A stretch of 64,000 bases of DNA from Candidatus Marinacidobacterales bacterium (GTDB taxonomy: Bacteria; Acidobacteriota; Vicinamibacteria; Marinacidobacterales; SMYC01): positions 224,001 to 288,000 of the forward strand of contig CBDCYI010000004.1 in NCBI GenBank assembly GCA_965224085.1, written 5' to 3'. The notes beneath the pieces were generated by a model, which had not been told where the DNA came from, made no database searches, and saw nothing but the letters and a program-made list of their open reading frames with translations. Of this stretch, positions 1 through 64,000 are shown in pieces; positions within the stretch are counted from its first letter, which is position 1; each line of letters starts with the position of its first letter. A program made the translations under genes and the position numbers.

Positions 1-1
1 A

Positions 2-874
2 TTCGTCGAATTCGATCCAGACACGGCGACCGTAATCCGGCGCTCCGAGCGCGTGCTCCGAGAAGTTCGGGAAGTCGCGACCCCGCATCCATCTCCCGTC
101 GGTGATTGGATCGCGTTCTCGCGTGAAGCGATCCAAGAAGACATCGTGCTCGTGCGACCCGACGGTAGCGACCTGCGTCCCATTACCGAGGATCTTCATC
201 GCGACCGCTTTCCGAGATGGGCGCCCGATGGTGAGCAGCTCGCGTTCTACTCGAACCGGAACGGAAGCTATGAGATCTGGACGATCCGCCCGGATGGCAT
301 GGGGCTCCGCCAACTCACCGATACCCCGGAGCGCAACTTGCACACGCCCGTTTGGTCTCCCGACGGAAGCCGCATGGCTTACGCGAGCCCCGACAGCGAT
401 GGCGCGCTCTTCGACCCGCGAGTGCCGTGGCAGGAACAGACTCCGGAGTCACTGCCTCCGTTCAGCGATACCGGCGATCAGTTCGTCGCCATCGACTGGT
501 CGCGTGATGGAAAGGCTCTCGTCGGCCATGTCCAAACAAGAAGCGGCATTCGAGCTGGCATCGCCATCTATTCGCTGGAAAGCCGCACCTACGAACGCCT
601 CACCAATTTCGGCGTCTATCCACAATGGCTCGGAGATGGACGCCGAATCGTGTTTCAGGGACAAGGTCCCGCTCGCTCACACGCACAGCATCAATATCAA
701 GAGGATTTCGATCTCTACATCGTGGATCGTGAGACGCGCGTCGCAGACCAAATCTACGCCGATCCCGCGGGCTCCGTCGAAAGCCCGGTCATAACCCGGG
801 ACTATCGCAGGGTCTATTTTTCGCTGACGGCGGTCGAAGCCAACATCTGGACACTCCACCTGGACGAGCCTTAG
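2..874 (+). CDS. TolB-like/PD40 beta-propeller protein, C-terminal part (5' end outside window; probably the tail of a kinase-TolB protein)
   Basis: Frame open from window start; repeated PxWSPDG-type motifs (PRWAPDG, PVWSPDG, WSRDG, PQWLGDG). Confidence 0.8.
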   Translation, partial: FVEFDPDTATVIRRSERVLREVREVATPHPSPVGDWIAFSREAIQEDIVLVRPDGSDLRPITEDLHRDRFPRWAPDGEQLAFYSNRNGSYEIWTIRPDGMGLRQLTDTPERNLHTPVWSPDGSRMAYASPDSDGALFDPRVPWQEQTPESLPPFSDTGDQFVAIDWSRDGKALVGHVQTRSGIRAGIAIYSLESRTYERLTNFGVYPQWLGDGRRIVFQGQGPARSHAQHQYQEDFDLYIVDRETRVADQIYADPAGSVESPVITRDYRRVYFSLTAVEANIWTLHLDEP

Positions 875-1152
875 GCTGAACGTATCATCATTATTAACCC
901 GGACGGACCCAGCCGCGCGCCATTGTCGGACACGGAGGCCGCGATGCGATCCGCGCGCCACGGAAGTATGTTTGGGCATGGCGAAGACGTCTGTCGCTGA
1001 CGAGCTCACGTGGTTCGAGAACACGCCTTAACCGCCACCGCTCACCTAGCTGCTAGTCTCACTCGAGCTTTCTGCTCAAGCAGCCCCGCGCCATTCGTAC
1101 CGGTGGTGCCGTCCAACCGCTCGCGGCAGTGTAACAACTCTCGCCTTTGAGG

Positions 1153-1263
1153 ATGGCCGAGGACTTCAGGATCACGATGCCGGACGAAGTACGGATGACT
1201 GTCACCGAAAGCACCTACACGTCGCCCATCTGGTACATTCCGGCGAACTACCTTGTGGCCTGA
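1153..1263 (+). pseudogene. Remnant C-terminus of a DUF3604-like protein
   Basis: Translates MAEDFRITMPDEVRMTVTESTYTSPIWYIP, resembling the DUF3604 C-terminal ERAYTSPIWY motif as recalled; no upstream gene body. Confidence 0.55.
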
Positions 1264-1317
1264 CGCGGTTCACCTTGCCGGAAGGAGTGAAGCAGCGACT
1301 CCAAAGATTGACTAGCT

Positions 1318-1665
1318 TCAAAGATTTCCGGAGCAGCGGTTCTCGTCGAGGATCCGCAGGAGCCAATCGAGCTCCATTCCCATGTGAGTGAGTAGTGTCC
1401 CGGCTTTCTCGTAGTCTTCCTGCTCGGCGGCTTCGACCATTTGTCCGGCCAGCGCCTCCACCCCTTCGGCCCCGATTTTGTGTGCGGTCGCGCGCAGCTC
1501 CTTGGACACTTCCCCGATGCGGATCGCGCGCTTGCGTTTGGCCGCTTTTTCGATCGCCTTTATCATCGCCGGAATCTGCACCTGAAAGTCCTCGAGAAGC
1601 TCTTCCAGCCGATCAGAATCGCCACCGAGGCGCTCGAGGGCGGCGCTACGGTCGAAGACTTCCAT
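1318..1665 (-). CDS. HPt (histidine phosphotransfer)-like domain protein, degenerate
   Basis: FDRSAALERLGGD...LLEDF N-terminus and ...IGA helix pattern typical of standalone HPt proteins. Confidence 0.7.
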   Translation of the reverse strand: MEVFDRSAALERLGGDSDRLEELLEDFQVQIPAMIKAIEKAAKRKRAIRIGEVSKELRATAHKIGAEGVEALAGQMVEAAEQEDYEKAGTLLTHMGMELDWLLRILDENRCSGNL

Positions 1666-1668
1666 GGA

Positions 1669-2004
1669 TCACCAGATCGGATTAGGCCGATAGAGCGGGT
1701 TGGCCCAAGGGCTCGATCCCGTGCCCGCTTCATCGTCGAGGCCTTGAGTCAGAACGAGATAATCAAGGATCCGCTTGCGTGTATCAGGCTCGAGCTCGAC
1801 GAGGCCTTGGGTTTCCTCCATCCACGTTAGCGTGGTGTCCCATGTCTTGCGGCTCATGTGTGAGGCGACGATGATCTCGGCCGTATGGCACTGTGTGCAA
1901 GCAGCCGTCACGATGTCGCGTCCTCGACCCGGCTTCAAAATGGAGTCAGAGGAGGTCTCTGCTTGCGCGAGAAGAACGAGAAAAATCCAAACGTTCACGA
2001 TCAT
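1669..2004 (-). CDS. Small monoheme cytochrome c (SorB/SorU-like partner of sulfite oxidase)
   Basis: Signal peptide, CTQCH heme motif, overlaps stop of upstream molybdoenzyme. Confidence 0.8.
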   Translation of the reverse strand: MIVNVWIFLVLLAQAETSSDSILKPGRGRDIVTAACTQCHTAEIIVASHMSRKTWDTTLTWMEETQGLVELEPDTRKRILDYLVLTQGLDDEAGTGSSPWANPLYRPNPIW

Positions 2005-3224
2005 CCTACGCGCACCGCGATGCGATGCATGGCGTTATTGAGATAGCCGCGAGGATTCCATCCCGGCACGACCATCGGCTGCTGGCGACCGGCATGGTCG
2101 GTGGCCCGCGCCCACACCTCGTAATGGCCCGGCGTCGGAAAACGGATGCTAGCCGACCAATGCTGCCATGCAAAGGGATTCTTGGGCGAGCGGAGCTCCC
2201 CTTCGATCCACGTCGCGCCGAAATCGTGACTCACGTGCATCGCGGACACGGGTCCGTCGCCGCACCACGCGTGGCCGCGGAGTGCCATCGCCTCGCCCGA
2301 GGTAACTTCGACGCCCGTCGAGGGACGCGTGATCATCGACTTCACCGGCATCGCTTCGATGATCTCCATCGCTTCTTCCGGCACGTCGGCGCCCGGCTCC
2401 ACCGGGTGACGCGGGACGCGATAGGAGTAGCCGCCCATCTTTGCGCCGTCGTGAACGCGGTCGCGCACCCAGAGCCTTTCGAGCCACTTTCCTGACGTGG
2501 AGGCCGGATAGCCCGGCGCGACAAGCCGGAGTGGGAAGCCGTGTTGCGCCGGCAGCGGCTCACCGTTCATCTCCCAAGAGAGGAGCGTCCACGGGTCGAG
2601 CGCTTTCGCGATGGGGATGCCCCGCGAGATGGGCACCGCGTCCGGATCGCCGCTCAGATGAAGGTCTTCGCCATAATACGCGACGTAGACCGCGCTCGAT
2701 TCGACGCCGGCATCCTCCAAAACGTCTCTCAACTCCACGCCCGTATAGCGCGCACAACCCACAGCCCCGAGCTTCCACTGGTTGCCGCTTGCCGGGGGCC
2801 GGAATCCGGCGCGGCCGTTTCCGCCGCATTCTAAGTGCAGGAGCGCTGTCTTGTTGGAATAGCGTTCTTTCAAATCGTCGAGCGTGAGTTTCAACGGATG
2901 ACGCACGACGCCATCGACGGTGAGCGACCAGCCGCTCAGGTCGCGGGTGGTCGCGCGTTCGGGAACGAGGCCGTTGTTACGAATGAAATGCACCGCGTTT
3001 CCGGTCACTTCCTCGTCAAGAAGGGCAATCGGCGTTTCAGCGTTGATGGGGCGGTCGTTCAGGACGGTGATGCCTTCTTTGCCTTGGATGACGCCTTGTT
3101 TGCCTTCATTGACGATTGCTTCTTGGTTCTGCGCGAGGGGCATTTTCTCCGAGAAGAGCCACGCGGCCGAGGCCGATCCCACGGTACGAAGGAACTGCCG
3201 ACGGTGCTTTCGAGCCATGCCCAC
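2001..3224 (-). CDS. Tat-exported sulfite oxidase-family molybdoenzyme (SorA/SorT-like)
   Basis: RRQFL Tat motif, HFIRNN, LECGGNGR Mo-binding Cys, HGFPLRL, WNPRGY. Confidence 0.9.
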   Translation of the reverse strand: MGMARKHRRQFLRTVGSASAAWLFSEKMPLAQNQEAIVNEGKQGVIQGKEGITVLNDRPINAETPIALLDEEVTGNAVHFIRNNGLVPERATTRDLSGWSLTVDGVVRHPLKLTLDDLKERYSNKTALLHLECGGNGRAGFRPPASGNQWKLGAVGCARYTGVELRDVLEDAGVESSAVYVAYYGEDLHLSGDPDAVPISRGIPIAKALDPWTLLSWEMNGEPLPAQHGFPLRLVAPGYPASTSGKWLERLWVRDRVHDGAKMGGYSYRVPRHPVEPGADVPEEAMEIIEAMPVKSMITRPSTGVEVTSGEAMALRGHAWCGDGPVSAMHVSHDFGATWIEGELRSPKNPFAWQHWSASIRFPTPGHYEVWARATDHAGRQQPMVVPGWNPRGYLNNAMHRIAVRVG

Positions 3225-3273
3225 GATTATATCAGCGACTACAGCATGCTAAGATCGTTGTCATCCCAACAAA

Positions 3274-4551
3274 ATGAACGACTCCGAACCGCGCGTCACC
3301 ATTGTCTCCGCCGGACAGTTGTCGACCTGTCCGCGCATGGTGAAAGCCGCGGACGCACTCTACGCCGAAGGCTATCGGGTGCGCGTGGTGATGAATCGGC
3401 GCGCGGACTGGGCGTCGCAATCCGACGGTCTTCTCGAAGCGGAACGGCCTTGGCTCGACGTCACGACGATCGACGAGCGGCGCTCGGCGGATACCGGAGC
3501 ATCCTCGACATTTTGGATGGGTGCCGCGCGCTACCATATCGCGCGACACATCACCCGCACTCTCGGTGTCGCCCGCGCGAGCGCCCCTCTCCGGCGACGC
3601 GCGCTCGTTCGCTCGTCCGAAGCTCTCCTTGAAGCGACCATATCGAAGCCCACCGACTTTCTCTACTTCGGAGGCGGGAGTTACCCTATCGCTCGAGCGG
3701 CCGCGCAACGGATGAGCGTGCCATACGCCATCGACTTCGAAGACTTCCACCGCGGCGAGCAAGACAGCTCAGCCGACGGAAAGTTTCAAAGCGAGCTCAC
3801 CGCTTCCGTCGAGGCTGAAGCAGCTCGCGACGCGCGCTTCGTCTCCATGGGAAGCCCACTCATCTCCGCCAGCTACAAAGAGTGTCTCGGTGTAAGCGGC
3901 GTCGTGGTGCACAACGTGTTCCCGCTGCCGAGCGAAGCCCCAGCATTCGAGCTTCCGCGAGGACCGCTGAAACTCTATTGGTTCTCCCAGACGATCGGAC
4001 CCGGCCGCGGGATCGAGCACGCGATCCGCGGCGCGGGTGCCGCGGCTATCGAAACGGAGCTTCACCTGCGTGGCCGCATCGAGGGAAGCTATCGCGAGAG
4101 CCTCGAGTCGCTCGCCCAAAAAGTAGCTCCCAAGCTGAAGCTTGTGATTCACCAACCGAGCGCATCGGCCGGCATGATCGATGCCTGCCGCCCCTTCGAT
4201 ATCGGATTGTCTCTCGAGACCGGCGCTATCCCGAACACGCGCGTTCTCTTGTCCAACAAAGTTTTTACCTACTTGCTCGCAGGTCTCGCGACGATCTATT
4301 CGGACACACCAGCGCAGCGCGCTTTTTGCGATGGGCTCGGCGATCGCCAGCCGATCTGTGCGCTCGATGATACGGCCGCGCTTGCGAATATCTTGAAGAC
4401 GTGGGATGCGGATCGCGCCTCGTTGCTGGCCGCGCAGCAAGATGCTTGGCAATGGGCGAAGCGCCGCTGGCATTGGGAACACGACGACGAGCGCGGCGCC
4501 CTCCGCCAACTCTTCGACGAGCATCTTCCCAAGGTGGCTCGGTGCGCATAG
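3274..4551 (+). CDS. GT-B glycosyltransferase (GT4-like)
   Basis: CPRMVKAADAL N-terminus, WFSQTIGPGRG, LSNKVFTYLLAG motifs. Confidence 0.8.
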   Translation: MNDSEPRVTIVSAGQLSTCPRMVKAADALYAEGYRVRVVMNRRADWASQSDGLLEAERPWLDVTTIDERRSADTGASSTFWMGAARYHIARHITRTLGVARASAPLRRRALVRSSEALLEATISKPTDFLYFGGGSYPIARAAAQRMSVPYAIDFEDFHRGEQDSSADGKFQSELTASVEAEAARDARFVSMGSPLISASYKECLGVSGVVVHNVFPLPSEAPAFELPRGPLKLYWFSQTIGPGRGIEHAIRGAGAAAIETELHLRGRIEGSYRESLESLAQKVAPKLKLVIHQPSASAGMIDACRPFDIGLSLETGAIPNTRVLLSNKVFTYLLAGLATIYSDTPAQRAFCDGLGDRQPICALDDTAALANILKTWDADRASLLAAQQDAWQWAKRRWHWEHDDERGALRQLFDEHLPKVARCA

Positions 4552-5628
4552 CCATCACCGCCGATCCCTACATACCGGTTCCGCCCAAGTTCTATGGCGG
4601 CATCGAGCGCGTCCTGGCTCTCCTGGTTGACGGGCTAGTCGCGAACGGTCATGACGTCGTCCTGCTCGGTCATCCGGAAAGCAACACCGAGGCTCGACTC
4701 GTTCCTTATGGGGCGCCGCCTCACACGGGGCGGGTGGACCGGACTCGAGAGCTCTTTCAAGTCGGAACGTGGTTGTGGCGGCATAGCCACGAGCTCGATG
4801 TCGTCCACAGCTTTGGGCGATTAGCCGCGCTCCTCCCGATTCTGCCCGCAGACTCGGCCCGTCAAGATTCAAAGCTACCAGCGCGCGATACCTTGGGCCG
4901 GCGTTCACCGCGCCGTCAGGCTCGCACGGCAATCACTGAGTTTCACCGGTTGCTCGACGGCCATGTACAAGAACTCTATAGCCGGAGAATGGCACACCGT
5001 TTACAACTGTGTCGACGTAGACCGTTTTGACTTCAAACCTCGCGTCCCGGATAATGCGCCGTTGATGTTCTTGGGTCGTATCGAATCCATCAAAGGGACG
5101 CACGAGGCCATCCAGATCGCCCTTCAAAGCGGCAGCGATCTTGTCGTGGCCGGGAATCGCGTCGACGAAGACGGTGGCTATTTCGAAGACAAAGTCGAGC
5201 CGTTCATCGACGGTCGACAAATCCGATATGTCGGTCCGGTCGATGATGAAGCGAAAAACGCTTTGCTCGGACGAGCTTCGGCGTTCCTCATGCCGATAGG
5301 ATGGGAAGAACCCTTCGGTATCGTCATGGCCGAAGCGCTAGCTTGTGGCACGCCAGTCATTGGTTTCGCCCGTGGGAGTGTGCCGGAGGTCGTCCGCGAA
5401 GGCGAGACAGGCTACGTCGTTCAAAACGTCGCCGAAGCGGTCGATGTGGTCGAGCGCATTCCGTCTTTGCCACGCGAGGCGGCCCGACGCGACGCCGAAG
5501 AGCGGTTCAGTGCGAAAGCGATCCTGCGGGGTTATCTCGAGCTGTACGACGCTCAGCTCGCGATCCCTCGCGGCGCCCAGTCCGACACCGCCGCCTCTAC
5601 GGCCTCGATTTCGCCCGTAAAAAAATGA
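4542..5628 (+). pseudogene. GT4 glycosyltransferase, frameshifted near 4845-4860
   Basis: GTG start VRIAITADPYIPVPPKFYGGIER in one frame; continuation KIQSYQR...FLGRIESIKG...WEEPFGIVMAEALACGTPV in another. Confidence 0.8.
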
Positions 5629-6200
5629 TCGCTCCCGGGGATCACGACGAGCTCTTTAGGCTCGGGAACACGCTCGAGCAAGCTTTCGATGGCCGCCACG
5701 TTGCCGAATGGATCGAGCTCGCCTTGGATGAATAATTTGGGCTTGGTGATCGACTCGACGAACCGCGTGCGCGGGAGTACTTTGACCGGAAGCCCCAAAG
5801 CCAAAAACGCTGCGACGCGCGGGTCAGAACCGCCGACGCGAAGCCCCATGACGGAGCCGAAAGAATGGCCTCCGGACACGACGGGGCGGCCGGGAAGCTC
5901 TCGCTCGAGCCAATCGAGCGCAGCGCGGACGTCGTCCTGCTCACCCTTGCCGTCGTCATGCGTGCCTTCACAGAGGCCGACGCCGCGAAAGTTGAACCGC
6001 AGGACGGCGAAGCCAAGCGCTTGAAACACTTTGGCCACCCGGAACAACAATTTGTAGCGCATGACGCCTCCGTGAGCCGGGTGCGCGTGGCAGAGAAGGG
6101 CGGCCCCTTCGGCGGGCCCTTTCGGCGTCATCCATATCGCCTCCAGGCGGCCAACCGGGCCCTCGATCTCGATGGGTTTTGTCTGCATACGCTGCGTCAT
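5553..6200 (-). CDS. Alpha/beta hydrolase
   Basis: HAHPAHGG, LRFNFRGVG, GHSFG nucleophile elbow, DHFF. Confidence 0.85.
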   Translation of the reverse strand: MTQRMQTKPIEIEGPVGRLEAIWMTPKGPAEGAALLCHAHPAHGGVMRYKLLFRVAKVFQALGFAVLRFNFRGVGLCEGTHDDGKGEQDDVRAALDWLERELPGRPVVSGGHSFGSVMGLRVGGSDPRVAAFLALGLPVKVLPRTRFVESITKPKLFIQGELDPFGNVAAIESLLERVPEPKELVVIPGSDHFFTGEIEAVEAAVSDWAPRGIAS

Positions 6201-6261
6201 CTCATGAATTCAGACTAGGATAGCTGAGCGAGCGCGCATTAAGCATTGAGCAGACGATAGG

Positions 6262-7206
6262 ATGAATCACGTCATCGCTCTTTTCGGGGTCGTCTTGATC
6301 GGGATGTCTCCGATTTGGGTCGCGCTCGCGGGAGTCTCTCCCGCCACGGCGACATTCTACCGTTGCGCCTACGCGCTTCCTGCTCTTCTCGTCATATGGT
6401 TTGTCGGGCGCAAGCGCGACAGCCGCTCGCCACGTGTACGCCTCATGGCCTTCGCGAGCGGTCTCATGCTCGCCGCAGATTTGACGATCTGGCACCACAG
6501 CATCGAGCTCATCGGCGCAGGCTTGTCCACGGTGCTCGCAAATATCCAAGTGGTCTTCGTCGGTCTTCTCGCTTGGCTCTTCCACCGCGAGCGGCCGACG
6601 CGCGTCGCGTTTCAAATGATCCCCGTCGTGCTCGTCGGCGCCACCCTCATCTCGGGATTGGCACAAGACGACGCCTACGGTAAAGCGCCGGTGACGGGCG
6701 CGATACTCGCGGTGACGAGCGGTCTTCTTTATGCGAGCTTTATTCTCACCCTTCGCGCGTCGAACCGCGTCCTGGCGCCGCCGGCGGGCCCATTACTCGA
6801 CGCGAGCGCCGGCGGCGCCCTCACGGCCCTCGCCATCGGGCCGTTTTCACCCGGGTTCGATGTCACATGGTTGAACGTCACATGGCCGAGCCATGGCTAT
6901 CTCGCCGCGCTCGCACTCGGCTCCCAAGTGGTGGGCTGGCTCTTCATTACCTATGTGCTCCCACGGCTGGCTGCACTCGAGACGTCGCTCTTGTTATTGT
7001 TACAGCCGATGTTCGCCGTCGCGGTCGCGGCTCTTTGGCTCGGCGAGAGGATTTCGGCGCTGCAGGGATTGGGTATCTTCCTCGTCATCGGCGGTGTAGG
7101 GTATGTCTCGCTGAAGGGCGCGACGAAAGAGCCTCGAGAGAAAGACGACAAATGGATTTCGGAAAGCACTATCTCGAAAACACGGCCTTCGAGCTCGGGC
7201 GCCTGA
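6262..7206 (+). CDS. DMT/EamA family transporter
   Basis: About 10 hydrophobic segments in two repeats; LLLLQP motif. Confidence 0.85.
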   Translation: MNHVIALFGVVLIGMSPIWVALAGVSPATATFYRCAYALPALLVIWFVGRKRDSRSPRVRLMAFASGLMLAADLTIWHHSIELIGAGLSTVLANIQVVFVGLLAWLFHRERPTRVAFQMIPVVLVGATLISGLAQDDAYGKAPVTGAILAVTSGLLYASFILTLRASNRVLAPPAGPLLDASAGGALTALAIGPFSPGFDVTWLNVTWPSHGYLAALALGSQVVGWLFITYVLPRLAALETSLLLLLQPMFAVAVAALWLGERISALQGLGIFLVIGGVGYVSLKGATKEPREKDDKWISESTISKTRPSSSGA

Positions 7207-7688
7207 AGCGGCTCGCGGAAGCCGCGATGGAGCAAATCCCGGACGATGCGGGATTGCACATCGAGCTCGACGATGCGTCGAACTCGATCGCTGTGATCCT
7301 CCAACACTTGAGCGGCAATATGGTCTCGCGTTGGACCGACTTTCTCACGACCGACGGCGAGAAACCGGACCGGCATCGTGACCGCGAGTTCGAGGCGCAA
7401 CCCGACCGCACCCGGGACGAGCTTATGGCCCTTTGGGACCGCGGCTGGTCGACGCTCTTCGCCTCCTTTGACGCACTCACGCCCAAAGCGCTCGAGCGCA
7501 AAGTGACCATCCGCGGAGAAGAGCTCACCGTACCCGAGGCTATTCAGCGCCAAGTCGTACACGCCGCCTACCACGTCGGCCAGATCGTCTATCTCGCCCG
7601 CCACGCGAGCTCCAAAAGCGGCTGGAAGAGCGTGAGCATGCCTAAAGGAAGCTCGGAGAACGCGAAGGGAGGGTACAAAACGCTATAA
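7152..7688 (+). CDS. DUF1572/DinB-like protein
   Basis: NSIAVILQHLSGNMVSRWTDFLTTDGEKPDRHRDREF and HAAYHVGQIV motifs. Confidence 0.85.
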   Translation: MDFGKHYLENTAFELGRLKRLAEAAMEQIPDDAGLHIELDDASNSIAVILQHLSGNMVSRWTDFLTTDGEKPDRHRDREFEAQPDRTRDELMALWDRGWSTLFASFDALTPKALERKVTIRGEELTVPEAIQRQVVHAAYHVGQIVYLARHASSKSGWKSVSMPKGSSENAKGGYKTL

Positions 7689-7697
7689 TCCCGCTAC

Positions 7698-8348
7698 ATG
7701 AAAAGGCGTCTTCTCGCGAGCGCGCTCGCGCTCGTGGCGGTTTCTGCGTGCTCCGGCCGCCGCGCGCCGACGTCACCGGACCGACCTCCGTCGCGCGTCG
7801 AAGAAGGCCTCGCCTCGTGGTACGGGCTCGAGGAAGCCGGCCGCGCCACCGCGAGCGGCGAGCCCATGGCGCCCGAGAAACTGACAGCCGCGCATAAAAG
7901 CCTTGCTTTCGGATCGCTCGTTCGCGTCACCGATCTCGACACCGGGAAACGCGTGGATGTGATCATCAACGATCGCGGCCCTTTCGTCCGCGGCCGAATC
8001 ATCGACTTGTCCTTCGCGGCAGCGAGGGATCTCGGGATCGTCGAAAAAGGCGTCGCCCGCGTCCGGATGGAAGTGATTGGTCTCGCGGGCCCCCTCGCCG
8101 AGCGGCGGTGGCGCGTTCAAGCGGGCTCTTTCGAAGCCGAAGCACGCGCGCAGGAGCTTCTCACGTCGCTCCAGGCCCAAGGTCACGGACCCGTATTGCT
8201 CACCGAGTTCGAAAATGAGGGCGTGCTCTACCATCGCGTGTGGGTCGGCTCGTTTCGCGAGCGCGACGGCGCCGAGCGCCTCCTGCGACAACTTCAGCTC
8301 CAAGGCTTCAGCGGCTTCGTCATCCTCGCCGCCGCCACTAGCTCCTAG
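7698..8348 (+). CDS. rlpA: Septal ring lytic transglycosylase RlpA with SPOR domain (lipoprotein)
   Basis: Lipobox VSAC, ASWYG, TAAHK, INDRGPF, IIDLSFAAA; C-terminal VQAGSF SPOR. Confidence 0.9.
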   Translation: MKRRLLASALALVAVSACSGRRAPTSPDRPPSRVEEGLASWYGLEEAGRATASGEPMAPEKLTAAHKSLAFGSLVRVTDLDTGKRVDVIINDRGPFVRGRIIDLSFAAARDLGIVEKGVARVRMEVIGLAGPLAERRWRVQAGSFEAEARAQELLTSLQAQGHGPVLLTEFENEGVLYHRVWVGSFRERDGAERLLRQLQLQGFSGFVILAAATSS

Positions 8349-9030
8349 CCCCTAGCTTCTTGACGACGCCCCGGCGTGGACAGAGGGACTGAACCGAGCA
8401 TTGATCGCATTTCGGGCCGATGGGCCTGCAGACGAGCTGACCGTGTGCGACCAACAACACATTGACGCGCCCTCGCCACCGCACCGGCACGTGAGGTGTG
8501 AGCCGCGCTTCAGTTTTTTCGGGCGTTTGGGTACGGACCCAGTCGAGCCGGTTCGAAATGCGATGGACGTGCGTATCGACGGCGATGGTCGGCTTCCCGA
8601 AGCAATGGGCGAGCACGAGGTTCGCGCATTTGGGGCCGATCCCGGGAAGCTCGGTGAGGCCTTCGCGCGTCCGGGGTACGACACCGCCCCGCTCCATGAT
8701 GGCGTCGGACAAGGCGTGGAGCGTTCGCGCCTTTTGGCGGTAAAAGCCGGCGCCGTAGAGCAGCCGCTCGAGCCGACGGAGGGGCAGCCGACGGAGCTCT
8801 TCCGGCGTGGTCGCCTCGGCAAAGATTTTCGCGCAGACACGGGTCGTTTGCGCGTCCCGGACGCGCTGGCTCACCAGGCAGCTCACGAGCTCGAGAAAAG
8901 GCGAGCGGTTCGTCGAGAACGGGCCACCGTAGACAGGTGCACCGCGATAGCGACCCTTGCGGGTCTCGCTTGAAAGCTTCCGCAAGACCGCAACGATGCG
9001 CTCGGTGCGCGGGAGTCGTGTGTCCGACAT
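8338..9030 (-). CDS. nth: Endonuclease III
   Basis: HhH motif LPGIGPKCA, VDTHVHRISNR, C-terminal 4Fe-4S CxxxxxxCxxCxxxxxC. Confidence 0.9.
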   Translation of the reverse strand: MSDTRLPRTERIVAVLRKLSSETRKGRYRGAPVYGGPFSTNRSPFLELVSCLVSQRVRDAQTTRVCAKIFAEATTPEELRRLPLRRLERLLYGAGFYRQKARTLHALSDAIMERGGVVPRTREGLTELPGIGPKCANLVLAHCFGKPTIAVDTHVHRISNRLDWVRTQTPEKTEARLTPHVPVRWRGRVNVLLVAHGQLVCRPIGPKCDQCSVQSLCPRRGVVKKLGARS

Positions 9031-9083
9031 CGAGGCCCCAAGTCTAATTGGGAGCTTGACGCGAATCGAGTCAAAATAGGGTC

Positions 9084-11168
9084 GTGATGCTACGAAATCT
9101 GATAGCCTTTCTGTTGCTGTCCGCGACAACCCTATCGGGCGCGCAGAAAGAGCTCTCGCAGCGCCTTTCCGACGAGCACCGAAAGTGGGTCGAGGAAGAC
9201 GTTCGATACATCATCACGGATCGGGAGCGGGAGCTCTATGTTTCGCTCGAGACTCTCGATGAGCGGGAGCGCTTCATTGCGGCCTTCTGGAGACGACGCG
9301 ATCCCAACCGGGCGACGCCCGACAACGAGTTCAAAGAGGAGCACTACGCCCGGCTCGAATATGCGAACGAGTTCCTGGGCCGGGAGAGTTTCATCCCCGG
9401 ATGGCGCACCGACCGCGGCCGCTACTACATCATCCTGGGGAAGCCGCGCGAGATCCAACGGTTCTACGGCTACGCCCACCTCAAAGAGGCGGAGCTCTGG
9501 TTCTATCAAGGTGAGGCTGGGCGCGCCACGCCCGCATTTTTCTATTTGTTGTTCTTCAAGAAAGAAGAAGTCGGCGACTATCGGCTCTACCATCCGATGA
9601 TCGACGGGCCGGCCTCGCTTCTCCGAGGGACCGAGGTCAACCCCGGCATGGACAACCTCGCCGCGGTCGAGAAGCTCGAAGAAACGAACGTCGAGCTCGC
9701 CCACGCATCGCTCTCGTTCGATACCGGCGAGCCGCCCGACTACTTCACCGGAAGGCCTGCGATCGGCATCGACGCGATGATCGCCCGCCTCGACGAATCA
9801 CCGAAGCGCGCCATCAACACGGATTATATCGACGCCTTCAACGAATATGGCCGGCGCGTCTCCGCCGACTACTCGTTCAACTTCGTGCCGAACCGCAATG
9901 TGTTCTCCGTCATGGTGGGTCCAGAGGCGACGCCTATCGTCCATTTCAGCGTGGAGCTCGACGCGACGAATTTCGGCCTCGAGACCGACGAGACAGGCTC
10001 GAGGTTCTATACAACGCTCGACGTCACCGTCGAAGTCACGGACTCCGAGGGAAAGCTGGCGCACTCCAACATACGCTCCGATTTCATCGAGCTCACGCCG
10101 GCGCAGGTGGAACGCATTCAAACGGCGCCGGTCGCCTATCAAGACGACTTCCCCCTCGTTCCGGGCGACTACACGATCGCGATATACCTCCAAAACCGGG
10201 CGTTGAAGAACTACACGGTCGCGGAGGCCGAGATTCACGTTCCTGAATTCTCGGAAGGGTTTCCCGCGCTCGCCGATATCTTGCTCTGTCACGAGGCCGC
10301 GATGGCGACGCAGGCCATCGCGCCGGACGAGGTTCGCACGTTTCAGCTTGGGGGGCTTCGCCTCGAGCCTGCCACCGATCAGCTCTTCGCCATTGGCGAT
10401 ACCATCGTCGTTTTCTCCCAGGCCTACAATGCGCTACCCGGGTCGAAAGTCAGCTTCGAGCTCGTCGCGGCGGGCCAAGACGGGGTGCACGACAACACCG
10501 AGCGCGTGATTACAGAGGCCTCTGGGAGCGGTGTGACCGCGGAGCTCTCGACGCTCGGTTTGGTCGGAGGGAGCTACGAGATTCGGGCCCGCCTCAACGG
10601 CCCGGAGGGAGCGAACCTCTCCGAGCGCAACGTCGAGATAACGCTTTCCCCGCGAACGAGCGTTCCCCGTCCCGGGTTCGTCTACCGCCGCGGGTTCAAC
10701 ACGAAGATTCCCGGCCTCGTCCCTCTCGTCCGAGGCGATCAATTGTGGAATCTAGGTCGCTACGAGGAAGCCCAAGAGAACTTCGAATCTGCCGTCGCCG
10801 CGGCGAACCCGAACCTTCCCCACGCCCGGTGGAAGCTCGCTACGGCGCTGCTTCGCGAAAACGACGCCGACCGCGCCATCGCGCTCCTCGCACCGCTCGA
10901 GGAAAGCTTCCCCATCCAGTTCGAGGTGATGGCAGGGCTAGGGCTCGGTTTTTACATCAAGGAAGAATACGTGAAGGCCGTCGGTTATCTGAAGCGCGCG
11001 AGCGCGATCCGCCCCCCCGATACGAGCTTGCTGAACGCGCTCGCCGATAGCCATCAACGTCTCGGCGATATCGAGAAAGCGAGAGGCTACTTCGAGCGGT
11101 CGCTAGCGTTGGATCCCGCACAAGACGCCGTCAAGAAGCGTTTGGCGGGACTGGAAAGCGAGGGCTAG
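9084..11168 (+). CDS. GWxTD domain protein with C-terminal TPRs
   Basis: Signal peptide, FWRRRDP, GWRTDRGR, TPR-like tail. Confidence 0.9.
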   Translation: MMLRNLIAFLLLSATTLSGAQKELSQRLSDEHRKWVEEDVRYIITDRERELYVSLETLDERERFIAAFWRRRDPNRATPDNEFKEEHYARLEYANEFLGRESFIPGWRTDRGRYYIILGKPREIQRFYGYAHLKEAELWFYQGEAGRATPAFFYLLFFKKEEVGDYRLYHPMIDGPASLLRGTEVNPGMDNLAAVEKLEETNVELAHASLSFDTGEPPDYFTGRPAIGIDAMIARLDESPKRAINTDYIDAFNEYGRRVSADYSFNFVPNRNVFSVMVGPEATPIVHFSVELDATNFGLETDETGSRFYTTLDVTVEVTDSEGKLAHSNIRSDFIELTPAQVERIQTAPVAYQDDFPLVPGDYTIAIYLQNRALKNYTVAEAEIHVPEFSEGFPALADILLCHEAAMATQAIAPDEVRTFQLGGLRLEPATDQLFAIGDTIVVFSQAYNALPGSKVSFELVAAGQDGVHDNTERVITEASGSGVTAELSTLGLVGGSYEIRARLNGPEGANLSERNVEITLSPRTSVPRPGFVYRRGFNTKIPGLVPLVRGDQLWNLGRYEEAQENFESAVAAANPNLPHARWKLATALLRENDADRAIALLAPLEESFPIQFEVMAGLGLGFYIKEEYVKAVGYLKRASAIRPPDTSLLNALADSHQRLGDIEKARGYFERSLALDPAQDAVKKRLAGLESEG

Positions 11169-11222
11169 TCCCGGCTCGTGAAGTTGTTGAAATTGGAGTA
11201 GACTTCATCGCCGTCGAATAAG

Positions 11223-11247
11223 AAAAACCCGGGACCGAAGTCCCGGG
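11223..11247 (-). terminator. Rho-independent terminator of the TonB-dependent receptor gene
   Basis: Minus strand CCCGGGAC-TTCG-GTCCCGGG-TTTTT: 8-bp stem, UUCG loop, U tract. Confidence 0.85.
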
Positions 11248-11270
11248 CTCTTCGTATCGCCTAGAAAGGT

Positions 11271-14174
11271 CTAGAACTCGAAGCGCAAACCGATGCGAAA
11301 GACCCGTGGGTCGAGCAACGCGATGACCTCCCGGAAGCGGCTTCCAGCAAAAGAGCGGAAGTTCGCCACAGGATTGGAGTTCAAGACGTTGTAGAGGTCG
11401 GCCATGACCGTGAGACCCCCCTTGTCTCCGAAATTGAACGAGTAGTCCACGCGGAGGTCCCAGATACCGACATTGTCCCCTCTGTTGTCTGAGATCTCTG
11501 TCGCGTGAATGCGCTCGGTACCGGCGTTGGGCAGGCGGGCGCTGATCCGCCGCGCCCAGTTGTAGCCGCTCTGCCACTTGTATGACGTACTGAGGCCAAT
11601 CTCCATCGGGAATACGTAGCGGCCCACGACCTTGAAGTTCGAGTAATTCGCGTCCTGGCGGCCAAAGTACTCGCGGAGGTTCGGCTCCCAGTTGTAGGAA
11701 CCGGAGGTCCGCATGGTCTGGAGCCGGCTCGTGGAGGATTGAGAGGTGTTCTTGAACTCGTCGACCTTCGTGAACATGTATGACGTCAGGAACATCCAAC
11801 GGTCGGAGTAACGCTTGTTGAACGCTACCTCGAACGTGTCGTAGTTACGGTTATAGGGCTCCAGGCCGTCGTACTTCACCGGATTCGTCCACAGGCGCTC
11901 CTCGCCGAGACCGGCGGGACGATCGAGAAGCGAGATCACTTGATCGTCTGCGGTTCCACGAATGTTGTCGTCGCCCGAGTCGGGGTACTCGAATGGGATC
12001 GTGTACTGGTCGAAGCGTTCGAGGTCCACCTCGTCCCAGCCATTACCGACACTCTTGTGAACATAATTGGCGCGGATGGAGAGGTTCGGTCGGAGCTCGT
12101 GCTCGATCGAGAACGACGCTTCCTGCCCGTACTCGTACAGAAGATCCGGGTCTACCTGCCGCCTGCCGGCGCCGTCGAGCGACCTCTGGAAGTTTCCGAG
12201 CTCGGGTGAGCAAAAGAGATTACCGCACGGTCCCGCGGTCAGCACTCCGTTACCGTCCATGTCGTTGAACGTGTACCGTAGACGTAATATGCCCACGGGG
12301 TTCGCGTCGTCAACGAAACCGGTACTCGGGTTCGAGTAGAAGCGGCCCCAGAAGGCCTTGGCTACCGTCCGGCCGTCCCCTCTGACGTCCCAGGCGAGAC
12401 CCAGCCTAGGGCTGAGCCCCTGAAGTATGTTCGTCGTCGTCGCAGGCGTCGTCACCGGTTCGAATGGGAAGCCCACGATCTCGGGGTTGATGCTCTGCTC
12501 GGGCCAGCCAAGCGTGTAGCGATCGAAGCGGAGTCCGAGGTTGAGCGTCAAGCGATTATTGAGCGTCCACGAATCCGTCGCCCAGAGCGAGAAGAGCTTC
12601 GAGTCGTTGGTTCCCCGGTTCGGCGTGTTGTAGATGTCGACGTCCTCCGAAAGGCCGTCACGGTCGCGATAGAACTGGTTGCCAGGCTGGAAGCGTGTAA
12701 CCCCTAGCCTCTCGCGATACCATTCGGTTCCAAGCTTGATGCTGTGCGTCCCTTTGGCATCATCCACGTAGTAGGAGAGCGACCCCGTGACCTGAGGTTT
12801 GTTGGTGTCCCGCAGCCGGTAAAAGGAATACGCGGCGTTCGAGTACTGCCCCGTCGCTTGATCGAAATGACCAATTTCCACACCTTCCACAGACTGAGAC
12901 TGGGTCTCTGTCGGATAGAGGGGAAATTCGTTGATCCACCCGGAATACTGGACGTCGAGAAACGCGGCCTGGCTCAAAACGCTGGTCCACTCGAGCTTCC
13001 AGGGCTTGTTTACCGAAGCTTGGTGCCACGCAGCGTTGATCGGAACCGTCGAGCCAAGGTTGCGCTCCGATTGGAGCTTGGTGCGCCGGTTCCAGAATCC
13101 GATGATTTGGTTCTTGTCGTTGATCTGGTAATTGCCCTTGATGGAGTAGTTGATAAGCTCGGTGTGTGCGGGATCAGGAAGGCCGAAGACGAACTTGTCC
13201 TGGCTGTTCTTCCGGTAGCTGAAGTACCACCACGCCTTCTCGCGAACGATAGGCCCGCCGACACCCGCGTTGAAATCGTACTGGCCCTCGGTGGGATTGC
13301 CCCGATCGACGCCGCCCGACGGTGCGGAAAAACCGTCCCTCTCGCCGCTACCGCCCGGCATGAACTCCCTCGGGACGTTGTCGGAGACCATCCCGCTGCT
13401 GATGAAGTCGTAGTAGACGTTGGCCTTGAACTGGTCGCCCCCCGAGGTGACCGTGAGATTGTGGAAAGCACCGATGCCATGTGTCTCGACCTGGTTCCCA
13501 GCGCCGCCGAGCTGGTACTCTTCGAAGCTCCCGTAGTCGAAGTAGCCGGCGTTTCCACCTGTTCCCTCGGTAACGTTGATGCCTTCGAGAAGCGTGCGGT
13601 TTTGCGACCGGAAGCCGTAGGTCGCGTAGCCGGTCTGGGTGCCTGCATGCGATCCGCCCACGTCGTAGCCATTCATTTGAAAGCCGGGAGCCTGGGCCAT
13701 CGCAGCCCAGATGTCACGCGCGTTGGGGATATCCTCGAGCAACTCCGAGGTGAAGTTTACCGCCGTAGTCGTGGTCTTGATGTCGACCACTGGTGACTCG
13801 CCTGTGATCGTCAGTGTCTCCTGTACCCCCGCAAGAGGCATCTCGGTATTGATCGTCAAAGTGACGTTCAGGTTGACACGGATTTCCTCCCGCCGAACCG
13901 TTTGAAAGCCCGACAGCTCGAAATCCATGTTGTAGACCCCCGGCGGTACGGACGGAAACCCGTAGTTCCCATTCGACCCAGTGACCGTCGTTTGAGCCTG
14001 GATCATCGCCTCACCCGAGAGGGTGACCGATACCCCAGGTAGCACACCACCCGTGTTGTCGCGAACCGTGCCCGTGACGCGCCCGCGAAGCTCCTGAGCT
14101 CCGATAGGCGTCACTAACGCAATCACCAACAGCACTACGAACAGGTATATCCACCGTCTGGACAGCTGCGTCAT
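11271..14174 (-). CDS. TonB-dependent receptor (Oar-like, N-terminal carboxypeptidase regulatory-like domain)
   Basis: GGAGGAGG RBS, signal peptide, GTVRDNTGGVLPGVSV, LNLGLRFD, C-terminal Phe (GLRFEF). Confidence 0.9.
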   Translation of the reverse strand: MTQLSRRWIYLFVVLLVIALVTPIGAQELRGRVTGTVRDNTGGVLPGVSVTLSGEAMIQAQTTVTGSNGNYGFPSVPPGVYNMDFELSGFQTVRREEIRVNLNVTLTINTEMPLAGVQETLTITGESPVVDIKTTTTAVNFTSELLEDIPNARDIWAAMAQAPGFQMNGYDVGGSHAGTQTGYATYGFRSQNRTLLEGINVTEGTGGNAGYFDYGSFEEYQLGGAGNQVETHGIGAFHNLTVTSGGDQFKANVYYDFISSGMVSDNVPREFMPGGSGERDGFSAPSGGVDRGNPTEGQYDFNAGVGGPIVREKAWWYFSYRKNSQDKFVFGLPDPAHTELINYSIKGNYQINDKNQIIGFWNRRTKLQSERNLGSTVPINAAWHQASVNKPWKLEWTSVLSQAAFLDVQYSGWINEFPLYPTETQSQSVEGVEIGHFDQATGQYSNAAYSFYRLRDTNKPQVTGSLSYYVDDAKGTHSIKLGTEWYRERLGVTRFQPGNQFYRDRDGLSEDVDIYNTPNRGTNDSKLFSLWATDSWTLNNRLTLNLGLRFDRYTLGWPEQSINPEIVGFPFEPVTTPATTTNILQGLSPRLGLAWDVRGDGRTVAKAFWGRFYSNPSTGFVDDANPVGILRLRYTFNDMDGNGVLTAGPCGNLFCSPELGNFQRSLDGAGRRQVDPDLLYEYGQEASFSIEHELRPNLSIRANYVHKSVGNGWDEVDLERFDQYTIPFEYPDSGDDNIRGTADDQVISLLDRPAGLGEERLWTNPVKYDGLEPYNRNYDTFEVAFNKRYSDRWMFLTSYMFTKVDEFKNTSQSSTSRLQTMRTSGSYNWEPNLREYFGRQDANYSNFKVVGRYVFPMEIGLSTSYKWQSGYNWARRISARLPNAGTERIHATEISDNRGDNVGIWDLRVDYSFNFGDKGGLTVMADLYNVLNSNPVANFRSFAGSRFREVIALLDPRVFRIGLRFEF

Positions 14175-14431
14175 AATACGTCCTCCTCCAATTGCGCGAG
14201 CCGCGACATGCGGTATCTCAAACAAACCACTCGCTTCAATCTTCTCTAGCAAATAGCATTCCGCCGAGACTTAGTGCAGCAGATTGAGCGCTGTCAACTA
14301 ATTAAGTGTGCCAACTCCAAAATTGATCCCTTAATAAAATTCAATTATTTGGAGCGTATCCCAAAGTATTGGATCTTGGAAGCTACCCAAGTTCACCTCG
14401 CGATGGCCCGAGTCGTGCGAAGATAGTCGTC

Positions 14432-16963
14432 ATGGCTCGAAAGAAGACAAAGCCGCCGTCTCGGCGCGCGTGGATCGTCGTCGCGCTTCTGTTAGGAACC
14501 GTGGTCGCCTACGCACCCGTCTTTTCGAACGAGCTCGTCAATTATGACGACGACTACTACATAACGGCGAACCCCAATGTGCGTCTGGGCGTGAGTTGGG
14601 AGGGCCTGCGTTGGGCCGCGACGACGCCTTACGGTGCCAACTGGTTTCCGTTGACATGGCTGACGTGGCTCGCCGAGTACGAGCTATTCGGTCTCGATCC
14701 GTTCGTGCTCCACACGACGAACTTGCTGCTGCATCTCGCAGCGACGCTCGTTCTGTTTCATGTGTTCGAGCGGATGACGGGGTCTCGATTCCGAAGCGCC
14801 ATCGTTGCGGCCGTCTTTGCCCTCCACCCGATGCACGTCGAGTCGGTCGCGTGGGCCGCCGAAAGAAAAGACGTGCTCAGCGGTCTCTTCTGGATGCTCA
14901 CGATGTGGGCCTACGTGCGCTACGTGGACAAGCCCACAGTCGGGCGCTACGCGTGGGTTCCCATTTACCTCGTTATCGGGCTCATGGCGAAACCGATGCT
15001 CGTGACGCTCCCATTCGCGCTTCTGCTGCTCGACGTCTGGCCGCTTCGGCGCGCGCCCGACACGACGTTCCGGAAGCTTATTCTGGAAAAACTGCCGCTC
15101 GTTGCCATCGTTACCCTATCCGGTGTCGTGACCTTCTACGTGCAGCAAGCAGGAGGGGCGGTGCAGGCTCTACAGACGTTCAGCTTTCGCGTGCGTGTCG
15201 CCAATAGCCTGATCGCCTACGTCGTGTACTTGAAGAAGGCCATCCTGCCGACGGATCTCTCTGTCTACTACCCGCACCCCAGCGAGAGTGTGTCGATGGG
15301 CCTGGCCATTGCATCCGGGCTCGTCCTCGCCGCCATCTCCGCGGCGGTCTTGTGGGTCGCCGCACGGGATCGTGAGCGCGATTACCTCCTCGTCGGATGG
15401 TTCTGGTATCTCGGAACGCTCGTCCCCGTCATCGGGCTCGTGCAAGTCGGCATGCAAGCGATGGCCGACCGCTACACGTACATCCCTTACATCGGGTTGA
15501 GCATCCTGGGCGCCTGGGGAGGGGGCGAGCTTATCGAGCACTTTCGCGCACGAAAGCTCGTGCGCGTAGCGTTACCGGCGGCCGTTCTCGTGGCTTTCGC
15601 TGCGAGCGCGCGCGAACGAACGAAAATCTGGAAGGACAGCGTCACGCTCTTCGAGCAAGCCCTCGCGGTGACGGAGGGCAACTCCCTCGCCCATATCAAT
15701 CTCGGCTACGCGTATGTCGAGCGAGGCCGCCTCGACCGAGCCGACGAGCATCTCACCGCGGCCGTCGACCTCGCTCCGGGTGCTGCCGAAGCTCATCGCG
15801 GACTCGGGCTTCTGCGCCGCCGCCAATTCCGCGCCGACGATGCGATCGAGCACTATCGGGCTGCGCTCCGGCTCGACGCAACGTCGAGCCAAACCCATCG
15901 TGAGCTCGGCAACCTCTTGCTCACGCTCGGCGATCTCGAGCAGGCGCGGACCCATCTTTCGGAAGCGCTCTCGCTCGATCCTCGGAATCCCGACAACCAT
16001 ACGAACCGCGGACTTCTCTATCTAGAGGACGGCGAGGTCGAGCGCGCCGTCGAGCTTTTCGAGGCAGCTACCGCGCTCGACCCGGGTCATGCCCAGGCTC
16101 ACAACAACTGGGGCGTTGCGCTCTCCTCGCTCGGTCGCGAAGACGAGGCGATCCCGCATTTCCGTCGCGCCACTGCGGTGCGGCCGGATTACCTCGAAGC
16201 GCGGCACAGCTGGGGGCTCGCCGAGATGAGACGGGGTGAGATGAAAAACGCTGTCGAGCAGCTCGAAAAAGCACTTGCGCTGGCGCCCGAGGACGGAGAT
16301 ATCCATCTCGCCCTTGGACAGGCGCTCGAGGCGCTCGGCGATAGCGCTCGTGCAAGCAGCCACTTGAACCGCGCCGCCGCGGCGCGCCGTGACGATCCCG
16401 CGGCGCTTCACGAGCTCGGTGTCCGCCTCGCGCAGAGCGGCTCGCTTGCGGAAGCCATCGACGCGCTCGAGCGGTCCCTTCAGTTGGCCCCCAATCGGGC
16501 CGAGACGCACGTGAGCCTCGCAATGGCCCTCGGCGTTTTGGGACGTTTCGACGAAGCCATCGTGGGCTATCGACAGGCGATCGAGTTACGGCCGGACTTC
16601 GCTGAGGCCTATAACAGCTGGGGGGTCGCGCTCGCGAGCCAGGGCCGGGTTTCCGAGGCGCTCCCTCTCTTCGAGAAAGCGCTTGCGCTCGCCCCCGGTT
16701 TCGCGGCGGTTCACTTGAACTGGGGGCGCGCTCTCGCCGAGCAGGGGAATATGGGCGGCGCGCTCGCGCATTTTCGAGAGGCCGTCGAGATCGATCCGGC
16801 GAGCGCTGAAGCCCACAACAATCTTGGAGTGTTCCTCGCCAGGCAAGGCGAGCTCGACGCAGCCGTCGCGAGCTTTCGCCGCGCGGTGGAGCTCAACCCG
16901 GCGGACCTGCAGGCGCGACGGAACCTCGAGGCGACGCTCGCCAAGTTGACACGAAACCGCTGA
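14432..16963 (+). CDS. Multi-pass membrane protein with many TPRs (TMTC-like GT-C glycosyltransferase)
   Basis: NYDDDYY, HPMHVESVAWAAERKD, MADRYTYIP motifs followed by a long TPR array. Confidence 0.85.
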   Translation: MARKKTKPPSRRAWIVVALLLGTVVAYAPVFSNELVNYDDDYYITANPNVRLGVSWEGLRWAATTPYGANWFPLTWLTWLAEYELFGLDPFVLHTTNLLLHLAATLVLFHVFERMTGSRFRSAIVAAVFALHPMHVESVAWAAERKDVLSGLFWMLTMWAYVRYVDKPTVGRYAWVPIYLVIGLMAKPMLVTLPFALLLLDVWPLRRAPDTTFRKLILEKLPLVAIVTLSGVVTFYVQQAGGAVQALQTFSFRVRVANSLIAYVVYLKKAILPTDLSVYYPHPSESVSMGLAIASGLVLAAISAAVLWVAARDRERDYLLVGWFWYLGTLVPVIGLVQVGMQAMADRYTYIPYIGLSILGAWGGGELIEHFRARKLVRVALPAAVLVAFAASARERTKIWKDSVTLFEQALAVTEGNSLAHINLGYAYVERGRLDRADEHLTAAVDLAPGAAEAHRGLGLLRRRQFRADDAIEHYRAALRLDATSSQTHRELGNLLLTLGDLEQARTHLSEALSLDPRNPDNHTNRGLLYLEDGEVERAVELFEAATALDPGHAQAHNNWGVALSSLGREDEAIPHFRRATAVRPDYLEARHSWGLAEMRRGEMKNAVEQLEKALALAPEDGDIHLALGQALEALGDSARASSHLNRAAAARRDDPAALHELGVRLAQSGSLAEAIDALERSLQLAPNRAETHVSLAMALGVLGRFDEAIVGYRQAIELRPDFAEAYNSWGVALASQGRVSEALPLFEKALALAPGFAAVHLNWGRALAEQGNMGGALAHFREAVEIDPASAEAHNNLGVFLARQGELDAAVASFRRAVELNPADLQARRNLEATLAKLTRNR

Positions 16964-17185
16964 TCTACGATGTCCGGATGACCGGGCTACCACGCCGCTC
17001 TGGCTCGCGTTGATTGCGGCTCTAGGAAGGCCGTACCAGCACGCCCAACAGGACGAGCGGGCCGCGAACCTCGACATCATCATCGGACAAAGGCATTTAA
17101 TACCGCCCGCTGCGCTCCCGGAGGGGTGCCGTGCGTTCTGCTCGCGCTTGCGAGCTGCGGCCCCGCGGGTGAGCCCGACCTAGCG

Positions 17186-18553
17186 CTAGATCGCGTCGCT
17201 CACACTTGCGAGGTTGAACCCGCTCAGCTTGAGGGCGGGCACGACAATCGGGGCGCCGACAGAGCTGTTCTCGCCCGCGGCCACGCGGACGGGCTCCCCC
17301 ATCATCTCGATGCCGTTGAGGAGATCCACCAGCGAATGATTGAACCGGAAGTTGTTGACCGGGCGGCTGATTTTGCCGTCCTCGATCAAGAAGGTGCCGT
17401 CGCGAGTCAAGCCGGTATAGGCGATTCGCCGGGGATCGAGGCCACGGATGTACCAAAAGCGCGTGATGAGCACGCCGCGCTCGGTAGAAGCAATCATATC
17501 CTCCACGGAATCGCTCCCACCGGACATCAGAAGGTTTGCGGGCCTGGGTCGTGGGTCGGTTTCCTGTCGTTCGGCCCAGAACCGGGAATAGGCGAGGCTC
17601 TTGAGAACACCGTCCTCGACCCATGTTTCGGGGGCTCGCCCCACGCCGTCGTTGCCGAAAGGCGCCGTCTCCGCATCCGGAGCAGCAGGGTCGCTCACGA
17701 GAGTCACGCGCGCGTCGAAGAGCCTCTCCCCTACGCGCGTCCCTCCGTCCTGATTGGAGAAGAACGACCGTCCCTCGTCGGCAGAACGCGCGTCGAACGT
17801 GTTGCGCATGCGCAGCATCAGCATTCCGACGGCCGTCGGCTCGAGAACGACGCTGTAGTCACCCGCATCCAAGCCGGTCTTGCCTCGCCAGTCTTGACAC
17901 TTGCGCGCCGCGGAGCTCGCGATGCGCTCCGTTTCGATTCGTTTCCAATCCGCGGCCTCGTCGCCAGCCCAACCCGACGTGGAGCCGTCCGGTGCACGCA
18001 CCGTGAGCGTCGACGCCACACCGGTTGCCGCGTGATAGGCGAACAACCCGTTCGATGTCGCCACCGCGCTCGAGCCCGCTCGAACGTCGATGTAGCCGGA
18101 CGCAACGTTTCCGGACGCGCGCGCGCCTCGGATTCCCTCCGCGGCCGCTTCGGCCAACGCATCTGGTGTGACGTCCCCGGTCGAGCTGTAATATCCCTCG
18201 ACCTGCGCGTAGCTCTGCTGTTCGAGCTCGCTCAAGTATTCCGGATCCTCAGGCGCGAGTCGAGCAAGGGATTCCGAGCGCTCGACCGCCGCCTCCAATG
18301 CCGCGTCGTCCAGAAGGTTGGTCGTCACGGAGGCCACGCGCTTTCCGAAGACACTCAGGATCGTCACCGAGACGTCGGCACTCCCCCCGGCCGTCGTGAT
18401 GCGGTTATCGGCGCTACGAATGAATCGGCGTCGTCCCGACGAGAGCGTCACGCGAGCATTGTCCGCCGTGGACAAGCCCAGGACCATTTCTGCCAGCGCC
18501 CGCGCATCGTCTCGCGAAAGCCCCGACCGGATGTTCGTGTTCTGCGCCTGCAT
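17186..18553 (-). CDS. TldE/PmbA family protein
   Basis: ITRFWYIR, TGLTRDGTFLIEDG, NNFRFN motifs; downstream of tldD. Confidence 0.85.
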   Translation of the reverse strand: MQAQNTNIRSGLSRDDARALAEMVLGLSTADNARVTLSSGRRRFIRSADNRITTAGGSADVSVTILSVFGKRVASVTTNLLDDAALEAAVERSESLARLAPEDPEYLSELEQQSYAQVEGYYSSTGDVTPDALAEAAAEGIRGARASGNVASGYIDVRAGSSAVATSNGLFAYHAATGVASTLTVRAPDGSTSGWAGDEAADWKRIETERIASSAARKCQDWRGKTGLDAGDYSVVLEPTAVGMLMLRMRNTFDARSADEGRSFFSNQDGGTRVGERLFDARVTLVSDPAAPDAETAPFGNDGVGRAPETWVEDGVLKSLAYSRFWAERQETDPRPRPANLLMSGGSDSVEDMIASTERGVLITRFWYIRGLDPRRIAYTGLTRDGTFLIEDGKISRPVNNFRFNHSLVDLLNGIEMMGEPVRVAAGENSSVGAPIVVPALKLSGFNLASVSDAI

Positions 18554-18563
18554 CGTTCGACCC

Positions 18564-20153
18564 CTAGGCTGTGTTGATGATCGTGGCGTCACGAAACAGA
18601 GCCGTCGGACAGCCATGCGAGACGGCATTGGCTTGGCCCGGCTGGCCCTTGGCATCGCCGAACGTCGCTCCGAGCCAATAGGTCTGCGCTCCGCCGAGAA
18701 CGGCAAGTGAGTTCCAGAAATCCGGTGTACGCATCACGTAGGCTACGTCTCGGAGCATGCGGTGCCGCTTACCGTTCTTGATCTCCCAAAACGCTTGTCC
18801 ACCGAACTGCGCGTTGTAACGCTGCTGGTCGATCGAGTACGAGCCATGGCCCTGGATCAGGATCCCCCGATCCGTTTGCGCAATGACGGCCTCCTCGTCG
18901 TAGTCCTCCTCCCCCGGCATGAGACTGACGTTGGGCATTCGCTGGAAAGGTATGCTCGACCAGTTCTGCCCGTAAGCACATCCCTGGCTCCGCGTCATCC
19001 CAGTGAGGTCCGAGATCCACGACGCTTGCTCGCGCGTGGTCTGATAGTTGACGAAAACGCCGTCTTCGATGATCGGCCACTCGAAAGCAGGCACGCCCTC
19101 GTCGTCCCAACCGCAAGTGGCGCAGCCGCCTTCCTCGGTGCGGTTCCCCATGAACGTCATGAATTCGGGGCCGAGCCGCGTCTTGTTGAGAACATCCCTC
19201 GGCGGCGCGAGAAACGAGGTGCCCGCGTAGTTCGCTTCGTAGCCCAAAACACGGTCGAGCTCGGTCGGATGCGCGATCGATTCGTGAATCGTCAACCAGA
19301 GGTTCGACGGATGGAGCACGAGATCCCACGTCCCCGACTCGACGGAGGTCGCCGACAACTTCATCGCCGCCTCTTCACCGAGCGGACCGGCGAGTCCGCG
19401 AAGATTCAGCCCGGTCACGTATTCCCATCCACGCCCCGCCGGAGCGACATCGAGCGCACGCGTCTGAAAGTCCGAGCGCTCCGACGACACTGCCGTCAGC
19501 CTGAGCGACGGGTTGATGCGCAGAAACGTTTGCTGGATGACGGAGCCCTCGGTCGTAGCAACCAGTCGTTGTTCTTTGACAGCCATGATGCTGCCTGTGA
19601 CGAACTGAACGCCGTTGACCGTCATGGCCTCCGCACTCGCGGTGAAGAGCAGGTCGGCCTTCTCTTCGAGCGGCACGTCGAACGGATCGATCTCGTGCGG
19701 TGTCGTCCATTCTGAGTTGGGATAGACATCGACCGGTGCCAGCTCCGTCTTTTGAGGAACGATGCGGTCATTGGCGGCTGCGATGGCGGTCGCTTCCCGC
19801 GCGGCACGGGCCACCGCGTCGTTCGTGAGCTCTCGCGTGCCGCTGAAACCCCACGACCCTCCGACCAATGTGCGGATGCCAATCCCGTAGGACTCGGTGA
19901 AGTTCGCTCCGGTGATTTGCTGCTCGCGCGTGCGGACCGACTCGAACCAGTGGCGAGAGACACGCACGTCCGCATAAGTCGCACCCGCCTTCGTCGCTTC
20001 GTCGAGAGCCAAGAGCGCGAGCTCACGCTCAAACGGATCGCCTACGCCGACGAGGGGATCGCTCGCGCATCCAAAACCGCTCGCTCCGAGCGCGAGCCCG
20101 AGCGCGGACTTCTTCAGGAACTGACGACGCGTTGGATGATTGGCGGCACTCAT
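18564..20153 (-). CDS. tldD: TldD family metalloprotease with Tat-like signal
   Basis: HESIAHPTELDR zinc motif, QRMPNVSL, SHGCP; N-terminal TRRQFLK. Confidence 0.85.
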   Translation of the reverse strand: MSAANHPTRRQFLKKSALGLALGASGFGCASDPLVGVGDPFERELALLALDEATKAGATYADVRVSRHWFESVRTREQQITGANFTESYGIGIRTLVGGSWGFSGTRELTNDAVARAAREATAIAAANDRIVPQKTELAPVDVYPNSEWTTPHEIDPFDVPLEEKADLLFTASAEAMTVNGVQFVTGSIMAVKEQRLVATTEGSVIQQTFLRINPSLRLTAVSSERSDFQTRALDVAPAGRGWEYVTGLNLRGLAGPLGEEAAMKLSATSVESGTWDLVLHPSNLWLTIHESIAHPTELDRVLGYEANYAGTSFLAPPRDVLNKTRLGPEFMTFMGNRTEEGGCATCGWDDEGVPAFEWPIIEDGVFVNYQTTREQASWISDLTGMTRSQGCAYGQNWSSIPFQRMPNVSLMPGEEDYDEEAVIAQTDRGILIQGHGSYSIDQQRYNAQFGGQAFWEIKNGKRHRMLRDVAYVMRTPDFWNSLAVLGGAQTYWLGATFGDAKGQPGQANAVSHGCPTALFRDATIINTA

Positions 20154-20262
20154 CTCTTTCTCCTCACCCCTTGGGGCGTCACGAGGAAGAGATTCTATAG
20201 TATCATGAAGCAGTTGCGCTGAGTTACCAACAGTTTTTGCACATCCCCGCAGAGCGAGAGGG

Positions 20263-20700
20263 TTAACTGTGTTCGTGCGCGAGCCAGTCCTCTACGCGCA
20301 ATCCGGGAACCCGCCGGAAATCTATGAGGTTGCTCGACAAGAGCGTAGCATCGTTTACCAAGGCGATGGCCGCGATCTTGAGGTCCATGGTCCCGATGCT
20401 CACACGCTCGTTTCGTAACGCGTCGAACTTGCCGGCGGCAGCCTCATCGAAGGGAAATACCACCCACTCCCCGTAGAACGCGAGCAGCTGCCTGAGTCTT
20501 TCGTAGTACTGGACCTGGTCCTTTGCTTGCCGAGAGCGTCGGATCAGGCGCAGCCAGCCCCTCGTCTGCTCTTCGACGGAAATAATCGATGTTGCGACGT
20601 CGATGGTTGGTAGTTGTTCGAGACGCTCTCGAAAAGCGAGGGCTCGTGGGTTGTGCCGATGCTGGAGAAGGGAGAGGTGGTCCGTATCCAGTAGGATCAC
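20263..20700 (-). CDS. PIN-domain toxin (VapC family)
   Basis: LLDTDHLS, EEQTRGW, GTMDLKIAAIAL, NLIDF..VPGLRVEDW. Confidence 0.9.
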   Translation of the reverse strand: MILLDTDHLSLLQHRHNPRALAFRERLEQLPTIDVATSIISVEEQTRGWLRLIRRSRQAKDQVQYYERLRQLLAFYGEWVVFPFDEAAAGKFDALRNERVSIGTMDLKIAAIALVNDATLLSSNLIDFRRVPGLRVEDWLAHEHS

Positions 20701-20897
20701 GAATCGGATTGCTTCCGGTCCTCCTCGCGGACGCGCTGGCTTTCTTCGATGATCTCCTTCATGATCGCGTCGTCGTCGAACATCCCGATCGTCCGTCTCC
20801 AGTCCTTTGGGTTTGCCGACACGTCCGACCGCTGCCTCAGCTCTTCCACAAGCTTTTCGAGATCGGCCACACGCTGCTCCAGAGTTGAACTAGCCAT
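20697..20897 (-). CDS. Probable antitoxin of the PIN toxin
   Basis: 66-aa ORF (MASSTLEQRVADLE...WRRTIGMFDDD) overlapping the toxin start by 4 nt. Confidence 0.75.
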   Translation of the reverse strand: MASSTLEQRVADLEKLVEELRQRSDVSANPKDWRRTIGMFDDDAIMKEIIEESQRVREEDRKQSDS

Positions 20898-21032
20898 CAC
20901 GCATTCCTGATCTATTGTAACGTTACTGCCAATAGAGGACAAAATGAATGGAAGCAGCGAAATTGGTGGCCGGGCGGCATTTGAACCACGTCTTTGCGTT
21001 GTGACGGCAACACACCGCTCTTCACCCATGGG

Positions 21033-21636
21033 CTAGCGCTGCCGTGTGGCCTCGATGGCCGTGCGCAGGCGGTCGACGTTGGCAGGCTTGGACCGTGGAT
21101 TCACCACCTCGCCGGGTGTGATGATCAAACCCGTCCGCCAAGCTGTCTCCAGGCGTCCTCGACCTCCCACGCCACCTGTCCGGCGTGCCGTTCGCGATGG
21201 GTCCCCCAGGAGGGATGCCGCCGAGAAGACACTTGGTGGTCCGCTTGCGCATTTCTGAAAGCGATGGCTCGTAATCTCTATCGTGGTAGTTGAAAGCGTG
21301 GACGGGATAGTCCAGCACCTGATCGAACGAAATTTCTCGTCCGTGAAGATGGAAGATGTCGAACCACGTTTTGCCGCTCGTCGCCTCGAGCACTTGCAAG
21401 TCGTAGTGCTTGGCGAACGCCGCGTGCTCTTCCGGTGTGATGTAGTTGGGATCGACTGCCTGGCTCGCGAAGAACAAGCCGTCGGCGCCTCGCTGCACAA
21501 CCTGTGTCACGAAACGCCGTGTCGTTTCGGTGATGATCTTCAATCCTTGGTGGAGCTCGTCTGGGTGCTGCCGGATGTGGATCGGCAGCTCGTCGCGACC
21601 CACCATCTTTGCCGCCGACGTCAGCGGACTGAAGAG
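21033..21636 (-). pseudogene. Uroporphyrinogen decarboxylase/MtaA-family fragment, N-terminally truncated and frameshifted
   Basis: FSPLT...GADGLFFA...FHLHG...LLGGI, then frame changes near 21130-21180 to GLIITPGEVV. Confidence 0.7.
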
Positions 21637-21656
21637 CCCTAGCCAATCCCTTAGAT

Positions 21657-24600
21657 TCAGCGGGCTTCGAGAAAATCCAGCATCGACTGCGCGCGCTCGA
21701 GGCAGATGTCATCTCCTGCAAGATCGGCGGACTGGGCGAGGCCTTGGTAGCCGACGATGTTTCGCGGATTGAGGTCGACCGCCCGCTCGAAGAGTTCGAC
21801 CGCCCGCTCGAGGTTGCCGGCTTCGAGCTCGAGCTGCGCGTAGTTGTTGAGATGGATGAAGGCGTCGGGCTCGAGCTCGAGGAGGCGTTCGAACCCTCGA
21901 CGTGCCGCGTCACGATTAGAAGCGGCCGCGTCCGCGATGGCGAGCACTTGAAGCGCACGCGTTTCGTCCGGTAGTTGAGCGAGAATGGCTCGGGCTTGGC
22001 TTGCCGCGAGCGCTGGCTCGCCGGTGCGAAGGCTGACTTCCGCGAGTAGCGCCGCCGCTTCGGCATCGAGCGGATCAACACTCAAGATCCCCCGAACAAT
22101 CGCCGCAGTGATCTGGGGCTCCTCGCGATCCCCTGCAACTTCGGCGGCGAGCAACAGCGTGTCGTGGTTTTCAGGCTCGAGCTGTAGCGCCGCCGACAGC
22201 GCTTCGACAGCGCGGTCGAGAGCCCCCGCGTTGCGATAGAGAAGTCCGAGCGCGGCTTGCACTCTAGCGGCGTCCGGCCCGCTCGCTAGCGGGGTCAGCG
22301 CTCGTTCTGCGCGGCCTGGATCCCCGAGTGCTATGGCCGTCCGCACCATCCCGTGATAGTCGTTGGATTGCGCATAGAGCTCGAACGCCCATTCGAAGCT
22401 CTCCGCAGCTTGGAGCATGGCGCCGCGCCGACGGAGTGCTTCGTCGTCTCCTTCAGGTCGCGCCCCGGAAAGCGCGAGTATGGCGCGTCGGTTCGCGAGC
22501 CCGGTATCCCTGTGCATCGCGCGCGCGGCTCGGAACTCGAGCACCGGGTGGTCGTCGGTATGGCGAACGGCGTCCCGCGCCCATGCGGCGAGCGCAGGTG
22601 TTTTCGCGCCGAAGAGGGATACAAAGTCCGGGTAGCCGCGAACACCCACGTCTTCGAGATCGTCACGGATCCCCTCCGGCTTTATGCGGCGCTCCAGGGC
22701 GTCACGCGGCGGAAGCAGAACCGCGGAGCGTCCGCCCACGAGCAGCAAATCCGCATCGCTGAGCAAGAAAAGCATCGTGTGCTCGAACACGTCCGTGAAG
22801 CTCCCGACGATGATCTTCAAGTCATCTTCAGACATGTTGTAGATGTGCGCCCATTGGCAAAACAGGCCGTCCGCGCTGAGCCGGTCGCGTGCGAGCGCAA
22901 AGAACTCTCGGGTGAAGAGTCCGGAGACGCCCGCCATCCACGGGTTGGAAGGCTCCGAGATGATGACGTCAAACGGATCGTCGCTGAGCAAGAGATGATT
23001 GCGCCCATCGGTAACGTTCAGCGTGAAACGATCGTCACGCGGAGGATCGTGGTTCACGTCGCGAAAAAAATTGGACGCGGCGACAACGGCCTTCGAGATC
23101 TCCACCGCCTCGACCGAGGCCACGGGATGTCTGAGCGCGGAGCCCGCGGTCACGCCGCTCCCGTATCCAATCACGAGCACGCGGCTCGGCTCGGGATGAA
23201 GTAGAAGCGGCACGTGCGCGAGCATACGCTGCGTAAGCATGTCCTCCGCGTTGGTTGCATCTACTTTGCCGTCCACGGCAAGCGAGACGCGCCGGCCGAC
23301 GCGTTTGACGGCGACGGTTGCCGTTTTGTCTTCATCGTAGAAAACGAGCTCGCCCCGGCGGAGAAAGTCCAGGAACTCCCCACGCTCGAGATAGGGCGCG
23401 ACTTTGTAGAGGCCCCCCGAGATGAGCTCGCGATCCCATCGTGGGAGTGCGCGATAGATCCCTGCGGCGAGCACGACGAGTCCGAGCGCCGCGGCAACCC
23501 GTCGTTTTCTGGATAGCGACGGGGCTCGGGCGACGAGCCACAGGCAAGCGCCAAGCTGTACACCCGCTGCGAGGAATAGCGCGGCCTCCGCACCCGCCGC
23601 CGGGATCACGAGAAACCCGGTTACGAGCGAGCCAGTGACTGCGCCGGCGGTGTTTGCCAAATAGGTGCGGCCCGTAACACTTGCCGGTGGGCTCGACGCG
23701 CCATGTCCCGCGACCACCGCGACAGCGAGCGGAAACGACGCTCCGAAGAGAAGGCTCGCCGGTACGAGGAGCGCGGCGACCCAAAGAAGCTCGAGCCACA
23801 GTAGACGGCCGATATTGTCGGCGTTGTCGCGCACGAGCTCACCGATAGGGATGGGTAGCTCGCCGATGACGCGGATGAGCACGATCGAAACGACGGCCGC
23901 GGCGAGCTGGACCGCCGCGAGCCGCCACCACGCCTTCGACGCCGTGGCCCAACGGGATGCGACAGCGCTCCCGAGCGCGATCCCAAAGACGACGGAGCTC
24001 ACGATGAATGAGAGCCCATAGGTCGTCGGTCCGATGAGAAGAACGATGGCGCGGATCCACGCCACTTCGCTCGCGAGGGCCGCGAAGCCCGACAGCGCAA
24101 TCACGACGAGCCCGGCCGTCTCGAGCTTCGTCTCGCTTGCTCGAATCGGCGCGGGCACCTCTTCCACCTCTTCTGTGGAGACCCGCCAAATGATGGCGCC
24201 CGCGAGGACATTAAGGAGCACCGCGAGAAACGTCGTCGTCTGAAGGCCGAACCAATCAAAGAGAAAAACGCCGGCGGCGAGAGTGCCGACGACCGCCCCG
24301 AAAGTGTTGGCGGCATACAAAAGAGCGGCCGAGCGCGCGACGCCGTCCTGCGCGTCGCGTAGTCGCTCGCGAAGGGCCGTGAGAGTGGGAAGTGTTGCGC
24401 CCATCAGCGTCGTCGGAAAGAGAAGAAAAGCCGCGGCAGTGGCAAAGCGCAGCACGGCGAGCCCCGATCCCGAGCTCGTGTAGAGGCTTCGTAGAAGCGG
24501 AGTCATAGCCCCGACAACGATGGGAAATGCGAGTCCGGAGGCGGCAATGCCTGCTTCGAGCGAGGCGTAGATCTTGGGAAGGCGTCCCGTTTCCAAGCGG

Positions 24601-24788
24601 TCGATCCACCGCGCGGCGAGAGCGCTCCCGAGACCGAGACCCGCCATGAACGTCGCGAGGACCGTCGCCACCGCGCCGAGGCTGCTCCCCATCACGAGGG
24701 AGAGCTGTCGGACCCAGACGAGCTGATAAACGAGAGCGGCGGCTCCCGAAAAAAAGAGCGTCAACGATAGAAGCCAAGTTCGCTTCAT
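21657..24788 (-). CDS. Fused MFS-like membrane domain/spermidine synthase with C-terminal TPRs
   Basis: SGAAALVYQLVW, LYAANTFGA, VLVIGYGSGVT, DGRNHL, IISEPSNPW. Confidence 0.9.
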   Translation of the reverse strand: MKRTWLLSLTLFFSGAAALVYQLVWVRQLSLVMGSSLGAVATVLATFMAGLGLGSALAARWIDRLETGRLPKIYASLEAGIAASGLAFPIVVGAMTPLLRSLYTSSGSGLAVLRFATAAAFLLFPTTLMGATLPTLTALRERLRDAQDGVARSAALLYAANTFGAVVGTLAAGVFLFDWFGLQTTTFLAVLLNVLAGAIIWRVSTEEVEEVPAPIRASETKLETAGLVVIALSGFAALASEVAWIRAIVLLIGPTTYGLSFIVSSVVFGIALGSAVASRWATASKAWWRLAAVQLAAAVVSIVLIRVIGELPIPIGELVRDNADNIGRLLWLELLWVAALLVPASLLFGASFPLAVAVVAGHGASSPPASVTGRTYLANTAGAVTGSLVTGFLVIPAAGAEAALFLAAGVQLGACLWLVARAPSLSRKRRVAAALGLVVLAAGIYRALPRWDRELISGGLYKVAPYLERGEFLDFLRRGELVFYDEDKTATVAVKRVGRRVSLAVDGKVDATNAEDMLTQRMLAHVPLLLHPEPSRVLVIGYGSGVTAGSALRHPVASVEAVEISKAVVAASNFFRDVNHDPPRDDRFTLNVTDGRNHLLLSDDPFDVIISEPSNPWMAGVSGLFTREFFALARDRLSADGLFCQWAHIYNMSEDDLKIIVGSFTDVFEHTMLFLLSDADLLLVGGRSAVLLPPRDALERRIKPEGIRDDLEDVGVRGYPDFVSLFGAKTPALAAWARDAVRHTDDHPVLEFRAARAMHRDTGLANRRAILALSGARPEGDDEALRRRGAMLQAAESFEWAFELYAQSNDYHGMVRTAIALGDPGRAERALTPLASGPDAARVQAALGLLYRNAGALDRAVEALSAALQLEPENHDTLLLAAEVAGDREEPQITAAIVRGILSVDPLDAEAAALLAEVSLRTGEPALAASQARAILAQLPDETRALQVLAIADAAASNRDAARRGFERLLELEPDAFIHLNNYAQLELEAGNLERAVELFERAVDLNPRNIVGYQGLAQSADLAGDDICLERAQSMLDFLEAR

Positions 24789-24847
24789 GGGCCGACGCGG
24801 AGTCTACCGCAGTTGACGAGGCACGAGCCTAGCGGTACTTTCTTGTC

Positions 24848-26761
24848 ATGAGCTCCGCGCTCTTAATGTTGATGCTCGGGACGACTCTGCAAGTCGAGGC
24901 GTCCAAAACCGTCGTCGGCCAGGCGGTTTGCCAGAAATGCCACGTGGACACCCACGCCAAGTGGAGCAGCTCGCGCCACAGCAAGATGGTGCAGCCCGCG
25001 ACGACCGAGAGCGTCAAAGGAGACTTCGACCAGTCCCGAATCACGCTTCGCGGGGACGTCTATGGGCTACGAGCCGGGGGCGGTAAGTTCTACATCACCG
25101 AAGCGTTCTTCAACCGGGATGTCGAAGAGCACGAGATCCAGTACACGCTCGGCAACCGTCGCATTCAACATTATCTGACGACGCTCGAGGACGGCCGCAT
25201 CATCCTGCTCCCGCCGAGTTGGGACGTGCTGCGCCAGGAGTGGTTTCACAATCTAGAGATCGCGGCGCCGGATCAGAAGGAAGGCATCATTCCCGTCCAG
25301 CTATGGAACAAGAACTGCTTCGGCTGCCACGTCAGTGAAGAGGTCAAGAATTACGACGCAGATGACCGAGGCTACGCCACCGAGTGGCTCGACTTCGGAG
25401 GCCATTGCGAGCGCTGTCATGGTCCCGGAAGCGCACACGTCGAGCTCTATTCCAGCGGCGCGACGGCGACCTCGACCGAAATCGTCGTCCCGACCCGGCT
25501 CGACAATGAGCGCAGCTCACAAGTCTGTGCGCAATGTCATTCCTTCCGGGACGTCTTGCATTTCGGCTACAGCGCGGGACAGGACTACTACGACTACTTC
25601 ATGCCGCTTCTCGAATACGGTATGGCCCCAAGCGAGGACCCAACCTGGTGGTCGGACGGCAAGACGCGGCGGTTTTCCACGAACTCTCTCGGCATCTGGC
25701 AGAGCGAGTGTTTCCTCAAAGGCAACGTCGCCTGCACGAACTGCCACATCGACATGCACACGCCCGAGATCGAGCTGAACGAGCAGCTTCGGCCGGACAA
25801 TCGCGCGCTTTGCACGGGTTGCCACGAGGATATCGGCGCCAATGTCGAGGAGCACACCTTTCACGATGCCGCAAGCGCAGGAAGCTCTTGCGTCGAGTGC
25901 CACATGCCGCGCTCCGTCGTGTCGATCAAAGCGACGATGCGCGATCACAGCATCAGCATCCCAGCACCCGAGAACACGATCCGCCACGACATCCCCAACG
26001 CTTGCAATCTATGCCACGAGGATCAATCGCCGGAATGGGCGATCGAAGCCCTCGAAGCGTGGCATCCGGAGAGCCAGAAGCGTCAGAAGGTGATCCGGCG
26101 CGCCGAAGCGTTCGTCGCAGCCAGAAACAGAGAGTCCGGAGCCGTCGAGATGCTCCTCACGCTCGTCGCCGACAAAAAGCAGGGGCCCATCCCGCGGGCT
26201 AACGCCATCGGCTATCTCGGCGATTTCGACGATCCGCGTGTGTTCCCAACCCTGGTCGGCGCGGCCGAGGACGAGCATCCGCTCGTGCGCGCTACGGCAG
26301 CCTTGAAGCTCGGGGACCGGGGCCAGCCGAACCGAGACACCGCCGTCATGGTGCTTGGCTCCGCTGTGGTGGACACCAAGCGCATCGTCCGCATGAACGC
26401 TGCGATCTCGCTTCTGAATCTCGGCGTACAGAAGCTCGCAGGCGAAGCCGGGCGTCTCTTCGAAGAAGCCAAGGCGGACCACATCGCGCGCGGTGCGTTT
26501 CACGCCGACGACGCGCCACAGCTGGCCAATCTCGGCCGCTTTCACGTGCTCTCGGGCGATGGGAGCGCGGCGGCCGAGGCCTTCGAGAACAGCTTCAAGC
26601 TCAACCCGGATCAACCCAGCATCAAGTTCTTCATGGCGGTGACGCGATTGTCACAAAGTCGTCCCGGTGACGCGAAGAAGTTCCTCGAAGAGGTCGATGA
26701 GGATGATCCGTTCGCGGCAGCAGCGCAAGATCTCCTTCGAAGACTTACAGCACAAAACTGA
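24848..26761 (+). CDS. Multiheme (8 CxxCH) cytochrome c with HEAT and TPR repeats
   Basis: CQKCH, CFGCH, CERCH, CAQCH, CTNCH, CTGCH, CVECH, CNLCH; HEAT-like and TPR tail. Confidence 0.9.
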   Translation: MSSALLMLMLGTTLQVEASKTVVGQAVCQKCHVDTHAKWSSSRHSKMVQPATTESVKGDFDQSRITLRGDVYGLRAGGGKFYITEAFFNRDVEEHEIQYTLGNRRIQHYLTTLEDGRIILLPPSWDVLRQEWFHNLEIAAPDQKEGIIPVQLWNKNCFGCHVSEEVKNYDADDRGYATEWLDFGGHCERCHGPGSAHVELYSSGATATSTEIVVPTRLDNERSSQVCAQCHSFRDVLHFGYSAGQDYYDYFMPLLEYGMAPSEDPTWWSDGKTRRFSTNSLGIWQSECFLKGNVACTNCHIDMHTPEIELNEQLRPDNRALCTGCHEDIGANVEEHTFHDAASAGSSCVECHMPRSVVSIKATMRDHSISIPAPENTIRHDIPNACNLCHEDQSPEWAIEALEAWHPESQKRQKVIRRAEAFVAARNRESGAVEMLLTLVADKKQGPIPRANAIGYLGDFDDPRVFPTLVGAAEDEHPLVRATAALKLGDRGQPNRDTAVMVLGSAVVDTKRIVRMNAAISLLNLGVQKLAGEAGRLFEEAKADHIARGAFHADDAPQLANLGRFHVLSGDGSAAAEAFENSFKLNPDQPSIKFFMAVTRLSQSRPGDAKKFLEEVDEDDPFAAAAQDLLRRLTAQN

Positions 26762-26790
26762 TAACAGCCAAGAGCCAAGAAGGACCAACC

Positions 26791-28445
26791 ATGCGCTTTC
26801 TGCCTTCCGCAACGCTCGCACTCTGTCTGACACTCGCCCACGAAGCTCAGGGCCAGCCGAGTTTTAAGGTCGTCCTCGATCCTGCCATCGAGAGCGGGCC
26901 GGTCGACGGCCGGATTCTTATGCTGTTTTCGACGCGCGGCGATGATGAGCCGCGCTTTCACGTTGTGAACCGACGCGCGCCCCAACCCTTTTTCGGCATC
27001 GACGTCGAAGCGCTCGCGCCAGGCGACGGTGCCGTTTTCGATGAGACCGTCCTCGGCTATCCGCTCGAGAGCCTGCGCGACGTGCCCGCGGACGACTACT
27101 ACGTTCAAGCGGTGCTCAACCGCTACACGACGTTCCACCGAAGCGATGGACATGTGGTCAAGCTCCACATGGACCAATGGGAAGGCCAGAAGTGGAACCG
27201 CTCGCCGGGAAACCTCTACAGCCGACCGGAAAAGATTCATCTTGACCCGAAAAAGCGCGCAACGTTCCACATCGAGCTCACGGAGAAAGTCCCTCCGATC
27301 GAGCCGCCGGAAGATACGGAATGGATCAAGCACGTGAAGATAAAAAGCGATCTCGTCAGCGCTTTTTGGGGCACCGACATGCACGTCGGCGCCGCCGTGT
27401 TGCTGCCTGAAGGCTTCGACGCGCACCCTGACGCGCGCTACCCCGTCGCCTACCTCCAGGGCCACTTCGCGACCACGTTCACGCGTTTTCGCGACGAGCC
27501 GCCGGAGTCCGGACGACGCCAACAATCGGCGCATGATTTTTACCGGGATTGGAGCTCGGGCTCGCTTCCCAACATGCTCGTCGTCTTGCTTCAGGACCCG
27601 AATCCGTTCTACGACGACGCCTATGCAGTCAACTCCGCGAACCTCGGTCCCTATGGCGACGCGCTGATCGAGGAGCTGATCCCCGAAGTCGAAGAGACGT
27701 TCCGCGCGATCGGCGAGCCTTGGTCCCGCACGACGTTTGGCGGCTCGACGGGTGGGTGGCGCGCGCTCGGGCGCAAATCTTCTACCCAGACTTCTTCAAT
27801 GGCGCTTGGGTGTTCTGTCCGGACCCCGTGGACTTTCGATACTTTCAGCTCGTCGACATCTACGACGATGAGAACGCCTACTATTCCGGAAGCGGCTTCA
27901 AGAAAGATCCCATCCGTCCTTGGATGCGCAGCGTGGACGACCAAGTCTTGATGACCGAGCGTGACGCGAGCATTCTGGAGCTTGTGCTCGGAACGCGCGG
28001 ACGCTCCGGCGATCAGATGGACGTTTTTCAAGCTGTCTACGGACCGGTCGGTGACGACGGCTATCCAAGTCTTCTATATGACAAGAAAACGGGTGTCATC
28101 GATAAAGAGGTGGCCACTTATTGGAAAGAGAATTACGACCTACGTTACATCCTTGAGCGCGACTGGGAAACGCTCGGGCCGAAGCTCGAAGGGAAGATTC
28201 GAATCTACATGGGGGACACCGACACGTTCTATCTCGAGGAAGCGACGCGTCTGATGGAAGAGCTCCTCGAAGGCACGGAGAATCCGCACTATCGAGGGAG
28301 CGTGACGTGGGGCAAGCGTGAGCCTCACTGCTACACGGGCGCCCCGCCCGGTAAGAGCTTTCTCTCTCACTACTTGCCAGGAATGGCCGACCACGTCACG
28401 CGCACCGCCCCGAAGGGAGCGGATGTGACCAGCTGGAAGTACTGA
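26791..28445 (+). pseudogene. Secreted putative esterase (alpha/beta hydrolase), frameshifted near 27770
   Basis: GGSTGGW nucleophile motif in frame 1 continues as AQIFYPDFF...CPDPVDFR in another frame; an apparent 1-nt deletion. Confidence 0.8.
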
Positions 28446-28492
28446 CGAAGTTTCTGGAGACCGATGGGATGAGCTCCCCGCGGAGCACATGC

Positions 28493-28500
28493 CCCGGCAG
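28493..28500 (+). repeat. Left target-site duplication CCCGGCAG
   Basis: Identical to 35780-35787; a 10-bp reading CCCCGGCAGG is also possible if the IS tip is GGGATG. Confidence 0.85.
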
Positions 28501-28597
28501 GGGGATGGTCGAGTAGCTCAGCCATTCGGCTTTCGCCCTCACAGATCCGAGCGTGCGGCTTTCCCGCACTCGGCTCCTCCTGAAGGTATACCCGAAA

Positions 28598-29977
28598 TCA
28601 GACAAGGCAAGGTAGTCGGGACGGAGTGAGGTGAGGGACTGGTAGGGGAAAGCGCTCCAACAACAAGTGAAAACGAGGCCAGGTCATTCGGCGCTGACTC
28701 CGCCGACGAAGGCTTCGAAACCACAACCGTGTCACCTCCTCAGAAAAGGATTGGAGAGAGCGGATGTTGCTGGGAAGTCCGTAGTACGCGTAGTGACCGC
28801 GCAGCACCTGGCAAAGCCAGCGATGCTGGACGGCGACTGGAGCATGCATACGTTGCTTCGCGCGAAGCCGTAGCGACTTGAGTTTGGCTCGTAGCCGCTG
28901 GCTCTGCGTTTTGCGCTTCACGACGAAACGGCCATCGCGGGTTCTCCCACAATAATGAGTGAAACCCAGGAAAGCGAACGTCGCACACCGCCGAAGGCCC
29001 CGTTGCTCGCGTGACAAGGAAGGTAATCTCCCGAACTCGAGCAAACGGGTCTTGTTCTCGTGGAGCGCAAGCCCGAATCGGGCTAGTCGCTCCTTGAGCG
29101 CTCTCATCATCCTGCTGGCATCGGTCCGATGCTGGAAGCCCATGACGAAGTCGTCAGCGTATCGCACGATGGAAATACGGCCTTGTGCTTCGAGCCGGCG
29201 CCATCGATGAACCCACAGATCTAGAACGTAGTGCAGAAAGACGTTAGCCAAGAGCGGGCTCACACCTGCCCCTTGCGGTGTCCCTTCAGTTGTCTCGCTC
29301 CACTCTCCTTTCTCCAGTACGCCGGCTCGCAACCACTGACGGATGAGTCGAAGGATGCGTTTGTCGGCGACCCGGTGCGAAAGCATCCGCATCAACCACT
29401 CGTGGTCCACCGAGTCGAAGAACTTGCGGATGTCCGCGTCGAGAACCCAGTTCACGCGTTGCGTCATGAGCGCGGTGTGGAGCGCGTGCAACGCTTGGTG
29501 CGGGCTCCGTCCGGGCCGAAACCCGTACGAGAACCCGATGAAATCGACTTCGTAGACGGCGCTCAAAACCTCGGCTACCGCTCCTTGGACAATCTTGTCT
29601 TCCAGTGCGGGGATGCCAAGAGGGCGCTTTCCGCCATCCGACTTAGGAATGTACACGCGCCGCACCGGTAGTGGTCGGTAGCGACCGGCGTGTACCCGCG
29701 AGCAAAGATCCTTGATGTTGCTCACGAAGTTCTTCTCGTAATCGGCGACAGTCTCTCCGTCGACACCAGCGCTTGCGCTGCGCTTCAACCGACGAAACGC
29801 TCGATAGAGCGCTTCGTGATCCACGTGATGCAGCAACGCAGTGAACCGAGCCTTTCTATCTCGCTTCGCTGCTTCGTTCACCCGCGTGAGATTTGGCGGT
29901 AAGGCGACCCGGCGCTGTGTCCGGACCTTAGCCCTCTCCCGTGGGTTCCCTCCAGGCCGATCCCTTCCCTCCACCAT
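28598..29977 (-). CDS. ltrA: Group II intron A reverse transcriptase/maturase (no endonuclease domain); start codon uncertain
   Basis: FTALLHH, SAGVDG, RPLGIP, GFSYGFRPGR, GTPQG, RYADDF, X domain LRGHYAYY. Confidence 0.92.
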   Translation of the reverse strand: MVEGRDRPGGNPRERAKVRTQRRVALPPNLTRVNEAAKRDRKARFTALLHHVDHEALYRAFRRLKRSASAGVDGETVADYEKNFVSNIKDLCSRVHAGRYRPLPVRRVYIPKSDGGKRPLGIPALEDKIVQGAVAEVLSAVYEVDFIGFSYGFRPGRSPHQALHALHTALMTQRVNWVLDADIRKFFDSVDHEWLMRMLSHRVADKRILRLIRQWLRAGVLEKGEWSETTEGTPQGAGVSPLLANVFLHYVLDLWVHRWRRLEAQGRISIVRYADDFVMGFQHRTDASRMMRALKERLARFGLALHENKTRLLEFGRLPSLSREQRGLRRCATFAFLGFTHYCGRTRDGRFVVKRKTQSQRLRAKLKSLRLRAKQRMHAPVAVQHRWLCQVLRGHYAYYGLPSNIRSLQSFSEEVTRLWFRSLRRRSQRRMTWPRFHLLLERFPLPVPHLTPSRLPCLV

Positions 29978-30004
29978 CTCGTTGCCTTCGATAGCTTCCT
30001 CAGT

Positions 30005-32037
30005 GTCGGGTCGGAGGGGGCGCACCGCAGCGCTGACCCCCGTCCGCCGCTCAAACCGGACATACAGTTTTCCCGTATCCGGCTTTCACAAAGGTTGGAT
30101 TATTCATCGCGGCTTGATGGAAGGAATCAGGAAGACAAAGCGTACGAGGCCCATCTCATCGTAGAGCTGACGCTCCGGGAGCTGCTTCCACCCCCGACAG
30201 CGCCAGCGTTTGAACCGATGCGACCAGATACGTCGCAGGATCCAACGATCGAGACGCGCGAAGAGCTTGCGGACGTGAGCTTTATGATAGTAAAGACCCC
30301 AACCGCGAATAACCGGGTTGATCTCGTCGATTAGCTGCTGCGTACTCACAGGAGCTTTGCGACAGGTCCGTCGCCGAATCTGATCCTTGAAGTGCTGGAG
30401 CGACTTCTGTCGAGGGTACGCGTACAGGTCACCCTTGCGGACACCCGTACGGATCTTGTGTGAGGGTAGGGCCAAAGGGCGACTACCCCGCTTGATCTTG
30501 TATCCCAAGAACTCGAAGCCGTGTGCAACGTGAACGATACGAGTCTTCTCCACGTTCAAGGTTACACCCAACGTCGTAAGGATCATCCGGGCTTCGGCCA
30601 GCACCTTCTGGGCCTCTGCCTTGGTGCAGCATGTCACGACCCAGTCGTCGGCATACCGCGTCAGGCGATAGCCACGATGGCGCATCTCCCGATCAAACGG
30701 AGTCAAAAGGACGTTACTTAAGATCGGTGAGACCACACCGCCTTGCGGTGCACCTTGCTCGGTCGGGAGCCGTCTCCCCTCCGCCATGCAGCCTGCTTTG
30801 AGCATGCTGCGAATAAGACGAAGGACGCGACCATCCGACACTCGCTTGGCAACAAGAGCGAGGAGCTTCTCATGGTCCACAGTCCCAAAGAAATTGGAAA
30901 GATCCGCATCCACGATCCACTCGTAACCCTCTTCGATCTCTTGCCAGATCTTGCGTAAAGCATCCTTTGTCGATCTTCCTCGTCGATATCCGAAGCTGGC
31001 GGCATCGAACACCTGCTCGAAGATCGGTTCCAACCGGTTCTGCAGTGCCTGCTGACACACGCGGTCATAAACGGCCGGAATGCCGAGCGGGCGGAACTTT
31101 CCCGGTTGTCCAGCCTTGGGAATGAGTTTCTGCCGAACAGGTAGTGGACGATAGGCATCGGTCTTGAGCTCCTCATGGAGTCGGTTGAGGTGCGCATCAA
31201 GCTGCTCCTCAAACTCGTCCAGAGTTTGTCCATCGATGCCACCGGCACCCTTGTTCCGCTTCACTCGGTTCCAGGCCAGCTCCAAGTTCTTCCGCTTGTA
31301 TATCTTGTCCACCAGAGAGTGGACCTTCCTCTCACCCGTTGGGTTCAACCAGGCCGACAGTTTCCTCGGACGATCACTTCTGGGTCTTTCACTAAAGGAA
31401 CTTATCCGCGTCATCGCCCTTACTCGTCTGTCATCCTTGTTGTCACCAACCACCTTTGCCAGCCCCCTTCCCCAGCCCACTCGGCTGCCGATCTCTCGAT
31501 CACACGACTTTCACCGCGCTTCAGGTACTATTGGGCTGTCCGACGACTCACCCGGCTTCACTTCCCATTTCGCTCTCGCTTATAGGGTCGCTTATCCCGA
31601 CGCCACTCGGGAACCCAATGAGCCCTCCTGGGGTCACGTCCAGATCTTCCGTACCGTGCCGTCCGCAAACACCTTGATTCGGTGGGTGAATGAGAACGCC
31701 TTCGCCTCCATAGTGCAGGCTCGACCTTGCCCCACCTTTGGCCGACCGGTTCATCAACGGGGTCGCCCCCTCGATTACGGCCCGGTACTGCTCCGCATAC
31801 CCTTCAGATTCCACCTCGCGGTGGACACCCTGTCCTCCAGTTGTCCAGTGGACAGAACCCGAACTTAGGTACATCCCCTTGGCAGTAGCCATCGTTTCCA
31901 ACTTCGTGCCCGTTTAGGGTTCTCCTTATCCGCGTTCCCCGGCCAGCGAGGCGTTACCCCCGCTTTTGGATATGGCGCTCCTCATCCGAGCACCAGAGGG
32001 ACTTCAACCTTCCTGATCTGGACGCTGCCCAGCACAC
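30005..32037 (-). mobile_element. Group II intron B nested in intron A (twintron)
   Basis: Starts GTGTG at 32037, ends ...CCGACCCGAC at 30005; domain V AAGCCGGATACGGGAAAACTGTATGTCCGGTTT; removal restores GATTCATAGT|ACTGAGG exactly as in the uninterrupted right copy. Confidence 0.92.
30104..31414 (-). CDS. ltrA: Group II intron B reverse transcriptase/maturase (no endonuclease domain); start codon uncertain
   Basis: NKGAGGIDG, RPLGIP, SFGYRRGRS, GAPQGGVVSP, RYADDW, INPVIRGWGLYY. Confidence 0.92.
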   Translation of the reverse strand: MTRISSFSERPRSDRPRKLSAWLNPTGERKVHSLVDKIYKRKNLELAWNRVKRNKGAGGIDGQTLDEFEEQLDAHLNRLHEELKTDAYRPLPVRQKLIPKAGQPGKFRPLGIPAVYDRVCQQALQNRLEPIFEQVFDAASFGYRRGRSTKDALRKIWQEIEEGYEWIVDADLSNFFGTVDHEKLLALVAKRVSDGRVLRLIRSMLKAGCMAEGRRLPTEQGAPQGGVVSPILSNVLLTPFDREMRHRGYRLTRYADDWVVTCCTKAEAQKVLAEARMILTTLGVTLNVEKTRIVHVAHGFEFLGYKIKRGSRPLALPSHKIRTGVRKGDLYAYPRQKSLQHFKDQIRRRTCRKAPVSTQQLIDEINPVIRGWGLYYHKAHVRKLFARLDRWILRRIWSHRFKRWRCRGWKQLPERQLYDEMGLVRFVFLIPSIKPR

Positions 32038-32433
32038 ACTATGAATCGGTCCGACTTCCGGCCTCAGCTCAGCACCGCGCTTCGGTTTTCCCTTGCGCGA
32101 CGCCCCCATCGGTGACCATTCCGATGGACCCGGCCGGACCTCCTGGGTCCCGAAAGGAACTCTTCGTACGTGATGTGGTCCACGACCCCGGCGGAGCGTA
32201 ACCATCTCGCGATAGCGATGGCCCACATGCTGCCTTCATTGACGGGAATCAACTCGGCCTTCCGCGATATTCAGCATTTCGAGGCTACATTCACACACCC
32301 TGCACGACCCCTGTCTACGCTTCGGACCCCGCGTTGCCACGACGCCCGCAAGACTCGGTCCCGACCTGTCCGCTACGACTTTTGGTCGGATTGGACTTCC
32401 ACCCATAGGCTCCTTTCAGTTAGCCCAGCGCAC

Positions 32434-32470
32434 TCCCGTCGGATGTTGAATTTGGTCGGGTAGCGGCGGC
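32434..32470 (+). repeat. Inner part of the IS256 terminal inverted repeat downstream of the transposase
   Basis: TCCCGTCGGATGTTGAATTTGGTCGGGTAGCGGCGGC, inverted relative to 33846-33879. Confidence 0.85.
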
Positions 32471-32484
32471 ACCTGTGAATACTC

Positions 32485-33780
32485 TTAGGCAGCAAACTCA
32501 TCGCTGTCAAGAGATTTCTGTTTGCTTCTAAGCGCGTGAACGAGAGCGCCCATATGGCGATAGCCTTTGATACGCCGGAACTTCTTCTCCGCCGTGACGA
32601 CGCCGAGAGCGGTCCATCGGCGAACCATCGAAGGACTCTTCCAACGCTTGACGTTTCTCGATACTCTTCGAATGGTTCCGTTGAGATTCTCAATGGCGTT
32701 CGTCGTGGCAAGAGACTGGCGAAGTAACTCGGGCAGAGCGAGCTTCACGACCGTGAGCGTCTCTTCCATCCCTTCGCGAAGGCTTCCGGCAGCTTCATCG
32801 TGGCTGTTTCGCTCGAGCCACGACACCAATGCCTGAAGTCGCTTGCGCGCCTTGTCGGCACTCTTGCACTTGTAGGCTTTCTTCATCGTCTGGAGCACGT
32901 AGGCGTGACGAGACTTGGGAAGGTACGAGCGAAGATTTCGGAGTTTATGGATCTGGCACCTTTGGATGACCGCGAGATCCCCCAACACGTCGACGAGTGC
33001 CTTGCGGATACCTTTGCCTCCGTCCACTACACAGAGAATCGACTCATCGACGCGCAAGCCTCGCTCGAGAAGGTCCTGCAACATCGCGGTGCACACCCGA
33101 GAGTTTTCCGTCGAGCCCAGCCATATACCCAGGGGCACCTTCGTTCCATCTATTGTGATACCGAGAGTTACGACGACGGTCTGGCCGGCCACCTCAAGGC
33201 CATCCATCATCAGTGCCGCAAGTTCGTACTCCTCTAGCCGCCGAGACAGGTATTGCTCGAGCTTCTTCGTCGTCTGGCTTACGAGGTGACGGCTGGCGGC
33301 ACTCTTGCTCGTGCCACGAGACTTCAACTTGGCCGCGGGTTTGTCCAGACTCCGTTCGTAATTTCGGGTCGATACCCCCACCAAGATCTGATTCAACACT
33401 CGCTCTGGAAGCGGGTCTTCTTCGCGGAAGGCTTCGAAGTGTGGAAGCGACGCCTCCTCACCAGACTTCGAACGCACTCGAGGTCGCGACACTTGGATGC
33501 GACGACCACCGAAGCTCAGCTCTCCGTTCGTGCTCCCCCAGTGGTTATGAGTTCGCTTCTTCTCGTGCTTGCCCTTCGGTCCCGCGATCTCCTCGGCGTC
33601 CTCTCTGAGCAGTAGGTGCAGAGCTGTCAGTCCTTGCTCGTACACCCATTCCGTCAGGTCCGCCTTCGTGGCAGCGATCCCAGCTATCATCGGTAGCAGT
33701 ATCTGACCGACTTGGCCAACTACCTTGCCCGTAGGCGAGTGCGTTTGCTTTTTTACTGGCTTCTTTGATTTCCTAGGCAT
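32485..33780 (-). CDS. IS256-family (Mutator-like) transposase
   Basis: GVSTRNY, LMMDG, VVDGGKG, IQRCQIHKLRN, TTNAIENLN; 431 aa, intact. Confidence 0.92.
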   Translation of the reverse strand: MPRKSKKPVKKQTHSPTGKVVGQVGQILLPMIAGIAATKADLTEWVYEQGLTALHLLLREDAEEIAGPKGKHEKKRTHNHWGSTNGELSFGGRRIQVSRPRVRSKSGEEASLPHFEAFREEDPLPERVLNQILVGVSTRNYERSLDKPAAKLKSRGTSKSAASRHLVSQTTKKLEQYLSRRLEEYELAALMMDGLEVAGQTVVVTLGITIDGTKVPLGIWLGSTENSRVCTAMLQDLLERGLRVDESILCVVDGGKGIRKALVDVLGDLAVIQRCQIHKLRNLRSYLPKSRHAYVLQTMKKAYKCKSADKARKRLQALVSWLERNSHDEAAGSLREGMEETLTVVKLALPELLRQSLATTNAIENLNGTIRRVSRNVKRWKSPSMVRRWTALGVVTAEKKFRRIKGYRHMGALVHALRSKQKSLDSDEFAA

Positions 33781-33845
33781 TGGTGGCTCCTTGTCCCCCT
33801 CTGGAGACGGTTGTTTGGCAGACCTATTTTTAGGCCGGCCAAGGA

Positions 33846-33879
33846 GCCGCCGCTACCCCAAATTCAACATCCGGCGGGA
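33846..33879 (-). repeat. Inner part of the IS256 terminal inverted repeat upstream of the transposase
   Basis: Reverse complement TCCCGCCGGATGTTGAATTTGGGGTAGCGGCGGC. Confidence 0.85.
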
Positions 33880-35772
33880 GTGCGCTGGGCTAACTGAAAG
33901 GAGCCTATGGGTGGAAGTCCAATCCGACCAAAAGTCGTAGCGGACAGGTCGGGACCGAGTCTTGCGGGCGTCGTGGCAACGCGGGGTCCGAAGCGTAGAC
34001 AGGGGTCGTGCAGGGTGTGTGAATGTAGCCTCGAAATGCTGAATATCGCGGAAGGCCGAGTTGATTCCCGTCAATGAAGGCAGCATGTGGGCCATCGCTA
34101 TCGCGAGATGGTTACGCTCCGCCGGGGTCGTGGACCACATCACGTACGAAGAGTTCCTTTCGGGACCCAGGAGGTCCGGCCGGGTCCATCGGAATGGTCA
34201 CCGATGGGGGCGTCGCGCAAGGGAAAACCGAAGCGCGGTGCTGAGCTGAGGCCGGAAGTCGGACCGATTCATAGTACTGAGGAAGCTATCGAAGGCAACG
34301 AGATGGTGGAGGGAAGGGATCGGCCTGGAGGGAACCCACGGGAGAGGGCTAAGGTCCGGACACAGCGCCGGGTCGCCTTACCGCCAAATCTCACGCGGGT
34401 GAACGAAGCAGCGAAGCGAGATAGAAAGGCTCGGTTCACTGCGTTGCTGCATCACGTGGATCACGAAGCGCTCTATCGAGCGTTTCGTCGGTTGAAGCGC
34501 AGCGCAAGCGCTGGTGTCGACGGAGAGACTGTCGCCGATTACGAGAAGAACTTCGTGAGCAACATCAAGGATCTTTGCTCGCGGGTACACGCCGGTCGCT
34601 ACCGACCACTACCGGTGCGGCGCGTGTACATTCCTAAGTCGGATGGCGGAAAGCGCCCTCTTGGCATCCCCGCACTGGAAGACAAGATTGTCCAAGGAGC
34701 GGTAGCCGAGGTTTTGAGCGCCGTCTACGAAGTCGATTTCATCGGGTTCTCGTACGGGTTTCGGCCCGGACGGAGCCCGCACCAAGCGTTGCACGCGCTC
34801 CACACCGCGCTCATGACGCAACGCGTGAACTGGGTTCTCGACGCGGACATCCGCAAGTTCTTCGACTCGGTGGACCACGAGTGGTTGATGCGGATGCTTT
34901 CGCACCGGGTCGCCGACAAACGCATCCTTCGACTCATCCGTCAGTGGTTGCGAGCCGGCGTACTGGAGAAAGGAGAGTGGAGCGAGACAACTGAAGGGAC
35001 ACCGCAAGGGGCAGGTGTGAGCCCGCTCTTGGCTAACGTCTTTCTGCACTACGTTCTAGATCTGTGGGTTCATCGATGGCGCCGGCTCGAAGCACAAGGC
35101 CGTATTTCCATCGTGCGATACGCTGACGACTTCGTCATGGGCTTCCAGCATCGGACCGATGCCAGCAGGATGATGAGAGCGCTCAAGGAGCGACTAGCCC
35201 GATTCGGGCTTGCGCTCCACGAGAACAAGACCCGTTTGCTCGAGTTCGGGAGATTACCTTCCTTGTCACGCGAGCAACGGGGCCTTCGGCGGTGTGCGAC
35301 GTTCGCTTTCCTGGGTTTCACTCATTATTGTGGGAGAACCCGCGATGGCCGTTTCGTCGTGAAGCGCAAAACGCAGAGCCAGCGGCTACGAGCCAAACTC
35401 AAGTCGCTACGGCTTCGCGCGAAGCAACGTATGCATGCTCCAGTCGCCGTCCAGCATCGCTGGCTTTGCCAGGTGCTGCGCGGTCACTACGCGTACTACG
35501 GACTTCCCAGCAACATCCGCTCTCTCCAATCCTTTTCTGAGGAGGTGACACGGTTGTGGTTTCGAAGCCTTCGTCGGCGGAGTCAGCGCCGAATGACCTG
35601 GCCTCGTTTTCACTTGTTGTTGGAGCGCTTTCCCCTACCAGTCCCTCACCTCACTCCGTCCCGACTACCTTGCCTTGTCTGATTTCGGGTATACCTTCAG
35701 GAGGAGCCGAGTGCGGGAAAGCCGCACGCTCGGATCTGTGAGGGCGAAAGCCGAATGGCTGAGCTACTCGAC
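33880..35772 (+). mobile_element. Group II intron A, right copy (uninterrupted, 1893 nt)
   Basis: GTGCG start, domain V/VI at about 35704-35772, ends AC; RT ORF inside. Confidence 0.93.
34303..35682 (+). CDS. ltrA: Group II intron A reverse transcriptase/maturase (no endonuclease domain); start codon uncertain
   Basis: Translation identical to 28598-29977; YADD motif. Confidence 0.92.
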   Translation: MVEGRDRPGGNPRERAKVRTQRRVALPPNLTRVNEAAKRDRKARFTALLHHVDHEALYRAFRRLKRSASAGVDGETVADYEKNFVSNIKDLCSRVHAGRYRPLPVRRVYIPKSDGGKRPLGIPALEDKIVQGAVAEVLSAVYEVDFIGFSYGFRPGRSPHQALHALHTALMTQRVNWVLDADIRKFFDSVDHEWLMRMLSHRVADKRILRLIRQWLRAGVLEKGEWSETTEGTPQGAGVSPLLANVFLHYVLDLWVHRWRRLEAQGRISIVRYADDFVMGFQHRTDASRMMRALKERLARFGLALHENKTRLLEFGRLPSLSREQRGLRRCATFAFLGFTHYCGRTRDGRFVVKRKTQSQRLRAKLKSLRLRAKQRMHAPVAVQHRWLCQVLRGHYAYYGLPSNIRSLQSFSEEVTRLWFRSLRRRSQRRMTWPRFHLLLERFPLPVPHLTPSRLPCLV

Positions 35773-35779
35773 CATCCCC

Positions 35780-35787
35780 CCCGGCAG
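35780..35787 (+). repeat. Right target-site duplication CCCGGCAG
   Basis: Matches 28493-28500. Confidence 0.85.
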
Positions 35788-35882
35788 GGCTTCGCTTCTG
35801 TCACGACCCTCGAACACGACTTGGCCGTTCACGAGGACGAGCTCGACCCCGCGAGCATATTGATGAGGCTGGCGGAATGTCA
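35780..35882 (-). pseudogene. Remnant C-terminus of a D-aminoacylase-like amidohydrolase, split by the IS (continues left of 28493)
   Basis: Reconstructed empty site reads TFRQPHQYARGVELVLVNGQVVFEGRDRSEALPG|HVLRG, resembling the C-terminal ...VNG...PGRVLRG of D-aminoacylases. Confidence 0.65.
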
Positions 35883-35917
35883 GCCATCGCGAACGATGAG
35901 CGGGCTACTGCAATTAT

Positions 35918-35956
35918 GATATTGAAATTGACTTTCACTTTCAGAAGAGCTATATT
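35918..35956 (+). promoter_or_regulatory. Sigma70-type promoter overlapped by a Fur-box-like site upstream of bfd-bfr
   Basis: TTGACT(35928)-17 nt-TATATT(35951); GATATTGAAATTGACTTTC matches 13/19 of GATAATGATAATCATTATC. Confidence 0.65.
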
Positions 35957-35963
35957 GGGCTCG

Positions 35964-36170
35964 ATGATCGTTTGTCTCTGTAAAGGCGTGACTGACCGCA
36001 CCATCCGTACGCTCGTGCGCGAGGGCGCGTGCTCCATCCGGGACGTCGGACGCGCGTGCGACGCGGGCCGTACCTGCGGCGGCTGCCGACCGACGATCGA
36101 CCGGCTCGTTGCGACAGAGACGAGGCAGCGCAAGTCGCCTCGCGGTATGATGAAGGGTCATGAAAGGTGA
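35964..36170 (+). CDS. bfd: Bacterioferritin-associated [2Fe-2S] ferredoxin
   Basis: MIVCLCKGVTD...CGGC, directly upstream of bfr. Confidence 0.9.
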   Translation: MIVCLCKGVTDRTIRTLVREGACSIRDVGRACDAGRTCGGCRPTIDRLVATETRQRKSPRGMMKGHER

Positions 36171-36630
36171 TGCAAAGATCATCGAAGCCCTCAACGACGT
36201 CCTGACCGCCGAGCTCACCGCCATCAACCAGTATTTCGTGCATGCCAAGATGTGCGAGAACTGGGGCTATAAACGCCTCGCCAATAAAAAGCGCGACGAG
36301 TCCATCGAGGAGATGAAACACGCCGATAGCGTGATTCTCCGGATTCTCTTTCTCGACGGCATCCCGAATATGCAGCGCCTCAGCCCGGTGCGCGTCGGCG
36401 AGGAAGCGGTCGAGCAGCACAAGCTCGATTTGGAGCTCGAGCTCGACGCCATAACAAGGCTGAACGACACGATCGCGCTTTGTCGCGAGAAGGGCGATAA
36501 CGGCACGCGCGAGCTACTCGACAGCATCTTGAAAGAAGAAGAGGACAGCGTCGATTGGCTCGAGGCACAGCTCCATCTCGCCGAAGAAGTGGGCCGCGAG
36601 CGCTACCTCGCCGAGCAGATCAATTCTTAG
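36160..36630 (+). CDS. bfr: Bacterioferritin
   Basis: MKGD..IIEALN..LTAELTAINQYFVH, EEMKHAD, RILFLDGIPN. Confidence 0.95.
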   Translation: MKGDAKIIEALNDVLTAELTAINQYFVHAKMCENWGYKRLANKKRDESIEEMKHADSVILRILFLDGIPNMQRLSPVRVGEEAVEQHKLDLELELDAITRLNDTIALCREKGDNGTRELLDSILKEEEDSVDWLEAQLHLAEEVGRERYLAEQINS

Positions 36631-38329
36631 AGGTCTCGAAGATCTTGAAAACGGGTGGCGCTTCCGGAATCGCGGCGCCGTCATGCCTTGGCTCGGACGC
36701 GCCGAAATGCACGCCGTCGCCGTTCGACATCACCGCTTGACCGAAACCGAAGCGTCCCGTTCGCGGTGGGATGACCTCGATTTCGTGACCTAGCCCTTCG
36801 AGTTTCGTACGCACCGTCTCGGGAATGAGCGACTCCATCCGCACGTCACAGCCGTCGAAGCTTCCTTTGGTGAAACGTCCTGCTTCGAGGGATTGCTGGA
36901 TGTTCATGCCGTAATCAACGATGTTCGCGACGAACTGCGCGTGGGCCTGCGACTGGTTCCAGCCGCCCATGATCCCGAAGCCGATGCGCACATCGTCCTT
37001 CTCCATGAACGCGGGGATGATCGTATGGAGCGGCCGCTTTCGCGGCTCGAGCGTGTTTGGTTGGTCAGGCTCCATCGTAAACAGCGCCCCGCGATTGTGC
37101 AGCATGAAACCTGCGCCCGGTGGCACGAGCCCGGATCCGAAGCCGCCATAGTTGCTCTGAATGAGGGAAACGATGTTGCCGTCCCGATCGATTACCGACA
37201 GATAGATCGTGTCCCCGCCTTCGGCGTCGGTAACGGTGCGAAACTCCGAAGGCGTCACGACGCATGCCGCCTTTTGGGCATCAATGAGTTTGGCGCGCTC
37301 GGCCGCGTGCGCTTTGTCGAGCATGTCAGGTACCGGGATCTCGGAGAAGCGCGCATCCCCCACGTAGTGAAGCATGTCGGCATAAGCGAGCTTCTTGGCT
37401 TCGACCATCACGTGAAGCGCTTTCGCGCTGTGAAAACCGTACTCGCCGAGGGGATAGCGTTCCATCAAGTTAAGCATCATGAGCGCAGCGATGCCTTGAG
37501 TGTTGGGTCCGATCTCGCTCACGGTCCAACCGCGATAAGTCGTTTGGATCGGCGCCATCCATTCGGGCTCGTACTCGGCAAGATCCGCCGCTCGGAAGAC
37601 GCCGCCGGTTTCTTCCGAGATGGCAAGAATGGCTTTCGCAGTCGGGCCTTTGTAGTAACCGTCGCGGCCGTGCTCGGCCACCCGGCGCAGCGACGCTGCA
37701 AGGTCCGGGTTCTTGAAGACCTCCCCCGCTTTCGGCGCGCGGCCGTCAATCAAAAACGTCTTCTTGGAGTTCGGGTGGCTCGCAAGCATTTCTTCCGAGC
37801 GCTTCCAACCAGAAGCAATGACTTCGGAAAGTGGAAAGCCGTTCTCTGCGTAGTGGATCGCGGGGGCCAAAATTTCCGAGAGCGGCAGCTTGCCGAGCCG
37901 TCCGGCAAGAGCGTCCCATCCCGCAACGACCCCGGGCACCGTCACGCTGTAGATGCCGCGCCGGGGCATCGCCTCGATGTCCTTGGACGCGAGGTGCTCG
38001 ATGTCCAGCGCTTTCGGCGCCCAGCCGCTCGCGTTCAAACCGAGGAACTCACCTGTCTTCGCCATATAGATGATCGCGAAAAGATCGCCGCCTATCCCGT
38101 TGCCCGTCGGCTCCATGAGGCCGATGGTCGCATTGGCCGCGATGGCCGCGTCGATCGCGTTTCCGCCTCGTTCGAGAATTTGAACGCCGGCACGCGCGGC
38201 GAGGGGTTGGCTCGCGGCCACAATGCCATATTCGGTCGCCACCATAGAGCGGCCAACGACCGGATCTTCGGCCAACGATGTTGTCGCGATGGAAAGCATT
38301 AGCAGGCTCCAAAATGCGATCTTTTTCAT
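36620..38329 (-). CDS. ggt: Gamma-glutamyltransferase
   Basis: Signal peptide, GGNAIDAAIA, GIGGDLF, DTIYLS autoprocessing Thr, KRPLHTIIP. Confidence 0.92.
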   Translation of the reverse strand: MKKIAFWSLLMLSIATTSLAEDPVVGRSMVATEYGIVAASQPLAARAGVQILERGGNAIDAAIAANATIGLMEPTGNGIGGDLFAIIYMAKTGEFLGLNASGWAPKALDIEHLASKDIEAMPRRGIYSVTVPGVVAGWDALAGRLGKLPLSEILAPAIHYAENGFPLSEVIASGWKRSEEMLASHPNSKKTFLIDGRAPKAGEVFKNPDLAASLRRVAEHGRDGYYKGPTAKAILAISEETGGVFRAADLAEYEPEWMAPIQTTYRGWTVSEIGPNTQGIAALMMLNLMERYPLGEYGFHSAKALHVMVEAKKLAYADMLHYVGDARFSEIPVPDMLDKAHAAERAKLIDAQKAACVVTPSEFRTVTDAEGGDTIYLSVIDRDGNIVSLIQSNYGGFGSGLVPPGAGFMLHNRGALFTMEPDQPNTLEPRKRPLHTIIPAFMEKDDVRIGFGIMGGWNQSQAHAQFVANIVDYGMNIQQSLEAGRFTKGSFDGCDVRMESLIPETVRTKLEGLGHEIEVIPPRTGRFGFGQAVMSNGDGVHFGASEPRHDGAAIPEAPPVFKIFETSKN

Positions 38330-38363
38330 GACGCCACCTTTCGTATCCGTGAGTGCAAATATT

Positions 38364-39272
38364 CTACTCTCCGAGGGCCGGTAAAACCACGGCGAGCGCT
38401 TTGTCCTGCACGCGAATGTCGACCGGCGCCAAGCCGGACGGCTCACCATCGAGCTGCAGCGGGACGCGCGCACCTTCGTCAACGCTCACGCTCAGAGCAT
38501 CGGTCTTCAAGTGCTCGATGTCCGAGAACCTCAGATGGAAGTGCCCGAGGACGCCTAGAAGGTAGCGCAAGTAGTCGCGACGGTTCTTGCCCGTGAAGAT
38601 CACGACGTCGAGCATGGGCTCTTCGAGCTTCGCGTCGGGGGTAACGTAGTAGCGCGGTCCGTAGCGGCGGATATTTCCCGCGATGAGCCCCGTCCCCACG
38701 ATCTCTTTTCCACCCACGCGCACGCGCACAGGGCTCATGGGATAGCTCGCGAGTAAACGGAATCCGTCGAGCCAGAAGGCGAAGGCGCCAAGCGCGGCTT
38801 TAAAGCCCGACTTGAGCCTATACACGACCTCCCCATCAAGGCCAACCCCCGCCATGAGAAGGAAGGGGCGCTCGCCGGCAAAGCCCATCGGGATACGAAC
38901 GATCCGTCCGCCGACCAGGGTGTCGAGCGCTCCTGAGAGCGTCAACGAGATCCCGACCTCGCGGGCAAAGACATTGACCGTACCGCCAGGCAGGACACCC
39001 ATCGCGGTCGAGCGGCCGCAAAGCCCGCACGCGACTTCGTTCAGCGTGCCGTCACCGCCCCAAGCAATCGCCATCTCGAACCCGTCCTCAGCGACCTCGC
39101 GGGCGATGCGCGTCGCGTGGCCCATGCGCTCTGTCGGACGAGGCGAAACTTCCATGCCGGCATCCTGCAGGCGTGTGAGGACTTGCGACAAGAGCTCGTC
39201 CTTCGCTTGGCCGCGTCCCGAACGCGGGTTGTAGATGAGGGCCGCGCGCATCGGTCCTTTTGTGTCCGGCAT
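38364..39272 (-). CDS. Diacylglycerol/lipid kinase family protein
   Basis: IYNPRSG, GGDGTLNEV, PGGTVNVFARE, QLDGE. Confidence 0.9.
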   Translation of the reverse strand: MPDTKGPMRAALIYNPRSGRGQAKDELLSQVLTRLQDAGMEVSPRPTERMGHATRIAREVAEDGFEMAIAWGGDGTLNEVACGLCGRSTAMGVLPGGTVNVFAREVGISLTLSGALDTLVGGRIVRIPMGFAGERPFLLMAGVGLDGEVVYRLKSGFKAALGAFAFWLDGFRLLASYPMSPVRVRVGGKEIVGTGLIAGNIRRYGPRYYVTPDAKLEEPMLDVVIFTGKNRRDYLRYLLGVLGHFHLRFSDIEHLKTDALSVSVDEGARVPLQLDGEPSGLAPVDIRVQDKALAVVLPALGE

Positions 39273-39289
39273 GGCTCCGCTTGGCTTCG

Positions 39290-39889
39290 CTATCCGGGCG
39301 CCACGATGACTTCCAGTTCGTCGCGAAGCTCACCCCAGCCTCCGACATCGAGGGCGACATGAATCGTCCAGGCGATCTTGCCCTCCATCGAGCGATACGA
39401 GAACGGCGCCTGTTCGGAGACCGGCAGAGTCGCGTGGAAAGCTCGGGCCTCGCCCACCCCGAGTTTCAACTTTTCACCGAGGACGCTCTCTTCACTTTGG
39501 AGCACCGTCCGCTGCCGTCCTTTCTCCGACGTCTTCTGCAGCGTGCAACGAAGCTCGGCAGAGAGCCGCAGCAGTTCGGTGTTGCGCCGGGCTTCGCTGC
39601 GAAGCTCGATCTCGAAGGCACCTCCCGGCGCAACTTGGTCGCTCACGAGGCCCAAGTCGAGAAGGCTGAACGGATGGCGATCGAGACGATGAGCAAGCCC
39701 GAGCGCCGCATAGAGCCAATTCAACGTCACCGGCACCCATCCCACGACGAAGAACCAGCCGTAACCGCTCCCCTGGTAGAATCGCGAGAAATGCAGATAG
39801 ACGAGCGCCACAAGCGTCGCGAGAAAGAGCGACATCCAAAGCCGGCGTTTCGTCTGGGCGATGAGGGACGTCCAGATCATTCCCCTCAA
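39290..39889 (-). CDS. Hypothetical membrane protein (two TM helices plus beta-rich domain)
   Basis: Coherent ORF co-oriented with the lipid kinase; two hydrophobic segments. Confidence 0.6.
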   Translation of the reverse strand: MRGMIWTSLIAQTKRRLWMSLFLATLVALVYLHFSRFYQGSGYGWFFVVGWVPVTLNWLYAALGLAHRLDRHPFSLLDLGLVSDQVAPGGAFEIELRSEARRNTELLRLSAELRCTLQKTSEKGRQRTVLQSEESVLGEKLKLGVGEARAFHATLPVSEQAPFSYRSMEGKIAWTIHVALDVGGWGELRDELEVIVAPG

Positions 39890-39931
39890 TCGTACCTTCT
39901 AGCGCCCGAAAGGCGCTACTCATCGGGCGCG

Positions 39932-40726
39932 CCGCTCGAGTTTCTCGCGGTCGGGCATGTCACCATCGACACGATCGAGGGTCACCGCAGGGTGGGTGGC
40001 GCGGCGGTCTACGCAGCGCTCACCGCCAGACGCCTCGGGCTAACGAGCGGGATCATCACCTCGGCCGGAACCGATTTCCCATTCTGGGACACGTTGTCAG
40101 GGATCGAAACGCATTCCATCACGGCAAAGGCCACCACGACATTCGACAACGACTACGCCGGGGGAACGCGTCGCCAGCGCGTGCGCGCCCTCGCGGCACC
40201 TATACGCGCCCACCATCTGCGCGGAATACATCTTGCGGCGGACGCCGCGGTTTTGTATTGCCCGGTGGTTCACGAGATCGAAGCGCCGCTGCTACGCCTC
40301 ACTCCCCACGGAATCTGCGGCGTGGCGCCGCAAGGGTTCTTTCGTCAATGGGACGACACCGGCACCGTATCGATCCGCGAGTGGGATGACGCCTCGACGG
40401 CTCTCTCGCAAGCGGATTTCGTTTGCATGAGCGAGGAGGATGCTTTCGTTCCCGAAGAGCTCGGCGCACGATTCGCCGGACGCGCTTTTGTCATCACGCG
40501 CGCTGAGAGAGGCTGTCGTGTCTACGCGGGTGCGGATATCTGCGACTTCCCTGCAGTTCCAGCCGAGCCCATCGTTCCCGTGGACCCCACGGGCGCCGGC
40601 GATGTGTTCGCCGCTGCTTTTCTCGTGGCGCTTAGAAACGCCAGCCCACTGCCGCACGCGACGGCGTTCGCAGCCGAGGCCGCCGCCAAAGCCGTCGCCT
40701 CCGAAGGCGTTTCGTGGCTCCTATGA
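39932..40726 (+). CDS. PfkB-family carbohydrate kinase (start codon not identifiable)
   Basis: VGHVTID, GGAAVYAA, VDPTGAGDVFAAAF signature. Confidence 0.8.
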   Translation, partial: PLEFLAVGHVTIDTIEGHRRVGGAAVYAALTARRLGLTSGIITSAGTDFPFWDTLSGIETHSITAKATTTFDNDYAGGTRRQRVRALAAPIRAHHLRGIHLAADAAVLYCPVVHEIEAPLLRLTPHGICGVAPQGFFRQWDDTGTVSIREWDDASTALSQADFVCMSEEDAFVPEELGARFAGRAFVITRAERGCRVYAGADICDFPAVPAEPIVPVDPTGAGDVFAAAFLVALRNASPLPHATAFAAEAAAKAVASEGVSWLL

Positions 40727-40995
40727 AGGACCCTGCTTTCGAAGATTATTGCGAGCAGATCGAGCGCGAGTTCTTTCGCTTCAAAGGCCACCCGGGGACG
40801 CTGTCGCCCGCCGATTTCACCCGCGCTCTCGAGTGGTTTCGTGCGGGCATCCCACTCGACGTCGTTCTCGAGGCCATCCCCGACACATTCCAGGCACAGA
40901 GCGCCGGCCGCGATGGCGGCGTCGAAGAGGTCAACAGCCTCGGCTACTGCGAGTCTTTCGTCGAACGCGCACTCGCGCGGCGCAACCGCTTCTAA
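40723..40995 (+). CDS. Small hypothetical protein
   Basis: ATGA coupling with pfkB; YCEQIEREF...LSPADF...WFRAGIPLDVVL. Confidence 0.65.
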   Translation: MKDPAFEDYCEQIEREFFRFKGHPGTLSPADFTRALEWFRAGIPLDVVLEAIPDTFQAQSAGRDGGVEEVNSLGYCESFVERALARRNRF

Positions 40996-41018
40996 TACGC
41001 TACACTTCCTGACTGTTC

Positions 41019-42758
41019 ATGACCCTGGCCCACATCCTGACCGACGAGCAAGCCCGGATACTCGTCGAGGAACGACGAGCGCTTGCCGAGCTTCGACTCG
41101 CGCTCGAGCGTGTGAGCATGGACGAGGAGGACACCTCATCCTTCGATGCTTCGCTTCGCCAGCTCGACGAGCTCTTTCTTCTCGTCGTCGCGGGCGAGTT
41201 CAACGCGGGCAAGAGTGCTCTCATCAACGCGCTCATAGGCGAGCCGCTTCTCGAAGAGGGTGTCACGCCCACGACCCAACGGGTCACGCTCGTGAAACAC
41301 GGCGAGGGGAAGAGCCGGGAGACGCAAAGCGACGCCTTCGAGGTCGTCGAAGCACCCATCGAGATACTCGAGACCCTGAACATCGTCGACACGCCGGGAA
41401 CGAATGCGATCCATCGTGAGCACGAAGCAATCACCCGCGAGTTTCTACCGCGAGCCGACATGGTGCTCTTCGTGACCTCCGCAGACCGTCCTTTCACCGA
41501 GAGCGAACGTGCATTCCTCGAAGGGGTCCGCCATTGGGGTAAAAAGGTAGCCATCGTGATTAACAAAATCGACCTTCTCATGATCTCGGAAGACACCCAA
41601 AAGGTGATCGCTTTCGTGCGCGACAACGCGTCGAAACTTCTCGGGATGGAAGTGACGGTCTTCCCCGTCTCTGCCCGCCAAGCCGCGCAAGGAAAGTCCG
41701 AAGGCGACGACGCGCTCGTACGGGAGAGCCGATTCGAAGCGTTCGAGACGTTCGTCGTCCGGACTCTCGACGACGGCGAGCGCGTGCGCTTGAAGCTTCT
41801 CAACCCGCTCGGAGTTGGCAGCGCGCTGACGGAAAAATATACAGCGGTGGTGGCCGCGGAGCTCGACCTACTCAAAGACGACCTTCGGATGCTCGACGAC
41901 ATCGAATCCCATCTCGAGATCTACGAGAGCGATCAGCACCGCGACTTTGCCTACAGGCTCTCGGATATCGACAATGCGCTTCTCGACTTCGAGAGCCGCG
42001 GGGCCAACTTTTTCGAAGAGACGCTGAGGCTCGGCCGCATTTTCGATCTCGTCAACAAAGCCAAAATCAAGAGCGATTTCGAGAAGAAAGTCGTCGGGGA
42101 CCTTCCGCGGGTGGTCGCAAAACGCGTCGAGGCCGTGATCGACTGGATGGTGGAGAGCGAGCTCGAGCAGTGGAAGGCGGTGACGGCACATCTCGACGAA
42201 CGGCGAACGGCCCACGAGGCGCGCATCGTAGGAAAACTGCAAGCTACTTTCGTGCAGGATCGCAAGCGGCTGCTCGAGACCGTGGGCGCCGACGCGCGGC
42301 GCGCCATCGACGACTACGACCGCGAATCCGAATCGAGCCGACTCGCCGAATCCGTCCAGACGGCGGTCGCCAGCACCGCGCTTCTAGAAGTCGGTGCTGT
42401 CGGACTCGGCGCGCTCGTCGCCGCCATCGCCACGACGACCGCCGCCGACGTCACGGGCATACTCGCCGCGAGCGCCCTTTCGATCATGGGACTCCTCGTC
42501 CTGCCTGCGAAGCGTCGCAAGGCCAAAACCGAGCTCAACCTCAAAGTCGGTGAAGTGCGAGAAAAGCTCATGACGTCGCTCCGCAAACAGTTCGAAACGG
42601 AGACGAAGGCGAGCATCCTGCGCATCCAGGAGGCCGTGGCACCGTATACGCGCTTCGTCCGCGGAGAGCGTGACCGCCTAGAGACCGCCCGCTCTGCGCT
42701 CGAGGCCTCCCGTGCGGAGCTGACGCGCATCGAAGCTGCTATACATCGGGCGTCTTGA
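41019..42758 (+). CDS. Dynamin-like GTPase
   Basis: GEFNAGKS, GVTPTT, DTPG, NKID motifs, helical stalk, hydrophobic hairpin. Confidence 0.9.
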   Translation: MTLAHILTDEQARILVEERRALAELRLALERVSMDEEDTSSFDASLRQLDELFLLVVAGEFNAGKSALINALIGEPLLEEGVTPTTQRVTLVKHGEGKSRETQSDAFEVVEAPIEILETLNIVDTPGTNAIHREHEAITREFLPRADMVLFVTSADRPFTESERAFLEGVRHWGKKVAIVINKIDLLMISEDTQKVIAFVRDNASKLLGMEVTVFPVSARQAAQGKSEGDDALVRESRFEAFETFVVRTLDDGERVRLKLLNPLGVGSALTEKYTAVVAAELDLLKDDLRMLDDIESHLEIYESDQHRDFAYRLSDIDNALLDFESRGANFFEETLRLGRIFDLVNKAKIKSDFEKKVVGDLPRVVAKRVEAVIDWMVESELEQWKAVTAHLDERRTAHEARIVGKLQATFVQDRKRLLETVGADARRAIDDYDRESESSRLAESVQTAVASTALLEVGAVGLGALVAAIATTTAADVTGILAASALSIMGLLVLPAKRRKAKTELNLKVGEVREKLMTSLRKQFETETKASILRIQEAVAPYTRFVRGERDRLETARSALEASRAELTRIEAAIHRAS

Positions 42759-42765
42759 CGACGAT

Positions 42766-43695
42766 TTAATCCGAATATTCGAGAAATGGACGGAAGCGGC
42801 GGTGGAACCAGCCGAACCAATGCTCGGGATCGGCCCGCACCCAGGCGCCGACAATCTCGTTGTGCCTTTCTTGTATCCTCGTCACGCGCGCGTCCCTGTC
42901 AAGCTTGTCGAGCCCGTCGAGCTCGAAATCCTCGAGAACGAGGACGACATCGTAGACATCGTCATCACCGAGCCGAGCATAGGCGCTCACGACATGGGGG
43001 TCCATGTGCTCCTGCAGCGCCGCAATCGCGCGGACCGTCGGAGCCGGTTTGCCTAGAAACGAAATGGTCGTCCCTTCGGCGCCCGGGTCTTGATCGATGA
43101 GCGCGGCGAGCACGCCGTTTTGCTTCAAAGTCGTGAACGCACGACGCGCGGCGTTCTTGTGCCCGATGATATGGACGCCCGTCGCGAGCCGCCGTTCGTC
43201 GAGCCAATTCTCGACATAAGGGTTATGCATCGGTTTCACGATGACGTGAACGTCATCAAACACTGTGCCGAAGGCGAGGGCAAGTAGCTCGAAATTACCG
43301 AAATGGGCGAGGATGGCGATGACACCGCGTTGCTCCCGCTTTTGGAAGAGCTCACGGCCGTGGATGCGGTACGGTGGCTCCTGCCGGCGCGCCCGCAACA
43401 AGTCCATGACATACGTCCCCATGTTGCCGTAGAGCGCGGGTAGGATATGCGCGATTTCCGCATCGGAGCCCATGCCGACGAAACGCAAGTTGGCAACAAC
43501 GACGGCGCGCCGGACACCGAGCTTTAGCGCCAGCCAACCGAACACCCGGCCGAGCGTGAGAGCCGCGGACCTCGGCAACAAGCCAACGAGCGCCTCGAAT
43601 CCGCGTAGTGCGGCATATTCGACTCGCCAACCGAGGCGCCGGCCCAGGCGTGGCTTCGTGGATGTGCCTTCGGGCGTGGCGTCGGAATCGGGCAT
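42766..43695 (-). CDS. Lipid A/lysophospholipid acyltransferase (LpxL/HtrB family)
   Basis: AHFGNFEL, LIDQD, PEHWFGWFHRRF. Confidence 0.85.
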   Translation of the reverse strand: MPDSDATPEGTSTKPRLGRRLGWRVEYAALRGFEALVGLLPRSAALTLGRVFGWLALKLGVRRAVVVANLRFVGMGSDAEIAHILPALYGNMGTYVMDLLRARRQEPPYRIHGRELFQKREQRGVIAILAHFGNFELLALAFGTVFDDVHVIVKPMHNPYVENWLDERRLATGVHIIGHKNAARRAFTTLKQNGVLAALIDQDPGAEGTTISFLGKPAPTVRAIAALQEHMDPHVVSAYARLGDDDVYDVVLVLEDFELDGLDKLDRDARVTRIQERHNEIVGAWVRADPEHWFGWFHRRFRPFLEYSD

Positions 43696-43750
43696 CGGTA
43701 CTTGGGCGCGCGGGCAGCGTAGCACAAAGCGCCCGGGCGCCTCGCCGTCG

Positions 43751-45244
43751 CTAATCGACGCCGCGCATCGCCGCGTCCAGGATCTGCTGAATGAAGCCGG
43801 GGTCAACGCCGAGGCCGTTACAAAGCCAAACGAGACACTCGATCTCATCCTCATCGACCGATCCGTCCGCATAGGAGATCACGACCATATTCTGGATCAG
43901 CTGAAGCTCTTGCGCACCGGTCAAGAGCGTCGACAAGTCCTTTGCGAGTGCATCAACCTCGTCACGTACCTCGGGGACGGGTCGCGAAAAAATCTCGCGC
44001 ATCTCCTCCGGGGACACACGCGGGCCGAGGATGGAGGCGAGTGCGTTCACCTCGGAGTGTTCGACGACGCCGTTCGCGGCCGCGACCAGAAATCCTGCGC
44101 TCAACAGGTAGTGCTGTGCTTTGTCTCCGGTGTCGGTCGAGTCCTGGAGGTAGGTCGGCTCCATGATGCCCATCAGCTCGGACACTTCTTCCGCGACTTT
44201 TTCTGCGGAGAGCCCGTCGCCCGGCTGGCCGATGAGCTCGAAATAGGGCTTCCCGCGGGTGAAGATTTAGAGCGCTTTCAGCCTCATCGGGTTGAAGGGG
44301 TGCGTGCTGAACCAATCCTGCGCATCGGTCTCTTGCTGCGCCACTTCGTGTCGAAGATCTTCGAGCTGCGCGAGATAGTCTTTGACGCTGAACTTGAACG
44401 CCGAGGACGTGATCCCCGAAGAGAGCTTGAAGAACGTATTCGCCGCGACGTCGAACTTGCGACAGCAGATCATCCCGACACGGTCGGCCGTGATCTCCGC
44501 GTTCCGGATCCACGCATAGAGCTTCATCGCATGGAGCGGCGAGAGGCTCCCGCCGTTATTCTCCAGAATGTAGTCCACCGGAAACCGCGTATGCTCGTAC
44601 AAATAGTGACCGAGCTCGTGGCCGATGACGAAAGCGAGCTCGTCCTGGGAGAATTTTTCCAGGAGGGAGCTCGTGACGACGAGCAGGACTTTTTCTTTGA
44701 CCGGCGGGTAGCATGCGGCGTTGAAACGGCTGTCTTGGTTGACGTAAATTTCGATGTCCACCTTCAGCTGGAGCGTCTTCGCGCAGCCGTCGGTCACTTG
44801 GTAGAGGCCCGGCATCATCCCGCGCGAGATCTTGAGCGCGCGCGTCAAGAGCTCCTTGCGCGCATTGTGAGGCTTGAGCTCGGCAAGTAGACGATTCACC
44901 GTGGACGAGAAGCTCGCATCCGCGAGAAGCTCCGCCAACGCTTTCCGGTCGCCGCGATAGACGAGCCGGTCCATGTCGATCCCGGCGAGCGAGTGGTCGT
45001 AAAGCGAATGATCCCGCTCGCTCCCGTTCTCGGACATTTTCTCCAGTCGGTCGCGGTAGCTGGTTTGGATCGATTCCACGAGTTGCCCGAGGCGCTGCCT
45101 CAGGCGGCTCGCCTCATCCGGATTGCGCGCGGACTTCGCACGCTCGTCGAACTGTTCGCTCACGCGGGCGACTTTGCTCTGAAGCTCTTCCCCGAGAGCC
45201 ACGAGATTCGTCGCTCGCCACTCGATTGCTGAGGCGGCAGTCAT
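43751..45244 (-). pseudogene. M48-family metallopeptidase fused to TerB-like domain, interrupted by in-frame TAA at 44267-44269
   Basis: HELGH, EITADR, STHP motifs; same frame continues past the stop into LVAAANG.VEHSE / ISYADGSVDEDE (TerB-like). Confidence 0.75.
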
Positions 45245-45312
45245 GCTGCACCTTTCGGTTTTTGGGATCTCTTCTATTGTAGGAAAGATGTTCGTCGGCG
45301 GCCAGTCTCGTT

Positions 45313-46731
45313 CTACAAGACATTCACGAGAGGCGGGCGACGGGCGCCGACGTCGGTGACGCGCTCAAACGCATGGCCAAGCTCGAAGACCGCGCGTTCC
45401 TGACGGTAGCGGCCCACGATTTGAAGGCCCACGGGGAGGCCTTCCGGCGTGAACCCTGCCGGGATGGACATCGCCGGAAGCGCCGTCAGCGTGATGTAGA
45501 AGCAGCTCCGCATCCAGTCGACGTAGGAATCCATCGCAATCCCGTCGATCGCCTGCACCCACTCCGTGTCGATGTCGAATGGAGAAACTTGGGTGACCGG
45601 GAGCAGGAGAAACTCGTAGCTCTCCATGAAGCGCCGCACGCGGTGATAGAGCTCGTCTCGACGCACTTGCGCGCGCGCGACCTCGTCGCCCGAGAGCGCG
45701 AGACCTTTCTCGATGTTCCACACGACCGTCTCCTTCATGAGGCTACGGTGGTTCTCGAGATCCTGGGCGTAGGCCATCGCGAAGCCATGCGCTCTCAAGA
45801 CCTGAAAAATCTCGTTGGCGCCTGCGAAGTCCGGCTGCGCCCGATCGACCGTACATCCCATCGCCGCAAATTGGTCGACGGCCCGCTCGAAGACGTCACG
45901 AACATCTTTTTCCACCGGGAAGCTAGAAAGGTCGGGACTCACCGCGAGCCGCACGCCGCGAACGTCGCGCTCGAGCGGGTCGCAGAAAATCTCTCCCGGC
46001 TCCTGGAGCGTCATTGGATCACGTGCGTCGGGGCCCGCCATTACCGAGAGAAGAAGCGCGGCGTCTTCGACGTTGCGCGCAATCGGGCCGAGGACCGCGA
46101 GCGAGCTCCACGGGTCCAGGTTTGGCCATCGGGGCACGCGTCCTGGCGAAGGCCGGAGCCCGACGACGTTACAAAAACTCGGGGGGTTGCGCACCGAACC
46201 GCCGAGATCGCTGCCGTCAGCGAAAGGCAACATCCCGCAGGCTACCGCCACGGCGGCGCCACCACTGCTCCCGCCGCAAGTCTTCGTCAAGTCGTAAGGG
46301 TTTTTCGTCCGCCCGAAGATCGGGTTGAAGGTTTGCGAGCCCGCCCCGAGCTCAGACGTATTGGTCTTGCCGATGACGACGGCGCCCGCAGCCTCGAGGC
46401 GATCCACGAAGAGCGCGCTCGTCTCGGGCACATGATCTTTGTAGATCGGAGAGCCGAAGGTCGTGCGGATCCCTTTGGTGAGCTCGAGGTCTTTGATCGC
46501 GATTGGCAACCCGTGTAGCGGGCCCAACGCCTCGCCACGCTCGGCCGCCGCGTCCAATTTCTTCGCCCGGGCGCGTGCGGAGTCCTCGACGAGCGTGCAG
46601 ATCGCATTTACCTCGGGATTGACGTGCGCAATCTGTGCGAGATGCGCTTCGAGGAGCTCGGTAGCCGAGAGCTCACGGGCGCGGAGACGACGTGCGAGCT
46701 CTGTGGCTCGCTCGAAGTTGAGCTCGGTCAC
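45313..46731 (-). CDS. Amidase signature family enzyme
   Basis: PIAIKDL, GKTNTSE, GGSSGG, GSDLGGSVRNP. Confidence 0.92.
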   Translation of the reverse strand: MTELNFERATELARRLRARELSATELLEAHLAQIAHVNPEVNAICTLVEDSARARAKKLDAAAERGEALGPLHGLPIAIKDLELTKGIRTTFGSPIYKDHVPETSALFVDRLEAAGAVVIGKTNTSELGAGSQTFNPIFGRTKNPYDLTKTCGGSSGGAAVAVACGMLPFADGSDLGGSVRNPPSFCNVVGLRPSPGRVPRWPNLDPWSSLAVLGPIARNVEDAALLLSVMAGPDARDPMTLQEPGEIFCDPLERDVRGVRLAVSPDLSSFPVEKDVRDVFERAVDQFAAMGCTVDRAQPDFAGANEIFQVLRAHGFAMAYAQDLENHRSLMKETVVWNIEKGLALSGDEVARAQVRRDELYHRVRRFMESYEFLLLPVTQVSPFDIDTEWVQAIDGIAMDSYVDWMRSCFYITLTALPAMSIPAGFTPEGLPVGLQIVGRYRQERAVFELGHAFERVTDVGARRPPLVNVL

Positions 46732-46764
46732 ACGACAACCGTAGTTCAATTGGGTATTCCGTTA

Positions 46765-46839
46765 CCAGTCGTCCTTCGGCCAGTCGTCCTTCGGCCAGTC
46801 GTCCTTCGGCCAGTCGTCCTTCGGCCAGTCGTCCTTCGG
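46765..46839. repeat. Perfect tandem repeat (CCAGTCGTCCTTCGG)x5
   Basis: Five exact 15-bp units between divergent genes. Confidence 0.95.
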
Positions 46840-46864
46840 GAAGCTTCGTGCTAACGTTTGGGGC

Positions 46865-47248
46865 ATGAAGCTGTTTTTCACGTTGGTGTTGGTCCTGTTG
46901 CAGACGGGGCAAGCCGACGAGCTCTCGAAGCTTCGCGAGCGAGCGGAGGCCATCATCGAGGACAGTTCTTCGCTCGAGATCGACATGGTCGAGGCGCGCC
47001 GGAAAGTCCAGCTCCTATTGAAAGATTTGAAGAAGTGGAGCGAGACCTACGATTACGAGCTCCAAGCGCGCACCCGCACCTATAGCAACCCGGCGAAGCA
47101 GATCGACGAGCTCCTTACGGCAGAGCGTTGCCCACTCTTCTTCGAGAAGGACCTCGAGGAGCTCTGCCCGCTCGATATGGCGCGCTCCGAAGTCTGGGGA
47201 GGCAAGGTCGTTTTCTGCCGCTATCTCTGCCCGAATAGCGGAGGTTGA
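46865..47248 (+). CDS. Secreted hypothetical protein with four C-terminal Cys
   Basis: Signal peptide MKLFFTLVLVLLQ; stop overlaps trmL start. Confidence 0.65.
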   Translation: MKLFFTLVLVLLQTGQADELSKLRERAEAIIEDSSSLEIDMVEARRKVQLLLKDLKKWSETYDYELQARTRTYSNPAKQIDELLTAERCPLFFEKDLEELCPLDMARSEVWGGKVVFCRYLCPNSGG

Positions 47249-47715
47249 TGGCCGAAGCGAGCCTTCACGTCGTGCTCGTCGAGCCGGAGATCCATTGGAA
47301 CACCGGCAATACCGGGCGCACGTGCCTCGGCGCGGGCGCGAGCCTGCACCTCGTCGAGCCGCTCGGTTTTTCCCTCGATGCCAAGCAAGTACGGCGTGCC
47401 GGGCTCGATTATTGGTCCCGTGTTCCTGTCGAGACGTGGCCCGATTGGGAAACGCTCGAAGCCACCTTGCCGGCGATGGGTGAGCCGTTTTTCATTTCTC
47501 CCGAATCGGAGCGCACGATTTGGGACGTGAGCTACCCGGCGCGCACGGTGCTCGTCTTCGGACGCGAGACCGCGGGCCTCCCGGAAGGGCTTCGCGAACG
47601 CTACCCGGAGCAGCTCGTCTCGATCCCGATGCACGACGAGGGGCTTCGCTCGTTGAACTTGTCGACCGCCGTGGGGATCACGCTCTACGAAGTTCTGCGC
47701 CAGAGACGATTTTGA
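47248..47715 (+). CDS. trmL: tRNA (cytidine(34)-2'-O)-methyltransferase, SpoU family
   Basis: [34 protein letters not shown]. Confidence 0.9.
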
Positions 47716-47737
47716 GACGCTTTTGTTAAGATGCGCC

Positions 47738-49327
47738 ATGCATGAGGAGCGCGATGCCTACTTCCGTACGAGCTCCGGGAAGCCTCTAGACAACGAGTAT
47801 ACTGCGGACGACCTCGCCGATTGGAACGTGGACGAAAAGCTCGGCCACGCCGGCGAGGCCCCTTTCACCCGCGGCAACCACGCGTCCGGCTACAAAGGCC
47901 GGTTATGGACGATGCGGCAATATGCTGGCTATGCGACGGCCGCCGAGTCCAACCGCCGCTACCGGCACTTGCTCGAGCAAGGCCAGAGCGGGCTCTCCGT
48001 CGCTTTCGATCTTCCGACCCAAATCGGCTACGACTCGGACCATATGATGGCCCAAGGCGAAGTCGGCCGTGTCGGCGTCGCCATCGACTCGCTCGACGAT
48101 ATGGAAACGCTCTTTACGTCCATCCCGCTCGATCGTGTCTCGACCTCGATGACCATCAACGCGACCGCGAGCACATTGCTAGCACTCTATATCGCGGTTG
48201 GCCGTCGCCAAGGCGTTTCCGACGAGAAGCTCTCTGGCACCGTCCAAAACGACATACTCAAAGAGTACATCGCGCGCGGGACCTACATTTATCCCCCGGG
48301 CCCGTCCATGCGACTGGCCACGGACATCATCGCGTTTTGCGTCGACAAGCTTCCCGGCTTCAATCCCATCAGCATCAGCGGGTACCACATCCGCGAAGCG
48401 GGCTCGACCGCGGCGCAAGAGCTCGCGTTCACACTCGCCAACGGTCTCGCCTACGTCGAAGCGGCCACTGCGAGAGGTCTCGACGTGGACGACTTCGGCC
48501 GGTGCCTGTCGTTCTTCTTCAACGCCCATCGAAACTTCCTCGAGGAGATCGCGAAGTTCCGCGCCGCCCGCCGACTCTGGGGCGCGCTGCTGCGCTCCCG
48601 CTACGACTCCAAGAATCCGCGGGCGCAGATGCTGCGCTTCCACACACAGACTGCGGGCTCGACGCTCACCGCGCAGCAGCCCAACGTCAATGTCGTGCGC
48701 ACGACGCTTCAAGGACTGGCCGCCGTTCTCGGCGGCACACAGTCCCTTCACTGCAACGCGCTCGACGAAGCACTCGGCCTTCCCACAGAAGAAACCGCGG
48801 AGCTCGCGCTGCGAACGCAGCAAGTTTTGGCCTATGAGAGTGGCGTCCCGGGCACCATCGATCCTTTCGGTGGTTCCTATGCGATGGAGTCGATGACGGA
48901 CGCAATTCAAGAAGAAGCGGAGGCCATCATCGCGGAGCTGGATCGCCGAGGGGGTGCTCTCGCCGCGATCGAAGCGTCCTGGCCACAACAGCAGATCCAA
49001 GAAGCGGCCTACCGCTTTCAAAAAGAGACGGAGTCCAAAGACGTGCTCGTCGTCGGGGTCAACGTGTTCGAAAAAGACGAGAAAGTTCCCGTGGAAGTCT
49101 TCAGCGTCGACGTCGACGTCGAAAGGGACCAAGTCGAGCGCGTGAAAGCCGTCCGCGCGCGCCGCGACGCGGCGTGCGCGAAGAAAAACCTCGATGAGGT
49201 CGAGCGTGCCGCGAAGCAAGACGCCAACTTGATGCCCCCGATACTAGCTGCCGTCGAAGCTTATGCAACGCTCGGCGAGATTGCCGATCGGCTCCGGGGC
49301 GTTTTTGGAGAGCACCGAGCGAGCTGA
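47738..49327 (+). CDS. Methylmalonyl-CoA mutase family, large (substrate-binding) subunit
   Basis: [39 protein letters not shown]; no B12-binding domain. Confidence 0.92.
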
Positions 49328-49331
49328 TCCG

Positions 49332-50360
49332 ATGCCCGCCCCGACGAACGCCAAGCTGCTCGAGATTCAGGGGCTCACGACGTCCCTCGAGACGGATACC
49401 GGGCTCATCCGCCCCGTGAACGACGTATCGCTCTCGCTCGAAGCCGGCGAGACGCTGGCGCTCGTGGGCGAGTCCGGCTCCGGGAAATCGATGCTCGCCT
49501 TCTCTGTCATGCGGCTCTTGCCGAGCGCCGGCCGCTTCGAGAGCGGCCGCATCCTGTGGAAAGGGCGCGATATCTTGACGATCGGCCGTGAAGAGCTCCG
49601 ACGGATTCGAGGCAAAGAGATCGCACTCGTGTTTCAAGAAGCGGGCTCGGCGCTCAACCCCGTGCGTACGATTGGAAGCCAGCTTGCGGAGCCGCTCAGG
49701 ACGCATCTCGGCATGACGCGAAACGACGCGCGCGATCGCGCTGTCGAGCTTCTCCGTGAAGTCAGAATCCCCGACGCCGGGCGCCGGGTCCGCGATTACG
49801 CGCATCAGATGAGCGGCGGGATGAAGCAGCGGGTTTTGATCGCGATGGCCATTGCCTGCGACCCCGAGCTCGTGATTGCCGACGAGCCCACGACCGCGCT
49901 CGACGCAACGCTCCAAGCGCACATCCTCGAGCTCCTGCGCGAGCTCAAGGAAGAGCGGAGCTTGTCGCTTCTTCTCATCACCCACGACCTCGGCCTCGTC
50001 AAAGAAAACGCCGATAGGGTCGCAGTGATGTATGCCGGCCGGCTCGTCGAGGAGGGTCGGGTCGAGAGAGTTCTTGCCCACGCGGGCCATCCCTACACGG
50101 ACGGGCTCTGGCAGTCTCTTCCCAAAGCGCGCGGCGGCGAGCCGGGAAAGGCCGCGCTCAAAGCGATGGAAGGCACGGTGCCGCATCTCGCCACGCTCCC
50201 GCCCGGCTGCGCCTTCGGCCCGCGTTGCCCGGTCTTGTTCGAGCCGTGCGACCAAGAAGTACCTACGCTTCAGCGGGTCGGTAGCAAGAAGCATCACCGC
50301 ACGGCGTGCTACAAGAACGACGCCGTGCGAGAGGCAATGACGACGAGTGTCACTCGATGA
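49332..50360 (+). CDS. Peptide ABC transporter ATPase (DppD/OppD-like)
   Basis: [26 protein letters not shown]-terminal Cys domain. Confidence 0.9.
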
Positions 50361-51160
50361 CGGATGCCGCGCCGAAGCCACCTCCCGTTCTCGTCTCGGC
50401 GCGCGACATCGTAAAGCTTTTTCCCATCCAGCATGGCCTCCTGAGGCGGCATAGCGGCGACGTGCGGGCGGTCGACGGCGTGAGCCTCGAAATATACACA
50501 GGCGAGACCCTTGCGCTCGTCGGTGAGTCCGGCTCAGGGAAGAGCACGCTCGGAAGGATCCTGCTGCGGCTGATCAACCCGACGCGCGGCAGCCTCGAGT
50601 TCGACGGCGTCGATCTCCTGACACTCGAGCGGGAGCCGCTTCGAAAGATGCGGCGCCGGATGCAAATCATCTTTCAAGATCCCTATTCCTCGCTCAACCC
50701 GACGATGACGGTGCGAACGATCGTGCGCGAACCGCTGACGATCCACCGCCTCGGCACGAAAGCGGAGCGCAACGAGCGAACGATGGAGCTTCTGGCGCTC
50801 GTCGGGCTGAAGTCGGAGCTTGCGGGCCGCTGCCCACACGAGCTCAGCGGCGGCGAGCGCCAGCGCGTCGGCATCGCGCGGGCTCTCGCGCTCGAGCCCG
50901 ATTTTCTCGTGGCCGACGAGCCGGTGACCGCGCTCGACGTCTCGATACAAGCGCAGATCCTCAACCTGCTGCTCGGGCTTCAGGAAAAATTGCAGCTGAC
51001 TTATCTGTTTATCGCTCACGATCTGCGCGTCGTCGAGCACGTCGCCGATCGAGTCGCAGTGATGCATCGGGGAAAGCTCGTCGAGCTCCAGTCCCGCGTG
51101 GAGCTTTTCGAACATCCAGAGCACGAGCACACGAAAGAGTTACTGGCGTCTATCCCGTAG
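50357..51160 (+). CDS. Peptide ABC transporter ATPase (DppF/OppF-like)
   Basis: [27 protein letters not shown]. Confidence 0.9.
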
Positions 51161-51187
51161 CAGGCCCTTAGCTATATACTCCCGCGC

Positions 51188-51835
51188 ATGCAGTTCGACC
51201 TTTTCGACGCTGGCGCCAATACCATTCTCGGGGCCGAAACCTACGTAGAATTCAAGGAAAAGCTGCGCGACAGTGGGTGTGATAAATGTGCTCTGCACGC
51301 GGGGCGGACGAACATCGTCGTCGACCGAGGCAACCCATCCGCTTATATCATGACGATTGGTGAGGGGCCTGGCGATAACGAAGACAAGCAAGCCCTCGCG
51401 TTCGTCGGTCGAGCGGGGCAACTTTTCGACAAGATCATGGACGCCGTGGGCATCGACACCAATCGCGACATGCTCGTCGCCAACGTCGTCAAGTGCCGGC
51501 CGCCGGAGAACCGCAACCCGCGCGCGGAGGAAGCGGCGGAATGTATTGCTTATTTGCAGCGTCAGATCGAGCTCGTCAAGCCGAAAGTCGTGCTACTGCT
51601 CGGAGCGACGGCGCTCAAGCACATGGACAAGTCGAAGCCGAGCTTTCAGATGAGCGACGAAGCGGGAAAGTTTTTTACGCTGCCCGACTATCCGGGGATC
51701 CAGTTCATGGTGCTCTACCACCCCGCCGCGCTTCTTTATAACGCGAAGCTCAAGCCTGCAATGTGGCAGCACGTGAAGCATCTGCGGCGGTATCTGGAGG
51801 AAAACGGGCTTTATAAGAAGGCGCGCGCGAGTTAG
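51188..51835 (+). CDS. Uracil-DNA glycosylase family 4
   Basis: CDKCALH, GEGPG, NVVKCRPPENR, YHPAALL. Confidence 0.92.
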   Translation: MQFDLFDAGANTILGAETYVEFKEKLRDSGCDKCALHAGRTNIVVDRGNPSAYIMTIGEGPGDNEDKQALAFVGRAGQLFDKIMDAVGIDTNRDMLVANVVKCRPPENRNPRAEEAAECIAYLQRQIELVKPKVVLLLGATALKHMDKSKPSFQMSDEAGKFFTLPDYPGIQFMVLYHPAALLYNAKLKPAMWQHVKHLRRYLEENGLYKKARAS

Positions 51836-51936
51836 CGCTCGGTGGGGACGAAGCGCTCAAGCTCCTCGAACCCAGTTCTGAACGAGGATGAGCTCCACGG
51901 CGCCAGCACCAGTCTTTTTGCGTCCATAGAGGCGTC

Positions 51937-52203
51937 CTAACGTCCATCGATCACGCGGAGCTGGGAACGCCGTGGGATCGCGAGAACGCGTATGCCGCAG
52001 GTGCGATAAAGCTCCTCTCTTATGGGCGCATCGACCAAAAGCTCGCGACCGCGCTTCCAGCTCTGACGTGCACCGGCTTTTCCGAAAAGGCCGACGCCTA
52101 GGCCTTTGAAGGAGGGATCGTGACGGAGTTGGTAGCGCACCCCGTCTAACCCTACTTTCCTCAAAGCAGCGGCCCATGATCCGCGGACGAGCTCATCGAT
52201 CAC
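51937..52203 (-). pseudogene. Possible RES-domain protein C-terminal fragment
   Basis: WAAAL...GLDGVRYQLRHDP...VGLFG resembles RES C-terminal motif; N-terminal half absent. Confidence 0.35.
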
Positions 52204-52277
52204 AATCCACGGAAGGACTCAGCTTGCGCTCAATTGGCAGAGCTTGGGTGGCGACGCGCGAAAAGCTGCACGTCTGC

Positions 52278-54104
52278 CTAAGGCCAGCGGGAAAGCTGAA
52301 CTTTGACTTCCAAGATTTGATTGTTGCGCCGGACTTTCGCGTTGACGGTCTCTCCCGGCCGTTTTTGCCGGAGAAGCGCTGTAGCCCGCCTACCCGTCGA
52401 CACGACGCGCCCATCGAGCTCCAGCAGCACGTCGCCCGCTTGCAGTCCGGCACGCGCGGCCGGCCCGCCATGCTCCACGTAAGAGAAGCGTACGCCGTCG
52501 CCGGTGAAGTTGTTGTCGACGCCGATACCGAAGTAGGCGGCCTCGTCCTCGGCCCGACGCCGGGAAACGATGTCGCCACCGCGCGACACACGGAGCACGG
52601 GTCGCTCGTCGGTACGCAGCAGAAAGTCGGCGACGTTATAGCTGAAACGGAGAACCCGCTCCACTCCCTCATAGTTGACGAACTGGGAATCGTCGGTGGG
52701 TTTGTGGTAGTCGCCGTGAAGTCCCGTAAACAGGAATAATGCCGGCACACCGGCACGGACGAACGACGCGTGATCGCTCGCGCCTGCGGCCGAGAAGCGG
52801 CCCGAATAGGTCAAGCCTTCGTCCTCGCTCAGCTCTGCCACAGCTTCTACGAGGCTCGGAACGAGCTCGACACCTCCAATGAAGATGCGGCTGTGGCGGA
52901 GCCGACCAATCATGTCGAGGTTCACCATCGCAATCGTGTCCTCGAGACGGCGCGTCGGGCTCTCCGTGTAGTGATAGGAGCCGCGAAGGCCGAGCTCTTC
53001 ACCCGCGAACGCCGCGAAGAGAATGCCGCGGGGACGATGCTCCATCTCGGAAAAGAGGCGGGCGAGCTCGAGCATGCCGGCGACGCCGGACGCGTTGTCG
53101 TCGGCGCCGTTATGGATCTGGCCCGTCGCCGTCCGCTCACGACTCCCCTTTTGCCCGAGCCCAAGATGATCGTAGTGCGCTCCGATCACGATGTGCTCGC
53201 GCGTCCTTCCGTAGGTGGGCGGCAAGTAGCCGAGCACGTTCGACACTTCCACAATCGTTCGCCGGAAGTCGATCGAAAGCTTGATCGAGACGCCTTCGAG
53301 CTCGACGGACCTCGGGACGAGTCGCTCATCGATACGGTGCTGGAGGTCGCGCAGGTTCAAGCCTTGCGCCCCGAGGATCTCCTCGGCATGTGCCCGGCCG
53401 AGATGCATGACGGGCACGGGAAGTCCCTCGGCACCGTCGTTCACTCCAAATGGCACGAGAGGATCCTCGCGATGATGCAGCGGGCCATTCACGATTATGA
53501 TCGCTGCGGCGCCATGGCTAATGGCGTTCTCGGCCTTGCGAACGAAAGTAGCGTGCCACCCGTTCTTATCGAAAGGTCCTCGCTCTAGCGCCTGCCCCGG
53601 AACATAGCGGAGCGCCATCACGATCTTTCCCTCGACGTCGATCCCGCTGTAATCGTCGTAATCGTGCTCGGGTGCGGTCACACCGTAGCCGACGAACACG
53701 ACGGAGGCCGAGACTTCGCCGGCAGAGCTGAACGTCATCGGGACGAAATCGGACGGATATTCCAGGGGTCGCTCACGCTCCGAGAATCGAAGCGCGACTT
53801 CTGTGTGACGCCCGATCTCTTTGTCGAGCTCTATACGGAACGTCTGGTAGAAACGGTCCTGCTCGCCCGCGGGGTCGAGTCCGATCTCTTCGAATTGCTT
53901 CGCGAGATAGGCCGCCGCTAAGCGAAGGCCTTTGTCGCCATTTCCCCGGCCGGCAAGCTCGTCCGAGGCAAGATATTGGATGTGCTCTTCGAGAAGCTTA
54001 CGCTCGATCTTGGGTTTTTCGATCGCGTGTAGTGTCGCGGCGATGGTAAGTGCCAGGCCGCCGACAGCGGCCACTTCGAGAGCTCGTCTTGCGACGGTTG
54101 TCAT
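52278..54104 (-). CDS. M28 family aminopeptidase with PA and PDZ domains
   Basis: GAHYDHLG, NGADDNASG, GEELGLRGS, NLDMIGR, HGDYHKPTD; C-terminal PDZ. Confidence 0.92.
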   Translation of the reverse strand: MTTVARRALEVAAVGGLALTIAATLHAIEKPKIERKLLEEHIQYLASDELAGRGNGDKGLRLAAAYLAKQFEEIGLDPAGEQDRFYQTFRIELDKEIGRHTEVALRFSERERPLEYPSDFVPMTFSSAGEVSASVVFVGYGVTAPEHDYDDYSGIDVEGKIVMALRYVPGQALERGPFDKNGWHATFVRKAENAISHGAAAIIIVNGPLHHREDPLVPFGVNDGAEGLPVPVMHLGRAHAEEILGAQGLNLRDLQHRIDERLVPRSVELEGVSIKLSIDFRRTIVEVSNVLGYLPPTYGRTREHIVIGAHYDHLGLGQKGSRERTATGQIHNGADDNASGVAGMLELARLFSEMEHRPRGILFAAFAGEELGLRGSYHYTESPTRRLEDTIAMVNLDMIGRLRHSRIFIGGVELVPSLVEAVAELSEDEGLTYSGRFSAAGASDHASFVRAGVPALFLFTGLHGDYHKPTDDSQFVNYEGVERVLRFSYNVADFLLRTDERPVLRVSRGGDIVSRRRAEDEAAYFGIGVDNNFTGDGVRFSYVEHGGPAARAGLQAGDVLLELDGRVVSTGRRATALLRQKRPGETVNAKVRRNNQILEVKVQLSRWP

Positions 54105-54227
54105 TACTTAAGTGAACCTACGGCCGAGGGTCTCGTCGAAGGGCAGCGACGCTCGGTGATTTCTAGATGTGAACTCCGGCTCCCAACGACCAGTATAGGC
54201 CGCGGCCGCCGCACATCCAAAAGCGAT

Positions 54228-54914
54228 TCATGCCGATCCGTGACCGCCCGGAAAGAGCGGAAGCGGCCTCGGCTCGAGCTCCTCCAGAACTTTCCATCCC
54301 CAGCTACGGCGCGTCTCATCGGGTAAACGCTGGTATCGCGCGTGATAGCGCCGCAAGAACACCGCGGTGGCGGCATTGACGTAGCCGCCGCCGCGGATGG
54401 GTCCGAACTCCGCGTCGTAGCGCGCGGCAATATCACCGAAAAGAGCGTCCCGACGCACTTTGGCGATAATCGACGCGGCGGCGACGGCGACGTGGTGCTG
54501 CTCGCCGAAATTGAACGCCCGCAGATGGGCGTAGCGCTGTCGCAGGAGCCCGAAGACTTTCTCGCCATCGGCGATGATGCGCTTGACGGCGACGGTTCGG
54601 TCGATGATGTTCGTGGCGGCGATGCGCTCAAGCGCGTTGAGAAGCCCGTGGTCGCAATAGCGGTCGACTTCTTCGTGGTCGCATACCACCACTTGCACGT
54701 CTTCGGCGAGGCGCCGGATATGCTTCGCTAGCTCCCCACGTTGCTCGCGCGCTTCCTCCCCTGCCCCGAACTCCTTCGAGTCGATGACCCCGCGCCGGGT
54801 CAGCGCCGAAGCGGCTTGAGGCTTGAGGACGACACCCGCCACCACCATCGGACCGAGAACCGGTCCGCGCCCTGCCTCGTCGATGCCGAGAATCACGGCC
54901 CTATGCTTTCTCAT
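54228..54914 (-). CDS. rnhB: Ribonuclease HII
   Basis: GIDEAGRGPVLGPMV, DSK, VAAASIIAKVRRD. Confidence 0.9.
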   Translation of the reverse strand: MRKHRAVILGIDEAGRGPVLGPMVVAGVVLKPQAASALTRRGVIDSKEFGAGEEAREQRGELAKHIRRLAEDVQVVVCDHEEVDRYCDHGLLNALERIAATNIIDRTVAVKRIIADGEKVFGLLRQRYAHLRAFNFGEQHHVAVAAASIIAKVRRDALFGDIAARYDAEFGPIRGGGYVNAATAVFLRRYHARYQRLPDETRRSWGWKVLEELEPRPLPLFPGGHGSA

Positions 54915-55007
54915 CGAAGGCACCGGTTGCAACGATAAACGCAACCGGCTAAAAGTATGAGCCAAGTCACAGGGGTTCCAACGAGAATTGAAGGAGACTC
55001 TGAACAT

Positions 55008-56465
55008 ATGAGTCCAACGGAGACAAAAGGAGAGGGCGTCTACAACGTCGTCGCGATTGGTGCCGGTACAGCAGGTCTCGTCACATCGGCGGGGACGGTC
55101 GGGCTCGGTGGACGCGCCGCGCTCATCGAGGCCAAGAAGATGGGAGGCGATTGCCTGAACTACGGATGCGTTCCGTCCAAGGCGTTGATCTCCTCTGCGA
55201 AGCTCGTCGAGCGCATCCGCCATGCCAGGAAAATGGGTCTCGCGGAGATGGAGCCCTCCTTCCGGTTCGAAGACGTCTTTGCCCGCATGCGAGAGCGCCG
55301 CGCCAAGATCGAGCCGAACGACTCCGTCGAGCGATTCGAAGGCCTGGGTGTCGACGTCTTTCAAGCGCGTGCAAAGTTCGTCTCACCTCATGAAGTGGAG
55401 CTCGATGACGGCACGCGGCTAAAAGCCCGCAATTTCGTTATCGCGACCGGGACCACGGCACTCGTGCTACCCATCCCGGGGCTCGACACCGTGCCCTATT
55501 ACACGAATGAGACGATCTTCGACGAGATGCCGAAGGCCCCTTCCTCGATGATCATTCTCGGTGGAGGGCCGATTGGCTGCGAGTTCGCACAAGTCATGCG
55601 TCGGCTCGGCGTTCGCGTCAAGCTCGTGGAGCTTCTCCCCCGGCTTCTTCCTCGAGACGACGCCGATGCGAGCGGGCTCATAACCCAGCGATTCGCCGAC
55701 GAAGGCATCGAAGTCTTGACGGTCACGAAAGCCACGAGCTTCGAGCACAAAAACGGCGTCACCGTCGCGACCGTTGAGAACGAGAGCGGCGAGCGCAAGC
55801 TCGAAGCCGAAGCCTTGCTCGTCGCCACGGGCCGGAAGGCGAATGTCGAGAACCTCGGTCTCGAGGAAGCGGGCGTGGCCTACGATCGCCGCGGCGTCAC
55901 CGTCGACGAGACGCTCACAACGTCGCAGCCTCACATCTTCGCCTGCGGGGACGTCGCCGGGCCCTACCAGTTCACGCACACGGCGGACTACCAGGCGCGC
56001 GTCGTCGTACGAAACATTCTTATGCCCTGGTTCAAGTCGAAAGCCAATTACACATGGGTGCCTTGGGTGACCTATACCGACCCTGAAGTCGCGCAGTGCG
56101 GTCTCACGGACGAGGAAGCGAAGAAGAAAAACGTCGGCTATGACGTCTTCCGCTCCGACTGGGAGGACTTGGACCGCGCCATCACCGACAGCGAAACGAC
56201 GGGGTTCGTCAAAGTGCTCACCAAGAAAGGCACGGACCAAATCCTCGGAGCAACGGTCGTCGGCGTTCATGGTGGCGAAGTCATGCACGAGCTTCTCGTG
56301 GCAGCTAAACACGGCATCGGCCTCTCGAAGCTTTCCGGAACGATCCACGCCTATCCGACACTGTCGGCTTCCGTGCAGCGCGTCGCCGATGCGTACCAGA
56401 AGACGAAGCTGACGCCGACGGTCGCGAACATCTTCAAATGGCTCTACAAGCGGAGGCGCGCCTGA
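55008..56465 (+). CDS. FAD-dependent pyridine nucleotide-disulfide oxidoreductase (MerA/Lpd-like)
   Basis: AAGGAG RBS, GAGTAG, GGDCLNYGCVPSK, GGGPIG, HAYPT. Confidence 0.9.
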   Translation: MSPTETKGEGVYNVVAIGAGTAGLVTSAGTVGLGGRAALIEAKKMGGDCLNYGCVPSKALISSAKLVERIRHARKMGLAEMEPSFRFEDVFARMRERRAKIEPNDSVERFEGLGVDVFQARAKFVSPHEVELDDGTRLKARNFVIATGTTALVLPIPGLDTVPYYTNETIFDEMPKAPSSMIILGGGPIGCEFAQVMRRLGVRVKLVELLPRLLPRDDADASGLITQRFADEGIEVLTVTKATSFEHKNGVTVATVENESGERKLEAEALLVATGRKANVENLGLEEAGVAYDRRGVTVDETLTTSQPHIFACGDVAGPYQFTHTADYQARVVVRNILMPWFKSKANYTWVPWVTYTDPEVAQCGLTDEEAKKKNVGYDVFRSDWEDLDRAITDSETTGFVKVLTKKGTDQILGATVVGVHGGEVMHELLVAAKHGIGLSKLSGTIHAYPTLSASVQRVADAYQKTKLTPTVANIFKWLYKRRRA

Positions 56466-57157
56466 TGGCGGCAAGGAAATATCTCAAGGCCGCAATCGTA
56501 GTGTTGGCGATTGCCGCGATCGTTGTCGCCGCGCGACAGCTCCCGATCGAGAGCTGGCTCCAATCTCTCAATGTCTGGGTCGCGGATCTAGGTGTTTTTG
56601 GCATGGTCATCTTCGCGCTCGTTTATGCAGGAGCGACCGTGCTGATGATCCCGGGCTCGCTTCTTACGCTCGCCGCCGGCGCGGTGTTCGGACTCGTTCC
56701 CGGTTTCGTCACGGTCTGGAACGGCGCGACTCTCGGCGCCGCGCTCGCCTTTCTCGTCTCGCGCTTTCTCGCACGCAAACGGGTCGAGGCGTGGATTCAG
56801 GAGAAGCCGTCATTCAGCCTCATCGACAAAGCCGTCGCCAAAGAAGGCTGGAAGATCGTCTTTCTCACACGGCTATCGCCCGTCTTTCCATTCAACTTTC
56901 AAAACTTCGCTTACGGTCTGACGAGCGTTTCTTTCTGGCACTACGTGCTTGCCTCGTGGACGGGCATGATCCCCGGCTCGTTTCTCTATGTGTATTTCGG
57001 AACCCTCGGGCGCAGCGGGCTCGAAGCCGCGTCGGGCGCAGCCAGCGAGCAGACGTTGAAGCTCGCGCTGCAAGTCGTCGGCCTTCTCGCGACCCTCGCG
57101 GTGACGGTGCTCATTACCCGCACGGCGAAAAAAGCGCTGAACGAAGCCGGCGTTTAG
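56465..57157 (+). CDS. TVP38/TMEM64 (VTT/DedA) family membrane protein
   Basis: PGSLLTLAAGAVFG, RLSPVFPFN, TGMIPG. Confidence 0.9.
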   Translation: MAARKYLKAAIVVLAIAAIVVAARQLPIESWLQSLNVWVADLGVFGMVIFALVYAGATVLMIPGSLLTLAAGAVFGLVPGFVTVWNGATLGAALAFLVSRFLARKRVEAWIQEKPSFSLIDKAVAKEGWKIVFLTRLSPVFPFNFQNFAYGLTSVSFWHYVLASWTGMIPGSFLYVYFGTLGRSGLEAASGAASEQTLKLALQVVGLLATLAVTVLITRTAKKALNEAGV

Positions 57158-57996
57158 TTACCGCCCATATGCTCGGCATGGAGCTCGGGATTGAGCCTCT
57201 TCATGCGCTTTCGTGCCTCGCGCAGCAAACGCTCGTTCCCGGATCTCCCGAGCGCGACACTCAGGCACTTCCAAAACGCCAGGGCGCGTTCGTCGTCCTC
57301 TACCGGCTCGACTGGATCCCCCTCGAAAGCGTCGAGCTCCTGGGGTAGCGGCCAGAGCCGGCGTATCGCACCGAGACACGCGAGCCACCGGGGAGCCAGA
57401 TCTTCTGCGAGTAGGTCCGATACAGCTTCGTCCTCCAGGTCCAATGGACGAATATCGTGCCCAAGGATCAACGCGTCCCGAACCGCGTTTCGACCTTCCA
57501 TGGCGTCATCGAGCGCATAAAGAGAGTTGGCGATCGACACGACGTATTCTGGATCCCGTCGGATGAGCTCGGCGGGGCTCTCGAGCACAAAGAGCCGCTC
57601 AAAGAAAGCGTTGCGCGCCCTCCGGAAACGCTGGCCGCCACCATCGAGCTCGCGGGCGATTGTCTTGAAGCCCGAGAGTCTCTCGCCCGGCTCGACCGGG
57701 CGCTCCCAGAAATCGGCGCCTAGCCGTTCGAGATAGCCAAGCCCAGGAGGAACAGCGCCGGCTCCGTAGATCTCCTGGAGCCTGTTTTTGATCTCGAGCG
57801 CCTTGCGGTAATCCGCGCAGCTGAGGGCTTGTTCAAGCTCCCCGATCATGAGGACTCGGTCTTGGAAAAGAAACATTTGTTGTGAGAAATCTTCGTCCGG
57901 AGATGGCGGCGGGGGCCGGGGTGTTCTCTCGACGCGAAGTACGCGGACTTCGACGGGATCGAATAGCGGCTTTTGACGGGAGCGGGGACGATTCAT
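57154..57996 (-). CDS. Hypothetical protein
   Basis: 280-aa ORF filling the space between neighbours; no recognised motif. Confidence 0.55.
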   Translation of the reverse strand: MNRPRSRQKPLFDPVEVRVLRVERTPRPPPPSPDEDFSQQMFLFQDRVLMIGELEQALSCADYRKALEIKNRLQEIYGAGAVPPGLGYLERLGADFWERPVEPGERLSGFKTIARELDGGGQRFRRARNAFFERLFVLESPAELIRRDPEYVVSIANSLYALDDAMEGRNAVRDALILGHDIRPLDLEDEAVSDLLAEDLAPRWLACLGAIRRLWPLPQELDAFEGDPVEPVEDDERALAFWKCLSVALGRSGNERLLREARKRMKRLNPELHAEHMGGN

Positions 57997-58048
57997 CGCA
58001 GCACGACGCAACCGGAGGAGAGTTTATCAGCTCTGCCGTATATCGAAC

Positions 58049-58374
58049 CTACGGCGAACGAGGGGCCTTGTGTTTTAGCTCCTCCGCCCAACCTAAGATC
58101 ACGGTGAGTTCGGTAGCGACGGAGTCGGCGCGCTTTATCATGAGGAAGCGTTTTCCATCGGCAGACACGTCGTAGTTGATGAGACGGCTTTGGCCTCGCG
58201 CTCGAAGCGCTGCTTTCGCTCGGGGCTCTCGGCGAAGTGGTCAAGAAGAACTTTTACCGCGACGGTCCGGTCTAAGCGAGTGCCCCTGGCCGTATAGACC
58301 TCACCTATGCCTCCGGCTCCGATCTGAGCGAGGATCTCGTAGGGACCCAGGCGAGTCCCCGAGCTTAGGGCCAT
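58049..58374 (-). pseudogene. Ser/Thr kinase-TolB gene collapsed by a large internal deletion
   Basis: N-terminus MALSSGTRLGPYEILAQIGAGGIGEVY...VAVKVL...RFEREAKAVS joined out of frame to the tail YDVSADGKRFLMIK...VILGWAEELK. Confidence 0.8.
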
Positions 58375-58580
58375 GGGATACGTCTCGATCGCAACTTAGC
58401 GGATCGATAGCTGGGATTCAACCTGCCTGTGTCTGGGAACGGCGACTACAGTCCGAGTCAGCCTTCAAGGCAGGAAGGGCAGTGCCTCTTCGAGTGGCAC
58501 TGCGAAAAGACGCTGCTACACGCCATCCCCGTCTGCTACGATTCAGCCAACAGGCCAACAGGCCATCAGGTCGAGGACGT

Positions 58581-58931
58581 ATGCCGATGGAGATCACGTC
58601 GGTCAAGTTATGCTCATGGCCCAGGACATGGCGCGCGACCCGCTTTTATCGCGATGTCATCGGACTCGAAGTGAAGTTCGAATCGCCTGAGTGGACCGAG
58701 CTCGCTTACGGAAACGCCATCGTCGCCCTTCACGGAGGCGGCAAAGGAGAGTTTCGCACCACCGGTTTGGGCATCCAAGTGAAAGACATCCGCGCCGCCT
58801 GCCGCGCTGTGGAAGCCGGAGGCGGGAAAATCGCTTCGCCGCCGAGGGAGCGTCCGGGCGAGCCCATCATCCTCGCCGATATCGTCGACACCGAAGGCAA
58901 CCAGTTTTCGCTCACCGAATACAGCGCGTAG
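58581..58931 (+). CDS. VOC/glyoxalase family protein (short out-of-frame patch near 58605-58635)
   Basis: FYRDVIGL, WTEL, DTEGNQFSL; alternative frame gives MLMAQDMAR, which better fits a VOC N-terminus. Confidence 0.75.
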   Translation: MPMEITSVKLCSWPRTWRATRFYRDVIGLEVKFESPEWTELAYGNAIVALHGGGKGEFRTTGLGIQVKDIRAACRAVEAGGGKIASPPRERPGEPIILADIVDTEGNQFSLTEYSA

Positions 58932-59006
58932 CTGCCTGTCAAGTCCGACCTGAATACCTCACTCCGTTGAACGGGATTCGATATCGGAACAAGTCGACTT
59001 AACGAA

Positions 59007-59042
59007 CGCGTGATTATAGACCCCCGCGTGATTATAGACCCC
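59007..59042. repeat. 18-bp tandem duplication CGCGTGATTATAGACCCC x2
   Basis: Two exact adjacent copies. Confidence 0.9.
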
Positions 59043-59227
59043 TAGAAGGGTCGACTGTGACGGTCGAGGCGAACGGTCTCTCGTTCGTCGAGTCTTCGTT
59101 GAGTCCTAGGTGACACGATTCTAGTGATGATGGAGTTGAAGCTCGCATCAGGACCTGAATCATGTGACAATTCCGCAAATCGAGCTGCACCGAGCGCTCG
59201 ACACATACCGACACCAGGCGGACTAGT

Positions 59228-59806
59228 ATGCGTAATCTAGTCTTTGCCACATTTCTGCTGGCGGCACCCGTCGGTCTCACTCAAGATGCGGAAAGAGAAT
59301 CCTTCCGAGCGTTCGCTGTCGTCATGGGAATCCACGCCGCGGGTCAGACCAACACGTTTCAAGTCACCATCGACCGCTGGAGCACGAACGACGAGCGCCA
59401 AGAGCTCTTTGTCGCGCTGGCGGAGACCGATCAGGACGGCCTCATCAAAGCACTCCAGATCCAGGAGGAGTGTGGTTTTCTTAGTATGACGGGGACCCGA
59501 GGCCCGGTCATGCGCCGCGGCTCGTTCCCAAGTCAGAGGATCAAGTACGCCCGCGACTTCCGCATGGACGGCAAACGGCGTATCGTCCTCGACCTCGACC
59601 GGCCCATTCCCTACTGGGAGACCGTGAATCGACCTCGGACCTACGACTCGAGCATCATCGTCCTCGACCTCGACGAAGAGGACGAGGGTCAGGGCATCAT
59701 GGCGATCGGCGTCAGGATCAACCTCGATACTGAAGCGAAGCAGCTCGAAATCGAGAACTATTCGTCCGAGCCCGTGCGTCTGACCGTCGTCAGCAAGTCC
59801 TCCTGA
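59228..59806 (+). CDS. Secreted hypothetical protein
   Basis: Signal peptide; IDRWST..ER, DRPIPYWE, IENYSSEPVRL. Confidence 0.7.
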   Translation: MRNLVFATFLLAAPVGLTQDAERESFRAFAVVMGIHAAGQTNTFQVTIDRWSTNDERQELFVALAETDQDGLIKALQIQEECGFLSMTGTRGPVMRRGSFPSQRIKYARDFRMDGKRRIVLDLDRPIPYWETVNRPRTYDSSIIVLDLDEEDEGQGIMAIGVRINLDTEAKQLEIENYSSEPVRLTVVSKSS

Positions 59807-59828
59807 CGGTTGGGGTCGATAACTTTAG

Positions 59829-61518
59829 CTAGTTCCTGTCCAGAAACACCATAACTTGTGGTGTACGAGAGGCCTATCGAAGGTGTGGGTATTATACGTT
59901 TTCAGTCGGCACCTCGTAGGCTCGGAAGCGAATGAAAATCTTGGACGAAACGAGAGGCGAATCGTCAGCAATCCATGGCTATAAACGCAGTAAGAGTAAT
60001 CATTATTATCGTAATAGGTGCCTTGCCATTACCAACAGGTTGCAGGTGATGATGGAACTCCATACGTAGGATTTGAAAGAAGGCAATGAGCGCCATGTGC
60101 ATCGGTCGAGACCAAAGACTCGTTTCAAGAACGAAATGACGCCTTCGATTCCGCAGCGAAATCGCCGTAGGCGTTGATAGACCCAGGAACTCTTGACCAT
60201 ATCGGTCACCGCGAAGTGAGCCTTGGTAAAGGCAACATCTTCAACTCCCTTGCCTTTGATGGCTTCCAAGTTTGCCTTTGAAGAAAACGCGCCATCGTAG
60301 GCAACCTGGCGCGGGGCCCGTTCGTAGAGTTCGACTTGACGGTCGATCATGGTTTCCGCGAGAGTTGAATCGGACGGATTCCCATCCAAGATCACGCAAT
60401 CCAAAATCATCGAGGACGAGCCACCAGTCAAACACACCTTGTGACCGTAGAGAGTCTCGCGCCGGTCTTTGCGAATAATGTCGGTGTGTTCTTCGAAGAT
60501 CGAAACGACCTTTTCCTCCGCAGGCACACGCTCTTCATCAATCACTCTACGCCGAGTTTGGTTGATGACTTTTTCGGTGAGGACGAGAAAGTGCTTAAAA
60601 TCCGCGGCGATCTTCTCCGCACTCGCTCGCTTCACCGGCTCGGTCAAGCCGGACTCGTCCAACTGGTCTGCAACGCGTTGAGCGGAGCGATAGGTTTCTT
60701 CCGACACCTTCAGTAGATCTCGATAGACGCGACGCCTTTGTTCCTTATCCTTCGCGTTTAGAACTCCCAGTCGACGTCTCTTCGCTCGACGCGTTCGATT
60801 GCCGAAGACCACTACTGTACCCAGCAGTTCGCGAGTTCGGCACATGAGGCGAGTGAGAACTCGGACGCAGTCATAAAGAAGCTCGGAGTCCGTAGGAGAA
60901 TGAATATTCGACTCCACTACCGTGCAGTCCACTCGTACTTTTCTTCCTTTTTCGATCGCGGTCTTCTCGGCAACACTCACCAACTCTCGGTTGATTTTCT
61001 CCAGCGTTTCGAACTTCACGGCTTTGATGTTTGCTGCTAGGGTCGACTTCGACGGGCTCGGCTCTATGATGCCGAGCTGGCAAAACGTCCGATAGCTTCG
61101 AGAGTCTGCCAAGTGAAACGCCAGCTCCCGATAGGTGAACTGATTCAGCTGCTTGACCAACAACGCCCGGAGAACCTGCTCCGCGCTCATTCCCCCACGA
61201 CCAACATCGCTCCCTGCCGATGGGGTGACCGACCTCAGGTCTTGCAGTACCAGCTCATTGAGCTTAGGATGGGCATCGAGCACCGACGAGATCGCTTCGA
61301 GTTCGCGTGCGTGCTCCAGCTCCAGCCAGGGCTCGCATAGGCTTGGTTGTGGAATGATTGTTTTTCGCATTTAGGGCTGGTCTCCTTTGGAGTTAAGTCG
61401 TTTAGACTCTTGTTTTTGACGACTTCGATTCTAAGCGACAACCCCTCAGAAGACTAGCCCTAAATTTGCGATTACTCCCTTTTTCTCAACCTCTTACGTC
61501 CGCCAGGACGGGTACTAG
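59829..61518 (-). mobile_element. Insertion sequence copy 1 (ISNCY/IS5-like DDE, 1690 bp)
   Basis: Ends CTAGTTCCTGTCCAG and CAGGACGGGTACTAG form an imperfect inverted repeat; preceded by TTAG. Confidence 0.85.
60006..61370 (-). CDS. DDE transposase (ISNCY/IS5-like)
   Basis: RVDCTVVESNIHSPTD, YGHKV, AYDGAF, RCGIEGVISFLKR. Confidence 0.9.
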   Translation of the reverse strand: MRKTIIPQPSLCEPWLELEHARELEAISSVLDAHPKLNELVLQDLRSVTPSAGSDVGRGGMSAEQVLRALLVKQLNQFTYRELAFHLADSRSYRTFCQLGIIEPSPSKSTLAANIKAVKFETLEKINRELVSVAEKTAIEKGRKVRVDCTVVESNIHSPTDSELLYDCVRVLTRLMCRTRELLGTVVVFGNRTRRAKRRRLGVLNAKDKEQRRRVYRDLLKVSEETYRSAQRVADQLDESGLTEPVKRASAEKIAADFKHFLVLTEKVINQTRRRVIDEERVPAEEKVVSIFEEHTDIIRKDRRETLYGHKVCLTGGSSSMILDCVILDGNPSDSTLAETMIDRQVELYERAPRQVAYDGAFSSKANLEAIKGKGVEDVAFTKAHFAVTDMVKSSWVYQRLRRFRCGIEGVISFLKRVFGLDRCTWRSLPSFKSYVWSSIITCNLLVMARHLLR

Positions 61519-63208
61519 TTAGTTCCTGTCCAGAAACACCATAACTTGTGGTGTACGAGAGGCCTATCGAAGATGTGGGTATTATACGTTTTCAGTCGGC
61601 ACCTCGTAGGCTCGGAAGCGAATGAAAATCTTGGACGAAACGAGAGGCGAATCGTCAGCAATCCATGGCTATAAACGCAGTAAGAGTAATCATTATTATC
61701 GTAATAGGTGCCTTGCCATTACCAACAGGTTGCAGGTGATGATGGAACTCCATACGTAGGATTTGAAAGAAGGCAATGAGCGCCATGTGCATCGGTCGAG
61801 ACCAAAGACTCGTTTCAAGAACGAAATGACGCCTTCGATTCCGCAGCGAAATCGCCGTAGGCGTTGATAGACCCAGGAACTCTTGACCATATCGGTCACC
61901 GCGAAGTGAGCCTTGGTAAAGGCAACATCTTCAACTCCCTTGCCTTTGATGGCTTCCAAGTTTGCCTTTGAAGAAAACGCGCCATCGTAGGCAACCTGGC
62001 GCGGGGCCCGTTCGTAGAGTTCGACTTGACGGTCGATCATGGTTTCCGCGAGAGTTGAATCGGACGAATTCCCATCCAAGATCACGCAATCCAAAATCAT
62101 CGAGGACGAGCCACCAGTCAAACACACCTTGTGACCGTAGAGAGTCTCGCGCCGGTCTTTGCGAATAATGTCGGTGTGTTCTTCGAAGATCGAAACGACC
62201 TTTTCCTCCGCAGGCACACGCTCTTCATCAATCACTCTACGCCGAGTTTGGTTGATGACTTTTTCGGTGAGGACGAGAAAGTGCTTAAAATCCGCGGCGA
62301 TCTTCTCCGCACTCGCTCGCTTCACCGGCTCGGTCAAGCCGGACTCGTCCAACTGGTCTGCAACGCGTTGAGCGGAGCGATAGGTTTCTTCCGACACCTT
62401 CAGTAGATCTCGATAGACGCGACGCCTTTGTTCCTTATCCTTCGCGTTTAGAACTCCCAGTCGACGTCTCTTCGCTCGACGCGTTCGATTGCCGAAGACC
62501 ACTACTGTACCCAGCAGTTCGCGAGTTCGGCACATGAGGCGAGTGAGAACTCGGACGCAGTCATAAAGAAGCTCGGAGTCCGTAGGAGAATGAATATTCG
62601 ACTCCACTACCGTGCAGTCCACTCGTACTTTTCTTCCTTTTTCGATCGCGGTCTTCTCGGCAACACTCACCAACTCTCGGTTGATTTTCTCCAGCGTTTC
62701 GAACTTCACGGCTTTGATGTTTGCTGCTAGGGTCGACTTCGACGGGCTCGGCTCTATGATGCCGAGCTGGCAAAACGTCCGATAGCTTCGAGAGTCTGCC
62801 AAGTGAAACGCCAACTCCCGATAGGTGAACTGATTCAGCTGCTTGACCAACAACGCCCGGAGAACCTGCTCCGCGCTCATTCCCCCACGACCAACATCGC
62901 TCCCTGCCGATGGGGTGACCGACCTCAGGTCTTGCAGTACCAGCTCATTGAGCTTAGGATGGGCATCGAGCAGCGATGATATCGTTTCGAGTTCGCGTGC
63001 GTGCTCCAGCTCCAGCCAGGGCTCGCGAAGGCTTGGTTGTGGGTTGATCGTTTTTCGCATTTAGGGCTGGTCTCCTTTGGAGTTAAGTCGTTTAGAATCT
63101 GCGTTTTTGTCGACTCGATACTAAACGACACTCCCTCAGAAGGCTAGCCCTAAATTTGCGATTAACCCTTTTTTCTCAACCTCTTACACCTGTCAGGACG
63201 GGTACTAG
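61519..63208 (-). mobile_element. Insertion sequence copy 2 (1690 bp), head-to-tail with copy 1
   Basis: Same ends (starts TTAG rather than CTAG), 1690-bp periodicity, followed by TTAG. Confidence 0.85.
61696..63060 (-). CDS. DDE transposase (ISNCY/IS5-like), near-identical to 60006-61370
   Basis: 454 aa; differs at four N-terminal residues and GNPSD/GNSSD. Confidence 0.9.
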   Translation of the reverse strand: MRKTINPQPSLREPWLELEHARELETISSLLDAHPKLNELVLQDLRSVTPSAGSDVGRGGMSAEQVLRALLVKQLNQFTYRELAFHLADSRSYRTFCQLGIIEPSPSKSTLAANIKAVKFETLEKINRELVSVAEKTAIEKGRKVRVDCTVVESNIHSPTDSELLYDCVRVLTRLMCRTRELLGTVVVFGNRTRRAKRRRLGVLNAKDKEQRRRVYRDLLKVSEETYRSAQRVADQLDESGLTEPVKRASAEKIAADFKHFLVLTEKVINQTRRRVIDEERVPAEEKVVSIFEEHTDIIRKDRRETLYGHKVCLTGGSSSMILDCVILDGNSSDSTLAETMIDRQVELYERAPRQVAYDGAFSSKANLEAIKGKGVEDVAFTKAHFAVTDMVKSSWVYQRLRRFRCGIEGVISFLKRVFGLDRCTWRSLPSFKSYVWSSIITCNLLVMARHLLR

Positions 63209-63267
63209 TTAGCGAGCTCAAAAGCCCAGCCGGATTGCTGCACGCGAAAGTTGGTTGAGAACGTGCC

Positions 63268-64000
63268 ATGGTGCACAACTCGCGATCTCGGTCCACAATT
63301 GTAAGGAGGAGGAAACCGGGCCGTCAACGCAAGTACTCGAACCACGCCATCGAGACGGCTGTCACCCTGGGCATGGTGTTTCATCTGTCGTCTAGGCAGA
63401 GCGAGGGATTGCTGCGATCGTTGTTCGCTCTGATGAAGCTAGACAATGATGTGCCCGATCACACCACGATCTCGAGGCGCAAGGCGAAGCTGGGTAAGGT
63501 CCCCTTCTACCAAGACAAGCAGAAGACGCCGTTGCACATCTTGATCGACAGCAGCGGTCTCGCTGTCCACGCCGGCCAGCTGCGCAGAGCACCAAATAGC
63601 AGGGACTATCGCAAGCTCCATCTGTGTGTCGACGAGCAGACTGGCGAAGTCGTCGCCTGCGAGCTGACGAGCAAAAGAGCCCGCGATTCATCGCGGGTTG
63701 CATCGCTTGTCGGACAGAGCGACAGTCCCATCTCATCGGCCAGAGCTGACACCGCATACGACGCCAGCGGCGTCTATGAGGCAATCGAGAATCACAGCGC
63801 TCATCGCTCGCCGAGGGTGCTGATACCGCCGCGCAAGGGCGCCCTGCTCGCATCGGGGCCGGCGAGCAGCCGACAGCGCAATCGCAACATTGCAGCACAA
63901 GCTCGGCTCGGCAAACGAAAGTGGCACACAGAATCGGGCTACAGCAAACGGAGCAAAGTCGAGACAACGTTCCATCGCTACAAGGCTATCGTGGGCTCAG
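63268..64000 (+). CDS. IS5-family (IS903-group-like) transposase, runs off window end, N-terminal region apparently deleted
   Basis: Manual translation: PGRQRKYSNHAIET...RQSEGLLRSLF...PDHTTISRR...IDSSGL...RKLHL...ADTAYD...IPPRKGA...GYSKRSKVETTFHRYK; absent from ORF track because no stop in window. Confidence 0.85.
   Translation, partial: MVHNSRSRSTIVRRRKPGRQRKYSNHAIETAVTLGMVFHLSSRQSEGLLRSLFALMKLDNDVPDHTTISRRKAKLGKVPFYQDKQKTPLHILIDSSGLAVHAGQLRRAPNSRDYRKLHLCVDEQTGEVVACELTSKRARDSSRVASLVGQSDSPISSARADTAYDASGVYEAIENHSAHRSPRVLIPPRKGALLASGPASSRQRNRNIAAQARLGKRKWHTESGYSKRSKVETTFHRYKAIVGS

Follow-up and report, generated by a model that had tools for sequence, protein, structure and literature searches.

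An apparent class E group II intron occupies both terminal inverted repeats of an IS256-family element at the same nucleotide

Group II introns that exploit other mobile elements have been described in several forms. The closest is RmInt2 of Sinorhizobium meliloti GR4, a class D intron that uses both inverted repeats of ISRm17 as targets (PMC4615759, PMC5894124) with relaxed target pairing; its target is given as IBS3 = A with CTAGT(T/G)C at positions -16 to -10 (PMC4615759). RmInt1, also class D, lies inside ISRm2011-2, an element of the IS630 family, and is argued to block spread of the IS; there the intron has one site per IS, and the statements on it in the same review place the target 'within' the IS and do not describe it as repeats (PMC5894124). 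The IIC-attC introns of integrons, as far as their published outline goes, form a lineage that specializes in another mobile element's recombination site. In the accounts available, the nested introns of Methanosarcina acetivorans and the bacterial twintrons home site-specifically into another intron. The locus described here lies at positions 28493-35787 of the window, which is the whole 64,000-nucleotide stretch of Candidatus Marinacidobacterales DNA that was analyzed.

The locus is bounded by two copies of an 8-bp target-site duplication, CCCGGCAG, at 28493-28500 and 35780-35787, as read from the sequence and from an empty-site contig of a related strain (run X23). The left duplication is followed by a 7-bp IS tip, GGGGATG (28501-28507, plus strand), which is severed from the rest of its terminal repeat and adjoins the reverse complement of the 3′ end of an intron, here called intron A, that begins at 28508. 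This left copy lies on the minus strand in two parts, with intron positions 397-1893 at 28508-30004 and positions 1-396 at 32038-32433; a second intron, intron B (2033 nt, minus strand), fills 30005-32037 and is nested within domain IV of intron A. The body of an IS256-family element with both inner terminal repeats follows at 32434-33879 (minus strand), and the right copy of intron A, 1893 nt with ends GTGCG...CGAC, occupies 33880-35772 on the plus strand, ahead of the right 7-bp tip CATCCCC (35773-35779, plus strand). At 32433/32434 the intron 5′ end (GTGCGC, minus strand) stands against TCCCGTCGGATGTTGAATTTGG, at 33879/33880 CCAAATTCAACATCCGGCGGGA stands against GTGCGCTGGG, and at 35772/35773 CTACTCGAC stands against CATCCCC, directly followed by the duplication. 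The junction letters thus bear out the preliminary description, which had proposed a symmetric invasion of both IS ends at the same nucleotide: each intron A copy sits 7 bp from an IS tip and both read outward. That description had treated all of 28508-32433 as intron A; the two ends are indeed those of intron A, but the 3.9 kb between them is intron A plus the nested intron B. Outside the 2033-nt insert the left copy matches the right at 100% over positions 1-396 and 397-1893.

Removal of the introns restores, as had been proposed, a 1460-bp IS256-family element with an intact transposase flanked by the 8-bp duplication CCCGGCAG. The IS256 family typically has imperfect terminal inverted repeats and produces duplications of 8-9 bp. 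The single transposase ORF (32485-33780, minus strand, 431 aa) is of the Mutator type with a DDE catalytic domain, and its residues 52-388 align to Pfam Transposase_mut (E 1e-41). The terminal inverted repeats are legible at the locus, and 8-bp duplications occur here, at a second copy of the element (on contig C11) and at loci of relatives, so that the element belongs to the IS256 family by its transposase, repeats and duplication. A contig of run X23 from a related strain joins 28491 to 35779 and omits 7287 bases, a length that corresponds to the element together with one of the two duplication copies, so that a single CCCGGCAG is left. The 7-bp tip is continuous with the inner repeat at the empty ends of this genome and at 32 of the 33 IS ends sampled in 10 relatives' genomes; no intron was found at any of these 33 ends, and an exact 8-bp repeat flanks 8 of the 15 two-ended IS loci in the same 10 genomes. 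Two relatives' genomes, G021 and G023, hold about 100 IS copies without intron A. A relationship between IS copy number and intron absence was considered and dropped, since copy number in four others (G001, G004, G012 and G025) is as low as in the present genome.

Intron A carries the expected ribozyme features. Rfam model RF00029 (domain V/VI) matched at 28508-28578 (minus strand) and 35702-35772 (plus strand) with 53.2 bits, and RF02005 (D1-D4) matched at 32176-32399 (minus strand) and 33914-34137 (plus strand) with 140.9 bits. The ORF for its protein, IEP-A, lies at 28598-29977 in the left copy and at 34303-35682 in the right; it has a reverse transcriptase domain (RVT_1, E 6e-39) and a YADD motif. 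A GIIM domain was matched by Pfam for intron B only and not for IEP-A, and no endonuclease-type domain was matched by Pfam at E <= 0.001 in the reverse transcriptase ORF of either intron. The ribozyme domains, a reverse transcriptase in domain IV and the predicted EBS-IBS pairing described below point to a mobile, ORF-containing group II intron. Toro 2002 is reportedly the paper that defined class E. The LFVHW motif of class D, present in RmInt1 and RmInt2, is absent from IEP-A. Over positions 15-1893 intron A is 69.9% identical in nucleotides to a disrupted intron of pRmeGR4b, which a 2018 review lists, in the entry concerned, as S.me.I4 of class E (PMC5894124). Intron A is apparently a class E bacterial group II intron, an assignment drawn from that one review statement together with the sequence identity.

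Intron B is a second group II intron of the same general kind. RF00029 matched it at 30005-30087 (minus strand, 41.3 bits) and no D1-D4 match was obtained for it at the Rfam gathering score; its ORF (30104-31480, minus strand) contains RVT_1 (E 1e-42), the GIIM domain noted above and a YADD motif. It has ends GTGTG...CGAC, and its insertion point lies 27 nt upstream of the IEP-A start codon. Across the genome, 6 copies of intron B interrupt intron A between its positions 396 and 397, all with the same junctions, and all 7 of the intron B copies lie within group II introns. The left intron is therefore a twintron in which intron B is precisely nested in intron A. Site-specific homing into another intron is the feature shared with the nested introns of M. 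acetivorans and the bacterial twintrons as these have been outlined; in contrast to them, the outer intron here occupies an IS end, giving three nested levels.

We asked how far the association with the IS holds across the genome. All 11 intron A 5′ junctions follow the inner terminal repeat, and all 12 of the 3′ junctions precede CATCCCC and then an unrelated flank. Among 14 inner-repeat ends, 11 carry intron A, 2 are empty and 1 is broken off after GTGC; for the four full-length IS copies, 7 of 8 ends are occupied, and three IS copies are occupied at both ends. The preliminary description had inferred an intron specialized on the terminal inverted repeat, with two homing sites per IS copy, and had named as contrary evidence a majority of intron A copies at sites unrelated to the repeat. 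Both inferences hold: genome-wide, 23 of 23 junctions are at the repeat site, related introns elsewhere use the same site, and both ends are filled in three copies. Because the repeats are inverted copies of each other, the same site occurs twice per IS on opposite strands, and the introns face outward.

The homing site would comprise approximately the last 25 bp of the IS. The predicted pairing partners are positions -1 to -6, which read CGGGA plus one more base, for EBS1 (UCCCGU; predicted at 34066-34071 in the right copy) and positions -12 to -17 (UUCAAC) for EBS2 (GCUGAA; predicted at 34038-34043), while the 3′ exon would consist of position +1 and the remainder of the 7-bp tip. For EBS2 the predicted pairing contains one mismatch in intron A, and relatives differ in its register. 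Of 27 aligned relatives, 24 have a predicted EBS1 loop that forms at least 4 contiguous pairs from position -1, involving at least eight different pairs of loop and target sequences, which suggests that EBS1 covaries with the target across relatives.

The relatives of intron A were placed in an IEP tree of 81 rows, which omits L027, L041 and L092 for their short ORFs and includes, as manual additions, the plus-strand copy of L015 and two class D outgroups. RmInt1 and RmInt2 formed the outgroup on a long branch. A clade of 21 rows (SH-aLRT 98), with members from Bradyrhizobium, Sinorhizobium and several MAG phyla, contains all 12 rows with an IS256-type transposase directly upstream; none of the 42 rows outside it that have at least 1.8 kb of upstream sequence shows such a transposase in that position. 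Over 81 loci, an IS256-type transposase ORF or fragment lies upstream of the intron at 14, on the intron's strand at 9 and on the opposite strand at 5, so that relatives use either IS end. Their 7-nt 3′ exons, such as CACGATC, CACGACC and CGGCACC, are again followed by unrelated flank, and the same 7-bp offset is seen in divergent transposons, with just 25-33% identity between their transposases and the one described here. L015, a locus in a MAG of the Proteobacteria, provides another IS occupied at both ends; its tip is CGGCACC and its duplication CGCCGTAA. Insertion 7 bp from the tip of IS256-family elements thus appears to be a trait of the supported clade.

It could be argued that the link to the repeat is a by-product: the intron would have a loose target, present in this IS by coincidence, and in other genomes the intron would lie mostly elsewhere. 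Within the clade, L014 has a 5′ exon that differs from the clade target, L014, L018 and L029 have no transposase within at least 1.8 kb upstream, and more distant relatives, at 62% IEP identity or lower, occupy other insertion sites. The 23 of 23 repeat-site junctions in this genome nevertheless speak against a loose target, as do an intron A fragment in G002 that likewise precedes CATCCCC and the retention of the 7-bp offset in the divergent transposons, and we regard a chance association as very unlikely. A broader proposal is that a class E sublineage has become, across phyla, a parasite dedicated to IS256-family elements, with EBS1 and EBS2 matching two conserved repeat boxes, which presumably could not change without loss of transposase recognition, and with each invasion immobilizing an IS. 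We put this forward tentatively, as a possibility we doubt as it stands.

The preliminary description took symmetric targeting of terminal repeats to be apparently undescribed; RmInt2 in ISRm17 is a published precedent (PMC4615759; PMC5894124). Intron A is a new example of this known strategy of homing to repeats, and it differs from RmInt2 in intron class, IS family and geometry. Both are group II introns without an endonuclease domain that take both IS repeats as targets, as RmInt2 is described. RmInt2, however, is class D, with an IEP that terminates in LFVHW and is approximately 33% identical to IEP-A, and the ISRm17 transposase contains DUF772 and DDE_Tnp_1 rather than Transposase_mut. 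Conservation on the 5′-exon side of the four pRmeGR4c copies of RmInt2 extends over only some 20 nt, indicating an intron that lies further from the tip and reads inward, and the 3′ exon begins with A. An S. meliloti relative of intron A (L092/L093) was considered as a possible RmInt2 and ruled out, as its 3′ exon starts with C and its positions -16 to -10 read ACACCAC. S.me.I4 of pRmeGR4b shares the 3′ end CTACTCGAC with intron A. It is preceded by ...CACCACTCCCTGGGA and followed by a block of 7 nt, CATGATC, and an IS256-type transposase lies upstream of it. It differs in host phylum and in its IS (transposase approximately 28% identical), and the IEP of the GR4 copy is broken. IIC-attC introns, which belong to a different class, are described as recognizing a DNA stem-loop motif instead of a 20-35-bp sequence. 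Our literature search found no statement linking class E introns with IS256-family ends and no published description of the clade-wide pattern; the original class E descriptions and the bacterial group II intron database may record the link.

Two 100% identical 1.9-kb inverted repeats around 1.45 kb are the kind of structure that assembly can collapse or mis-join, and short-read contigs break at the intron edges. Among the contigs and reads compared, none covers the 7.3-kb structure from end to end; the X19 and X21 flank contigs end 28 nt inside it, and the overlap of X19, X21 and X1 contigs across the junctions is 21-30 letters, below the bridging threshold of 31 letters. An artifact of this origin is hardly credible, however, as the same architecture is present at three loci of this genome, each with flanks of its own, and in the unrelated MAG of L015, each junction type recurs beside different flanks, and the empty-site contig has exactly the boundaries predicted.

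With respect to origin, 7 of the 8 full copies of intron A in this genome are identical and the eighth has 2 differences, which implies recent mobility of the intron. The four full IS copies differ from one another by 2-17 of 1446 nt, and the IS at this locus is 13-17 nt from every other copy, indicating that its donor is absent from the assembly. The most similar pair of IS copies, C11:1218036 and C4:893895, are 2 nt apart; both ends of one hold a twintron, and in the other a single twintron is paired with an empty end. Near-identical introns in diverged IS copies, with unlike occupancy in the closest pair, favor separate retrohoming into resident IS copies. We consider it likely that an IS256-family element inserted first, producing the 8-bp duplication, that its two terminal inverted repeats were next entered by intron A, which lacks an endonuclease domain, in separate retrohoming events, and that domain IV of the left intron A copy was subsequently invaded by intron B through homing. 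Priming would occur at replication forks, as with other introns that lack an endonuclease, and the left intron may be transcribed by read-through from the transposase gene on the same strand. The transposase gene stays intact, and it is reasonable to infer that separation of tip from inner repeat by 1.9-3.9 kb would immobilize an invaded IS at the DNA level.

The alternative is that the IS and its two introns move jointly as a 5-7 kb composite, with the transposase still acting on the 7-bp tips. The preliminary description had looked to doubly occupied copies with different duplications as a sign of such co-mobility. Two complete copies of this kind do exist, with CCCGGCAG here and CTCACGGA at C11:1214110-1223407. 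A composite would also explain the clean empty site for the entire 7287 bases in the related strain and the lack of an identical IS elsewhere in the genome, and a single insertion is simpler than an IS insertion plus three intron invasions, all of which that empty site places after the strain split. Against it, every composite has an IS sequence of its own (4-17 nt from the others) while 7 of the 8 full intron copies are identical, the side of intron B is not constant among the three doubly occupied copies, and the most similar IS copies are unlike in occupancy. Furthermore, the sampled IS copies in 10 relatives' genomes and the approximately 100 in G021 and G023 are free of the intron, and among relatives' loci with a transposase upstream only L015 has a second close intron copy within 10 kb. 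We lean against a mobile IS-intron composite and consider joint movement improbable.

Homing to IS repeats is not a one-off of RmInt2, given a second intron class, a second IS family and several phyla, and in this second class it is a conserved habit, with insertion always 7 bp from the tip. These elements offer a natural system for asking whether such introns shut down transposons, with all but one end of the full-length IS copies occupied, and for studying an endonuclease-less intron that faces targets on both replication strands and a target pairing that tracks transposon ends through evolution. For annotation, invaded IS ends resemble those of truncated ISs, and the 7-bp tips are easily overlooked.

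Homing may also have left short conversion tracts in the 5′ exon. Positions -6, -8 and -10 distinguish the left from the right repeat, and the letters there are non-canonical at 4 of 13 ends in this genome, compared with 5 of 271 left-type ends in relatives and 3 of 150 right-type ends among the matches listed (150 of 231). A contiguous co-conversion tract in its simple form accounts for just 2 of the 4 such ends in this genome. Ends of the opposite type also occur in the intron-free genome G023, where there are 2.

We read positions 28300-36000 of the window (G000:C4:224001-288000, where G000 is the host genome and C4 one of its contigs), and combined this with Rfam, Pfam and a self-comparison. 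The invaded IS is enclosed by two copies of an 8-bp duplication, CCCGGCAG (28493-28500 and 35780-35787), immediately inside which lie the IS tips GGGGATG (28501-28507) and CATCCCC (35773-35779). Both inner repeats lie within the IS body (32434-33879), whose minus strand contains a 431-aa Transposase_mut ORF (Pfam). Between body and right tip is an uninterrupted plus-strand copy of intron A (33880-35772), and the left arm consists of intron A positions 1893-397 (28508-30004, minus strand), intron B (30005-32037, minus strand) and intron A positions 396-1 (32038-32433). The preliminary description gave the coordinates and architecture correctly except that it took the 3.9-kb arm for A alone, when it is a twintron.

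The left and right copies of A are 100% identical outside the 2033-nt insert. Intron A starts with GTGCG, ends with CGAC, has D1-D4 and D5/D6 matches in Rfam, and encodes a 459-aa intron-encoded protein (IEP-A) with RVT_1 and YADD; Pfam found no endonuclease-type domain at E <= 0.001. Intron B starts with GTGTG, ends with CGAC, has its own D5/D6 match and encodes an ORF with RVT_1 and GIIM. B does not interrupt the ORF of A, its insertion point being 27 nt before the IEP-A start codon. A contig from a related organism (run X23) confirms the IS boundaries: it links 28491 to 35779, with 103 letters on its shorter side, and omits 7287 bases, equal to the element plus one duplication copy.

We surveyed the 12 contigs of G000 by local BLAST, using A, B and the IS stripped of its introns as queries, and tabulated the junctions. 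Every 5′ end of A (11/11) directly follows ...TTCAACA[T/G]C[C/G]G[N]CGGGA, and every 3′ end (12/12) runs into CATCCCC and then unrelated sequence. Among 14 ends that retain the inner repeat, 11 carry A, two are empty (C4:895347, C7:326) and one is broken after GTGC; a 72%-diverged IS relative at C9:650058 is likewise empty. Both ends are occupied in three IS copies, namely the window copy, C11:1214110-1223407, where each arm is a twintron and the duplication is CTCACGGA, and C5:2148291-2155234, where the right arm stops at A position 1572. In the remaining full-length copy (C4:893895-895347), a twintron fills one end and the other is empty. Several 5′-truncated A fragments keep the CATCCCC tip without an IS, indicating that deletions come after invasion. 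A rearranged locus at C11:484183-487611 comprises a full A (minus), IS 1453-986 fused to A position 826, and A (plus) through its 3′ end; its flanks have no duplication, and the arrangement resembles the product of an internal deletion or of recombination between copies. At C11:191500-197500, a full A lies 38 nt from the terminal 5S rRNA gene of an rRNA operon, with only 17 nt of inner repeat and the 7-nt tip remaining of the IS.

We then asked how the paired introns arose. Of eight full-length A copies, seven match at all 1893 nt and the eighth has two differences, and all seven B copies are identical, whereas the four full IS bodies differ at 2-17 of 1446 nt, with the window locus as the outlier (13-17). 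The two closest IS copies (2 differences) are not alike in occupancy, and the arm carrying B varies among the three doubly occupied copies. Such a pattern is expected if the introns retrohomed efficiently, again and again, into IS copies already in place. The G000 assembly holds no donor for the window IS copy, and because the site is empty in a related strain, separate homing needs four events after that split, both of which speak for copying of IS and introns as one composite; composite copying would not, however, give the observed identity and occupancy, and we regard it as very unlikely compared with separate homing.

The IS was present at 91-97% identity in 9 of 20 relatives searched, with a 70%-identical relative in a tenth. 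Reading 33 of its ends at 18 loci, we found no intron; 32 had the inner repeat joined directly to a CAT..CC tip, and 8 of 15 two-ended loci had an exact 8-bp repeat. Full-length A occurs only in G000 among 41 genomes, a tally that is the sole one to count the unpublished genome G027, and G002 holds a 534-nt A fragment (99.8% identity), also directly followed by CATCCCC. Two genomes from another family of the same order (G021, G023) have about 85-110 copies each of the same IS, 96-97% identical. This copy number, together with the 91-97% identity across genera, suggests recent horizontal spread and transposition bursts. In runs X1-X18 (marine, cold-seep and rock metagenomes), 16-19% of sampled words were present, and X1 contigs at 95-99% identity over parts of the IS and intron A indicate relatives of both elements in such samples.

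To place intron A in its lineage, we examined 79 loci encoding IEP-A relatives and two S. meliloti plasmid loci, searching upstream of each intron with a profile derived from the transposases identified in this work. At 14/81 loci this detects an IS256-type transposase ORF or fragment immediately upstream, nine times on the intron strand and five times opposite, which indicates that both IS ends are used. Transposase_mut was confirmed for three of these, and the relatives' transposases are 25-33% identical to that of the window. Aligned introns begin with GTGCG or GTACG, after 5′ exons reading ...ACACCAC/TTCAAC, five variable nt and GGGA. The first 7 nt of the 3′ exons are common within an IS type (CACGATC, CACGACC, CGGCACC, CATGATC) and the flanks diverge beyond, so the 7-bp offset is constant throughout. 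Another IS with both ends occupied is found in a proteobacterial MAG (L015). In an IEP tree of 81 rows (three loci with short ORFs left out; the L015 plus-strand copy and class D outgroups added manually), a clade with SH-aLRT 98 contains 12/12 rows with an upstream transposase, plus six with too little upstream sequence and three lacking a transposase; outside it, an upstream transposase occurs in 0/42 informative rows. The junctions in G000 and these loci uphold the preliminary finding and its main inference, an intron specialised on the terminal repeat of an IS.

In 24/27 rows, the loop aligned to UUCCCGU of A forms an unbroken pairing with the final 4-6 bases of the exon. The pairs vary (UCCCG/CGGGA, UCGCGA/UCGCGA, GCCAA/UUGGC, UCCCA/UGGGA and others), which supports the predicted EBS1 assignment and genuine target tracking. 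For EBS2, the predicted sequence is GCUGAA in A and GUGGAA in L015; its partner is -12 to -17, and the pairing in A contains a single mismatch. The recognised target would extend from about -17 to +1, perhaps a few bases more, entirely within the last 25 bp of the IS, making it independent of insertion locus and available twice per copy. Neither the transposase gene nor the 99 bp preceding it is disrupted. The 7-bp tip, at which cleavage has to occur, is shifted 1.9-3.9 kb from the inner repeat, and we infer that occupied ends are unusable for transposition; the RmInt1 authors argue likewise for ISRm2011-2 (PMC5894124). The left arm shares the transposase strand and could be transcribed by read-through, and the right arm would require an outward promoter.

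Homing into both inverted repeats of one IS is an already published idea, set out for RmInt2 and ISRm17 of S. meliloti GR4 (PMC4615759, PMC5894124). We found RmInt2 on pRmeGR4c in four copies of 1887 nt, agreeing with PMC4615759 in CTAGTGC at -16 to -10, an IBS3 of A and a domain VI GAAU loop. Unlike A, RmInt2 is class D with an LFVHW tail, reads inward, and lies about 20 nt from the tip of an IS with DUF772 and DDE_Tnp_1 rather than Transposase_mut. Two of its four copies (L101, L102) have 3′ flanks that do not resemble the IS interior, one encoding a NifX-like ORF; these copies may have inserted at solo repeats or at ectopic sites. A shares 69.9% identity along nearly all of its length with an intron on pRmeGR4b (L092) whose IEP is broken. 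According to the 2018 review (PMC5894124), that plasmid carries S.me I4, a class E intron that is disrupted, and we provisionally assign A to class E on this label and that identity. Intron class, IS family and geometry all set the present case apart from the precedent, and its pattern extends across a clade. The literature searched yielded no description of a class E habit of IS256 ends or of a clade-wide IS-end pattern; either may yet be in print.

Besides the window copy (30005-32037), intron B occurs in G000 at C11:1215607-1217639, C11:1219878-1221910, C4:891466-893498, C5:2152026-2154058, C9:391983-394015 and C9:853583-855615. Six of the seven copies share one site in domain IV of A (...CATAGT/ACTGAGG, with B between), and the seventh, with junction ...GGTAGT/AGCG, has an RF02003 D1-D4 match about 270 nt upstream of it and hence lies inside another intron. 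Judged from these junctions, B seems to home into other introns only. A CATAGTAC block is conserved among intron A relatives. Five more distant relatives (L044, L058, L066, L074, L050) carry, on the strand of the main IEP and 1-2 kb upstream of it, a second, different RT ORF that is 29-36% identical to IEP-A, and these may be further twintrons.

Finally, the four full IS copies of G000 vary at 17 columns, and six of these correspond to -6, -8 and -10 in the two repeats (-6 to -10 being 32439-32443 and 33870-33874 in the window). In relatives, the letters at these three positions separate the left repeat (AGCGGCC) from the right (ATCCGGC), with non-canonical letters at 5/271 left-type ends and at 3/150 among the right-type ends listed. 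In G000 they occur at 4/13 ends, mostly toward the opposite type, and may reflect 5′-exon conversion during homing or recombination between repeats.

Follow-up and report, generated by a model that had tools for sequence, protein, structure and literature searches.

Group II introns are usually viewed as surviving by homing to sites where they do no harm. Introns nested within introns (twintrons) and introns that home to other introns are both already known. In the twintrons of Thermosynechococcus elongatus, whose inner copies are identical, independent mobility of inner and outer introns has been argued from the same kind of evidence as is used here (Mohr, Ghanem and Lambowitz 2010, PMC2882425, which also covers introns of this organism that target insertion sequences); as described there, the inner introns are ORF-less, their domain IV site is flanked by two start codons of the host's reverse transcriptase (RT) ORF, and everything takes place within a single family of close relatives in one genome. 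The intron examined here, intron B, also exists in identical copies, but it carries an RT gene of its own and interrupts the internal loop of domain III, within the core of the ribozyme, and the hosts of its lineage belong to several structural subfamilies and several phyla. The nested introns of Methanosarcina acetivorans (reviewed in PMC4424553; Dai and Zimmerly 2003), to judge by the title of the latter work, home into related intron ORFs, whereas the target of intron B is a non-coding ribozyme motif. In the plastid of Porphyridium purpureum, according to Perrineau et al. 2015 (PMC4476101), mat1f occurs in two outer introns and elsewhere, and in this use of several hosts it is like intron B; it is unlike it in its domain IV site, which truncates the host IEP, in its organellar setting and in being confined to one related family. 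Finally, in Euglena chloroplast twintrons removal of the inner intron is often needed before the outer one folds and splices, as would also apply to the pair described below, but those are degenerate organellar introns fixed in genes, and the account given in the consulted part of the review (PMC4424553) makes no mention of mobile introns whose lineage shares one conserved target in the ribozyme. Since intron-finding pipelines are described as discarding or missing twintrons (PMC4028801, PMC8919778), intron-in-intron lineages are probably under-counted. We found no paper on a lineage that targets domain III, although Simon et al. 2008 or Dai and Zimmerly 2003 could describe one.

The window (the whole stretch of 64,000 nucleotides that was analysed) contains a three-tier nest, in which an IS256-family element carries intron A in both of its terminal repeats and the left copy of A in turn carries intron B (Table 1). 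The preliminary description, which had called B a third-tier parasite inserted after nt 396 of intron A, was right on both counts, the second being exact to the base (after 34275 on the intact copy of A). Deleting B from the left A recreates the sequence of intact A, as is expected of a twintron: the two pieces are 100% identical to it over 396 nt and 1497 nt, with no base duplicated or lost, and they retain Rfam matches of their own (RF02005 at 32176-32399, 140.9 bits; RF00029 at 28508-28578, 53.2 bits). The carrier of A has the marks of the IS256 family, namely an IS256-type transposase (225 bits against NF033543, cut-off 150, with PF00872 also matched), terminal inverted repeats, and a target duplication in the family's range of 8-9 bp, here the 8-bp CCCGGCAG, with CTCACGGA on contig C11 as a second example. 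Its inverted ends have in common CCGCCGCTACCC...AAATTCAACATCCG[A/G]CGGGA together with CATCCCC. Intron A is inserted 7 nt inside each terminal repeat, and the identical 7 nt (CATCCCC) lie downstream of all 12 intron A 3' ends in the genome.

Table 1. Positions of the nested elements and of the structural features of introns A and B in the window
Feature	Position	Strand	Remarks
Left target-site duplication of the composite IS, 8 bp, CCCGGCAG	28493..28500	.	direct reading; same as 35780-35787
Left IS terminal repeat, outer 7 nt, CATCCCC on the minus strand; 3' exon of left A	28501..28507	-	
Left intron A, nt 397-1893: remaining domain III, domain IV with RT ORF, domains V/VI	28508..30004	-	100% identity to intact copy
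Intron B, complete group II intron, 2033 nt, without endonuclease domain	30005..32037	-	boundaries read; 7 identical genome copies
Intron B domains V/VI	30005..30087	-	RF00029, 41.3 bits, cut-off 40
Intron B RT/maturase ORF, P0004, 436 aa, YADD present	30104..31414	-	TIGR04416, RVT_1, GIIM
Intron B own J2/3 GUCGUCGGA and domain III	31453..31547	-	basal helix CAGCCC/GGGCUG; loop AAUAGUA opposite GAAG; three distal hairpins
Intron B EBS1 hairpin, loop GCACUAUGG	31704..31720	-	pairing of ACUAUG with 5' exon CAUAGU
Left intron A, nt 1-396: domains I, II, J2/3, domain III 5' strand to AUAGU	32038..32433	-	100% identity to intact copy
IS256-family element body	32434..33879	-	transposase ORF 32485-33780; NF033543, PF00872
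Right intron A, uninterrupted, 1893 nt	33880..35772	+	empty B site 34275/34276
Intron A J2/3 AAGUCGGA	34256-34263	+	
Intron A domain III basal helix	CCGAUUC 34264-34270 with GGAUCGG 34317-34323	+	
Intron A domain III loop AUAGUA, opposite GAAG	34271-34276	+	
Intron A domain IV 5' strand CCUGGAGG	34324-34331	+	
Intron A domain IV 3' strand CCUUCAGG	35694-35701	+	
Intron A domain V	35704-35736	+	RF00029 at 35702-35772
Right IS terminal repeat, outer 7 nt	35773..35779	.	
Right target-site duplication CCCGGCAG	35780..35787	.	

On the minus strand the 5' junction of intron B reads ...GATTCATAGT/GTGTGCTGGG, with nt 1 of B at 32037, and the 3' junction ...CTCCGACCCGAC/ACTGAGGAAG, with its last nt at 30005. 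The termini, GUGUG...CCCGAC, fit the pattern of 5' GUGYG and 3' AY (B ending in AC) and are conserved in 10 aligned B-like introns. Its RF00029 match is marginal, yet it recurs in 7/7 copies of B. The encoded protein is an RT/maturase (393 bits against TIGR04416, cut-off 300, with matches to RVT_1 and GIIM as well), and no endonuclease domain was found among the profile matches listed for this ORF, which lies in domain IV, with the stem CAAAGGUGGUUGG/CCAACCUUUG on both sides of it. The nearest solved RTs are the GsI-IIC RT and a 427-aa group II RT, a likeness that assigns no class to intron B. The fold of its own domain III is well supported: across 41 B-like introns 96.7% of cells are paired, 16 of 22 pairs show a compensatory change, and 0 of 500 shuffles reached as high a value.

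We propose that intron B is a member of a widespread lineage of RT-encoding, endonuclease-lacking group II introns that home to other group II introns, at the DNA specifying the internal loop of their domain III, a reading to which we give a probability of roughly 0.85. Because relatives in many bacteria occupy this same conserved spot of other introns, the lineage may be said to live on introns.

Within this genome there are seven copies of B, mutually 100% identical, and all of them lie inside other group II introns. Six of the 11 intron A sites hold B while five are empty, and in the window one filled and one empty site are found within the same IS. The remaining copy is in intron C, one of two close copies of which holds B, the other, 99% identical, being empty; identical B copies thus occupy two host types. 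The site in intron C reads GGTAGT, with a mismatch to EBS1 at -6. For the six copies of A that contain B one may also consider an alternative explanation, namely that B entered A a single time and that the composite then spread, whether the unspliced twintron was itself retromobile or was multiplied by DNA duplication or recombination. All A copies and all B copies are identical or nearly so, a state from which the order of events is not readable and in which B could pass from one identical A copy to another by homologous recombination, and may indeed have spread in this way; composite-intron retromobility, moreover, is named as a possible route in PMC2882425. Nevertheless, we regard spread of the composite as unlikely, given the mixture of full and empty A sites and the presence of B in the unrelated intron C. 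Furthermore, the nest-bearing IS copies differ by 0.7-1% while the B copies within them are identical, so whole nests were not copied recently, and with 2 kb in the domain III loop an A RNA would probably not be active as a ribozyme.

That B specialises on other introns, as the preliminary description had suggested, is what copies in this genome, flanks in named genomes and junctions in metagenomes all point to; at the loci covered, its homologues do not lie mainly outside introns. B-like introns with readable 5' flanks were found in five named bacterial lineages (Planctomycetota, Gammaproteobacteria, Myxococcales, Burkholderiaceae and Acetobacteraceae), and 9/9 of these flanks end in CATAGT (eight) or CGTAGT (one). 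Independent marks of a host intron (on the upstream side an Rfam D1-D4 match, on the downstream side another domain V or another RT) were present at 8 of 11 B-like loci. In genome G393 both B-likes are within other introns, and there, as in Singulisphaera sp. Ch08, near-identical B-likes occupy two host types. A phylum-wide DNA search of 401 genomes, with the first 620 nt of B as query, gave some match in 17, full-length in G000 and G393 only; the remaining matches are of 31-79 nt and cover conserved pieces only, with one weak match in G049.

The metagenome scan was anchored on the B-like 5' end alone, and 80 of at least 120 stretches were taken. Among the matches listed, 77 of 79 flanks have a J2/3-like motif, 64 end in TAGT and 74 are distinct; one of the two flanks that lack the motif (L106) immediately follows the 3' end of another B-like. 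A D1-D4 match was present upstream on the same strand at 13 of the 20 metagenome loci tested, in four subfamilies, and this search of upstream sequence gave no match at the other seven. Taken over all B-likes, the host introns represent at least four Rfam D1-D4 subfamilies. As relatives are not independent samples, these counts overstate the number of insertion events.

Could these flanks simply be a matter of chance and ancestry? The hairpin GCCT-GCACTATGG-AGGC, which had been proposed to read the 5' exon, is present exactly where it had been placed, and its ACTATG occurs a single time in B (B nt 324-329), pairing with intron A at 6/6 positions. A 6-nt match of this kind is expected about 0.5 times by chance in 2 kb, so the hexamer by itself proves nothing, and B could be a group II intron of the usual kind whose presence in A is accidental, with the shared motif reflecting common descent of the flanks. 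In favour of the hairpin are its loop core CACTAT, invariant in 10 aligned B-likes, the six EBS1/IBS1 pairs, all of which form in 42 of 49 metagenome junctions among the matches listed, and at least three cases among metagenome relatives in which the two sides have changed in a compensatory manner (CGTACT with CAGTACGG twice, CATACT with CAGTATGG once); these compensatory changes also speak against an accidental landing. From this invariant core and its covariation with the 5' exon we take the EBS1 hairpin to be real. Common descent of the flanks is further contradicted by the occurrence of the same site in hosts of those four or more subfamilies and five named lineages, and by basal-helix sequences that vary by host, with 57 distinct strings at -12..-6 in 79 metagenome flanks among the matches listed. 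The 5' flanks, the metagenome motif, the host subfamilies and the EBS1/IBS1 compensation together effectively refute a chance landing, which we consider very improbable.

Two candidates for EBS2 were rejected. AAUCG (B nt 262) could pair with CGAUU at -7..-11 of A, but all B-likes keep it, however the helix of the host reads, and it is part of a stem with a compensatory change (AUCG/UGAU to GUCG/UGAC in loci L003 and L011). AUCYGAA (B nt 229), set against UCRGA of J2/3, was promising in 11 named pairs and failed in metagenomes, where the combinations among the matches listed were C/A 19 times, C/G 20 times, T/G twice, T/C once and C/T once (Fisher p = 0.49). Neither an EBS2 nor an EBS3 was identified in B.

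The insertion point had been assigned to the conserved start of domain III, and it can be specified further: within domain III it falls in the 5' strand of the internal loop, which is cut between AUAGU and A. This loop sits just 3' of the J2/3 motif AGUCRGA and is closed by a covarying basal helix. Where both flanks of the host are available, a basal helix of 5-7 bp, differing in sequence from host to host, is present in six of nine hosts, formed by nucleotides ending at -6 or -7 and those directly after GRA-NN-NAAG, and positions +2/+3 pair with the NN of that motif in seven of nine. One host, L003, is without the 3' half of domain III, and L003 and L011, both from named genomes, show the 5' motif only. 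The curated consensus of RF01998 has the same architecture as intron A, the loop AUAGUA facing GAAG between a basal and a distal stem. Covariation and this consensus therefore place the target in domain III, where the basal helix, the asymmetric loop AUAGUA/GAAG and the distal helix lie directly 5' of domain IV. The AGUA/GAA motif is presumably the S-turn, a naming by sequence motif and not by 3D comparison. As a name for the domain III internal loop, 'S-turn' was taken from PMC3669008. Two other foldings, one that took GAAGG/CCUUC for the stem of domain IV in A and one that put AGUCRGA into the loop of a small hairpin, were superseded by the covarying basal helix. An insertion point in domain IV, the ORF-bearing and insertion-tolerant loop used by the Thermosynechococcus and Porphyridium twintrons, is the least probable alternative of all, for although the first ATG (34303) of the long ORF of A follows the site by only 27 nt, that ATG falls within the 3' half of domain III (GGUGGAGGGAAG, 34305-34316), the helix closing domain III ends at 34323, the 8-bp domain IV stem CCUGGAGG/CCUUCAGG, which adjoins domain V, begins only at 34324, downstream of the site, and in the RF01998 consensus this loop belongs to the last hairpin; the insertion is thus not in a dispensable loop.

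The ACUAUG of the EBS1 loop of intron B pairs with CAUAGU, the 5' strand of the target loop, and B lies exactly between U and A. By analogy with other endonuclease-lacking introns, the excised B lariat together with its own RT may reverse-splice into single-stranded target DNA at the replication fork, and the nascent DNA strand may prime cDNA synthesis. A candidate for a second determinant is the J2/3 motif AGUCRGA, 13-18 nt upstream, which might be read by the protein or by a putative RNA contact. Since the function of the host ribozyme holds the sequence constant, any intron that keeps AUAGUA would be a potential site, and insertion there would presumably harm no cellular gene. The site, a loop of the catalytic core common to many intron classes, would then be harmless to the cell and unchangeable by the host, so that every functional intron becomes a landing pad, and parasitism gains a third layer (IS, intron, intron).

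As B splits domain III, the left A would be expected to fold and splice only after B has excised itself, which should recreate AUAGU/A exactly. The pair would thus be a natural system in which one ribozyme has to splice before another can fold. Metatranscriptome data from four runs of one study (X1-X4) contain short contigs that match portions of both introns without a difference; in these four runs no contig bridges an A/B junction (30004/30005 or 32037/32038), and two contigs span the uninterrupted 34275/34276, a state in which splicing is indistinguishable from B-free copies of A and for which DNA in the libraries may also account.

B's own equivalent of the target, CCCAATAGTACCTGAAG, is present as had been reported, with A at -6 of its own loop (31526-31532), and the preliminary description had proposed that this mismatch lets B avoid itself. 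In part this stands: C is found at -6 in 73 of 79 occupied metagenome sites among the matches listed, compared with 5 of 41 own loops of B-likes. However, B entered intron C at a site (GGTAGT) that is mismatched at -6 too. Self-avoidance thus agrees with the lineage-wide counts but is no more than a possibility. A non-C at -6 in B's own domain III would abolish pairing with the G in the EBS1 of B and make this loop of B one nucleotide longer. More tentatively, the lineage may be an obligate parasite of group II introns, engaged in an arms race over six nucleotides of the domain III loop, in which the loop could not be changed without loss of catalysis, the parasite's own non-C at -6 would be protective, and hosts would escape by loop variants. 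If this rather doubtful scenario is true, the domain III loop variants seen among the group II introns of bacteria owe their distribution in part to the parasite. Variants that might represent such an escape exist in this genome, where the domain III loops of two empty relatives of intron C are UAAU and UAUU.

The window holds a particularly clean three-tier example of nested mobile elements, in which an IS256-family element carries a copy of group II intron A in each end and one of these copies is in turn split by group II intron B (see table). Both terminal inverted repeats are split by intron A 7 nt from the tip, the 5' exon reading ...TTCAACATCCG[A/G]CGGGA, followed by GUGCG, and the 3' exon CATCCCC. 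The pieces of the left A copy match the intact copy at 100%. A single IS here contains one A copy occupied by B and one that is empty. The positions of B, its junction sequences and a hairpin at 31704-31720, all taken from the preliminary description, proved exact on re-reading the sequence, and the nesting of B in A is confirmed.

Coordinates of the nested elements and of the domain IV stem of intron A (window positions)
Feature	Position	Strand	Remarks
Whole nest (IS, A copies and B)	28501-35779		bounded by 8-bp direct repeat
8-bp direct repeat CCCGGCAG	28493-28500 and 35780-35787		flanks nest on both sides
Intron B	30005-32037		2033 nt; splits left A copy (minus) after A nt 396
IS256-family transposase ORF	32485-33780	minus	NF033543, 225 bits, cut-off 150
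Right intron A copy	33880-35772	plus	1893 nt, uninterrupted
8-bp stem of intron A	34324-34331 with 35694-35701		CCUGGAGG with CCUUCAGG; directly 3' of domain III element

Intron A occupies this same spot in both terminal repeats (28493-28507 and 35773-35787) and also on contigs C11, C5 and C9 of the same genome; CATCCCC follows its 3' end in 12/12 cases across the genome, which makes A a specialist in its own right, for this IS end. The 5' exons of A-like host introns in other genomes are unrelated. In a contig from RNA-library run X3, carrying a ~96%-identical IS copy, ...GGGGATG runs straight into the IS body (loose end at 32434) and intron A is absent; this is spliced RNA or else the empty site of a related strain. 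At 36491-36522, some 720 nt 3' of the right A copy, 32 nt show 75% identity to A's final 32 nt and may have been left by the 3' end of another intron.

Intron B is a complete group II intron, with termini GUGUG...AC, a domain V/VI match of 41.3 bits (cut-off 40) and a gene for a 436-aa RT/maturase with YADD, in which domain searches found no match to an endonuclease domain. The genome has seven copies of B, all 100% identical over 2033 nt. Six lie at A nt 396|397, and the seventh interrupts a different intron, here called C, at GGGUCGGUAGU|AGCG. Among the 11 A copies containing the site, six are occupied and five empty; a 99%-identical copy of intron C is empty, as are two more distant C relatives (loops UAAU and UAUU). 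Intron C (L001, contig C9, 7617-8090) matches Rfam D1D4-4 and is missing the greater part of its ORF. By eye, ~25 codons at the start and ~20 at the end of the RT ORF are all that remain. About 150 nt separate the intron's domain V-like hairpin from the apparent 3' end.

The insertion point lies 13-18 nt 3' of the conserved J2/3 motif AGUCRGA. In intron A a basal helix is formed by CCGAUUC (34264-34270) and GGAUCGG (34317-34323), and an equivalent helix of 5-7 bp, differing in sequence each time, is found in 6/9 host introns with known sequence on both sides of the insertion. Moreover, positions +2/+3 pair with both variable nucleotides of GRA-NN-NAAG in seven of these nine (GC/GC, CU/GG and CC/GG, plus, by eye, GG/CC in L010). 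The helices and these pairs together define an element consisting of a basal helix, an asymmetric internal loop with AUAGUA in its 5' strand and GAAG in its 3' strand, and a distal stem. The RNA of the B-like introns themselves has an equivalent architecture: across 41 distinct sequences 96.7% of cells are paired, with compensatory change in 16/22 pairs, a value that none of 500 shuffles reached, and the pairing collapses when the partners are slid. The last hairpin of the curated Rfam model RF01998, '...AGAAgUCAGCAGAgGcCAUAGUAgccgcc...ggcggcGAAGGgC', matches this stem-loop-stem exactly. AGUA/GAA is the usual sequence of an S-turn. B thus inserts between the U and A of AUAGUA, within domain III, so the earlier placement at the start of domain III was essentially right, the cut falling in the internal loop. 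Domain IV had been suspected, since the site lies 27 nt 5' of the first ATG of A's long ORF, and is excluded by the domain III helix and by the separate 8-bp stem, which adjoins domain V and so represents domain IV of A.

In a search of named genomes with the RT of B, 11 of 13 loci were B-like (62-80% amino-acid identity), originating from Singulisphaera, another Planctomycetota genome, Gammaproteobacteria, Myxococcales, Caballeronia, Paraburkholderia and Acetobacteraceae. All nine readable 5' flanks end in CATAGT (eight) or CGTAGT (one), preceded by a GAGUCRGA-like sequence. A host intron is indicated by independent marks at 8/11 loci, namely an upstream Rfam D1D4-6 match or a downstream second domain V or second RT; at L009 the sole mark is the domain III motif flanking the B-like intron at either end, and at L003 and L011 it is the 5' motif. 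A 401-genome sample of the window's phylum contained full-length B-like introns in one other genome only, G393, whose two copies both interrupt other introns, each of a different type; one copy has degenerate junctions. That copy (L039, 4001-6030), whose 5' exon ends ...CCTGTG and which misses the canonical 3' end, is still flanked by a host domain III remnant and host RT, and looks like an old nest in decay.

We also scanned metagenomes with a pattern drawn solely from the B-like 5' end, and therefore blind to the flank, which gave at least 120 stretches. The 80 that were analysed provided 79 flanks of at least 25 nt (74 distinct), of which 37 end in CATAGT, 23 in CGTAGT and 64 in TAGT, and a J2/3-like motif stands at the right distance in 77/79. 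When 20 of the loci were run against Rfam, 13 had an upstream same-strand host D1-D4 match (D1D4-6 in seven, D1D4-3 in three, D1D4-2 in two and D1D4-4 in one), so the site is shared across four or more structural subfamilies of host. The proposal that B specialises on other introns through a conserved RNA motif is thus supported by 7/7 copies in this genome, 9/9 named flanks and 77/79 metagenome flanks; at L003 and L011 the motif is present on the 5' side only, and two metagenome flanks lack it. On one metagenome contig (L106) a B-like intron starts right behind the 3' end of another, CTCCGACCCGAC, 25 nt before the match; the two are arranged head to tail in tandem, and domain III is not the insertion site.

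Recognition of the 5' exon involves EBS1, a hairpin at the end of domain I in the consensus fold, whose CACUAU core is invariant in 10 aligned B-like introns. In the same 80 of at least 120 stretches, all six EBS1/IBS1 pairs are formed at 42/49 junctions, and compensatory change occurs at -2 in three, two of which also change at -5 (CGTACT with CAGTACGG twice, CATACT with CAGTATGG once); mismatched loops read CATTATGG (three cases). Because the basal-helix strand at -7 to -12 varies between hosts of identical or near-identical B-like introns, recognition does not use a contiguous IBS2 of the classical kind. Two EBS2 candidates in B both failed.

It had also been suggested that B avoids itself by a mismatch at -6. 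B's own domain III loop is AAUAGUA, and in 41 B-like introns their own -6 is C in five, A in 25 and G in 11, while C stands there in 73/79 occupied metagenome host sites (from the 80 of at least 120 stretches), and the B-like context GUCGUCGGAC was seen by eye on none of these 79 flanks. Likewise, 0/7 domain III loops of B are occupied in this genome versus 6/11 of A (Fisher p = 0.038, for sequences related to one another). These counts fit, but the C at -6 has a second role in closing the host helix, the sequences are related, and B entered intron C at GGUAGU, so self-avoidance stays a hypothesis.

The precise nesting, the EBS1 pairing and the conservation of the target are direct observations. 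As for how the copies arose, divergence between IS copies is 0.7-1%, against identity of 99.9-100% among A copies and 100% among B copies; one IS carries both a full and an empty A, and B is present in two host types, A and C. This pattern is interpreted as recent independent insertions in the discussion of PMC2882425. Recombination between identical A copies may also have played a part. For endonuclease-lacking introns, a review (PMC4424553) has the primer supplied by the replication fork; by analogy, a B lariat-RT particle would reverse-splice into single-stranded target DNA, and the nascent strand would serve as primer. Domain III of the left A copy would be unable to fold until B is spliced out. 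Transcripts reading through from the transposase gene, which is upstream and on the same strand, would include the left A::B; RNA libraries containing A/B sequences gave short contigs only, none spanning the A/B junctions.

Twintrons, and introns homing into introns or insertion sequences, are already established (PMC2882425, PMC4424553 and PMC4476101). As described there, the inner introns of T. elongatus (PMC2882425) and Porphyridium (PMC4476101) lie in domain IV, unlike B in domain III, and the nested introns of M. acetivorans, cited in the review PMC4424553, home in intron ORFs by the original paper's title. A full-text literature search found no published description of a lineage targeting domain III, though older work could contain one. 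Our results support the reading of B as an intron-targeting specialist at domain III.

Matches to RF01998 (D1D4-1) span the host/B junction at L002 (47-113), L051 (545-631) and L058 (545-607), where the model takes in J2/3 and domain III of the host and aligns the B 5' end in the position of the missing distal stem, so that automated annotation could misread such junctions. In intron A, the long ORF has its first ATG (34303) within the 3' half of domain III, and the first in-frame start codon seen 3' of the domain IV stem (region 34303-34401) is a GTG at 34399; the real A IEP is therefore probably ~427 aa, not 459.
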